Below are positions 1 through 45,371 of a stretch of 45,371 nucleotides of DNA, one piece after another. The notes below the pieces were generated by a model. The model worked only from the letters and a program-made list of their open reading frames with translations. It was not told where the DNA came from and searched no databases. This DNA is from an uncultured delta proteobacterium (lineage in GTDB: Bacteria > Desulfobacterota > Binatia > Bin18): the NCBI GenBank assembly GCA_963733195.1, contig CAVTCR010000082.1:1-45371 (forward strand). Reading direction: 5' to 3'. The translations under genes were made by a program, and so were the position numbers. The stretch's first letter is position 1. Every line of letters starts with the position of its first letter.

Positions 1-25
1 GGCGTTGCCCCTTGTCCCTGTATCC

Positions 26-445
26 TCATCGCTTAGGTCGAAACAGCGGAATCGAAATCTCCGGCGTGGCATCCTCAAAGGTCACTTCCACCGGCATGCC
101 GATTTTTACATCTTCTGGTTTGCACTCCACGATATTCGTCAACATCCGCACGCCTTCATCGAGTTCGACATACGCCATAATATACGGCAGATTATTGCGA
201 AACCCGGCGCTTTGATTCTGTCGCGTCACGGTGAAGGTATATACTTTTCCTTTACCGCTACATTTCACCCATTCCAGATCTTGCGAGAGGTCTTCGGGAC
301 AGAACGAGCGCGCATAATAAAAGATTTTGCTGCAGCTTTTGCATTTCTGCACGTACAATTCATGGCGAGCACAGGCTTCCCAGAAGGGTTTGTTCTCTTC
401 GTCGATCCGTGGGATCGGTTTTTTGTATTTCTTTTCTTCGGCCAT
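26..445 (-). CDS. Zn-ribbon/OB-fold protein (DUF35 / ChsH2-like), thiolase partner
   Basis: 139 aa with CKSC..FCPED ribbon, SGKGKVYTFTV, PY-x3-VELDEGVRMLTNIV and IGMPVEVTF motifs; lies downstream of a thiolase-like gene. Confidence 0.9.
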   Translation of the reverse strand: MAEEKKYKKPIPRIDEENKPFWEACARHELYVQKCKSCSKIFYYARSFCPEDLSQDLEWVKCSGKGKVYTFTVTRQNQSAGFRNNLPYIMAYVELDEGVRMLTNIVECKPEDVKIGMPVEVTFEDATPEISIPLFRPKR

Positions 446-459
446 TGTTCAAATCTCCT

Positions 460-535
460 GACGTGATTCGTGTCACGTGGTACGTGACACGTGAGCCCGG
501 CTCTGCTTTACGCAACACGCAATACGTAACACGTT
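460..535. repeat. Heptamer-like short tandem repeats (ACGTGAT/ACGCAAC/ACGCAAT type)
   Basis: acgtgattcgtgtcacgtggtacgtgacacgtga and acgcaacacgcaatacgtaacacg; related units recur at 1695-1750. Confidence 0.6.
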
Positions 536-1679
536 TCTACACTCAGCACCAAACTCGCTCCACTATGCCTGAGCCCCAACGTTCCGCCAGTGCCGTGGCA
601 AAACGCCAGCTGACAATCTTTTACTTGCCGCTCACCGCACTCGCCGCGCAGTTGCTTCGTCGCCTCAATCACGAGGAAAATGCCGCGCATGCCGGGATGA
701 TTGGAGGACAAGCCGCCTCCATCGGTATTGATCGGGAGTTCGCCGCCTAAACCGACGCGACCATTCTGGACGAAAGCGCCCCCTTCGCCTTTTTTGCAGA
801 ACCCGAGACTCTCCAACGTCACGAGCACCGTGATCGTGAAGGAATCATAAACCATCGCCATGTCGATATCTTTGTGCGCGACACCCGCGCGAGCGAGAGC
901 CTTCGGACCGGATTGCTTCGCGGCGGCATCCGTCAGGTCACGCATGCCGGAGCTAGTGTGATAGCAGCTTTCCGCCGCGCTCAGATGCCACCGGTTTCTT
1001 TCTCAGGTCCCGCGCGCGTTCAGCCGAGGCCACCACAATGGCGCCACCGCCGTCGGAAATCATGCAGCAGTCAAGCAAATGAAGTGGAGAAGAAACGAGG
1101 CGCGAAGTCAATACATCTTCAACCGTAATAGGATCGCGGAACTTTGCCAGGGGATTCATTGACGCATGCCTGCGCATAGTCACGGCGATTTCCGCCAGTT
1201 GTTCACTGGTGGTGCCGAACTCATGCATATGGCGTTGCGCCGAAAGCATAGTCGCCAACGGTGGTCGGTCCATAGCAGTTCTCAAATTGCTCGGAGGGAT
1301 CACCGCCGCCCGCGCCGCCAGTGCCGATAGCAAACCGGTCTGACGACCATTTGCTGCCGTAGAGGATCAACGCAACATTGCAGTAGCCAGCGGCAATCGC
1401 GGCGGCGGCGTGGCCCGTATGCGACACAAACGATGAGCCGCCGATAGAATTTGAGTCGAGAAAGTCTGGATTGAGATTGATATGCTCGGCAAGAGAGACA
1501 ATCCCCATGCCACTCACGCCGGAAGTGAACAGCCCATCGACATCTTTAATCGAGAGTCCCGCATCTTCCAACGCGCCACGGGCGCTCTCGGCCATGATTT
1601 GATACTGCGTCTTATGCGGCGCCCAGCGCAGTGGATGCTCATATACCCCCGCAACAACAGCTTTTCCTTTAATGCTCAT
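508..1679 (-). CDS. Thiolase-like / SCP-x lipid-transfer protein (Ltp2-like), frameshifted
   Basis: Three consecutive ORF pieces (1221-1679, 953-1333, 508-945) carry LLDCCMISDGGGA, YDSFTITV and PINTDGGGLSSNHPG motifs. Confidence 0.85.
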
Positions 1680-1694
1680 AGTTTCTCCATTGTA

Positions 1695-1750
1695 TGCATC
1701 ACGTGTTGCGTATTGCGTGTTGCGTGACCAGCCCGGCTCCTTTTACGCAT
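1695..1750. repeat. Heptamer-like tandem repeats (TTGCGTG/TTGCGTA)
   Basis: cacgtgttgcgtattgcgtgttgcgtg followed by gcccggctc..tttacgca, as at 495-514. Confidence 0.55.
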
Positions 1751-2561
1751 CATGCATCCCTACAGTTACTAAGAACGACAAGATCGCGTCACACGCTTCT
1801 TGCGGCTTTTCAATCGGCAGCCAATGACCAGCTTGGGAAACGACGACAAGCTTTGCTCCGGGAATACGCTCGCGCAGCAGCTCACTTTGCGCCACTGGCG
1901 TGCTCTGGTCATCCTGCCCAGCTAAAACCAGCGTTGGTTTACGAACTTCCCCGAGCTTCGCGGTCAGGTCTACCTGCTGGCAAGCAACAAGATCGAAATA
2001 CCGGACACGAGGATCGGTTTTGATTTGTTCTCCCCAGCCTTCTTGGACGATATTCATTGGCGTTGCTGGCGAGCAAGAATCCTTGGTGAACGGCTGCCCG
2101 GCACGACCTTGCATGACATTTTTCCAGATATTAGCTCGTTCATCGGTAATGCCAAATTTCGCCGCCGTGCAGGTAAGGATAAGCCCCTCAACCATGTCCG
2201 GATGGCGCAGCGCCAGATCCATTGAGACCGCGCCACCCATTGAGTGACCAATCAGATAGGCTGGACGCAAGCCCAACTTTTTCCAGAAGCTATAGACCAG
2301 TTCACTGTATGCCGTCACGCTCTTTAAGCTTTCCGTCCCGCTCGAACGCCCATGTCCAGGATAGTCAAGCGAAAACGGGCTGTGTTTCGCTGATAACAGA
2401 TCGAGCATTTTGTGGCCGAAATGGCCGTTGCTGCCGGCGCCATGCAGATACAACAGTACTTTCCCTTTGCTGGCGTCCGGCGTCACACTAGGCAACGTTG
2501 TCTGACCGGTGTGAAAATAGTTCACCGCATAGCCGTCAACTTCCACATATTTTGTTGGCAT
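1743..2561 (-). CDS. Alpha/beta hydrolase
   Basis: LHGAG oxyanion motif, DYPGHGRS, GHSMGG nucleophile elbow, GQDD acid and AGHW His; likely start MPTKYV at 2561. Confidence 0.9.
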   Translation of the reverse strand: MPTKYVEVDGYAVNYFHTGQTTLPSVTPDASKGKVLLYLHGAGSNGHFGHKMLDLLSAKHSPFSLDYPGHGRSSGTESLKSVTAYSELVYSFWKKLGLRPAYLIGHSMGGAVSMDLALRHPDMVEGLILTCTAAKFGITDERANIWKNVMQGRAGQPFTKDSCSPATPMNIVQEGWGEQIKTDPRVRYFDLVACQQVDLTAKLGEVRKPTLVLAGQDDQSTPVAQSELLRERIPGAKLVVVSQAGHWLPIEKPQEACDAILSFLVTVGMHDA

Positions 2562-2678
2562 GATTCCCTCGCAGGAAAAAACTGCCCCTTGACTAATTGG
2601 CTGGTCCGTCTTTGTCAAGGGTTGAGGGCGATGAACCAGAACGAGAGACTCTTTTGCGGTGACGTTGGGCTCTAGCTG

Positions 2679-2914
2679 TTAGACCACTCGAAGAAATTCT
2701 TCTTGTGACAGCCCAGCTTGTTGAAGGATTGCATTAAGCGTTCCGCGGGGGAGATCCTTTCTCTTCGGAACGACCACAAGTCGTTTCTGTCCCGCTTCAT
2801 CAATACGATAGAGAGCCACATGACTTCCCTTGCCCCGTTTCGGAGCATAGTAGAAACCCCATTTCCGTAGCACTCGGATAACTCGTCAGAGGAAACTGAC
2901 GGGAGCTTCGTCAT
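2679..2914 (-). CDS. hicA: HicA-family toxin (frameshift near 2880)
   Basis: MTKLPSVSS...LRKWGF...GKGSHV...VVVP.RKDLPRGTLNAILQQAGLSQEEF; start overlaps the hicB stop (ATGA). Confidence 0.85.
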
Positions 2915-3149
2915 CTGACGGCTGCCTCGAAAGAAGTAGTAAATTTGCCTGGAGTCGTTAACGCTTCCTGCAGTTCCTTCAACATTCCGAGTAACTTGGC
3001 GTTTTCCAGATATAACTCCACCGCTTCTTTCAGGTTCTCCAAGGCTTCCTCGGGAGACTCTCCACAGCTTGCCACACCCGTTTCCGGGCATTTGGATACA
3101 TAGCTCTCGTTCTCTTTCCAAATTACTGCCGTGATTTGTACGTTCGCAT
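2911..3149 (-). CDS. hicB: HicB-family antitoxin (short, frameshift near start)
   Basis: Manual translation gives TAVIWKENESYVSKCPETGVASCGESPEEALENLKEAVELYLE; AGGAG RBS upstream of ATG 3149. Confidence 0.8.
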
Positions 3150-3158
3150 GATAATCTC

Positions 3159-6100
3159 CTACGATAATTCCTCCAGCAGCGCCTTCGCCTCTTGCAAATC
3201 CTTGGTATCAAACCTTCGGTGAACCAGTTGTAAATCTCGGATAACATCTGGTGAGCTTCGGTCGTGCTTCGTTTGCGTGGTGCTGCTGTTGCCACTAGTC
3301 GTGCCGAGACTCATCATCGCGCGGAGTTCCAGCGATTTGGCTTGTTGCTTGCGGGAGATATCGATGGCTTTCAGGAAACACGCTTCGGCTTCGCCTCGCT
3401 GGGGTGCTCGGTGGTTAGGGGTTGGGGTTGGGGACTTTCGACTACTGAGACACTGACGACTTTGACAACTTTTGAAGCGTCAGTTCCCCTTTGAGCCGGT
3501 AGAGTTCGGCTTCGTAGAATCGCTCCCCGGTCTTGTTCGACGAATGCTAAGCGCCTCGGCCAGTGCGCGTAAGCCCTTCTTCCGTTTGCCCGACTTTCCC
3601 ATATGCCTCAGCCAGCAAGGCGAGAAAGTATGATCTGCTGCAACTCTGCCCCCATGCTTCTGTAATGCCGCCTAGCCCCTGGTGAATCTCGTTCAATCCC
3701 TTCTTCTCCCTGTCCCTGCTCGGCCAGCGCCCATCCCCTGCAGTGATAGTCCCCCATGCCGACCAGAGTGGAATCCCTTGCTCAGCGAGAGAGCAATCAC
3801 CGCAGCTTCCGCTTGTTCTTGGGCTAACAGGGCCTCTCCCGCCGGTATTGATGAATCCATGGCAGCGAAGCCAAGCGCAAAAGTCGAAGCTGTAGGGATG
3901 GGCAAGTTCTTGGGCTAACAGAGAGCGCTTCGGTAATGCTCTTCAAGGCCTGGTCCGGATAGCCAAGATCCCACAAAGCCCAGGCCATAGGGCCAGCGAA
4001 CTGACCTTCGGATCTTGACCGTAGAAAAAGGCAAGGGCATGGTGCTGCCTGAGGGTCATAGAGCGCCACTCCCTTGCTCAAAGTGATCTCGGGCTGCGGC
4101 TCAACTCTCCGCGCATCAGCAATGGTACCTCCCAGCGCAAAATGTGCCTCCATTAAGAGCGCCGGGTCTTGGACCTTGTGGGCTAGAGCTAGAGACTGCG
4201 TCTCCCAGCTCCGTGCCGTCTGAGTAATCAGCCCGAGCAAAATAGAAATACCACAGCCCCCATAGCACGGAGAAAAGCTGCGGGGTCTCGCCGATCTGCT
4301 GGCACAGTTCCTGTGCCCGGGTGTAGGCTGTTCTACTTCTGGTGCCGCATACCCTTTCGTCGCCATAAGGGGACCACCAAGAGCAATGTGCAATGCGAGT
4401 TCTTTTTGGATACGTTCGGCGGTACTCGGCAGAGTCTGTGAGCAATCTAAAGCAGTCGTCAGATGACTAATCGCTTCCGCATTTGCCGACCGCTGCACGG
4501 CTTGTTGTCCGGCGAGTTGGAGATAATCGACCGCCTTCTGTGTGTTGCCACTGCGACTGTAATGATAGGCTAACTCGCTGTAATGGTCGTCGAGTCGATG
4601 TCGATATACTTCCTCAATTGCCTGCGCCGTGCGTTCGTGCAGGACTTTGCGCCGCTCCATCAGCAACGAATTGTATGCGACTTCCTGCGTCAGCGCGTGC
4701 TTGAAGATGTATTCCACTTCGGGGAATGCGGGCTGTTCGTAGACAAATTCTCCTGCTTGTAAGCGCGATAACAAGCGATGAAGGTTCATCTTCTGGTTGG
4801 GTGACGACTTTGCGTAACAGACTCGACGAGAACTCGCGTCCGATGACAGCCAGGGTTTGCAGGAGTGATTTCTCTTCGGGTGATAACCGATCCATGCGGG
4901 CAGTGAGCACGCCTTGGACAGTGGTGGGAAGCCGTAGGTCTCGTATGGGTGCGGCGCTGCCCACCCTGCGCGGACCCTGCGATCAGAGTAACTCCTTGTT
5001 CGCGTAACTCCTGCACGATCTCTTCCATGAAGAAAGGATTGCCTTCGGTCTTGGCGAGGATGAAGCGTTTGAGGGTTTGTAGGGGCGCTTCGCTGTGTGC
5101 GCCCGGTCCCGTCGGGCCGACACGTAGGTCGGCCCCTACAGTTTCCCCTAACAATGCCTCCAACATTTCTTCTGCTTGCTCTTTCCCTAACGGGTCCAGC
5201 CGTAATTGCGAGAAGTAGGTCTTGCCACTCCATTGGTGTTGATACTCGGGGCGGTAATTGACCAGCAGGAGGATTCTCGCCGTCGCCACACTTTCACTCA
5301 GTAATTGCAGAAAGGCCTGCGTCTCGGCATCGAGCCAGTGCAAGTCTTCAAAGATGATAATCAACGGTTGATTGAGACTCTCTCTGAGCAACAGCCGCTT
5401 GATCGCTTCTAAGATGCGCTTGCGGCGAATTTGCGCGTCCATTTGCTGCAATGGTGACGTGGGTTCGGCAATGCCCAGCAAGAAGAACAGATACGGCAAG
5501 ATGTCTTCCAAGCTGCGATCTAATGTCAGCACCTTGCCGGTGATCTTTTCCCGTCGTCGCCGTTCATCATCTTGGTTGGTGAGTTGGAAGTAGTTCTTGA
5601 GCAGATCAATCAACGGCAGATACGGATACGCTTTACCGTGGGAGACGGAGAAGGTTTCCAATACGCAGAGCAGGGGCCGCGTTGCGTGCACGCCCCTACA
5701 AATTCATAGAACAGGCGTGACTTGCCAACCCCTGGCTCGCCCATCACCCCAGCAATCTGTCCATGCCCGGCTTTGGCTTGCTCCAATGCGTGCTGGAGCA
5801 GCGCCACCTCATTGTGTCGCCCGACAAAGCGGGCCAAACCACGGCGTACTGAGAGTTGCAGCTTGGTCCGCAGTGGCCCTACTCCAGCCACTTCATAGAT
5901 GTTCAGCGGTTCAGCAAAGCCTTTGATCTGGGCTTGGCCTAATGGCTTGAACTCAAAGTAGCCTTCGGTGAGTTTGTACGTCTGCTCACTGACCAGGATC
6001 GAGCCCGGCGTTGCCAGACTCTCCATTCTCGACGCGAGATTTGTCGACTGTCCCACAGGGACATAGTCGGTGTGCAGGTCATCTTTTCTGATCGAGCGCA

Positions 6101-6761
6101 GAACGACTTCGCCGGTGTTGATGCCTACGCGAATCTGCAGGTTGATCCCTTTGTCGCGGCGCAGCTGTTCTGCGCGTTTGCGACTTTCCTCTTGCATCAG
6201 CAACGCTGCATACAGTGCGCGCTGCGGATGATCTTCATGGGCAATCGGTGCCCCGAACAAGGCAAAGATGCCATCGCCCAACGCTTGCGCGACATAGCCT
6301 TCATAGCGATGCACCGCATCCATCATCAATTGCAGCGTTGGATCAACAATGGCGCGAGCTTCTTCGGGATCAAGGTCAGCAATGAGATCGGTCGAACCTT
6401 TGATGTCGGCAAACAGGGCAGTAATGCTCTTGCGCTCACCATCGGTGACACCTCGCGCTTCCATCGCTTCCCGCTCAGCTTGAATCCGTTCGGCTAAATG
6501 CGCAGGGGTATAATTCGCTGGGGGCTGGGGACTATGGGCTAGGTGCTGGGTGTTAGGTGTCGGGGGTTGGACGGGGACTTTAGACTCTGGACCTTGGACT
6601 CTGGACTGCTGTGTTAGCGGCGTGCCACACTCATTACAAAATCGGCTGCCGGGCGGATTCACACGCCCACACTGATGGCAAGCGGCGTCCAGCTTCGCGC
6701 CACAGGCATTGCAAAACTTCGCGTCTGCGGGATTCTCATGTTGGCACTGCGAGCACGTCAC
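3159..6761 (-). CDS. Double zinc ribbon - class III adenylate/guanylate cyclase - AAA ATPase - TPR protein, multiply frameshifted
   Basis: CxxC ribbons, ALFADIKGST, GDG, RVGINTGEV, Walker A GEPGVGKS, FEDLHW, FKHALTQEVAY and a C-terminal WFTEG..DLQEAKALLEELS* spread across several frames. Confidence 0.9.
5078..5140. repeat. GTAG-family REP pair inserted in frame in the cyclase gene
   Basis: tgtaggggc...gcccctaca inverted ends; translates as VGADLRVGPTGPGAHSEAPLQ. Confidence 0.75.
6518..6606. repeat. Coding heptamer repeats forming a Pro/Gln-rich linker
   Basis: agactct-ggacctt-ggactct-ggact and gggtgtt-aggtgtc units between the zinc ribbons and the cyclase domain. Confidence 0.6.
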
Positions 6762-6858
6762 GGGCTTCCCCTCTTTCGGCTATGCCTTTAGCAGAAAAAA
6801 GAGAACTCTGCTAAGTGCAGCTTTGTCCATGCCAGGAGATGACAAACAGCGTGACGAC

Positions 6859-6895
6859 AAAAACACTGCGCCCCGGTCATTGCTGGCCGGGGCGC
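6859..6895 (-). terminator. Rho-independent terminator
   Basis: Stem gcgccccggtca-ttgc-tggccggggcgc with a T-tract on the minus strand, 35 bp downstream of the stop at 6930. Confidence 0.75.
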
Positions 6896-6929
6896 GAGGA
6901 GGGCTACTCATTGATAATGACAGAACGTC

Positions 6930-7577
6930 TTATCCAAAGAAGTGGACAGTGTGGAACAGGACACGAATGACAAACGCGGCAGGATTCGTGGTTGAACCTT
7001 CGCTCCGTTTCACTTTAACCTTTACGTAGTAGGCATTCTCTGTGAAATCAAAACTATGATTGAGCTCGACTGTATGTACCTGTGTTGATGAAGTTGCGCT
7101 TGCTACTGTGTTGCTATCAAAAGTTTCAATAAGTGATGGATCGATTAACGATAGCGGCCTACGGGTTATGGGGTCGATCCTTGTTACGGAAGTTTCCGCG
7201 GTACCATCCAGACCAACCTTGTGGAGTGTGACCTTCACTTGATTTGTCGTTCCATTGCCGTCTGGATCACGGTACACCACTTCCAAGGTGTTCCAGGGAA
7301 AATCGAGGTCCATGACGTTAGTGATATTACAACGAAGCGTGATCTCGCCAGTTATCGAGTTAGGGAAAGAAACGCCTGCGCCACCGAATTGATAGTCGAT
7401 ACTGTCTTCATCAGGAGTACAGGCCGAAGCGACCTGGGTCCACGCGCCCTCTCTTTGTTCGACTGCTTGGGCGTGTGCTTCACTACTGGCGAGCATTGTT
7501 AAGCATGAGATTGCTCCTAAAACACGGACGGTTTTCTTGAAGATTGTGGAAGTAACGTTATTGATAATCGATTTCAT
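6930..7577 (-). CDS. Secreted hypothetical protein (signal peptide, beta-rich)
   Basis: MKSII...VLGAISCLTMLASSEAHA|QA signal-peptidase-like site; GAAAGGA RBS; two Cys in the mature part; followed by a terminator. Confidence 0.7.
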   Translation of the reverse strand: MKSIINNVTSTIFKKTVRVLGAISCLTMLASSEAHAQAVEQREGAWTQVASACTPDEDSIDYQFGGAGVSFPNSITGEITLRCNITNVMDLDFPWNTLEVVYRDPDGNGTTNQVKVTLHKVGLDGTAETSVTRIDPITRRPLSLIDPSLIETFDSNTVASATSSTQVHTVELNHSFDFTENAYYVKVKVKRSEGSTTNPAAFVIRVLFHTVHFFG

Positions 7578-7806
7578 GGCAGTTTTCCTTTCGTGTGTTT
7601 GTGGTTGGTTGTGAGATGGACAATCCTTCGGCCTTTTGCCTGTTGGTGTACGGATTAAGGATTTTTCATGTGCTTCTCGCTCCTTCTTTTTGCCTGTGTC
7701 TTTCAGTTGTCTTCTGCTTCTACTGACAGAAGATGCAAAAGAAGTGGAATTTGCTGCGGGAAGGGGGAAAGGCGAACTAAAGCGTTGGCAGATGGACCTC
7801 CCAGAA

Positions 7807-7852
7807 CTGGATTCCCGCCCTTCGACGAGCTCAGGACATGCTTTCGCGGGAA
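7807..7852. repeat. Nested REP elements (CTGGATTCCCGC...GCGGGAAT with inner CCCTTCGACGAGCTCAGGAC)
   Basis: Palindromic ends directly visible; related elements at 19897, 20261 and 36110. Confidence 0.7.
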
Positions 7853-7884
7853 TTTTTATGCCCCTGCGACGCATCTCTTCCTTA

Positions 7885-7907
7885 ACACGACTTGGAAGGT
7901 TTCACGC
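7885..7907 (+). repeat. 23-bp direct repeat, copy 1 (putative left island boundary)
   Basis: ACACGACTTGGAAGGTTTCACGC is identical to 37093-37115. Confidence 0.85.
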
Positions 7908-7999
7908 GAAACGAAATTCGGCACTGGTTGTGACTCAGGCGGGCATGAGGGCCGCCGCGACCTGGGCACAAGAGTAGCCTGCGGCGAAGAGGCGTGGCG

Positions 8000-8225
8000 C
8001 TACAGATAAAAGGGAGGAGCAGACCTCACGGGTAATCGTAATGCGGACTGTACAGCGTCATAGACGACCTGCACACTAATAGCCCGTATGTGTTTCCTGT
8101 CGTGGTCTGACTGATAAGCATGATGAAAAGTTGGACGCATCTCTTGGATGACAATGTGGCCTTCTCCCCAAGGACCGGTTCTCTCTGGCAATGTCGGTCC
8201 GAACAGGGCCACAACGGCAGGCAGA
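8000..8225 (-). pseudogene. C-terminal remnant of a GT9 (heptosyltransferase-like) glycosyltransferase
   Basis: VVALFGPTLPERTGPWGEGHIVIQ...ISVQVVYDAV; the N-terminal part is missing and the 60-bp repeat sits at the break. Confidence 0.65.
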
Positions 8226-8241
8226 GCCTTCCTTACCCTCA

Positions 8242-8301
8242 GGCAACAATACGGCACTGTAGAGCGGGCTCTGGCCGCCATCAGGTCGCTGGAGCACAAA
8301 T
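8242..8301 (+). repeat. 60-bp direct repeat, copy 1
   Basis: Matches 36425-36484 with 4 mismatches (ggcaacaatacggcactgtagag...gctggagcacaaat). Confidence 0.85.
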
Positions 8302-8334
8302 CAATTACATGAGCCAATTTTTCATCATCTGGCC

Positions 8335-9123
8335 TCAACGCCTCCTGGCCCTGACGGCGACAAAGTAGCCCGTCACAAAGCGCGTGGGCCAACGCGCCAA
8401 CCGCTCGAAAGCCGCTAACAAGCCTAAGAAGCGTTTTTGCGTCTCTCGCGCAGCACGTCCTTCTAGCATACCTGCTATCGCCACGGCGAACACCCGTGGA
8501 CAGTGCAACACGGTGCTGACCTCAAGCACCTCAAACCCCACCTGTGGCAGTAGGCGGCGCAGACCGCGCGGGCCGCAGGTGGCGCCGACGTAGTACGGCA
8601 CGATCCGCAGGCGATGCAGTAGGCCAAAAGGCAATGCGTTGCGTAAGCCGACGAGTGGGTTCGCCGGATTATCTAACGTGAGGAGGAGTTGCCCACCCGG
8701 ACGCAGCACACGGAGAAGTTCTTGCAAACTGGTGACGATCTCGCTGTGGGAGCGAAAATGATCCAAGGTTGAAGTAGAAACGATGACATCGAACGCTCCG
8801 TCCGCAAATGGTAGACGCCGGGTATCGGCCCCGACGGCGCACAGGCTGGCGTGCCGTGTGCGCGCCGAACTCAGGGTTGAGCCGGAGAGATCCATGCCGA
8901 CAACGCATTCCGCCTTCAACGCCAGGAGTGAATACAAACCCTCACCGCACGCCTCTTCGAAGACGTCGGTCTTGAGGAGGTGCTTCACCCGACCCTCGGA
9001 GAGCCAGCGCGCGAGCAGTTGGAGATGAACCGCATTACTATGGGCGCGCCACAGCGTCTGCGGATGCGCCTTGCCCCACGCCTCGGCCACCGTATCCCAG
9101 TAATGCGACTCTTCATTGCTCAA
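8335..9123 (-). CDS. Class I SAM-dependent methyltransferase (Methyltransf_11-like)
   Basis: ADTRRLPFADGAFDVIVSTSTLDHF and RVLRPGGQL motifs; motif I is atypical (LKTDVFEEACG). Confidence 0.8.
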   Translation of the reverse strand: MSNEESHYWDTVAEAWGKAHPQTLWRAHSNAVHLQLLARWLSEGRVKHLLKTDVFEEACGEGLYSLLALKAECVVGMDLSGSTLSSARTRHASLCAVGADTRRLPFADGAFDVIVSTSTLDHFRSHSEIVTSLQELLRVLRPGGQLLLTLDNPANPLVGLRNALPFGLLHRLRIVPYYVGATCGPRGLRRLLPQVGFEVLEVSTVLHCPRVFAVAIAGMLEGRAARETQKRFLGLLAAFERLARWPTRFVTGYFVAVRARRR

Positions 9124-9154
9124 GGAGGGCGCTCCGCAATTTTTCAGAAACCCA

Positions 9155-10636
9155 CCCGAGTTTCGCGGTTTTTGTCTAGGCGTGCCACGGCAAGATCGAA
9201 TCCAGTACGATCGTTGATTGCACAGTCAAACGGTTTTGCTGGAGGACATCGCCGTGGCGCCATTTATCGTGTCATCCTTTGGGCTTTTTGTCATGGGCTT
9301 ATTTGCGGGACTGTTCACGGCGCCCTCGTGGCAAACTTTCACGGTGCTGGCGTGGGGCTGGGCCGTGGCGGGAGGGGAGCGCCAGACCATCACGACCTAT
9401 CTGTGGCTGACGGGGGCGACGACGGTCAAGCACTTCTCGCGCTTTTATGTGTTTCTGGGCGGCGCACTGTACCCGGCGCGCTGGCAGCTGTGGGCGCGGA
9501 TCATCCGCTGCGCGGCGCAGTGGGTGCCCGCGGGGAGCCGATCGTGCTCATCGTCGATGACTCGACCAAGAAAAAGGCGGGGCGGCAGATCGAAGGCGTC
9601 GGCCACTACCGCAACGGCGCGGGCTCGGCCCGCCAAGAATATCGCACGCTGCGCGGGCTCAACTTTGTGTGGGGGATCATGCGGGTCCCGCTCCCGTGCT
9701 GGCCGGGCCAGAGTGTCAGTGTGCCCATTGGCTTGTCGCTCTACCTCAAAGAGGAGCAAGCGCGCCAGCTCAAGCTCCCCTATCAGTCCCGCAGTGCCCT
9801 GGCCCGCGAGATTGTGGACTTTGTGGCGGCCCAACTCCCCGCGCGGCCGATTCGCGTCCTGGGCGATGGCGGCTATGCCACCAAGGACTACCTGCACCAG
9901 TTACCGGCCACGGTCAACGTGGTCGGGCGCATGCTCATCACGGGCAAGCTCTATGCGCGGCCGCCTCAGCCGCGCGGGCCGCGCCGCGGCTGTCCCCCGA
10001 AGAAAGGCCCGTTGTTGGGGTCCCCGAAAACGTTCGCCCGCAAACGGAGCGGCTGGCAGCCGCATCCCACCGAAGCCGGGGCACTCGTCCAAGCGTGGAC
10101 TGGCTGTGGCATACCGTCTTGCCGGGACGCTTGATCCGCGTGGTGGTGGTCCGCCGCCCAGCGCTGCGCCGCGCTCCAAAGCCGGGGCAACCACAAGCCG
10201 CCGCCCCCGTGGAAGCATTTTTCACCACCGATCTCACACTGAGTCTGGAGGCGATCCTCGCCCAGTATCGCGAGCGGTGGGCCGTGGAAATCACGCTTCG
10301 TGATAGCAATGCCTTCGCGGGCTTCGGGCAGGACCAGTGCCGCAAGCGCGAGCGGGTGGTCGGCGCCAATACCTTGCGCCTTGTCCTGGCGGCCGCTCGC
10401 ACCCTGTGGTTTGTGGAACAGACCAGCCGCACGGTTCCCCTCGATCTCCAGCGCTCTCGCCCCTGGTACCGCCAGAAGTGCGCCCCCAGCCAACTCGACA
10501 TCGTCTGGGCCTGCCGCGAGGCGTTGCAGGACGCCGGAGTTTTTCCCATACCACGGTTCACCCCAGCTCTTGCCACAAATCAGGAAGAGCCCGAAATTGC
10601 TTTACCTCTGGCAGCCTAGGGCGCGAAACTAATGCC
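9155..10636 (+). mobile_element. IS701-like insertion sequence, DDE transposase split by frameshifts
   Basis: Pieces with LFTAPSWQTF, LIVDDSTKKKAG, LGDGGYA and YRERWAVEITLRD; visibly GC-richer than the flanks; AGTTTCGCG (9159-9167) is inverted relative to CGCGAAACT (10622-10630); exact ends uncertain. Confidence 0.8.
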
Positions 10637-10923
10637 TAGAGGCAGATCGTAGAGAATCACTCTCCAACTATTCCTTGGGAGGGCGAAGGGTGAGTATACA
10701 AAAAACAAGCCAAGAAGGAGGGTGTTAATGGGAAAGCTAACTTTCATCATTAAATAAGTTCCCAAGTGGAAAAGGATCAGGAATAGATTTCGATCATCTG
10801 ATGTTCTACGCTACCATCCATAGGTCGTCGCCCTCCGGGAAGCAAATCAAAGGTCGTGCTTCGATTCTACACTTCCTCCGAGGATTGACGACCTTATCTG
10901 TCAACTCAGGACTGGGGTTTACT

Positions 10924-11420
10924 AAGGATGGTCGTCCGGCGGCGCCCGGCGAACGGGGCGAGGTAGTGCTCACCGCACTCCATTCCTTCGCCATGCCTTT
11001 CATTCGCTTCCGGCTGGGTGACATTGTGACTAAAGGCGACTCTCACTGCGCTTGTGGTCAGCCTTTTGCAACCATCCGCTCCGTGCAAGGACGTATGTTC
11101 GATTATTTCCCACTGCCAGACGGACGCCTCGTGCACCCGTACGAAATTATTGCCATACTAAGCGAGCAGCTCCATGGATTCGCGAATATCAGCTCACTCA
11201 GAAACGGAAGGACCTCGTTGTTCTGTCCCTCGTTCCGGCTTCCTCACCCTCACCGCGAGAGGTCGGGCGCTTACAGACGACCATCGCAACGTTTCTCGGC
11301 CAGCAGGTGGTTTTCACCATCGAAATAGTGCCTGAGATTCAACTTGAACCCAGCGGCAAGTTTCGCGTTTGTCGATACTTTTGTGCACTCAGCCTACGAC
11401 GGGGTCGACTGGTTCAATTC
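10924..11420 (+). pseudogene. C-terminal fragment of a phenylacetate-CoA ligase (PaaK/CapK)-like gene
   Basis: KDGRPAAPGERGEVVLTALHSFAMPFIRFRLGD...GRMFDYFPLPDGRLVHP; close paralogue of the 3' half of 12894-14270, but on the opposite strand and lacking an N-terminus. Confidence 0.75.
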
Positions 11421-11477
11421 CTAACGCGATTTGCCGTGGTGTTACCTGAGGCGGGAATAACATTCTCACTATAACGC

Positions 11478-12875
11478 TCAAGACTTTGGCCCTTCGACCA
11501 TCGCCTTGAAATCCTCATACATTTTAACCACCCTGTCTCGCGACCGCCCAAGAATAGCCGCGCTGAACTTGCCGCTCGCAAGGCAACCGACATTATAGGG
11601 GACTACTCCCTCCCCGGTTTCGGGCATGAAGAAGAGGTTCCCACACAACTTGTCGAGTTCGGCAAACGATTTTGCTTTCGTCATTATGTTTGCCGAAAGA
11701 AACGCCTCGATGTACGGTCCGCCTGTTCGTTCCTGTCTTCTGTTGAGGTGTTCCATCAAGGCCCTGGGATACGCCGCCGCGTTCATTCTCGGGTTAATTT
11801 CGGCAAGAAAATACTCGCACCTTCCCGTTTCCGGATTCACATACTCCCCGAAATCAAAGCCGGCCAACCCACAATACCCTTCAGCCTGTAACCACTCCGA
11901 GATTTTCCGCGCCGACGCCGCCATGTCCTTCACCGTCTTAGCGCTGGAGGGGTACAGATTGCCTTCGTGCGCCAGGTCATCTGTCAAAAGCTGGTCGGTG
12001 ACGCCTACGCATACAATCTTGTCCGGCTCAACGTACATGAGGACATTTGGGGACACGGTGATATCAATCATGGTCTCTATGAGATAGATGTTGTTGCCGG
12101 TTGTCCTCGCAATCTTGCGCAAAGATTCTTGCACCCCCTCAGGCTCACCTTTCACCACGAGCGTTGAGGAGCCCGAGAGGCCACGCGACCCTCTAACAAT
12201 CGCTCTGCCTGTTCTTCGGCTGTGGAGACGTACGGCGGTCTGGATGGGTGTGAAGTCGAGAGGGCTTCCAGCTTGGCGAAAGCTCAACTCCACGACCTCT
12301 CCCTCGGAAACGGGAACGCCAAGCTCTAGGGCTTTTTCCCGAACATGATGTTTCTGATTAACATAGTCAACTATATCCGCATCCCCTCCGAGGACAGAAA
12401 CTTGCCTGTCGAGGACCGTCTCTAGCACAGCCGCCAGCGCAAACTCCTGCGGTGAAGCGATGTAGGGGTTCAAAACGATCTTTTTCTCCGCTTTGAGCAA
12501 CCTTTTGATGGTCGTAAGCGCTTCCCGGTCATTCAGCAGTAAGTCCGAAAGACTCACAGCAAAATTGAGATTGCTCCTCTGCGATACTGCTACGACGTTC
12601 TCCTGATTCGGACCGACTCCCAGGCCGGCAAGAAATTGCAGATACCGATCATCCACCGCATCCAGAACGCACACCAGATCCTCCGGCCTCGCAAGAATAA
12701 GGGGTCGTTCAGGGTATTTTTCAAACCCCGGCAGAGCCGCAGCAAGTTCCTCCACATTCCCTAACGACGCGACGCTATGGACAAAGATTTGCGTGACCCC
12801 AGAACCGCCAAGCGTTTCGATGAGGGAGCTGATGCCATTCTCGCGGTCGAAGTCAGTTCTATATCCTATTGACAT
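11478..12875 (-). CDS. ATP-grasp ligase with pre-ATP-grasp domain (PGM1-like peptide ligase family)
   Basis: Intact 465 aa; NQK..., GSRGLSGSST loop, GYCGLAGFDF and EINPR motifs typical of ATP-grasp enzymes. Confidence 0.75.
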   Translation of the reverse strand: MSIGYRTDFDRENGISSLIETLGGSGVTQIFVHSVASLGNVEELAAALPGFEKYPERPLILARPEDLVCVLDAVDDRYLQFLAGLGVGPNQENVVAVSQRSNLNFAVSLSDLLLNDREALTTIKRLLKAEKKIVLNPYIASPQEFALAAVLETVLDRQVSVLGGDADIVDYVNQKHHVREKALELGVPVSEGEVVELSFRQAGSPLDFTPIQTAVRLHSRRTGRAIVRGSRGLSGSSTLVVKGEPEGVQESLRKIARTTGNNIYLIETMIDITVSPNVLMYVEPDKIVCVGVTDQLLTDDLAHEGNLYPSSAKTVKDMAASARKISEWLQAEGYCGLAGFDFGEYVNPETGRCEYFLAEINPRMNAAAYPRALMEHLNRRQERTGGPYIEAFLSANIMTKAKSFAELDKLCGNLFFMPETGEGVVPYNVGCLASGKFSAAILGRSRDRVVKMYEDFKAMVEGPKS

Positions 12876-12893
12876 TTTCTCACCGGGAAGTCA

Positions 12894-14270
12894 TCAGCGC
12901 GATTCATCACCATGCTCACCGACAGGGGATGATATGGCCGTCTGCGGGTTATCCCAATCAATTCCGTCATAAGCGGATCGCACGAGGGAGCGGGAAACCC
13001 GAAATTTCCCGTTTAGTTCGATCTGAATCTCAGGCACGAGGACCACCTGGAACTCCACCCCTTGCCCGAGCCGGGCGCTGACCGCTTCTTTTAAGGAGGC
13101 CAATTGCCGCGGCGAGGGGGCGGTGGACGGCGCCGCCCGTAAGACGACTCGGTCCTCCTGTTCTTGAACTAACTGGTATTGGCGAATCCAAGAGGCGTCA
13201 ATCAGGTGAGGTACGACAATCTCATAAGGGTGTAGCGCGCGACCGCCGGGGAGCAGAAAGTAGTCGATCATGCGCCCTTGAACCGTCTGGATGGTTGAAA
13301 ACGGTTGTCCGCAGCGGCAGGTCTCCGACCCTTTGACAACGATGTCGCCGAGCCGGAAGCGAATAAGGGCATGGCAAACGAATGGAGGTTCGTTCCCACC
13401 ACCTCACCCCGTTCACCCGCCGCCGCCGGGACGACCGTCCTTAAGGACCTCGACAATCACGCCGTCGTCGCACGTGTGCAGTTCACCCGTCTCCTGGCAT
13501 TCCCACGCCATCACATTGAACTCGTTACTCGCATACAGGTTGAAAACAGGAGCGGCGAAAGTCTCAGTGATATGCCGTCGCATCAGCGGGGTTAAGACTT
13601 CTCCGCCGACCGCAACGAAACGGGGGCGGATGGCCAAGCGGTCGCCATCGCTGACAGTCTGAGCTAGCCGCGCCAGTACGCCCGCGAACCCGCTGAGAAC
13701 ATCGGGACGGAAATCCCGCAAGGCGCGCAGGATGTCCTCCGGAGGTAACAGGCAACTGACCCGCAGTTTGCGGTAGAGGCCCAGCGTCTGGAGGATGCGC
13801 AGAGGTAGCGGGTTATAATGGGCGGACGTCGGTCGGAGGACGACACTGGCCTCCCGGTCTGAAACGCGGAGCCCGAGCTCGCGGATGGTGCGCAGTCGTA
13901 ATACGCCGCCGAGGCGCGCCTCAAACCGGGAGCGGCGGATGGTGAACGGCTCGCCCGAGGAACCGCTGGTCCTGTGGGCGATAAGGCGTGTAGGGTTTAC
14001 GCCACGCGCCACGACCTCTTCCACCGGCAACGACTGAAGGTTCCTCTTTGAAGTAATGGGAATAAGGGGAAGGTCGGCCGCGCCGCGGATATCGCCAGGC
14101 TTAAGGCCGTGCCGATCGAACAGCCTGCGGTAGTAGGGGACATGTCTCGTAGGCGTGAGCGATGAGGCGACGCAACTGCTCGTCTCGGAAGGCAGTGATT
14201 GCTCTCGGGCGGCGTGCGGATGACGCAACAGAGCAGATATGGTTGCTAGTGGAGAAAATTGGAACGCCAT
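12894..14270 (-). CDS. Phenylacetate-CoA ligase (PaaK/CapK)-like adenylating enzyme, frameshifted
   Basis: VPYYRRLF, RTSGSSGEP, YASNEF, GEVVGTNLHSFAMP and IRQYQLVQ motifs in consecutive fragments. Confidence 0.85.
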
Positions 14271-14288
14271 GGCGTGTCTTCGCTCCTC

Positions 14289-15642
14289 TCAGTCGCGCTG
14301 TGCGTGGGCCTCTGCCCCCGCACCTTTGACCGTAGGCCTCTTTGCTGTGGAGGTCGGCGCGGTCTGGAGATCTGCGCCGAGCGGAGAGAGAACCTGCAGA
14401 TCAAACTCCGGCCGCAACTGGTCACAGATGTCGCAGGAAATTATTTTCCTGCAGGAGGTCGTCCAGCAGCCGATCTCGCCAAATTGGGCAAAGACGATTC
14501 GTGAAAGATGCTCGGTCGTCCGCCCTTTAGAGAAGAACAAGATCTCCACTCCGCAACTCTCTCTTCAGATACGCTGCGGCCTGCGCGGGAGTAATGAACT
14601 CGAGCACCCGATCTCTTGCCAGCCCAGTGGCGACCGCCGCCTTTACTGCGTAGTGTCCGTGTTCGCCAACAAAGATGGCAAGATCGGCGACCTGCGCCGC
14701 TTGTCGCCCCAACTTTCTGAAGCGGACACGATTATTTTCCCGTGAGTCAGAAATATTTCCTAACACCAGAACTTTTCGCCGGGTTCGTGCTTCCGTGAAC
14801 ACACGCATCGCGGCTTCCATTGTGTCGGGTGACGCGTTGTATTCGTCACGAAGAATAGTAGCGCCATTCGGCAAGTGGATCGGCTGCATGCGGCCCATGA
14901 ACGGCTGAACCCGATCGAGGGCGGCGGCGGCCTCGGGCAACGCAATGTCACACGTCTCAGCCACAAGGATCGCCGCCAGAATCGAATTGACCCAGTGTTC
15001 GCCGACTAAGTTCGTCTGTACTTTTTGCGTTGTAGAAGCAGTCCGCACGTGCACGTTGAGCCGTGCAGGCCACTGCGAGGAAACTTCTTCGGCCCAGAGG
15101 TCAAGTCCAGCAGAGCGTCCAAACCATTTCACCGGCCCTCGATAGCCGTCAGCCATGCCCCGCACTCGCGGATCATCCGCATTGAGGATCGCTATCCCAT
15201 TCGACGCCAGTCCCGTGAGGAGCTGCGCTTTCTCCGCCGCAGTCTCATCGAGCGTACGAAACACATTGGTATGAGTACGGGCAACTGTGAGGATAACTGC
15301 AATGTGAGGCCGGACCAGCCGCGCGGCTCTTCTTATCACCCCAGGTTGCACATTCCCGGTCTCAATCACTGCAAACCGATGCCAGGGGCGGACACGCAGC
15401 AGAGAACGCGCCGCGCCGTAATAGTCATTCTGATTGTAGAGCGTCTTGGCCGTCGGATAGCGCGCGGCCAGGACTGCGGCAACACACTCTTTCGTGGTAG
15501 TCTTTCCGACGCTGCCGGTGATAGCAATGAAGGTGGTCCGCAAGAGGAGACGACGCCACACGTACGCTGCCACATAGAGCAACCGCAGCTTACACTGCCA
15601 AAGCAGTGTTCCCACTTTGCGACGAAAGAGTATGATATTCAT
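14289..15642 (-). CDS. MurF-like Mur ligase lacking the N-terminal domain, with a Cys-rich C-terminus (frameshift near 14530)
   Basis: AITGSVGKTTTKE, EK, LNADD and DEYNASP motifs; LL/KGR junction continues as CWTTSCRKIISCDIC. Confidence 0.8.
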
Positions 15643-17558
15643 AGTGTTTTCTCCTCGCGCCCGCCGGGCTGAGAGTTACGCAAGAACACGTCATCCCAGA
15701 GTTGGACTTTCAGGACGGCCATCAGCACCCAACCATAGTCGGCGTGGCCGGCCTGATGTTGCTGGAGCATGTGACACACGCGCTGCGAATCGAAATACCC
15801 TTTGTCTCGGACTTTTCGTTCCGACAACAGCTCGCTCGCAAATTCCGGCAACCGCCGCAGCCAGGAATGAAATGGAGCGGTAAGTCCGCGTTTTTTTTCT
15901 GTGCACAATTTCCGGTGGCAAGATTTCAACCATAGCCCGACGCAGAACATGTTTCTCCTCTAGGCGATGCATTTTGACCTGCGGTGGAATCTGGGCACAC
16001 AGTTTCGACAAATTCATGATCGAGAAACGGCACCCGAACTTCTAAGGAATACGCCATCGACATCGTATCCAGATAACGCACGATATAGTCAGCTAGCCGA
16101 ACGTTCATCTCCAGGTACTGCAAGCGAGCAAAGGGATGCCATCTCGAAAAGTCTTGCGGCAAGGAAAAGGAATCTTCACCGTTAGGCTCAACCCGCAATC
16201 GCTGGCGCAGCTCTTTGGCAAAGAGCCGCTCGCCCCGCCCCTGCGGAGGTAGGCCAATCATGCGTTTGTAGCCTGTCAGACTGAGTGGGTCTGGTGTCCG
16301 CAAAACTTCACTGGGATAGATCCATTTTCTCCTTACGCGCAGCAGCGCAGCCAGCAAGCGACGCATTCTCAAAGGAAACCCGAGAACCGGTTGCAAGCGT
16401 TTCAGGCGATGAAACCAGGGATAGCCGCCAAATACCTCGTCCGACCCTTCACCGGATAAAACGACTTTCAGGTTTCGAGCCGACTCCTGGGCCAACAACA
16501 AACGCGAAACTTCAGTTCCTCCAGTGTGGGGGTCCTCACTGTGCCACAGCGACTGCGGCAGACGAGTGATGTCCTCAGTCGTGCAGACGGATCTGCTGAT
16601 TTGACAGCTCGTAGAGCGGGGAAAAAACTCGCTGAGCAGTCGGTTATTGCGCACCTCGTCAACCCTCGGATCATCAAAGGCTAACGTAAAGGTCTGTACC
16701 GAACGATCGAGGAGTCGCTGCATCAAAGCTGTAACGGTGCTCGAGTCGATTCCCCGGACTGAGCCCATGCACCGACTGGCACATCACTGCGGAGGTGCAG
16801 ACGGACGGATTCTTCGAGTTTCGCCCGGACCTGTTCGGCCCACTGTTGAGGATCAGTCGCAGCGGGTCTTCCCCGTGAGCCGGGAAACAGAGTTCCCAAT
16901 ACCGATGGAGCGTCGCTCGCCCTTCTTGATACAGAAGATAATGCGCCGGCGGGAGGCGATGGATCTTGCGGAAGAAGGTTTTCGGCCTCAGGACAAAGCC
17001 GATCGTAAACACATCGTCTAGCGCATGAATATCGAGTTCACGTTCGACCTGCCCACTGGCGAGGATCGCCTTCGACTCTGAGCCGAAGAGGAGCCCGTCA
17101 GTCGTTATCGTATAGTGCAGGGGCTTGATCCCGAGGCGATCACGGGCAAGCATGAGACAGCGCCGACGGCTATCCCACAAGGCGAATCCGAACATCCCCC
17201 GCAGGCGGTGGACACACTCGGCCCCAAACTCTTCGTATAGATGAACAATGACTTCACAGTCTGACTGTGTACGAAAACAGTGTCCTTTTGCGACCAGCTC
17301 GTGTCTCAACTCCTGAAAATTATAGATTTCGCCGTTGCAGACGACAGCGACTGTCCTGTCCTCATTGAAAAGCGGCTGGTCACCGGTTTGCAGGTCGATG
17401 ATACTGAGACGTTGAATGCCAAGTCCGATGCCGGGAGCGATGTGGAAGCCGACACTATCCGGTCCTCGATGGCGAATACTGTCTATCATCCGAGCGAGGA
17501 GATCGCGCTCGACTGGCTGTTCGGGGTGATTGTACACGACACCACCAATGCCGCACAT
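15639..17558 (-). CDS. asnB: Asparagine synthase (glutamine-hydrolysing)-like amidotransferase, frameshifted
   Basis: MCGIGG start, HRGPD, NGEIYN, RDRLGIKP, GIDSS, SGEGSDEVFGGY and EVRVPFLD motifs. Confidence 0.9.
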
Positions 17559-17576
17559 ATTCGCCCTCTTCTTTCT

Positions 17577-18526
17577 TTACGAGTCCTGAGTGAATGTGCT
17601 CGCAGCGAAACTTCGCATGCGCCTCGCATCCGCGAACACCCGCAAAAAACGCGGTCCCACCTCACCCAAAAGAGATTGCAGATTAAAGAATTGTTCAAAG
17701 GACGGCCCCATGAGCATGCGAATGCCAATCTGGATGAACGCCATAGCTGGGACTATGAGCCAACGTGCTCTAGAGCTGAACAATGCAAGCGGGTAACCGA
17801 TCTCAAACACTACGGTTGCCGCAGCGAGAACTGACAGAGCCAGCCGTACTGAGCGACATGAAGACCCCACGCTGTCAGCGGCTCAGCGCCGGAGAGAAAA
17901 TAATTGCTTTGGATTAACAGTATCGCCATGTTGTCCGAAACAATCCACTCTATGCCCGAGCGCCTGAGCTTTGAGAAGCCCGCCCCAAAGAAGATAAGCG
18001 CCATGACGAGCCAGACGGCCCGCACCGGCCAGGTATATTCGCCGCTCATCAGCGGGTGCGTTACCGATGGCTCGCCCCTACGCCGAGCCGTGCGCAGCAG
18101 TTGATCAACCGACCAACTATCGCCGCAGCGGGATAACGCCATGATTCCCAAGACGAATACCAAAATTGCATTACTATGGGATAACAGGCCAAAGTTGTAC
18201 GGCAACCCTAATAAATACACCCCGAGAATGAAGGAGGTCACAGTGCTGAGGCGTGTAAAGAGACCGATGCAGCTTAACCCGAGCGTCACCTTCCAGAGGG
18301 CCTGAATGACGGCCAAAAGAGGCGCGGATAGCACTGGCAAGTGAAGACATCTGAAGAGCCCAATCGGTTTCCAGAAGACGGGTGAGACTTCAGCCCAGGC
18401 GACGAAATCCTGCGGCAGATACAGCGCAAAGAGCGCGCCGAAGAAAAGTATTCTACAAAAACCGAGGTTAACGGGCGACGCTGGCTCGAACCAGAAGATC
18501 TCCCACCGTTCACGCAGCCGCGACAT
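17577..18526 (-). CDS. HTTM-domain membrane protein (vitamin K-dependent carboxylase/SdpB-like), frameshift near 17840
   Basis: LGFCRILF, IGLFTR, HSN, WSVD, WPVR...FFGAGFSKL and FEIGYP; multiple hydrophobic helices. Confidence 0.75.
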
Positions 18527-18528
18527 CG

Positions 18529-19059
18529 TTACCTCTTTTCCTCTACAGGCGGTGTCACCGCAAAGATGAGGTTCTTACCATCCGGTCGGTCGATGTTGCG
18601 CGCCCACGGATCAAGCTTCCAGTAGAGCCGGTAGAGTTTAACGCCCTGGAGCGCCGGCCCATCGTGCTGACCGGCAAGACGCCGCTCTTCGTACCGTCTC
18701 AGCACGTCACGCAACGCGTCTCCCAACAACTGCTCGCGATTCGCACTCTGTAACATCCAGTTTAACGCGCGTCGCAAACGGTACGGATTGAAAGGCTGAA
18801 GATATTGGAAGGTCGTCAGAGGTATTTCACGAGGCGGATCACTTTCCGTGACGCCAAACAACCGGGTGAGGGTTAAGGAGTAGTCCCGATTGACCCAGGA
18901 GTACATCGCGTACTGAGAGAACGGCCAGTGCTCCGTATCGGTGATGATATCAAAGAGTGATCCCCCAGTAATTACCGTGATGACGGCATACACGAGCCAG
19001 ACGCGTTGTTTACTCAACCTTCCCACGGACGCTTCGCGCGCCCCAAGCCTTATATTCAT
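18529..19059 (-). CDS. Single-TM hypothetical protein, HTTM partner
   Basis: One hydrophobic helix followed by EHWPFSQYAMYS; ends 2 bp before the HTTM start. Confidence 0.65.
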   Translation of the reverse strand: MNIRLGAREASVGRLSKQRVWLVYAVITVITGGSLFDIITDTEHWPFSQYAMYSWVNRDYSLTLTRLFGVTESDPPREIPLTTFQYLQPFNPYRLRRALNWMLQSANREQLLGDALRDVLRRYEERRLAGQHDGPALQGVKLYRLYWKLDPWARNIDRPDGKNLIFAVTPPVEEKR

Positions 19060-19129
19060 AAGTTCTCCAGCGTGAAGCCTCAATCTAAATAGGACCACAG
19101 GACATTCGTACACTGTAGCACTTGTTGTG

Positions 19130-19217
19130 AAATCCTACCTATGCCTCCTTTTTCCAAGGAGGAGAACTCAAAAGCCCCCTTTGTAAAAGGGGGCCGCGCG
19201 CAGCGCGGGGGGATTTT
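19130..19217. repeat. REP cluster (CCCCCTTTGTAAAAGGGGG type)
   Basis: ctccttttt-cc-aaggag and gccccctttgtaaaagggggc hairpins, then gggggattt. Confidence 0.7.
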
Positions 19218-19299
19218 TGTCAGGGACTATGTTCAATCTCCGGTGGTTCGATTTTCTACGATTCTTCGCGGCTTTTCGTTATGATTATAAGAAATCAGA

Positions 19300-20260
19300 A
19301 AATAGTCATGGCGAATTGGTTTTCCAAAGCCTTTCTTGGAACGCTTTCACGTTGTGGCATGTACGTCATGAGGCGCGATTGCCGTATCTTCCGTTGGCGG
19401 ATATTCTTGCGATGCAGAGTCGGCGAGTCCACTCCATAGTCGCTCACGCATATCAGACCGTGCCGTACTACCGAGAAGTCATGGATAGCGCCGGTCTTCG
19501 ACCGACAGATTTCCGGACAGCTAGTGACCTTGCTCGGTTACCCATCTTTAAGTTAGTGACCAGGTGGCGCGCGACCCGAGAGCGATTTTCTGTCCCGCCG
19601 TTATCGGAACGGGCGTAGTCTTCGAATTACAGGTCTAGCGGAACTCAAGGGCGGTATCGGAGAATTCAGTATGACATGCCGCTCTGTCCTTAGCGCTCGC
19701 TCATGATCACCGGCAGCGGCATCGTTATGAAACACTTCGTCGGTCGTCTCTTTGGGCATCGGGAGATAGCGATTGCCCGGCCGGGAAATATAGGCATGAA
19801 GATTCGTGATTTTTATGAATCCAATTGCTGGGCGCCGAAGAAGATCGCTCTCCCTCCTAGTAGTCAGTCACATTGGATTTGCGGGGTGATCTCCAATTCA
19901 TGCCCGCGTAAGCGGGCATCCAGAATCTTCAAGCGGCGGCGGTGTCTTAACCTCCCTGGATTCCCGCTTGCGCGAGAATGACGCCACCACATCCGCCCCT
20001 CAGAATCAACATGACTGACTACTAGTCGTCTGTCTCCTGGCGACTCACTGGAAGACAGCGTCACGCACATGAATGAGATCAAACCGTATGTTATACGGGC
20101 TATGGATCGGCTATTGGAGACCTCTTCCGCCGGGCATGGGAACGCAAGCTGCTCAACTGGCGGCCAAAGCTTGTGCTGTACGGTGGAGATCAGATGCCCG
20201 ATGCGGACCGGCAGTTGCTTGAGACCGAGCTGCGGATTCCAGTGCTTTCGTCGTATCAGG
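19300..20260 (+). pseudogene. Degraded N-terminal half of a PaaK/CapK-like ligase
   Basis: QSRRVHSIVAHAYQTVPYYRE...DFRT and LYGGDQMPDADRQLLETELRIPVLSSYQA resemble 22070-23504; contains stops and is interrupted by REPs. Confidence 0.7.
19897..19983. repeat. REP pair (TCATGCCCGCGTAAGCGGGCATCCAG...CTGGATTCCCGCTTGCGCGAGAATGAC)
   Basis: Inverted pair of palindromic units interrupting the PaaK-like pseudogene. Confidence 0.75.
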
Positions 20261-20323
20261 CGGCGCAAGCCGGGACCCAGAAATTGCCGGCCCGCGCGCT
20301 TCCGGCTTGCGCCGGAATGACGA
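20261..20323. repeat. REP pair (CGGCGCAAGCCGG...CCGGCTTGCGCCGGAATGAC)
   Basis: Inverted palindromes at the point where the PaaK-like homology ends. Confidence 0.7.
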
Positions 20324-20501
20324 ACATGGATGTCGCTGTAACTCACTTACGCAAAGCTCAATAGACTGCCGGTTACAGCAATTCTGGACCCTTGTTGAGG
20401 GATGGCGATCGGCCGCTGGTTAACGGTCGCCTCCGCGTCGCCTGGCATCCGCTAGTGCTCCTCCTCCGTCAGCTCAGGCTATACGCAGGCGAGGCTTGCA
20501 A

Positions 20502-21522
20502 CTACCAAGCCCCAGGGCTAGGGCGGACCTTCCACCGCCACCCAGGATTTTCTTGGAATACACACTTTGGACAAATTACAGGCACTAACTGCAGCAGTAT
20601 ACCGGTTGTACACTTCTTGATGGAAGTCATGGAATTTTTCCTTACGCGGAGGAAGTGCGGCCAGTTCGATTCATTAACAAAGTTGGCACTCAAACTGATT
20701 GAGGTGCTCTGGATCTCCGTTGTGTGCCACCATCCAGCGGGTACGAAAATGACGTCGCCCGGCCCAATGATACCGACAGCCGGGCCCGTGTGTTCAAAAA
20801 GAGGGGCGAGCTGTGCATCGTAGCTGATACCGGGTTGGGGTTCCACGGTTACGGACCACGGTTCCACCGACGTGAGATCCTGAGACCTTGGTGGCCAAGC
20901 CCAGAACTTCTTCTGGCCATAAACTGGGGCAATCCATGCGTGCGTGAGCCCAAGATTTTTATTAGTGCACATTCGGGAATCTGCCTCCAGTCGGACCTAA
21001 GAAGAACTCCACCATATTAACCTTCCATAGGGCTGAGAGCTAAGCAAGGCCGACAATAGGCAACTGACCAATGTGATGCAACCAATTGGGGGAAAAAGTA
21101 CTTCGGCAGTACGAAAATCCCCTTGTAATTCGGGAAATAGATTATGGAGCGGGTAATTTCGTAACAGTGGCAACTTTTCGCCATCGTGCCCCGAATTCGT
21201 AATCTCATCGATGTATGTACGAAGCTCCATGGCGTGGCCACCGGTCATGTGATACGGATCCAGGTCAGCCTTCGATTTTTCGGAGCTTTTCACACCTGGA
21301 AGTCGGCGCTGGATCGACACAACGACGGTATCCGTAGTGCTCGCGGAAAAACGCGGGACTCCACCGTGAGACGCACGGAAGCCCAGCGATTGCGCCGCGA
21401 ATAATCACTGGCACGCGAGGGTATAGGTGGCCCGTGACAAAGTCCTCATAGCTTAAGGATGCGGGCTCGCTCGCAATCTTCGTGGCCGTGAGCTCAGTAA
21501 CTTGCGTCAGAAACTTTGACAT
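20502..21522 (-). CDS. JmjC/cupin-like 8 domain oxygenase, frameshifted or degenerate
   Basis: PVIIRGAI...WSPAFF, YGQKKFW, GPGDVIFVPAGWWHTT and ISLSANF motifs over three frames. Confidence 0.7.
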
Positions 21523-21696
21523 GGTCGGCTTGTATTAGCTAGTACTCGCTCGGGATGCTGCATTAAACTCCAAGTTTTAGCTCGGGAGTATAGGAATCTT
21601 ACACCCTTTTTCGCTAATAAGAAGAGTACCGCTGAGCGAGTGAGTTTATCAAACACGCGAGTCCTTGGTCCATGCGACCTCTGGGCCTTAGCAAAG

Positions 21697-22041
21697 TCAC
21701 CCGTGTTGTAGCGAATGATCGGCATAGCCCACATGCCCACGCTCAAGTTGGCGGCGGACCTGAGACGGGTCCTCCTCGGGGCGGAAGTTGAGATATTCAT
21801 CCACCTCGGTTTTCTTGAGTAGGTCGATCGTCACTGGCAGGCTGGACGTTGCCTCAGGGGGAGACTCACTGAGATAACGACCGAAGAAAAAGAGCCGGCG
21901 ATACACCATAAGTTTATCCAGGGTCTTGAACCACAGACTCCTAATACCTTCTTTGTGTAGAACCTCAACGACTTGCCTCCATATCCCTTGCCGGGGCCGC
22001 TGGCCTTCTCTCAGATTTGCGGGTGTGATTTCTTTTGTCAT
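21697..22041 (-). pseudogene. Truncated GNAT acetyltransferase (N-terminal part)
   Basis: Clear paralogue of 25455-26099 (EGIRSLWFK, YRRL, LPVTIDLLK.TEV.EYL.FR); homology stops at GH near 21732. Confidence 0.7.
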
Positions 22042-22069
22042 CTCGGGTAGCTCCAGAGCGCGCCACTAG

Positions 22070-23504
22070 CTATGAGGCTGGCTGATTTCTCCCGTACAGA
22101 TTTGAGATTATCGGTCGCAGTTTGCCGCCTGCCGTGCGTTCGATGTGATCGACAAAGGTCAAATCCACTGTGATGTTGTCGCCGAGTTTTTGCTGAAAGT
22201 CGCTACTCACACGTTTGGTAATCCCCTCTCGATCACAGGTTGGGGACGCAACGACTGACACACGAAAGTGGCCGTCGCTTTCCTGCACGATCTGGAACTG
22301 CCAGATCGTCTCTATGTCCTCGAGAATATCCACCACGGGCTGCGGATGCATGATCTGGCCCGAGGGCAAGTGGATCCAATCGTCACTCCGCCCTTGGGGA
22401 AACGCCAATAGCGGCAAGGAGCGTCCACACGGACACGACTCCGGCAGCAGGCGGCTCAGATCACCCAGGCGGTAATTCAGCAGCACGATTGCCCGATTCA
22501 CCAGGTTCGAGACCACCACGTCGCCGCTTTCCCCGTCGGGTAGTGATTTCCCCTGCGCATCCACGATGCGCACAGGGTACAAGTCAATGTTGAGGTGCAG
22601 GCCACGACCATGGAGACACTCGAAACCGATCTTGAACGCCTCGATCGCCTCATAGGTGCTCACTATGGGAATCCCTAACGTTTCCTTAATGAAACGTCTG
22701 GTTGTATTGGACATGCCGTCAGAACTATAGGTGATGGCTTGGGGACGATGAAAAGATTGGCCGGTCGCGCGCAGGTAAGAGAAAAGGATCTCAAGGTACG
22801 ATCCGAAGCCGTGAATGACGTCCGGCTGAAAGGCGTTCAGCAGCGGGACGTTTTTCTCCGGTGCATCCATCAGGGAAAGATACTGTCGCTGGATTTGCAT
22901 CCCGGAGGGGAAAAATCCCGCGCCGCCGGGAGAACTCCTGCACCCGTCGGTCCGTGCCGAGTGACGACGCAAAGACGGTTTCGCGGTAGCCGAACGATCT
23001 GCCGACCAGGGCCGTGATCATTGCCCGCTCCCGCTCGGCGTGCGCGGCGTTCTGAAAAATGGCGGCCGCATCGTGATACACGGTGCAGGGCATACCGCTA
23101 CTTCCTCCGCTCTGCAATTTGAGGTAGCGAGCCAGTGGCTGGGCTGTGGAAACAAAGTATTCTGGATCGCGCTGCAACTGCTCGCGCTCGATCACGGGTA
23201 GTTTGGTCAAGTCGTCAATCGTGCGGAAATCGTCCAGACCGAGACCGAGCCGGGTCATAGTCTCTCGATAATAGGGAACGGTGCGATAGGCGTGTGACAC
23301 CATACTGCGCACTCGCCGTCCCTGGACGCGCTGAATGGCGGCAAGCGGTTTGAACGGAAACTGCGCCTGGCCGCGCAAGTGGTAGGCCAAGTACGCGCTC
23401 CACAGTAAGCGAGACGGCCACAGGTGATTGCCTTCCAATCGAACAATCAAATCATTTTTCATCTGGAGGCGCGGAACTTTTCTATATCTTAATTTTAGAT
23501 TCAC
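22070..23504 (-). CDS. Phenylacetate-CoA ligase (PaaK/CapK)-like adenylating enzyme (frameshift near 22915)
   Basis: HAYRTVPYYR, SGGSSGMP, YEAIE, NYRLGD, GRSDD and RTAGGKLR motifs. Confidence 0.85.
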
Positions 23505-23520
23505 TGCGAAGAGGTTTCAG

Positions 23521-24755
23521 CTATGTGTTCCACAGAGTTTGCAGTTTTTGGGGATTGCAATCCTCCACATCTGCCAGGTTAACCAAGACCGTCTGGGGTG
23601 GACACTCTTGCCCGGCCTGCCAACCACCAGCAGATACAAGATATAGGCGGCGCAGCCCCGGCATCCACATGGCATGATGGATCTTCGCCGCCTCGGCTCG
23701 CGTCGCCGGTTCGTTCCGGTCAACTACGGCTACGGCCGATAACTCGCCGCGGTCTCGGAATATCAACGGTGTATGTGCAAGAAAAGCCGCCACCGGTCCG
23801 CTGAAGCGATTCCAATGCACCAAAAGGTCATAGTGGGCATAGGGCTGCTCAACCAAGTGTGCCCCCCATTTACGCTTGTAGCGCAGTACGCCATCGCTGA
23901 GGGACGGACGGCAACTGCCGAGATCGATGAGTGTACAGCCCAATTCTTTAGCGTGCTGAATACCGAAGAAGAACAGCGCATCGGTCGTGCCTGATTTTAC
24001 CGGCGCCCATTCTCTATTGATCTTACCCAAGACTACAAATCTGGAGTGTTAGGCCCCGCCGCTGAAGAATGCGCCCTGCGATAGGCTGACCATCACGCCG
24101 TATCCATTGCAGACTACCTTGACGGAATATGCGACGCAGCCAGTGAATATTACGGATCACGGCGTGTTCACCGTGGCGGTTACGTATAAAGGGGACATAC
24201 ATGGTGTGGTAAAACACCTCGAAGTCCGACTCTGTGTGAGTAATATCAGACGTCAGCCCGTTACGGCGTACAGCCCGCAGATCATCTTTCAAGTGATGGC
24301 TCCTTCGGACCAGCGTCGTTAAATCTTCAGGTACTGTCAACGTTGCGCCGACCCATTCGGGAACGGCTAAGTAGTCCGTACCAAAGAATGGTCGAGCCGA
24401 AAGCCGATCTATACGGACAATTGTCAGGTCGGCCGTGGTTCGCCAGCGTTGCAAGGTGCGGGCAAGGCTCCATATCGGCGCCATACCCACCAGTTCCCGC
24501 TGAGGTTCACTCTCGAAGAAGTGGTGAATGAGATAGTTCATCCCGTCACCAGCACCAGCAGCAACAACAGTTCCCGACTGGCCGTCGCAGCGAGACCGAC
24601 CGCGGAAAATGGCAACAGGTATGCGAGGGTTTGTAAACGGCAAGGTATACCGTAAGCACCGCATTGAGAACGTCACCCGCCACTGGCGGCAACGGTGTGT
24701 ACAACCGCCAGGCCAGTTTGACCCACCAGCGGAGCTGCGGATCAGATTGCGTCAT
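23521..24755 (-). CDS. GNAT-fold FemAB/CelD-BcsL-like acyl/aminoacyl transferase, frameshifted
   Basis: FYHTMYVPFIRNRHG, AKELGCTLIDLG and GVLRYKRKWGA motifs; start overlaps the upstream stop (ATGA at 24752-24755). Confidence 0.65.
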
Positions 24756-25462
24756 ATTCTGAGCAGTCGCTTGAATTGCTGACCGATCAGCGTCCGGAGA
24801 GAGTGGGGGTAGATCATATACCCCAGGCTGAACCGGTTGGTCTCGGAGTAAATCGCATGCCAGAACGGTTTGTCCGCGCGAATGGCGAAGAGACGGACGT
24901 TCCACTCATCATCTACAGAGGTGATAATCTCATGACTGTCGGGGTCGCGATAACGGAAAAACGACTTGCCCGGTTCTTCCGCGTAACTGACATACAGCCG
25001 CCAGCCCGGCGCTCCACTATTTGTGTGCCAGGCCATATACGCCCCCGGTGGATACCAGAAATACCCACTGTCGGAGAGTGCGAGCTTCCCTTGAGAGGGG
25101 AAATACTGCTTGATTTTTTCCGCAACCGCTTTGTCCGCCAACTTTCTGGCTGTGCGCGCCTCGCTGCTGAATACCGCGTCGTGAATGTTTTTGGCGTTAA
25201 AGACAATAACGTTCGAGATCTCTCTGTCTGTGGCGATGCCGTGCACGTTCCTCCCCGACTGTAGAATGAGCCGCAGCGCCTCTTCGGAAACGGCCGCGAC
25301 GGCAGCCTGGCGGTCCGGTGTAAAGGCGGACTGCAACACTGAACCTGCTGCCCGCTTCTGCACGTCTACGCACGCCCTTACCCGGTCAGTGAGGACTCGG
25401 TCATCACGCCACTCGTTCAGTTCTTGATAGGTTTTCAGACCGGCAAAATGCTGCTCATCCAT
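24752..25462 (-). CDS. Putative 2OG-Fe(II) oxygenase-like (double-stranded beta-helix) protein
   Basis: YPPGAYMAWHTN...FWHAI...RFSLGY pattern (Hx[N]...H...RxS). Confidence 0.55.
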   Translation of the reverse strand: MDEQHFAGLKTYQELNEWRDDRVLTDRVRACVDVQKRAAGSVLQSAFTPDRQAAVAAVSEEALRLILQSGRNVHGIATDREISNVIVFNAKNIHDAVFSSEARTARKLADKAVAEKIKQYFPSQGKLALSDSGYFWYPPGAYMAWHTNSGAPGWRLYVSYAEEPGKSFFRYRDPDSHEIITSVDDEWNVRLFAIRADKPFWHAIYSETNRFSLGYMIYPHSLRTLIGQQFKRLLRI

Positions 25463-26099
25463 TTGTAGTCTCCCGGTTCCGGTTAGTGCGATAAAAGTCC
25501 CGTCGCCACGGCCCTATCTTGATATACCCCATCACCCCGAACGGGCGAAACCCGACTTTCCGGACAGCTTGTAGGTTTGCATGGTTTTCCGGCACGGTCC
25601 CGAGAATCATCCGCCGGTAACCGGCGGCGCAGAAGTACCGTATCATCTCCGTTCGTATGGCGGGTGAGACGGCTTGGCCACGAAAATCCGGTCGTGTAAA
25701 CGAGTCATACACATAGACTTCGCCATCCAGTAGGCGGATTTCACAGGCCAGGTAGAATATCCAGGCGCGGCGGTCGGCCGCCCAAGAGGCGGCAACTATC
25801 CGTCCTTCGTGGCGCGCCACGAAGCACCAATGGCCGGCGTTCAGTTGATCCATAACCTCACAAGATGTGGTCTCCACCCGGAACTTGAGATACTCAGCCA
25901 CTTCCGTCATTTTGAGCAGGTCTATAGTTACCGGCAAACGAGGGCTCACTTCCGCAATCGGCTCCTGTAAGGGTCGCTCCAGTAACAGGAGCCGTCGGTA
26001 TCCTACGTCGCCTAGTAACTTAAACCAGAAGCTCTTGACGCCCTCTTCTCGCAGCACGTTAATAACTTGCCCAACGACCTTGCTTTTTATGAGAGACAT
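25455..26099 (-). CDS. GNAT family N-acetyltransferase
   Basis: YVYDSFTRPDFRGQAV and ENHANLQAVRKVGF motifs. Confidence 0.85.
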   Translation of the reverse strand: MSLIKSKVVGQVINVLREEGVKSFWFKLLGDVGYRRLLLLERPLQEPIAEVSPRLPVTIDLLKMTEVAEYLKFRVETTSCEVMDQLNAGHWCFVARHEGRIVAASWAADRRAWIFYLACEIRLLDGEVYVYDSFTRPDFRGQAVSPAIRTEMIRYFCAAGYRRMILGTVPENHANLQAVRKVGFRPFGVMGYIKIGPWRRDFYRTNRNRETTNG

Positions 26100-26994
26100 A
26101 CATATTACTCTCAAGCTCCGCGCAGCGCTGGCGCATCGTCCGGCATAGCCTCTCCATCCTTTTGTCCAGGGAGTCCGTGCGCCGCGGGCGGTCAAACGGG
26201 AGAAGGAAAGCCAAGTACAGGAACATCGACGCCCAGTCTAACAGACCAATTCTTACGATCCTCATGAGAATCACGTGGAATGACACCCCTACCACCGCGG
26301 CGGCAACCCGCAGGCGTCGACACCAAAACCCCAACGCTAAGAAGTACTCGGTAAGAGCGGAAGCGGTGGCCGCTAGAGCGACCGGTATAGCTAGTGAGCC
26401 CACGTGCAGGTAGCCGTCTGAAAGATCGACGAGGAAGTTGGGGAGCATCCGTGACATGCCTATGAGCACGTCACCGCTCAGATACGCTGGCGTTGTTTTC
26501 ATCAGCGCATTGACCCCGTACACAACTGAGAGCTGTAGTTGGATCAGACGGATCGGCCACATCGGTCCTACGGACGCAGATTGACGTCCCCTCCACAAGC
26601 TCAGCCGCGCGTCGCTGCGGAGAAACGAAAAGGCCAGTAAAGTAAACAAAAGAAGCTGCTGGCTAGGGCGCCCGTGCGCCAGAAACGACGGCAGTAACAG
26701 CACCGCGATCAGCCAGCTCAACACCTGGGGCCGCCACCCTGCGGCAAAAAGCGCCAGTCCCGCAAGGGTAAGTAACCAGTAAGGCGTCGTGAGCAACACC
26801 TGCTCGTACAACTCCGACACCCCCGGGATGCTGTACACCGCCGGGGTCTGCTGTAGGTTGCGAGGCCAGAACACTACCGCCAGCATGACAGCTAAGGCGA
26901 TGCGGAACACCGCGGCATACGTCGGATTAACAGGCGCGAACAAAAATCGTTCCGCCCAGCCTGTCAAACCGGAATCAAAATCTCTTAGAACCAT
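26059..26994 (-). CDS. HTTM-domain membrane protein
   Basis: AVFRIAL, WPIRLIQLQLSVVY...K, YLSG, TE...LW and GVSFH motifs. Confidence 0.75.
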   Translation of the reverse strand: MVLRDFDSGLTGWAERFLFAPVNPTYAAVFRIALAVMLAVVFWPRNLQQTPAVYSIPGVSELYEQVLLTTPYWLLTLAGLALFAAGWRPQVLSWLIAVLLLPSFLAHGRPSQQLLLFTLLAFSFLRSDARLSLWRGRQSASVGPMWPIRLIQLQLSVVYGVNALMKTTPAYLSGDVLIGMSRMLPNFLVDLSDGYLHVGSLAIPVALAATASALTEYFLALGFWCRRLRVAAAVVGVSFHVILMRIVRIGLLDWASMFLYLAFLLPFDRPRRTDSLDKRMERLCRTMRQRCAELESNMYVSHKKQGRWASY

Positions 26995-27385
26995 CGGCGG
27001 CAAAAACGATTACGCGCTGTTGATCCAGACGCGTAGAGTTATAGGCGTAGCGGATGACCCACTCGAAACGGGTTCCCGACTCGGCTTGGCGTAACAGCAG
27101 GGACTCGTGCATGTACATGCGAATACAATGTTCCAGCCGTTCTAGGAAAACTGGCGATGGCAGCGTCGCTGACCACAGCCGGCTGCATTGCTCCGGTGTT
27201 GGCAACGTCTGACGAGTGCCGTCAGAGGCGACACGAACGACGCTGACTTCCGCCACCGTGACCCGAAAATACACACGTAGGCGGTAGCTCGTGATCACAA
27301 CGAAACACGCCAGTAGAAGAAAGAGCAGGTAATCGCGTCGCCGTGACCCAATCACGAACGTCCGAGCTGGTGATGAAATGGACAT
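26975..27385 (-). CDS. Single-TM hypothetical protein, HTTM partner
   Basis: N-terminal hydrophobic helix; overlaps the HTTM start; AGGA RBS. Confidence 0.55.
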   Translation of the reverse strand: MSISSPARTFVIGSRRRDYLLFLLLACFVVITSYRLRVYFRVTVAEVSVVRVASDGTRQTLPTPEQCSRLWSATLPSPVFLERLEHCIRMYMHESLLLRQAESGTRFEWVIRYAYNSTRLDQQRVIVFAADGSKRF

Positions 27386-27502
27386 CTTTTATCCTACAGA
27401 CACGAAATTTAGAGCCATTTGCAGATGCGTTTATCCAAACCCACAGCCCTCTAGGGCTCAGTTGAAACTACGTACTTCGACACTGCCGCCCTCGACGGCT
27501 AC

Positions 27503-27568
27503 GCTGCTCAGAAACAAAATTTTTCTTGTTTATTTTTAGGTGCTTAGCGCCCGCGCTATGGAGAACTC
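27503..27568 (+). repeat. Bipartite direct repeat, copy 1 (18 bp + 27 bp)
   Basis: GCTGCTCAGAAACAAAAT (27503-27520) and GCTTAGCGCCCGCGCTATGGAGAACTC (27542-27568) recur at 36074-36091 and 36216-36242. Confidence 0.85.
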
Positions 27569-27616
27569 AGCATGAGCGGTACTAACGTGGAGTGTCCCAA
27601 TGTCATGTAGTTCAAT

Positions 27617-28588
27617 TTAGGCTTCAAGCACGGACCCGCTGTGCCCGGGGAAGCGATCAACATAGTGCCAACTGCGGTACTGCTCCGGATACCTTCTGAT
27701 GCGTGATTCCAATAAACCGACATACTCGGCAATACTATTCTCCAAGCCCTGCTCCCTCTCCACGCCGGTGTCGATCCGTATCGGGCACTCGATGATGAGA
27801 CGAGTCTTACTACCGGGTTCCTGGATGCAAAACATCGGCAGTATCGACGCACCGGAGGTCTTCGCCAGACTGACCATTCCCGTGGCGAAGAATTTGGTAT
27901 GGCCAAGGAACGGTTGGGAGATGAGTTTGCGCCCGAACCCCACGTCGCCGGTGATGCAGAGAATTACGTTCTGTCTTAACAGAGCTAACAGGCGCCTAGT
28001 AAACACCAAGGAATCCGAGTCGGGCAGGTAGATGATTTCCGTAACGAATTGCTTTTCACGCCGCTCGAAAAATGGCTTGGCGATATAATGTCGTACCCAG
28101 GTCGCTGTGCTATTACCGGACCAGAACCCTCCGAGATGGCGCTCGGTGTGCACCTGATACAGCGCAAATCCATTTTCGTGCAGGATGTGTTTTGCCAAGT
28201 GCCTCTTGCCAAAGGAACTGCTCTCCCAGAGGATCGCCCCTTTCCTCTCCCTCAGCGCGTTTTGTAAGTGCTCCACGCCGGAGATCTCAACTCCTTTCAA
28301 TGCCGCCTTTTCCTGCCGGGAAAGCGACAGCGAAAATACATCTTCCCAGAACTCCCGGAAAGCTCCCTTGACAATGTCCCGTTGTTGCCGCTCGCTTAGC
28401 CTTTCACTAAGAGTTTGGGAAAGGTTTGCTTGGCTCAGCCGCCTCTTGTTCCGTGACAACTGATACGCGGTAAAAACTATGCCGCGGACGACGTAATCTT
28501 TGAGCCGGCGCGAAGAAGACCAGCCGACCACCTCCACCAGGGCGATCACCGCGAGAAAGTAGAGGTCCTTCGCCTGAATGAATTTCAT
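27617..28588 (-). CDS. LpxL/HtrB-like lysophospholipid acyltransferase family protein
   Basis: NL...L, ISGVEHLQNAL..KGAIL, GD, PFLG...FATG...LAKTSGASILP and IRRYPEQY..WH motifs. Confidence 0.8.
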   Translation of the reverse strand: MKFIQAKDLYFLAVIALVEVVGWSSSRRLKDYVVRGIVFTAYQLSRNKRRLSQANLSQTLSERLSERQQRDIVKGAFREFWEDVFSLSLSRQEKAALKGVEISGVEHLQNALRERKGAILWESSSFGKRHLAKHILHENGFALYQVHTERHLGGFWSGNSTATWVRHYIAKPFFERREKQFVTEIIYLPDSDSLVFTRRLLALLRQNVILCITGDVGFGRKLISQPFLGHTKFFATGMVSLAKTSGASILPMFCIQEPGSKTRLIIECPIRIDTGVEREQGLENSIAEYVGLLESRIRRYPEQYRSWHYVDRFPGHSGSVLEA

Positions 28589-28598
28589 CTTCGGTTCA

Positions 28599-30083
28599 TC
28601 ACTCTTGCGTCAACATTTTCCTGCGGACTTTGCCTGTCGGGCTTTTCGGCAGACTGTCGCGAAATTCAATGACACTCGGGATCTTGAAATCGGCAATCTT
28701 CCCGCGGCAATACTCGACGATTTCTTCCTCCGTACACGAAGCGTGAAGGACGATCACCACCTTCACCTTTTCATCCCCGTACGGCGTGGGCTCACCAACA
28801 GCAACCACCTCTTCAACCTTGGGATGACTCTCCAACAGCGCCTCGATTTCGTGCGGGTTAATTTTGTACCCCCCTTTGTTGATGAAGAACTTTTTTCTGC
28901 CGACCAGATACAGCAGCCCGCCTCGGTCCCGCTTGCCAAGGTCTCCGGTGAAGAAATAACCGTCGCGAAACGTCTCCCGATTCACCTCCTCTAACCCCTC
29001 ATAGCCGGTGATCGCCGCCGGACTTTTCACCGCAACTTCCCCGACCTCATCGGCCTCCGTCACCCGCCCGTCGTCGGCAAAGACCTCCACTTCCACGCCC
29101 GCGATGGGCGTCCCCACGGACTCTAATGACCCTCCCACGTCTGCACCCAGATCCACGCTGATCGTTCCGGTCTCGGTTGAGCCGTACAGTTGCCGTACAT
29201 ACATCCCGAACTGTTCGTAGAACTCTTGGTTCAGTTTCTTCGGCATGGGCGCGCTAGCCGAGACACACAAACGTAAAGACGAAAAGTCCGGTCGCCTACG
29301 AAAATTGGCTTTGGCGAGCATGCTAAACATGAACGGCACAGCAATGAACACCGAGATAGCGTTTTTTTCGATCGCCTCCGCTACGGCTCGCCGTTCGAAC
29401 TTCGCCAGCGGGTAGAGGGTGGCGCCGGCTCGAATGCTGGTCATCATACTGCGCATCAGGCCGTTGACGTGAGAAAAAGGCGCCACACCGAGGAAGCGGT
29501 CGTCGCGACTGATTTTGAGCGTGGCGATTAGACTGTCGAGCTCAAAAAGCAAATTCGCGTGCGTGCGAGCGATCTGCTTTGGTCTGCCCGTTGAACCCGA
29601 CGAGAACTGATACATCACCGGCGCATCAGGATCGAGATCAAGGGCAAAATCGTTCACTACTATGGACGCTGGCCGGGAAGCTTCCGGCTGATTCTCCACA
29701 AAAAATAGTTGACACGGGGACGTGCGCGCCGACAGCACTTGTTGACATAACTCGGCGAAAGCTCCTGAAGTGATAAGCACGGAAACGTTGCACACGTCGA
29801 GGAAGTATAACAGCTCCGTCTGCTGGTAATGGTCATTCAGCGGGACCGCGACCGCCCCCGCAGTCACAATGGCGAAATAGCCGGTTATGAAGTCCACACC
29901 GTTGGGCAACAAGAGAGCTACCCGATCGCCCCGACGGATCCCCAGATTGTGAAGTTCTCCTGCAAGGGCGGCAACCCTTTTTTCAAGAGCCTCGTAATTG
30001 ATCGCCACCATCCCATCGACAACAGCGGTACGCCCGGCGTTCTGCCTGGCAACGGTTGCTAACATTTCCGGTAGGGTCCTCAT
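28599..30083 (-). CDS. AMP-dependent acyl-CoA/acyl-ACP ligase (ANL superfamily)
   Basis: Intact 494 aa; FSSGSTGRPK, YGSTE, TGDLG and LPKSPTGKV motifs. Confidence 0.92.
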   Translation of the reverse strand: MRTLPEMLATVARQNAGRTAVVDGMVAINYEALEKRVAALAGELHNLGIRRGDRVALLLPNGVDFITGYFAIVTAGAVAVPLNDHYQQTELLYFLDVCNVSVLITSGAFAELCQQVLSARTSPCQLFFVENQPEASRPASIVVNDFALDLDPDAPVMYQFSSGSTGRPKQIARTHANLLFELDSLIATLKISRDDRFLGVAPFSHVNGLMRSMMTSIRAGATLYPLAKFERRAVAEAIEKNAISVFIAVPFMFSMLAKANFRRRPDFSSLRLCVSASAPMPKKLNQEFYEQFGMYVRQLYGSTETGTISVDLGADVGGSLESVGTPIAGVEVEVFADDGRVTEADEVGEVAVKSPAAITGYEGLEEVNRETFRDGYFFTGDLGKRDRGGLLYLVGRKKFFINKGGYKINPHEIEALLESHPKVEEVVAVGEPTPYGDEKVKVVIVLHASCTEEEIVEYCRGKIADFKIPSVIEFRDSLPKSPTGKVRRKMLTQE

Positions 30084-30385
30084 ATGGATGTTCCTCCCCT
30101 TGCGTGGTCTCTCTGTTCTGCAAGCTGCCGCAGAACATACTCGGCCAAAGTTGCAAGGCTTTTGAAAAGACTCGCCGTGAGATCCTCATCGGCGATTTGC
30201 ATGTCAAACTCCCTCTCGATCTCGGCAACGAGCGTCAGGGTCTCGATCGAATCAAGACCGATGCCGCGCCCCAGCAGCGGAGTGTTCGAGTCGCTCGCGG
30301 CGAGGACTGCGGGGTTGACATTCAGTGCGGACACCAAGATGTGTTTGATTTTTTCTTCTATTTCTACGCGTGAATTTTTTCCCAT
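30080..30385 (-). CDS. Acyl carrier protein
   Basis: GIGLDSIETL phosphopantetheine site; stop overlaps the ligase start. Confidence 0.9.
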   Translation of the reverse strand: MGKNSRVEIEEKIKHILVSALNVNPAVLAASDSNTPLLGRGIGLDSIETLTLVAEIEREFDMQIADEDLTASLFKSLATLAEYVLRQLAEQRDHARGGTSI

Positions 30386-30726
30386 GTTGCGAAGATATCT
30401 CAGTCCGCCAGCAAGACAGCCCCCGGCGCTCTTGCTAACCGAAATTGAAGAGAATGGACGCCCTCATTTATATTTCTTTAGGTCATTTTCCCTCTTCATG
30501 CGAGAGACTATAAGGTGTCCTATAGTCTGCATCTTTTCATGAATGTGCTGAGGAGTTAAATGCTCGAGTGAAAGTTTTCCCGATATCACCTCGGCGGCGC
30601 CCTACGCTCCACGCGGAGGAAGCCGGCATCGCGCTACAGAAATTCCAGTTTTGGCCTTTGGTAAAGTGGGGGTGACTACAGACACCGAAGGTTCGACACA
30701 TTTCCCAGGCGTTGCGGCGCGCAATT

Positions 30727-31977
30727 TCAATTAACCCCTTGAGTTTTGCCGCGACCCACGGCCATCTCACCGATCAGCGCAAAGTACCGCTGCAGGTGGG
30801 CTTCAGGCGTCCACTGCCGCTGGTAGGCCTCATAGCCCCGCAGGCCCAGCTCGCGTCGGCATGGCGGATCCGTCAACAGCTTGTCCATCGCTGCCACCAG
30901 TTCCTCATCTGTATTGTACGCGAATCCGCCGCCGCTCTCTGCGATAACCTCCGGCATCCCCCCCAAGTTCCTGACAATCGCCGGTGTCTGCTGCCTGAAA
31001 GCTTCGATAATTACGAGCGCGAAGATCTCGTAACAGAGGGATGGAACAATGACCGCCACCGCCCGACGGTACACAGCCTGCAGTTGTCGGTCGGACAGGT
31101 AACCTAAAAAGTGGATGTTGGTGCTGCCGCCGGCCAACCGCCGCAGCCGGGATTCCTCACTGCCCGCGCCGGCGATCAGCAACTGCGCCCTCCGGTAGTG
31201 GCGGAAGATGGGGATGAGCGTTTGCAGGCCCTTGAGCTTCTCCAGGCGGCCCACGAAGAGGAAATATGACCCCCCCGCTACTTCGCCCAGGGGTTGTTCG
31301 AATGCGAGCGAAATAGCCTCCGCCGCCGGAACAAAATTGGGCAGATGCACGATAGGGGCGTCGATCCCCATCCGGCGATGCACGTCTTTGCAGAAGCGGC
31401 TCGGGGCGATGAAGGCATCGACGTGCTCGACCGCGGCCGCCAACAGGCCGAGATACCGCCACCACTGCGGCGGGCGCTTGTACGTCGAGGTACAGAGGAA
31501 GCAATGCGGCTTAGTGCAAGCTGCCCGGTTGAATCTGAACAGTGTATGGGTGGGGCAGACCAGCCAGTACTCGTGCATCGTGTAGAGCTTGATGGCCTGC
31601 CCATATTCCAGGATTTTTGGCCCACCGACCAGCGAGATGTTGTGATAGTGGATGACGTCAAAACCCGTTTCCAGAATCTGCCGGATACGGGCTGACTTGA
31701 AGAATGGGAACCCCGTCTGTTGGGTGGCCAACGGGGAGAGAAAGCCGAACGGACTCTTAAGCCCGTGCACGGTCACGTTGGGATGATCTTCATAGGTCGC
31801 CACCGGCTCCCGGCCTGCCAGATAGCGGTGGGCATCGATACAGTGGATTACCTCTACCTGATGCCCGCGCCGCGCCAGCTCGATCGCGAGTTGGCGCACA
31901 AAGATTCCGTCCCCGCCGAAGCTGTAGGGCGGATAGAAGGTTGTCACCATGCAAAAGCGGAGGGGTCGGTCCGTCAT
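30727..31977 (-). CDS. Glycosyltransferase family 4
   Basis: FYPPYSFGG, FVGRLEKLKG and PSLCYEIFALVIIEAF motifs. Confidence 0.9.
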   Translation of the reverse strand: MTDRPLRFCMVTTFYPPYSFGGDGIFVRQLAIELARRGHQVEVIHCIDAHRYLAGREPVATYEDHPNVTVHGLKSPFGFLSPLATQQTGFPFFKSARIRQILETGFDVIHYHNISLVGGPKILEYGQAIKLYTMHEYWLVCPTHTLFRFNRAACTKPHCFLCTSTYKRPPQWWRYLGLLAAAVEHVDAFIAPSRFCKDVHRRMGIDAPIVHLPNFVPAAEAISLAFEQPLGEVAGGSYFLFVGRLEKLKGLQTLIPIFRHYRRAQLLIAGAGSEESRLRRLAGGSTNIHFLGYLSDRQLQAVYRRAVAVIVPSLCYEIFALVIIEAFRQQTPAIVRNLGGMPEVIAESGGGFAYNTDEELVAAMDKLLTDPPCRRELGLRGYEAYQRQWTPEAHLQRYFALIGEMAVGRGKTQGVN

Positions 31978-31989
31978 GTTATTCCGAGT

Positions 31990-32790
31990 TTATCGGTCCT
32001 GCTTATTTCCTGACTTAGTATCCGGTTTCACTGCCCTCACGATTATCAAAACCTCGTAATCGGGGTCAAAGTAATCCAATTCTTCTAAACGCAGTTCCTC
32101 GGTTCCCAGCCCATGCAGAGAGGCAATCGCCGTAAGAACATTCCCGTAAGTTTTGACCTCGATATTTGCTGCCGGAAAGTTTTCCTCAAACAGTCGCCGG
32201 GCGGACTGAGCGGTGAGGCGCCAGTACTCGCCCCAATGATCTATTCCCTCCCGGCGCCCGATCTTGCTAATTCCATGAGAGGTTACTAAAAGCACTCCCC
32301 CGGGTTTCAGAATGCGGTAGAGGTGATGTAATGCCGCCCGCACGTCGTAAATCATCTGAAGCGTCTGAATACAGACAATGCAGTCGAAGGTATCGGACGG
32401 GACATGATCGGCACATGTCAGATCCGCCACGATTGTCGCCTCCGGGTTGCTTTCTACGACATGAAGCACATCGCTCTTGATGACACGGTCGCCCCCAAAC
32501 TTCCGCGTGTAGAAAGCGTCTCCCATTTCCAGCACCCGGCCTCTGACGTCCGAAGCGTGGGCGGATAGAAACTGTTCTATGTAGTAACGGTCAATCGGTA
32601 AGCCTCGGTCAAGGCCAAAGATGCGGCTGATCGGCGTTACCCGCCAGAAGCTTTTATCTTTTACTGTTCCTACTCGCGGCCACTGCAGTCGGTGGCGTCG
32701 TTGCCGCGCACGTAGCCGGCGCCGAATATCTGCCGGGAACACCGCCGTTGCTATAGCTCTTATCCAGTCGTTGATAGTAGAACGATTCAT
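31990..32790 (-). CDS. Class I SAM-dependent methyltransferase (glycan-cluster type)
   Basis: PISRIFGLDRGLPIDRYYIE, VLEMG, FDCIVCIQTLQ and LKPGGVLL motifs; GAGGAG RBS before ATG 32790. Confidence 0.8.
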   Translation of the reverse strand: MNRSTINDWIRAIATAVFPADIRRRLRARQRRHRLQWPRVGTVKDKSFWRVTPISRIFGLDRGLPIDRYYIEQFLSAHASDVRGRVLEMGDAFYTRKFGGDRVIKSDVLHVVESNPEATIVADLTCADHVPSDTFDCIVCIQTLQMIYDVRAALHHLYRILKPGGVLLVTSHGISKIGRREGIDHWGEYWRLTAQSARRLFEENFPAANIEVKTYGNVLTAIASLHGLGTEELRLEELDYFDPDYEVLIIVRAVKPDTKSGNKQDR

Positions 32791-32813
32791 TCTCCTCATT
32801 CGACAGATCGAAA

Positions 32814-33778
32814 CTATGTGGGTTTCTTCACGCACAGGAAACCGACATAGTTGTACCACTGAAAGACGGTCTCGGCGACCGCAAAGCCGTTGCGTCGGAA
32901 CATCTCCAGGTTCTCATCGATGCGGTAAGGGACGAGTACGTTCTCGAGCGCCTCCCGCTTGCGTAAGATTTCGCTCTCGGAATAACCGTTGCGTCTCTTG
33001 AACTCATAGTAGAAATCGATGAAGAAACGGTTCATATGCGTGTTGTTGGTGAGAACCTTCTCAGTCACTATCAGCACCCCGTCCTCAGACTAGTCCGCTA
33101 ATGGATTATTGACGAAGGAGTCGGTAATCAAAGCAGACCATGTTGAATAAGCTCCCAGCAAAACATTACTTTCTTATAATCGCGATGGAACAAGGATAAT
33201 TCTGCACACTGCTGTTTCCGAAGGGGGTCGCACAACAGCGCTAGAGGATCTGTATCCAAAGGAGTTTCTTCTTAGAAGTCCAAAGACTCCATGACCTATT
33301 TTGGGCTAGTCAACACTATAGATCCACTTGATCAGGTTGTCCCTCCGCAGGGGGCGGATAAACTGCAGGGTCCAACACATCGTCACGACGCTGGCCTTCT
33401 CCAGGGACAGCTGCGAGCGATCCCCGTTGAGATCGCCACATCGCACCTCGATGCGGTCCTCGAACCCGTTCTCCTTGATCTTGAGTTTCGCCTGCTCGAG
33501 CATCGGGAGGGAGTTATCGTATCCGATCAGGCGCGCCGGTTGCTCCGATCGCCCGGCACAGGTTGATCAGGGTGGTGGCCGTCGAACATCCCAGGTCATA
33601 GATGTTCGTGTCTTGAATCCAAAATTTCTTCCCGAATCTCCGCGATCATGTATTGTTGTTCAGGGTAAAACGGCACGCTACGAACGAGCATGTCGTCGAA
33701 CACCTCAGCGACGGCGTCATTAAACTCAAAGTCGCTCGCCCGTGCCGCCGTCCCAGAAAAAACTTTGTCTCGCTTCAC
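32814..33778 (-). pseudogene. cmoA: CmoA-like carboxy-SAM synthase interrupted by a ~220-bp insertion
   Basis: DFEFNDAVAEVFDDMLVRSVPFY, YDLGCST, TLQFIRP, FKRRNGYSESEILRKREALENVL and FQWYNY; a non-coding block lies at about 33090-33315. Confidence 0.75.
33090..33315. mobile_element. Non-coding insertion (IS remnant or MITE)
   Basis: AT-richer block separating IKWIYS from SEDGVLIVTEK; CTAG at both junctions (33090-33093, 33306-33309). Confidence 0.5.
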
Positions 33779-33791
33779 TTCCCGCTCCTTT

Positions 33792-34791
33792 TTACTGCAT
33801 CGGCTTGCGACTCGCCTCACCTCCGGCTCTGATGCCGGAAAGCACCCGTCCATGAACTCGTCCAGCAAGTGCCAATTGCGGTAGAGTTCCGGGTATCGCC
33901 TGATGTACCCTTCTAGCAAACCTGCGTACTCCCGAAGGCTCTTTTCCAGCCCCTGTTCTCTGCCGGCATCCTTTTCAATGTGAACAGGGCCCTCGATGAT
34001 CAAAATACCCGCGCTATCGCCCTCCTGGACGCAGAATATCGGCAGGAGAGGTGCGCCGGATAACCTCGCCAGGCTGACCATGCCCGAGGCGAAGAGAGTA
34101 GTCCCCGCGAGAAGTCGATGGGGATGAGCTTTTGCCCAACCCTCCCGTCCCCGGAAATACACAAGGCGGCGTTGCGGTTCAAGAGGTTGAGGAGGATTCT
34201 GGTAAACGCGAGAGAATCCGAGCCGGGCAGGTCGATGATCTCCGTGACGAAGTGTTTTTCACAGCCAGTGAAAAAGCGCTTGACCATTCTCCGTCGCACC
34301 CAGGTCGCAGAGCTATCCTCCGTAAGAAACCCGCCCAGGTGATTCGGGCCGTGCACCTGATGGACCGCGAACCCGTTCGCGCGCAAAATCTGCTTCGCCA
34401 AGAGTCGCCGGCCGAAGCCGTTGCTCTCCCAGAGAATTACTCCCTTCCCCCTTTCAACGCCCTGTGTAAATGTTCCACGCCGTGGATCTTGGCTCCCCGG
34501 GCCGCTGCCGCCTCTTTTCGTGGACGGCGACCACGAGAGCATTTCCCGCCAGACCCCGGATAAAGCCCCTTTCACAATCCTCCGTCTTTGCTCTCCATCC
34601 AGCTTTCCGGCAAACGCCCTCAACAGATTCTTTTCGATGGTCCGCCTCTTCGTCATCGAAAACCTATAGGCCGTAGAAGCAAGGGTGCGGGCGACAAGCT
34701 CCTTCAGTCTATGGGAAGGGAACAACGCCGCGACCTCAATGAGGGCAATCGCGGAGAGGAAATAGAGGTCTTTGAGCGCGACGAGCTTCAT
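33792..34791 (-). CDS. Second LpxL/HtrB-like acyltransferase, frameshifted
   Basis: Paralogue of 27617-28588 (KDLYFL, KGVILWES, QVH...HLGGF, FVTEIIDLP.SDSL.FTR, IRRYPELYRNWH). Confidence 0.8.
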
Positions 34792-35054
34792 TCTTGATCC
34801 ATTGTACGGCTTTTCCATCGTGAAGGCTTTCGCAGAACGTATGTGGCCAAAGCTCCGAAGCTGTCCGCTCCCTGGCCGTTCAGGAATCACAGTCGATCTA
34901 AGGCGATCCTCACTTTCAAGAGGTAGTGGTCGCGCGGCCATTGACGGTATACGTCACAGGACAACGCGTGGCGCAGCCGGGCGCGAACGCGTTCCTACTC
35001 TCAAGGAAGCGCTCTATGACCGTCCTGGTCGTCGGGCAGCGCGGCCCCGTATAT

Positions 35055-35146
35055 GCGTCAGGAAAATCCTGCGCCAGCAGACTTTCCATAAGAGGTTTGA
35101 GGTATCTTGCGCCGTTATACGTAGACAGGAGAATTTGAACCGTCAT
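35055..35146 (-). pseudogene. N-terminal remnant of a GT2 glycosyltransferase
   Basis: MTVQILLSTYNGARYLKPLMESLLAQDF, then homology is lost. Confidence 0.65.
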
Positions 35147-35189
35147 ATACTCCTGAAGGTCGTGATCAGACAAAAGCACAGTGGCCGGT

Positions 35190-35954
35190 TCATCGTTCTA
35201 AGCGGGCGACAATGGCGCGCCGGATCTGGCGCGGTAGTCTACGCGCCCCGATGTACCAGGGAAATAATCGCGACGCGATCAGAGCGAACAACCGCTCGGT
35301 GCGGAGATAATACATGTCCACACGTTCGAGGGTATAGGGGTCACTGCCGGCGGCGATCAGACCCAGCTTGTCCGAACACGCGCAGGCAAAATATCGTCGT
35401 ACGATTTCCCGGCTGCGCTGGTCGTAGCGACCGAAGGGGTACGCAAAACAAGTGACCGGGGCGCCGAGCATGTCCTCGATGATGGCCTTGGAGTGATACA
35501 CCTCTGCTTCGACCCGGACGGAGGGCAGCCGGGTCAAGTCCGGATGGGTAAGCGTGTGGGCGCCAAAACTGATCCCCCATTGCCCCATCTCCCGTATTTC
35601 GCGCCAGCTCAGCATAGGGTGACCTTCGAGAGAGGGCAACCGATCATGAGGATTCGTCGTTCCTTTCGCTCCTACCGTGAGGAATACCGTGGCGGACATG
35701 TTATAGCGCTGTAACACCGGGAACGCTTCTTCATATACGGTTTGATACCCGTCGTCGAACGTGAGCACGAAAGATCGGTCCGGAAACGACGCACCCTGGC
35801 GCAAACGCTCCACGGCTTCCGGCAGACTCACCGTCCGATATCCGCTCTCCTGCAGCCTGGCCATCCCCCGTTGGAACAGACGCGGCAGGAAGGAGAGCAC
35901 AGACGACTCGTCGTCAAGGGAGTGAAAGGTCAGGATGGACAGTGAGGAAGTCAT
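35190..35954 (-). CDS. Polysaccharide deacetylase (NodB homology)
   Basis: ILTFHS, LTFDDGY, GAHTLTHPDL and FAYPFG motifs. Confidence 0.9.
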   Translation of the reverse strand: MTSSLSILTFHSLDDESSVLSFLPRLFQRGMARLQESGYRTVSLPEAVERLRQGASFPDRSFVLTFDDGYQTVYEEAFPVLQRYNMSATVFLTVGAKGTTNPHDRLPSLEGHPMLSWREIREMGQWGISFGAHTLTHPDLTRLPSVRVEAEVYHSKAIIEDMLGAPVTCFAYPFGRYDQRSREIVRRYFACACSDKLGLIAAGSDPYTLERVDMYYLRTERLFALIASRLFPWYIGARRLPRQIRRAIVARLER

Positions 35955-36073
35955 GGGAGTTGAGACGCTTGTTCCGCTGTAGTCCTTGCAACTCTATAGG
36001 ACGTTTGATCGACTTTCACCGGCCGCCCCGAGGAGGCAGACTCTGCGGCGGCGAGCACAACCTTCTCTTGGCT

Positions 36074-36242
36074 GCTGCTCAGAAACAAAATGCTCCGCCC
36101 CTGCCCCCCGGATTCCAGCGTGCGCCGGAACCGGAATGACGCAGACGGCATGCCCGTCATTCCGGGCGAGCACCACGAAACCCGGAATCCAGGCGCATCC
36201 AGCTTCTGCCTCCACGCTTAGCGCCCGCGCTATGGAGAACTC
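36074..36242 (+). repeat. Bipartite direct repeat, copy 2, with an internal REP pair (36110-36193)
   Basis: Same 18-bp and 27-bp blocks as 27503-27568, here separated by ggattcc...ggaatgac / gtcattccgg...ggaatccagg palindromes. Confidence 0.8.
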
Positions 36243-36424
36243 GTAAGGCCCTGATACCTCGCCGGACTTCTCAGAAAGTGCCAATGAACGGCACTGTTCC
36301 GGATGTCTTCGCGCATAGGCTTCCGACAAACTTACACCCTCGACGAACCTATTCTCCAGACTGCGCGCCTTTCAACATCAGATGCTACATGAATAGGGGG
36401 GTTCGATGACAACGCGCGTCCCCC

Positions 36425-36484
36425 GGCGACAATACGGCACTGTAGAGTGGGCTCTGGTCGCCATCAGGTCGCTGGAGCACAGAT
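36425..36484 (+). repeat. 60-bp direct repeat, copy 2
   Basis: Matches 8242-8301. Confidence 0.85.
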
Positions 36485-36506
36485 TTTTCTCCTTCCCAGG
36501 CAGAGC

Positions 36507-36690
36507 AGCTCACCGTGTAGCCCGCGAGGTAGTGACCCAGCAAACGCAAGTGCGCACCGACGTGAGGGCCGCCCTTGAGCAGCAACCACACTGTCATCAG
36601 GAACAGCGCGGCTCCGCCCATCAGGGAACACAGGTTAGCCCCAACACGCCCGCCTGGATTTTCACGACCGCCCGACTCACCTCGTCAGTC
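36507..36690 (-). pseudogene. Truncated small membrane protein of glycosylation clusters
   Basis: GGAALFLMTVWLLLKGGPHVGAHLRLLGHYLAGYTVS is cut off just before the 60-bp repeat. Confidence 0.5.
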
Positions 36691-37092
36691 TCCGTCAGCT
36701 GGGATTATGTCCTAGAATCCCTGTAACTGAGAGAGAGTAGACGGGAAGCACTTCTGCGGTAGGTAACCAGGTTACGAGCAAGATTACACAACCACGAGAA
36801 GGAGGGCTCCCGTAGGGAGAAGAAGATAGCACCGAGTGAACAGAAAGCCTAGGCGTTGCGCGCGTTATTACAGGGCCAAGCGGACGTTTGCGTGTTTCCG
36901 AAGCAAGGCTGACCTCCACGTGACCGGGAAGACCGTCCTTCATAGGTACGGCGTCTCTCATGTCGACTCCCGCACCGTGGGGAGGCAGAACGCGGATTTG
37001 AGACTTGGATTTATTTAACTGAAGGCGATAGCATCGCCACCAGTCTGTTAGTTGCATGAGCCATCATTCCGATTTAGTGCAAGTGCCATATT

Positions 37093-37115
37093 ACACGACT
37101 TGGAAGGTTTCACGC
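37093..37115 (+). repeat. 23-bp direct repeat, copy 2 (putative right island boundary)
   Basis: Identical to 7885-7907; 44 bp beyond the CHAT gene stop. Confidence 0.85.
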
Positions 37116-37159
37116 AGAACCAAGGGGCATATTGGAGATGGAATTTTCTCTAACCGACG

Positions 37160-39700
37160 TCAGCGCAACCCAGCTGTGCTCAGGTGCGCTAACAAGTGCT
37201 CTCGAATTGCCTGATCTTTGTAGGGAAGGCTGCGTCGGAGACTATCCAGAGAAATCTGTGGGCTTATCCGCACGATTTCTGCAACTTCGGCGCGGGCCTC
37301 TCCTTCATGGCCTAACTCACTAGCGCTTGCCGCTAGTTCCACATGTGCGCCGATATGCGTAGGGCTGTTCTGCAAAACTTCGCGCTGCACGGCTATTGCA
37401 GCTTCGTACCGCCCGGCTAACCGATGGGCATGTCCGAGAATCCAGAGATACGAAGTTGAAGCTCGCGGATTGAGGCGAATCGCTTTTTGTACCCACTCAA
37501 TAGCTTCATCAGGTTTGCCTACCCAGGTAAGGATCTCTGCGAGGGTGGCACAGCCTTCAGCGTCGTTAGGGTCGAGAGCGATGGCTTTTTCAGTGGTTGC
37601 AATTGCGCGGTCATACTCTTTTTGCCACAAAAACACGTTGCCGAGTACCATGTGGGCGAGTGACAACGAATCATTACGGCTAACGGCTTGTTGCGCGAGA
37701 GACATGGCGCGGTCCAGTGTTTGTGGGGTTTGCTGCCATTGCCAGGTCCACTCCAACAAGTACGTTGCTGCGAGGGCGGCATACGCATCTGCATAATTGG
37801 AATCGAGTTGCGTTGCCTGCTCGAACAATTGGCGTGCTTGTAGAGTCGCTTCTTCGGTTAATTGCCCATAGAGCGTCCAGCCACGTAAAAAGAGGTCGTA
37901 GGCTTCTAAGTTGTTGGTGGGAATACGATTAAGGCGGCGTTGCTCTTCCGGGGCAATTTGCACCCGTAGGGCTGCGACAATTTTGCTCGTGATCTCATCT
38001 TGGAGGGTAAAAATATCCTGCCATAGACGATCATAACGTTCCGCCCAAAGGGGCGAGTTTGTTGTCGTATCGACAAGCTGTGCGGTAATCCGTACCCGCT
38101 TATCCGCTTTGCGGACACTGCCTGCCAAAATATACCGCACCCCAAGTTCTCGGCTGATTTGCTCAGGCTTGGTCATTTTGCCTTTGTAGAAAAAGGCTGA
38201 GTTACGGGCGATGACGAAGAGGTTCGACAACTTAGAGAGGTCGGTAATCAAATCCTCGGAGATGCCATCGCTGAAATACTCTTGCTCTGGGTCGTGACTG
38301 AGATTGAGAAACGGAAGGACGACAAGAGAAGGTTTGTTCGGATACGGAAGGGAGTGGTCATTCTGAGTAGAGCCAGGCATCTGACGTTGATGAAAATGCT
38401 GGAGCACTGGAGTGAAGAACAACACACTTGCTGTGAGAAAAAGGAGTCCCAGACTGACGAACCATAACCGACTGGAGAAACGTTTTCCTCTGGGAGGAAA
38501 TGAAAGGGGAAGTGCAGTGCTGGCAGATACAACTGGATGGTTGACCTGCCCCGTGATGACAATAGGAGCAATCGGAGAGTCGATAAAAGAAGAAACAGAA
38601 GGTGCTTTTTCTTGTCCCGGTGACAAAAGAGTAAAGGTAGGGTCGCCGTACAAGACGTAACTTGCCCAGGTCAGGCTGTTCCATCCCTTCTGTTGTATGA
38701 TGGCATGTCGTGCAGCGAGCAGCGCCGTACCCAAACTGAGTCCAGAGAGCAGATTCTGATAGAAGGTCGTAGCAAAGAGTCGACTTTCTTCGTCATCAAC
38801 CTCCCAGAACGTACCAATATAGTTTTTCACTCCTGCTAAGAGAAACGCACTGCCGATACCAAACGCCTGCCCTTCGTAGCCGTAATTTCCGCTCCATTCT
38901 GCGGTTGCTCCTGCCTGGCACGAGTTGGAAAACACCACCTGCGGCGGGTGACTACATTTACTCAACTCTCCGGCGGTGAGGATGCTGTCATGCAAGCGCC
39001 AGCCGCTTTTACTCGGAGTGCGTGGATCGTAAAAACTATGCCCGGCAAAGTGGACGAGGTCATACTCTTGTAATTCTGTGAGCAGTGGGATTTTCTGAAT
39101 CTGTTTTCCACCCAGAAGGGAAACCTCGACCTGTGGAATGTCGTCGAGCAATGTACAGAGCAATTGTGCTTCTTTGTTGGCTTCTGGCAGTGTCTCAGTT
39201 GGGTCAACAATGAGAAGGATTCTGAGGGGTTTGTCCTGCTCTTGTGCTCGTATGCTCCGCGGGATCGGTGCGCCGGTAATAACTTGCCTACCTACGGGAA
39301 ACTTAGTGACAAGAAATTGCTCACCATCAAAGCACAGTTCCCAGGGGATCTGCATGAGCTGTTCGTCCAGCCGGAGATACAGATTAACTGCCTCTGCGGT
39401 ACGGAGGCGATTGCGTGCAGGCTCGGTGAGCAGGTGGGAGAAAATCAAGCCGCCGACTCGTTGGAGGTCGTGGATAACTGTGCCTGGTTGCAGAGAAGTG
39501 AAGTTTCTAGAAGAGGCTGAGCTTGCACTCCTTCCGTAACCAGGACTAGCCAGACGCATAACCGCGGCAGTCAGTTCTTGTAGAAAGGGTGACTCGACTT
39601 GGGTTTCGCTCCGCGGAATCAGGGACCCAACTTCATCCAGATCGATAATGAGAGAATCGCCCTTACGGAGGACAGTCAAGTGGATGGGCGTTTTTTCCAT
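37160..39700 (-). CDS. CHAT (caspase-like) protease - transmembrane helix - TolB-like - TPR protein
   Basis: Intact 846 aa; IPWEL, VHFAGH (H221), FSNSC (C261), AFLLAGV..YIGTFWEVDD and WASYVLYG; TM LWFVSLGLLFLTASVLFF; SLVVLPFLNLS.DPEQEYFSDG; TPRs with A..LDPN. Confidence 0.9.
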   Translation of the reverse strand: MEKTPIHLTVLRKGDSLIIDLDEVGSLIPRSETQVESPFLQELTAAVMRLASPGYGRSASSASSRNFTSLQPGTVIHDLQRVGGLIFSHLLTEPARNRLRTAEAVNLYLRLDEQLMQIPWELCFDGEQFLVTKFPVGRQVITGAPIPRSIRAQEQDKPLRILLIVDPTETLPEANKEAQLLCTLLDDIPQVEVSLLGGKQIQKIPLLTELQEYDLVHFAGHSFYDPRTPSKSGWRLHDSILTAGELSKCSHPPQVVFSNSCQAGATAEWSGNYGYEGQAFGIGSAFLLAGVKNYIGTFWEVDDEESRLFATTFYQNLLSGLSLGTALLAARHAIIQQKGWNSLTWASYVLYGDPTFTLLSPGQEKAPSVSSFIDSPIAPIVITGQVNHPVVSASTALPLSFPPRGKRFSSRLWFVSLGLLFLTASVLFFTPVLQHFHQRQMPGSTQNDHSLPYPNKPSLVVLPFLNLSHDPEQEYFSDGISEDLITDLSKLSNLFVIARNSAFFYKGKMTKPEQISRELGVRYILAGSVRKADKRVRITAQLVDTTTNSPLWAERYDRLWQDIFTLQDEITSKIVAALRVQIAPEEQRRLNRIPTNNLEAYDLFLRGWTLYGQLTEEATLQARQLFEQATQLDSNYADAYAALAATYLLEWTWQWQQTPQTLDRAMSLAQQAVSRNDSLSLAHMVLGNVFLWQKEYDRAIATTEKAIALDPNDAEGCATLAEILTWVGKPDEAIEWVQKAIRLNPRASTSYLWILGHAHRLAGRYEAAIAVQREVLQNSPTHIGAHVELAASASELGHEGEARAEVAEIVRISPQISLDSLRRSLPYKDQAIREHLLAHLSTAGLR

Positions 39701-39716
39701 GACGAATCAGCGTCTC

Positions 39717-40571
39717 TTATGCATGCAGTTCGACCTCGAATGATGCCTCTATACCAGCGCAAACAATCTCATAGAGTCCAGGAGCAAGATGGGGAACTCG
39801 GAGGACTCCTTGCTGGTCTGTTTTTTTAGAAAGAATCGACTTGCCTTGCTGGTTGAAAAACACGCGTTGTCCAGCCAGGCTTTCCTGTTGCGGACCAAAA
39901 AGCATTAGTGTCAGAGCTATTCCTTTTCCGTCTGGAACTACAGTCAAAGTAATAGTGTACTGCCCGGCAGTGAGCTTGAGGTCAAGCCGAGGAGGCGCTT
40001 CTTCAGAACGATAGGCTGGAGCGGGAACGAACACTTCCTGGATGTCGAAAAATGGGGCAACGAGGTTCTGTTCGAGAAGTTTGAGGCTCTTCTCAACAAG
40101 CTGAATCACGACGCGAGAAAGGACTGTTCTTTGCTCCCCTACTTTTGACCCTTGCCACAATGCGGCAGCTTGTGTTTTCAGCGCAGCCGGGACAGGCTTC
40201 TTCTCGGCTGTAGATAGAAAAGAGGCAGCACGAAACGCTGTCTGTACCTCGTTGAAACAGGCATTACACGTTTGCAGATGTTGCTCAACAATTCCTGTCT
40301 CTCTCTCAGAAAGGAGGCGTTGGGCATAGGCAGCTATTGTCTCTGGAGACAGACAGGTCGGAGTGTGTGGTGTGATTGAAAAGGGAGCAGGGGACTGAGC
40401 CAGGATGGAATGTCCTCTTTCTGCCGCGCGTTGCAGACGAGCCATGAGAGAGCTGCACTTTACGCAGGTTGCAAGGTGCTGGGTCACTACGTGTTCCTCT
40501 TGTGGGGGCGACTCATGGTCGAGCACCCGCGAGAGGAGCGTGATGTCCGGGCACGTCGAGGGGGTGTTCAT
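39717..40571 (-). CDS. Soluble anti-sigma-like protein with two zf-HC2 motifs and a C-terminal beta-sandwich
   Basis: HLATCVKC and HLQTCNAC motifs; no evident TM; C-terminal TDQQGVLRVPHLAPGLYEI resembles a carboxypeptidase-regulatory-like fold. Confidence 0.8.
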   Translation of the reverse strand: MNTPSTCPDITLLSRVLDHESPPQEEHVVTQHLATCVKCSSLMARLQRAAERGHSILAQSPAPFSITPHTPTCLSPETIAAYAQRLLSERETGIVEQHLQTCNACFNEVQTAFRAASFLSTAEKKPVPAALKTQAAALWQGSKVGEQRTVLSRVVIQLVEKSLKLLEQNLVAPFFDIQEVFVPAPAYRSEEAPPRLDLKLTAGQYTITLTVVPDGKGIALTLMLFGPQQESLAGQRVFFNQQGKSILSKKTDQQGVLRVPHLAPGLYEIVCAGIEASFEVELHA

Positions 40572-41536
40572 GGTCTACCTCTCTCTTGAGTTTCTTCCTC
40601 ACCGAACTCTTGTATGAGACGTTGGCGAAGGCGGCAAACCCGAGAACTCACGGTTCCCACGGTCAGATTGAGAAGCCGCGCGATATCTTTGTATGAGGTT
40701 GTCATTTTACTGGTACGTAGCTCTTCTAGTATCCGTGCTTTTTGCTGATAGCGTTTTGTTAGGGCCTGTTCGATCTCCTCCCGTTGCTGTAGCAACGGTA
40801 TCTGATCTGTAGCATTCCCTTGTGTTTTTATAAGAAGAATTTTTTCTTGTATTTCCTGCAACTCTTTTTGTCGCAGGAGAATCCACCCCCACACCGAATC
40901 CAGTTCGTCATCGAGTTGGGTCAACTTGACATCTTTCCGTCGCAGGTTTGCTTGTATCTCAGCGACCAAGGCCAGGGTATCAATGATCGACCGCCCCGAG
41001 CTCTTGGCGAGTAGTCGAATATCATCAGGATCAAGCTCACACTCTAAAAGTGAAAGCAGTTTCAGATCAAGGCGTTCCTCTGGAGTGAGAGAGCCCCATA
41101 CTACTGAAAGAGAGCTTGTCGAAATTGACGCTTCTTCTCTGGTGTTCCAATGGTCATGGCTGGGAAGAACATCTTCTAAAGTTCTACTTTCCCCGTCGGC
41201 TGAAGTATCCAAGGGAGTGGATAGTGAAATAGTCTCAAGGTTTTTTCGCGTTCGTTGCCACTCTAAAAACAGATGTTTGAGTACGTAATAGGAGAGAAAG
41301 GTACGGAACTGGATGCTATTGCGCCCTTCAAACGTCCGCATACGAGTGAAAATGCGCTCGTTCTCAAAGACATACAGGTAGAAGTCTCCAGCATCTTCCT
41401 CGGGGAGGCGATAGATTTTTATCGGGAAATTGTAAATATCTTCGCCGTACTCTTCTTGAAAACGCAGGCGTGCATCATTGTTCCCACTCGCGCAGGTCTG
41501 CAAAAAGGCACGAATATCGGCAGGCTCGTGGGACAT
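40568..41536 (-). CDS. ECF-like sigma-70 factor with a coiled-coil insertion
   Basis: Region 2-like EEDAGDFYLYVFE...FEGR...FRTFL; region 4 LTPEER...SYKDIARLLNLTVGTVSSRVCRLRQRL; stop overlaps the anti-sigma start. Confidence 0.85.
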   Translation of the reverse strand: MSHEPADIRAFLQTCASGNNDARLRFQEEYGEDIYNFPIKIYRLPEEDAGDFYLYVFENERIFTRMRTFEGRNSIQFRTFLSYYVLKHLFLEWQRTRKNLETISLSTPLDTSADGESRTLEDVLPSHDHWNTREEASISTSSLSVVWGSLTPEERLDLKLLSLLECELDPDDIRLLAKSSGRSIIDTLALVAEIQANLRRKDVKLTQLDDELDSVWGWILLRQKELQEIQEKILLIKTQGNATDQIPLLQQREEIEQALTKRYQQKARILEELRTSKMTTSYKDIARLLNLTVGTVSSRVCRLRQRLIQEFGEEETQERGRP

Positions 41537-41572
41537 TAAAAGGGCGCCTCTTCTCCAGCGAATTCATCACTA

Positions 41573-42775
41573 TCAAGCACAATCACATTGACCCCCATTC
41601 CCTTTGGCAACAACGGGAAGTTCGGCTGGACCAATGATAAGCCCTTCGCCAAGAGAGAGTGAACTGAGTACACCTGAACTCTGACTGCCAGTAGAATGCG
41701 CTATGTAGTGGCCATGTTCGTGGGTGATGCGACAGCGGACAAACTCGGTCAGCCCCTTAGCCTTTGAGATATCCTCACCAAGCGTCGCTGACAGGACCGG
41801 GAGAAAGAGTTTCTCGTGGCCCGTCATGCGCCGCAAGGCTGGGCGGACGTATAAGTAAAAGCAGACTAGAGCAGAGACTGGATTTCCGGGAAGCCCAAAG
41901 TACGGGCGTTCACGGAGCAATCCGAACGTGAGAGGTTTTCCCGGTCGTTGCGCCACTTGCCAGAACAAACGGTGCATCCCGAGTTCATCCATCGCTTGTT
42001 TGACGAAGTCAAAATCACCAACTGAAACGCCACCGGTTGAGAGGACAACATCGTGCCGGACAGCTTCAGCTAACGCCGTGCGAATCTCTTCAAGCGTGTC
42101 ACGAGCAATAGCGAGTGGAACAGGAACGCCACCTGCCTCGCGCACCGCAGCGGCAAGGGTATACGCGTTGGAGTTCACAATTTGTCCAGGCCGTAATGCG
42201 TCATCAATTTCTGCCAGTTCGTTACCAGTGCTCAGGATTGCAACGCGCGGACGCTGATAGACGAGTACGAGGCTGCGCCCGACAGAGGCCAATAGGCCGA
42301 TATCAGCAGGGCGTAAGACGCGACCTTTCTCTAAAACAAGCTGCCCGCGCTGAATATCCTCACCACTTCCACGCACGTTGTTTCCCGGACGCTCACTACG
42401 TTTAATCCACACGCGACCGTCATGTTCTTCGGTATCTTCAACTTTCACCACGGTATCGGCACCCGACGGCATCACCGCGCCGGTCATGATCTTACTTGCA
42501 GTGCCAGGAATCACCAGCTGTTTTGGAACCGCACCAGCTTGAATGACTTCTAACACGCCAAGCGTTACTGGCTGATCCGCATTAGTATCGCGAACGTCAT
42601 CCCAGCGGACGGCGTAGCCATCCATGGCCGAGTTCGCAAACGGTGGGACTTCGCGCTCCGAGCGGATTTCCTCAGCTAACACCCGACCGACAGCATCCAG
42701 AAGTCCAATCCTTTCACCTGCTAAAGGGGAAACAGTATCGAGAATTGTCGTTAATGCGTCATGTACGGAAATCAT
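41573..42775 (-). CDS. moeA: Molybdopterin molybdotransferase MoeA
   Basis: PPFANSAMDGYAVR, IMTGA, STGNEL, TGGVSVGDFD, RPGKP and GLPGNPVS motifs; last few residues possibly frameshifted. Confidence 0.95.
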   Translation of the reverse strand: MISVHDALTTILDTVSPLAGERIGLLDAVGRVLAEEIRSEREVPPFANSAMDGYAVRWDDVRDTNADQPVTLGVLEVIQAGAVPKQLVIPGTASKIMTGAVMPSGADTVVKVEDTEEHDGRVWIKRSERPGNNVRGSGEDIQRGQLVLEKGRVLRPADIGLLASVGRSLVLVYQRPRVAILSTGNELAEIDDALRPGQIVNSNAYTLAAAVREAGGVPVPLAIARDTLEEIRTALAEAVRHDVVLSTGGVSVGDFDFVKQAMDELGMHRLFWQVAQRPGKPLTFGLLRERPYFGLPGNPVSALVCFYLYVRPALRRMTGHEKLFLPVLSATLGEDISKAKGLTEFVRCRITHEHGHYIAHSTGSQSSGVLSSLSLGEGLIIGPAELPVVAKGNGGQCDCA

Positions 42776-42840
42776 GGAGATAGAGTAGGCAAACTTCGAC
42801 GGGGATCGTCAACTTCCTGTAGGAAAAATGGCAAGGAGGG

Positions 42841-42944
42841 TTAGGGGGAGGAATCAAAGGCGACTAACGCTAGACGTTCACGCACCTGTTGATGTCCGCG
42901 AAGGTGCAAGCTGAGATGATCTGTATCCAACACATACACGCCAT
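42841..42944 (-). pseudogene. Truncated PIN-domain (VapC-like) toxin
   Basis: VYVLDTDHLSLHLRGHQQVRERL, then stop. Confidence 0.65.
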
Positions 42945-42949
42945 GGCTT

Positions 42950-43240
42950 CGGTTCATCAGCCTCAAGTGTCGGCGGGAATGAGCGATTTCGGCTGTGAAG
43001 TCATCGAAAGTTGGGTCATCTCGTAGGCTGCCGTAAATCAAGCCAACCACGGATTGGCAGCCTGGTAGGCGATTCTTCCACTAGGTAACAGTTTGCCTTT
43101 TGCCAAGTGCTTAAGAATGGCTGTTGCTTTGGCCAAAGCTTCTTCTTGTGTCATCCCCTCAGCAACGCAATCGGGACTCCCACAACAGTAGCTGAAAATA
43201 GGCCATCAGTGCGACTTTGGACGAATACTTGATATTGCAT
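42950..43240 (-). pseudogene. HicB-like antitoxin, frameshifted
   Basis: MQYQVFVQ...FSATVVG, PDCVAEGMTQEEALAKA and GSLRDDPTFDDF in shifting frames. Confidence 0.65.
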
Positions 43241-43426
43241 AATCGCGTGCCTCTCATCGCTAACATAGCATGGAGGTTTCTACATCAACATCAGGCGTTG
43301 GGCGTTAGGATTGTCGTTTCTCGTTCAAGGTTCATTGTTAGGTGCTGCTGGTTTCTCTCCGCCGTGCTCCATGCTAATGGCAAACAGCGAAAGTATCCGA
43401 GTGTACCGGGTCAAGGAGGGGAGGAC

Positions 43427-45371
43427 ATGCACTGTCCGCAGTGCCAGCATCAGAATAGTGACACTGCCAAGTTCTGTGAAGAATGCGGTGCACGGCTTAT
43501 CACTGCGTGTCCACAGTGTGGACATCAAGCAAGTCCGATAGCGAAGTTTTGTGCGGAATGCGGCACGGCGCTCACGCTGGGGGAAAAGGCGAAAGGGCGA
43601 AACAGGAAACGAATAAGATAGCAGAAGTTGCCAGCTCTCAGTCCTCAGTTGCCAGTTCCCAACCCCAGCCTAACTCCCAGCCGGCGAACGTCGTCAACTC
43701 ACGGTGATGTTCATTGACCTGGTGGGCTCGACGACGCTCTCCCAGCAACTGGACCCGGAAGACTATCATGCCCGGGTGCGCGCCTATCAGACCGCCTGTG
43801 GCCAGATCATCACCCGCTATGACGGCCATATTGCCCAATATTTAGGCGACGGGATGCTAGTGTACTTTGGCTATCCAGCCGCCCATGAAGACGATGCGGG
43901 ACGCGCCGTGCGCAGTGGTCTGGAAATCGTGGCGGCGGTCGGCCAGCTGCACTTTACCCCGCCCTTACAGATCCGCATTGGTATTCATACCGGGCCGGTG
44001 GTCGTGGCTGAGATTGGTACAGGAGCGCGCACGGAGCAACTGGCGTTAGGCGAAACCCCGAACATTGCCGCCCGTCTCCAAGGCATCGCCGAACCGAAGA
44101 TGATCGTGCTGAGCGGCACGACACAACGGTTGGTGGCGGGGCTGTTCGACTGTCAAGACTTGGGTGCCCAGACGTTAAAGGGTCTCACCACACCGATGGC
44201 GCTGTACCAAGTCCTGGGCGAAAGCACCGCGCAAAGCCGCTTCGATGTTGCGCCGCGACGGGACTGACCCCGCTCGTGGGTCGCGAGGAAGAACTGGCAC
44301 TGTTCATCGGCGCTGGGAACAAGTCAAAGAGCGAGAAGGCCAGGTGGTATTGCTCAGTGGGGAGCCGGGCATTGGCAAATCACGCCTGGTCGGGAATGCG
44401 CAACCGGGTAGAACAGGACAGTGCCATGCGCATCGAATTTCGCTGCTCGCCTTATTATCAGAACAGCGCCCTGTATCCGGTCATCGAACACCTCCAGCGC
44501 CTGTTGCAGTGGCAAAAAGACGATCCGGTCCAGATCAGAACCGTCAAACTCCAAGGGACACTCGCTCGATACCGTTTTCCTCAAGCCGACACGCTCGCCT
44601 TGTTTGCCGCACTGCTATCGTTGCCTCATCCTGCTGATGCACCGCCACTCAATCTCAGTCCGCAACGCCAGAAACAGAAGACCGCGGAGGCGTTGATTGC
44701 CTGGCTCGTCGAAGAAGCCGAACAAGCACCGGTGTACTGTGCCTGGGAAGATTTGCATTGGGCGGATCCCTCTTCGCTGGACTTGTTGGGTATCTTAATC
44801 GATCAAACGCCCACTACCCGACTCTTCGTGCTGCTGACCAGTCGGCCCGAGTTCACCCCGCCGTGGGGACAACACGGCCACTTCAGTCAGTTGACCTTGA
44901 GTCGCTTGGGGCGAGGCAGGTGCCGCAGATGATTGAGCAAGCGACCGGGGGCAAGATATTATCGTCAGAAGTGGTGCAGCAGATCATCGCGAAGACCGAT
45001 GGCGTGCCGTTGTTTGTGGAAGAGTTGACGAAGATGGTGGTGGAATCCATTGAGACTATGGGACTACGATTGAGTACCGTTGCGCCGTCGGCGATTCCTG
45101 CGACACTGCAGGATTCATTGATGGCGCGGCTGGATCGGCTGGGGCCAGCCAAAGAGATCGCCCAGGTGGGGGCGACGCTGGGCAGAGAATTTTCCTACGA
45201 GTTGCTCCAGGCGGTCTCGCCTGTGGATGAGAATGCTTCAGCAGGGGCTGAGTCAGTTGGTCGCCGCAGAATTGCTTTATCAACGAGGCTTGCCGCCGCA
45301 GAGTACCTACCTCTTCAAACATGCCTTGATCCAAGACACTGCGTATCAATCCTTACTCAAGAGCCGTCGCC
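43427..45371 (+). CDS. Double zinc ribbon - adenylate/guanylate cyclase - AAA ATPase protein (partial, frameshifted)
   Basis: MHCPQCQH ribbons, MFIDLVGST, YLGDG, RIGIHTG, GEPGIGKS, WEDLHWADPS, GVPLFVEE and FKHALIQD; runs off the window end. Confidence 0.9.

What the first reader, a model, noticed from the sequence alone, without database searches (positions are those of the whole stretch)
37160..41536. CRISPR-independent ECF sigma / double-zinc-finger anti-sigma / membrane CHAT protease signalling operon
Seen: three intact, tightly coupled genes (ATGA overlap, then a 16-bp gap) encode a sigma factor, a TM-less anti-sigma with two zf-HC2 motifs, and a CHAT protease with an intact His221/Cys261 dyad joined by one TM helix to a TolB-like/TPR module. 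Known: in type III-E CRISPR, the CHAT protease Csx29 cleaves Csx30 to release a sigma factor, and ECF anti-sigmas are commonly removed by proteolysis. Inference: an extracytoplasmic TPR sensor activates a cytoplasmic caspase-like protease, which cleaves the anti-sigma and frees the sigma factor. This would be a stand-alone transmembrane proteolytic cascade with no cas genes in the window.
Basis: partly seen in the sequence, partly recalled or inferred. Interest (0 to 1): 0.85.

Follow-up and report, generated by a model that had tools for sequence, protein, structure and literature searches.

The report
Stand-alone caspase-like protease sigma switch
Three intact neighbouring genes encode a sigma factor, its soluble zinc-finger inhibitor and a membrane-anchored caspase-like protease, and they probably form a CRISPR-independent switch in which the protease cuts the inhibitor to turn genes on.

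Summary
Three intact minus-strand genes (ATGA overlap, then a 16-nt gap) encode a 322-aa ECF-like sigma, a soluble 284-aa anti-sigma with two zf-HC2 motifs, and an 846-aa CHAT protease with one TM helix and C-terminal TPRs.

- **Synteny:** outside the window, 21 of 26 loci with this anti-sigma family show the CHAT domain next to the pair. Of the other five, three are cut by contig ends, one holds only the 3' end of a convergent homologue, and one has a Ser/Thr kinase in the CHAT position.
- **Conserved core:** the CHAT module keeps His221/Cys261 in 20 of 20 sequences.
- **Swapped parts:** the sensor part varies (TM+TPR, STAND NTPase, SnoaL, DUF4384). In three loci the sigma type is swapped as well.
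- **Anti-sigma:** only five residues are invariant in 26 of 26 sequences: three zinc ligands, L165, and R188 in an exposed loop.
- **Predicted binding:** the CHAT/anti-sigma complex scored 0.64 against a best control of 0.00.
- **CRISPR:** no cas gene is in the window, and no type III RAMP hit was found in the genome (93% complete).

Best reading: a sensor-activated cytoplasmic CHAT cleaves the anti-sigma. Cleavage, signal and regulon are all inferred. This is a new variant of the Craspase/Csx30 and DdvA/DdvS kind. Earlier scan notes describe analogous modules on other DNA.

The parts
40568..41536 (-). Sigma factor gene (322 aa), ECF-like but long
   Evidence: TIGR02937 scores 53.1 bits (cut-off 42.9) over residues 22-310. 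Its stop overlaps the anti-sigma start as ATGA. Homologues are 53-73% identical in trio loci.
41243..41515 (-). Sigma residues 8-98: helical sigma2-like domain
   Evidence: The AlphaFold model has helices 8-16, 20-42, 46-69 and 77-98, with block pLDDT 67-86. The top Foldseek rows are ECF sigma H/E, but weak (E 0.05).
41117..41242 (-). Sigma residues 99-140: disordered linker with a region 3.2-like motif
   Evidence: Block pLDDT is 35-49 over residues 101-140. The profile aligns positions 101-164 to SigA 7l7b_F 281-344, E 0.002.
40712..41113 (-). Sigma residues 142-275: helical bundle plus a long coiled-coil hairpin insertion
   Evidence: The model has helices 142-149, 152-161, 170-180, 184-239 and 242-275, with block pLDDT 77-93. 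The segment is conserved across 10 homologues.
40604..40696 (-). Sigma residues 281-311: sigma4 helix-turn-helix
   Evidence: Sigma70_r4_2 PF08281 matches residues 281-307 at 26.3 bits (cut-off 25.7). The model has helices 282-289 and 293-311.
39717..40571 (-). Soluble anti-sigma gene (284 aa) with tandem ZAS motifs and a C-terminal beta domain
   Evidence: zf-HC2 matches at E 3e-10 in 2 stretches. No TM segment was found. Its profile hits DdvA-Nt 8rlz_A (4.7e-5) and RsiW 5wuq_C (1.3e-4).
40395..40544 (-). Anti-sigma residues 10-59: first ZAS three-helix unit (H32, C36, C39)
   Evidence: The model has helices 10-17, 23-35 and 37-59. The codons were checked. These residues are nearly invariant in 12 sequences.
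40212..40346 (-). Anti-sigma residues 76-120: second ZAS unit (H98, C102, C105)
   Evidence: H98, C102 and C105 are invariant in 26 of 26 non-identical homologues. This unit forms part of the predicted interface with CHAT (residues 83-117).
39723..40118 (-). Anti-sigma residues 152-283: beta-sandwich domain, CarboxypepD_reg-like
   Evidence: The model is all-beta from 152 to 283. Profile columns of about 223-272 hit giant repeat proteins, one of which carries 38 CarboxypepD_reg stretches. Strand 243-250 gives the lowest-error contacts with CHAT 192-198.
40008..40010 (-). Codon of Arg188, candidate P1 cleavage residue (inference)
   Evidence: R188 is invariant in 26 of 26. It lies in loop 180-195, where block pLDDT is about 58. 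It is not among the confident contacts of the complex model.
37160..39700 (-). CHAT protease / TM / TPR sensor gene (846 aa)
   Evidence: A Binatia MAG carries an orthologue 69% identical over residues 1-846.
38642..39457 (-). CHAT domain, residues 82-353, with His221 (39038-39040) and Cys261 (38918-38920)
   Evidence: PF12770 scores 128.5 bits and the genome search gives the same coordinates. The dyad is invariant in 20 of 20.
38402..38458 (-). Single transmembrane helix, residues 415-433
   Evidence: Hydropathy is 2.14. K/R count is 4 on the N-side and 1 on the C-side. A helix sits in the same place in L023, L024, L026, L061 and L063.
38054..38329 (-). Residues 458-549: predicted periplasmic alpha/beta domain, FlgO/CadC-periplasmic-like (weak)
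   Evidence: FlgO PF17680 matches at E 6.3e-4, 20 bits, below its cut-off of 22.6. CadC PRK10153 matches residues 461-663 at E 2e-9, far below its cut-off.
37271..37843 (-). Residues about 620-810: predicted periplasmic TPR array
   Evidence: TPR_2 (E 5.6e-20), TPR_19, TPR_1 and other TPR families match.

Best explanation
This is a self-contained, CRISPR-independent, protease-gated sigma switch. The proposed mechanism has four steps.

1. At rest, the soluble anti-sigma holds the sigma factor through its tandem zinc-binding ZAS units. This is inferred from homology to DdvA-Nt and RsiW.
2. The anti-sigma's C-terminal beta-sandwich docks on an edge strand of the cytoplasmic CHAT domain, next to the catalytic His. 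This is predicted, not measured.
3. A signal is read by the variable C-terminal part of the CHAT protein. In this copy that part is a periplasmic FlgO/CadC-like domain plus TPRs across one TM helix. In most relatives it is a cytoplasmic STAND NTPase with TPRs. The signal activates the protease, probably by induced proximity or oligomerisation (inference).
4. CHAT cleaves the anti-sigma, possibly after the invariant Arg188 in an exposed loop of the beta domain. The fragments lose their hold or are degraded, and the sigma factor is freed to drive a regulon that remains unidentified (inference).

Shown here: the genes, the domains, the catalytic dyad, the synteny, the sensor and sigma swapping, and a predicted binding mode. 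Not shown: cleavage, the cleavage site, the signal and the targets.
For: Synteny:
- Outside the window, 21 of 26 loci carrying this anti-sigma family show the CHAT domain beside the sigma/anti-sigma pair. These are 17 complete trios plus L032-L035.
- No other neighbouring gene is conserved across the 17 trios.

Modularity:
- Of the 17 complete trios, 9 have CHAT-AAA_16 STAND, 7 have CHAT-TM-TPR and 1 has CHAT-TM-SnoaL. A DUF4384 form also occurs in L034.
- Meanwhile the first ~360 residues of CHAT stay 42-71% identical.

Sigma swap: in L031, L032 and L035 the same anti-sigma family follows a canonical 187-200-aa ECF sigma (TIGR02937, 60-64 bits). That sigma does not match the long-sigma profile.

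Catalysis: H221 and C261 are invariant in 20 of 20.

Anti-sigma conservation: only H98, C102, C105, L165 and R188 are invariant in 26 of 26. R188 lies in a low-confidence loop of the beta domain.

Predicted complex of CHAT 1-400 with the anti-sigma:
- The score is 0.64, against 0.00 for the best of 3 controls.
- That mark was reached by 58 of 80 solved complexes and 2 of 110 mismatched pairs. These counts hold only roughly here because my own alignments were used.
- The runs agree in at least 37% of contacts, and partner pLDDT is at least 69.
- The contacts include CHAT 192-198 and 221-226 with anti-sigma 83-117 and 243-250.

Compartment co-variation: in the distant branch L056-L060 the anti-sigma has a TM helix and a periplasmic tail. 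In 3 of those 5 loci the neighbouring protease is a Peptidase_C14 caspase with an N-terminal hydrophobic anchor.

Precedent: Csx29 (CHAT) binds the C-terminal domain of Csx30, cleaves a loop there and thereby relieves inhibition of CASP-sigma (PMC10028731, passages read).
Against: - No cleavage, binding or expression data exist. All support comes from genomic context and prediction.
- R188 is not among the confident contacts of the complex model, so the proposed site is a guess from conservation.
- One locus (L037, where sigma is 69% identical) has a Hanks-type Ser/Thr kinase in the CHAT position, and no CHAT on the 3.5-kb contig.
- L043 carries the sigma gene alone.
- Two of the five TM-anti-sigma loci show no C14 protease within 7 kb.
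- The family is patchy: 11 of 151 genomes sampled in the class have it.
- No regulon or sigma-specific promoter was found. The consensus scan gave 3 promoter-like sites against 4.2 expected.
- The complex model was built with the same alignments that show the conservation, so those two lines of evidence are not independent.
Confidence: 0.55

Rival explanations
1. The sigma/anti-sigma pair is an ordinary, perhaps redox-sensing, ZAS switch. The CHAT protein is its target or co-expressed effector rather than its activator. On this view CHAT could be a sensor-triggered suicide or conflict protease whose expression the sigma factor controls.
For: Regulators and targets cannot be told apart from gene neighbourhood alone, as the ECF classification paper itself states (PMC7826278, passage read). 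STAND-CHAT fusions are typical of conflict systems; that point is recalled, not tested here. Both ZAS units have a further upstream Cys (C7, C74), giving a possible CHCC set like DdvA.
Against: The predicted CHAT/anti-sigma interface passed its controls. The anti-sigma carries a conserved beta domain and an invariant loop Arg, neither of which a plain ZAS anti-sigma needs. The compartment of the protease follows that of the anti-sigma tail. The CHAT gene is usually co-directional and only 16-70 nt downstream of the anti-sigma gene, though it is divergent in L044 and L050.
Confidence: 0.17
2. CHAT processes the sigma factor itself, in the manner of a pro-sigma. It would cut within the disordered linker or remove the coiled-coil insertion, while the anti-sigma acts independently.
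For: The sigma has an unusual 42-residue disordered linker and a coiled-coil hairpin insertion of roughly 90 residues. These could serve as a processing site or an auto-inhibitory element.
Against: Three loci keep the anti-sigma and CHAT pair but use a canonical short ECF sigma without the insertion. The distant spirochaete and Hydrogenedentota relatives of the long sigma have no protease nearby. No CHAT/sigma model was run.
Confidence: 0.1
3. The interaction is not proteolytic with respect to sigma release. Either the anti-sigma beta domain acts as a securin-like pseudo-substrate that keeps CHAT inactive, or CHAT titrates the anti-sigma away from sigma as in partner switching. CHAT's real substrates would lie elsewhere.
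For: The complex model places ZAS-2 and the beta domain against the catalytic His region, without putting R188 in the site. Separase is held by securin, as the DdvA paper mentions (passage read).
Against: Strict conservation of the dyad (20 of 20) and of a loop Arg (26 of 26) fits a substrate relationship. However, it does not exclude an additional inhibitory role.
Confidence: 0.1

Closest known systems
Type III-E Craspase: Cas7-11/Csx29 (TPR-CHAT), Csx30, CASP-sigma (PMC10028731; passages read)
   Same: A cytoplasmic CHAT protease sits with a soluble two-part inhibitor of an ECF-like sigma. In Craspase the protease recognises the inhibitor's C-terminal domain and cuts a flexible loop there. 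Here the predicted interface also uses the C-terminal domain, and the invariant Arg lies in a loop of that domain.
   Different: - There is no Cas7-11. The genome gave 0 RAMP hits, and no cas family appeared among the window ORFs scanned.
- The sigma scores only 21.8 bits on NF041236 CAS_III-E_sigma, against a cut-off of 100.
- The inhibitor is a tandem-ZAS protein. From the passages read, Csx30 was not described as ZAS-type.
- Activation would come from a TM/TPR or STAND sensor fused C-terminally to CHAT, not from target RNA.
DdvA/DdvS of Myxococcus xanthus (PMC11506125; abstract and passages read)
   Same: A ZAS anti-sigma is functionally tied to a CHAT domain and an ECF sigma. ZAS-1 of the window's anti-sigma family is closest in the PDB to DdvA-Nt (8rlz_A, E 4.7e-5). 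Proteolysis is the proposed release step in both systems.
   Different: - DdvA is one polypeptide: ZAS, a TM helix, then a periplasmic TPR-CHAT. It has an incomplete active site and is proposed to undergo autoproteolysis followed by RseP cleavage.
- Here the anti-sigma and CHAT are separate proteins, CHAT is predicted to be cytoplasmic, the anti-sigma has no TM helix, and the TPRs lie on the far side of the membrane.
- None of the 8 longer profile hits checked carried a CHAT fusion.
CalpL/CalpT/CalpS (SAVED-Lon protease, anti-sigma, ECF-like sigma) of type III CRISPR (10.1101/2024.05.08.593097; search listing and start of abstract only)
   Same: It is a three-part arrangement: a sensor-fused cytoplasmic protease, a soluble anti-sigma and an ECF-like sigma.
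   Different: The protease there is Lon-type with a SAVED cyclic-nucleotide sensor, and it depends on CRISPR signalling. Here the protease is CHAT with TM/TPR or STAND sensors, and no type III system was detected.
ECF54 group (PMC8999054, section 3.3; one passage read)
   Same: ECF sigma genes are reported with CHAT-domain proteins conserved in their neighbourhood, and proteolytic control has been proposed.
   Different: ECF54 is described as lacking an anti-sigma factor and as actinobacterial. Here a dedicated anti-sigma is always present. Membership of the ECF group could not be tested because no ECF-group models are available.

Membership tests
ECF-type sigma-70 family (TIGR02937) | Profile match above the curated cut-off | tested here: met
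   53.1 bits against a cut-off of 42.9, spanning residues 22-310.
ECF-type sigma-70 family (TIGR02937) | A sigma4 region 4.2 helix-turn-helix | tested here: met
   PF08281 scores 26.3 bits against 25.7 at residues 281-307. The model has helices 282-311.
ECF-type sigma-70 family (TIGR02937) | Compact two-domain build of about 170-200 aa with only a short sigma2-sigma4 linker | tested here: not met
   The protein is 322 aa. It has a disordered 99-140 linker with a region 3.2-like motif, plus a helical bundle and coiled-coil hairpin at 142-275. No Sigma70_r2 Pfam hit was listed at E <= 0.1.
ZAS anti-sigma factors (zf-HC2, PF13490) | The H-x3-C-x2-C zinc motif in an N-terminal helical anti-sigma domain | tested here: met
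   Two motifs are present: H32/C36/C39 and H98/C102/C105. The second is invariant in 26 of 26.
ZAS anti-sigma factors (zf-HC2, PF13490) | Binds and inhibits its cognate sigma | not tested
Sigma binding is inferred from adjacency and homology only.
CHAT peptidases (PF12770, caspase fold) | Profile match and a His/Cys catalytic dyad | tested here: met
   128.5 bits against a cut-off of 24. H221 and C261 are invariant in 20 of 20.
Type III-E Craspase system | Cas7-11 (gRAMP) effector encoded with the CHAT protease | tested here: not met
   PF03787 RAMPs gave 0 matches in the 93%-complete genome. No cas family appeared among 42 window ORFs. The Cas1 copies lie on other contigs.
Type III-E Craspase system | CASP-sigma (NF041236) | tested here: not met
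   21.8 bits against a cut-off of 100.
DdvA-type anti-sigma | ZAS, a TM helix and a periplasmic TPR-CHAT in one polypeptide | tested here: not met
   The genes are separate. The anti-sigma has no TM segment, and CHAT lies N-terminal to the TM helix with the positive-inside side at its end. None of 8 longer profile hits had CHAT.
Known anti-phage defence systems (PADLOC-DB v2) | A match of any component to a defence-system model | tested here: not met
   Sigma and anti-sigma gave 0 families. CHAT gave only BovA at E 1.7e-4, 18.7 bits.
ECF54 group | Membership of the phylogenetic group; no anti-sigma in the neighbourhood | not testable with these tools
   No ECF-group models are held. The described absence of an anti-sigma (PMC8999054 passage) does not fit this locus.

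The most novel reading that the evidence does not exclude
A family of sensor-swappable 'receptor, caspase-like protease, anti-sigma, sigma' pathways would form a third general route of sigma-factor activation, beside regulated intramembrane proteolysis and partner switching. In its commonest form an NLR-like STAND NTPase is fused directly to the CHAT protease. That would make it a bacterial receptor-caspase axis whose output is transcription rather than cell death. In this window the same cytoplasmic protease core is instead wired through the membrane to a periplasmic TPR sensor. Parallel periplasmic versions (a C14 caspase with a TM anti-sigma) exist in sister lineages.
Probability: 0.4. Interest if true: 0.8.

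Novelty: new variant of a known kind. Interest (0 to 1): 0.66.

Why it matters
CHAT-mediated release of a sigma factor is known in only two settings. One is as an accessory of type III-E CRISPR. The other is proposed, not proven, for the fused anti-sigma DdvA.

This locus suggests the same logic also exists as a free-standing three-gene signalling cassette. Its protease core is conserved while its input module is exchanged: a membrane TPR sensor, a STAND NTPase, or other domains.

If confirmed, three things would follow:
- It would give a tractable, CRISPR-free system of three soluble or single-pass proteins for studying how caspase-fold proteases are switched on by receptors in bacteria.
- It would supply a candidate defined cleavage motif.
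- It would add programmable protease-to-transcription parts for synthetic biology.

It would also assign a role to part of the large pool of unexplained bacterial CHAT and STAND-CHAT proteins.

Tried and rejected
- **Anti-sigma alignment as a locus query.** The search for related loci with alignment A1 failed because it has no conserved 7-10-column stretch. I used the sigma alignment A2 instead.
- **Word-index homologue search with the anti-sigma.** It returned only close relatives: 22 proteins, mostly unnamed.
- **Conserved neighbours as a clue to the regulon.** No gene beyond the trio is shared across the 17 loci.
- **Promoters.**
  - The consensus promoter/terminator scan was no better than shuffles: 3 sites against 4.2 expected, and 7 against 7.7.
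  - Inspection of sigma-upstream regions by eye showed only sigma-70-like TGnTA(T/C)nAT-type -10 strings in some loci, and no shared ECF-type motif. I make no claim from this.
- **Rfam.** The whole window gave 0 families.
- **PADLOC.** No defence-system assignment was found.
- **Foldseek against the PDB.** Neither the sigma nor the anti-sigma model gave a match at E <= 0.001. Weak top rows were ECF sigmas for the sigma model, and Ig-like, CnaB or ChrR chains for the anti-sigma model.
- **Profile searches against PDB sequences.** The CHAT module gave 0 hits.
- **The C14-caspase loci as a simple second instance.** I rejected this. Their anti-sigma is transmembrane and the caspase appears to be exported, so they are a parallel periplasmic configuration and not the same system.
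- **Earlier scan notes.** Searches by place and by sequence found nothing for this family.

Full report
**1. Observation**

The window carries three consecutive minus-strand ORFs:
- 40568-41536 (322 aa)
- 39717-40571 (284 aa)
- 37160-39700 (846 aa)

The first two overlap by ATGA. The second and third are 16 nt apart, read directly.

The first ORF passes the curated cut-off of the ECF sigma superfamily model (TIGR02937, 53.1 against 42.9 bits) and of Sigma70_r4_2.

The second ORF has two zf-HC2 stretches and no hydrophobic segment.

The third ORF has the following features:
- A CHAT domain at residues 82-353, E 4.5e-37.
- His221 and Cys261, confirmed as codons.
- One TM helix at 415-433, with the positive charges on its N-terminal side.
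- A region at 458-549 that matches FlgO and CadC-periplasmic models only weakly, followed by TPRs.

'TolB-like' is therefore not verified.

The gene upstream is moeA, 36 nt away. The flanks hold polysaccharide and lipid biosynthesis genes and cyclase-STAND genes. No cas family appeared among the 42 window ORFs scanned.

**2. Is the linkage real?**

I approached this from two directions.

*From the anti-sigma.* A protein search over the window's genome and 40 relatives found matches in 14 of 41 genomes. I fetched 13 loci with wider flanks.
- Ten of them have the long sigma directly upstream.
- The other three (L031, L032, L035) have a canonical 187-200-aa ECF sigma there instead. It passes TIGR02937 but does not match the long-sigma profile.

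*From the sigma.* The sigma alignment was searched over one genome per species, which gave 33 loci. Eight are the same contigs as above. Scoring with my own HMMs gave:
- 17 complete sigma/anti-sigma/CHAT trios.
- L041, L049 and L053, cut by contig ends within or just after the anti-sigma gene.
- L037, where a Hanks-type Ser/Thr kinase follows the anti-sigma and no CHAT is on the 3.5-kb contig.
- L043, with the sigma gene alone.
- Five loci of a distant Binatia branch.
- Six still more distant loci (spirochaetes, Hydrogenedentota, one unclassified), which sit in housekeeping contexts beside glmS or glgA without a protease.

*Pooled counts.* Pooling unique loci that carry this soluble anti-sigma family gives 26 outside the window.
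- 21 show the CHAT domain adjacent.
- L031 shows only the 3' end of a convergent homologue at the contig end.

*Other points.*
- No other gene is shared among the trio loci.
- The record titles of these contigs mostly read Candidatus Binatia. Two trios are in Desulfobacteraceae MAGs (L061, L063).
- The family is patchy: 11 of 151 genomes sampled in the class at E <= 1e-20.
- It is also small. A profile search of 1.84 billion representatives gave 52 proteins at E <= 1e-30, and several of those are giant repeat proteins matching only the C-terminal beta unit.

**3. Anatomy and what varies**

*CHAT.* The CHAT module, about the first 360 residues, is the constant part.
- It is 42-71% identical across loci.
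- 55 positions are invariant in 20 non-identical sequences, including H221 and C261.

What follows the CHAT module is exchangeable:

| C-terminal part | Where found |
|---|---|
| AAA_16 STAND NTPase, often with TPRs; about 1240-1390 aa; soluble | 9 of 17 complete trios |
| One TM helix, then TPRs | 7 of 17 complete trios |
| One TM helix, then a SnoaL-like end | 1 of 17 complete trios |
| DUF4384 | L034 |

The soluble STAND forms agree with the positive-inside rule in placing CHAT in the cytoplasm. That is also where the TM-less sigma and anti-sigma must be.

*Anti-sigma model* (pLDDT 77.7):
- Two three-helix ZAS units, at 10-59 and 76-120.
- A disordered stretch at 138-148.
- A beta-sandwich at 152-283, of CarboxypepD_reg type.

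Across 26 non-identical homologues only five residues are invariant. They are the three ligands of ZAS-2, L165, and R188. R188 sits in a lower-confidence loop (180-195) of the beta domain.

*Sigma model* (pLDDT 77.1):
- A helical sigma2.
- A disordered linker whose motif aligns with region 3.2/4.1 of SigA.
- A helical bundle.
- A long coiled-coil hairpin.
- The terminal HTH.

It is an atypical, long ECF-like sigma.

**4. Does CHAT touch the anti-sigma?**

- The score was 0.64, against 0.00 for the best of three controls.
- That mark was reached by 58 of 80 solved complexes and 2 of 110 mismatched pairs.
- The runs agree in at least 37% of contacts, and partner pLDDT is at least 69.
- These counts hold only roughly, because my own alignments were used.

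The lowest-error contacts pair CHAT strand 192-198 with anti-sigma strand 244-250. The interface also includes CHAT 221-226, which holds the catalytic His, and ZAS-2.

R188 is not among the confident contacts. The model supports binding; it does not show it.

**5. A parallel configuration**

In the distant Binatia branch (L056-L060; sigma 31-36% identical):
- The anti-sigma keeps two ZAS motifs but gains a TM helix and a short periplasmic SH3-like tail.
- In 3 of 5 loci the divergent neighbour is a Peptidase_C14 caspase protein with an N-terminal hydrophobic anchor.
- The C-terminal half of that caspase protein is homologous to that of the L044 CHAT protein (E 1.4e-35).

So the protease seems to follow the compartment of the anti-sigma's C-terminal domain. 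That is what a protease/substrate relationship predicts. Two of the five loci show no such protease within 7 kb.

**6. Mechanism**

The best-supported reading (confidence 0.55):
1. The tandem-ZAS anti-sigma sequesters the sigma factor.
2. Its beta domain docks on the cytoplasmic CHAT.
3. A signal read by the exchangeable sensor activates CHAT. In this copy the sensor is a periplasmic domain plus TPRs.
4. CHAT cuts the anti-sigma, perhaps after R188, and the sigma is released.

This mirrors what was shown for Csx29, Csx30 and CASP-sigma. [quoted passage not shown]

The rivals are set out in the Rival explanations section:
- CHAT as a target or effector of an ordinary ZAS switch.
- CHAT processing the sigma itself.
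- A non-proteolytic securin-like or partner-switching relationship.

**7. Comparison with what is known, and novelty**

*CRISPR context.*
- The own genome (93% complete) has no RAMP match.
- Cas1 occurs only on other contigs.
- The sigma fails the CASP-sigma model.
- PADLOC gives no assignment.

*DdvA.* DdvA of Myxococcus fuses ZAS, a TM helix and a periplasmic TPR-CHAT in one protein. Its authors call it the only characterised anti-sigma with TPR-CHAT (PMC11506125; abstract and passages read).

*ECF54.* ECF54 is reported with CHAT neighbours but without an anti-sigma (PMC8999054; one passage). The main text of the ECF reclassification paper does not contain 'CHAT' (PMC7826278), and its supplements could not be opened.

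*Literature searches.* Six full-text searches found no description of a separate cytoplasmic CHAT with a soluble ZAS anti-sigma and a sigma.

*Earlier scan notes.* Notes from this scan describe analogous modules on other DNA. One is an acidobacterial cytoplasmic TPR-CHAT with a soluble ZAS protein (e1-4028405). Others are envelope or periplasmic versions (e1-2968508 and the Bacteroidales notes). They are leads only; I did not test them. No note matched this family by sequence.

*Verdict.* This is a real, conserved, uncharacterised three-gene module. It is a new variant of a known kind, namely protease-gated sigma/anti-sigma switches with a CHAT protease.

Noticed in passing
window 15926-17558 (-); 3824-6761 (-); 43217-45371 (+); also G000:C10:39708-40591, G000:C27:192-6010, G000:C51 and C73: Many genes appear split across reading frames:
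- An asparagine synthase, with its GATase and synthase halves in overlapping ORFs.
- Two zinc-ribbon/guanylate-cyclase/AAA_16 genes.
- A second copy of the long sigma, in three frames.
- A second CHAT gene, in two frames.
- Two Cas1 copies.

Either this genome holds many pseudogenes or the assembly carries indel errors. The trio studied here is intact.
   Followed up: partly
window 35955-37159: A stretch of about 1.2 kb downstream of the CHAT gene has no long ORF. The two ORFs tested there (36695-37057 and 35994-36329) gave no Pfam hit, and Rfam found no family.
   Followed up: partly
L037 2771-3526 (same contig as L025): In one close relative (sigma 69% identical) a Hanks-type Ser/Thr protein kinase gene follows the anti-sigma where CHAT normally sits. 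This may be a swap of the whole input enzyme, or CHAT may lie beyond the end of the 3.5-kb contig.
   Followed up: partly
L056 and L058 (whole loci): These loci hold two sigma/TM-anti-sigma pairs flanking an exported C14 caspase. Secreted proteins of about 500-970 aa with EF-hand or dockerin-like C-termini follow each anti-sigma, and L058 also has Lcl_C-domain proteins.
   Followed up: partly
L062, L064-L068: Distant relatives of the long coiled-coil sigma (22-29% identical) occur in Spirochaetia, Leptospiraceae, Turneriellaceae and Hydrogenedentota MAGs. They sit next to glmS or glgA and a 279-294-aa partner with no Pfam hit, and no protease is nearby. The long sigma family may therefore be older and broader than the CHAT link.
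   Followed up: no
L043 6935-7936: A third copy of the long sigma (58% identical) in the genome that also holds L036 and L042. It stands alone, without an anti-sigma or CHAT within 7 kb. Its neighbours include beta-lactamase-fold and sulfatase genes.
   Followed up: no
L037, L040 (record titles): Two contigs carrying this Binatia-type module are titled 'uncultured Enterobacteriaceae' and 'Klebsiella pneumoniae' MAGs in the public records. These look like labelling errors.
   Followed up: no
window 41573-42775 (-): moeA (molybdopterin molybdenumtransferase) ends 36 nt upstream of the sigma gene, both here and in the closest relative (L036). It is not conserved at other trio loci, so any promoter for the trio would lie inside moeA or the genes are co-transcribed with it.
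   Followed up: partly
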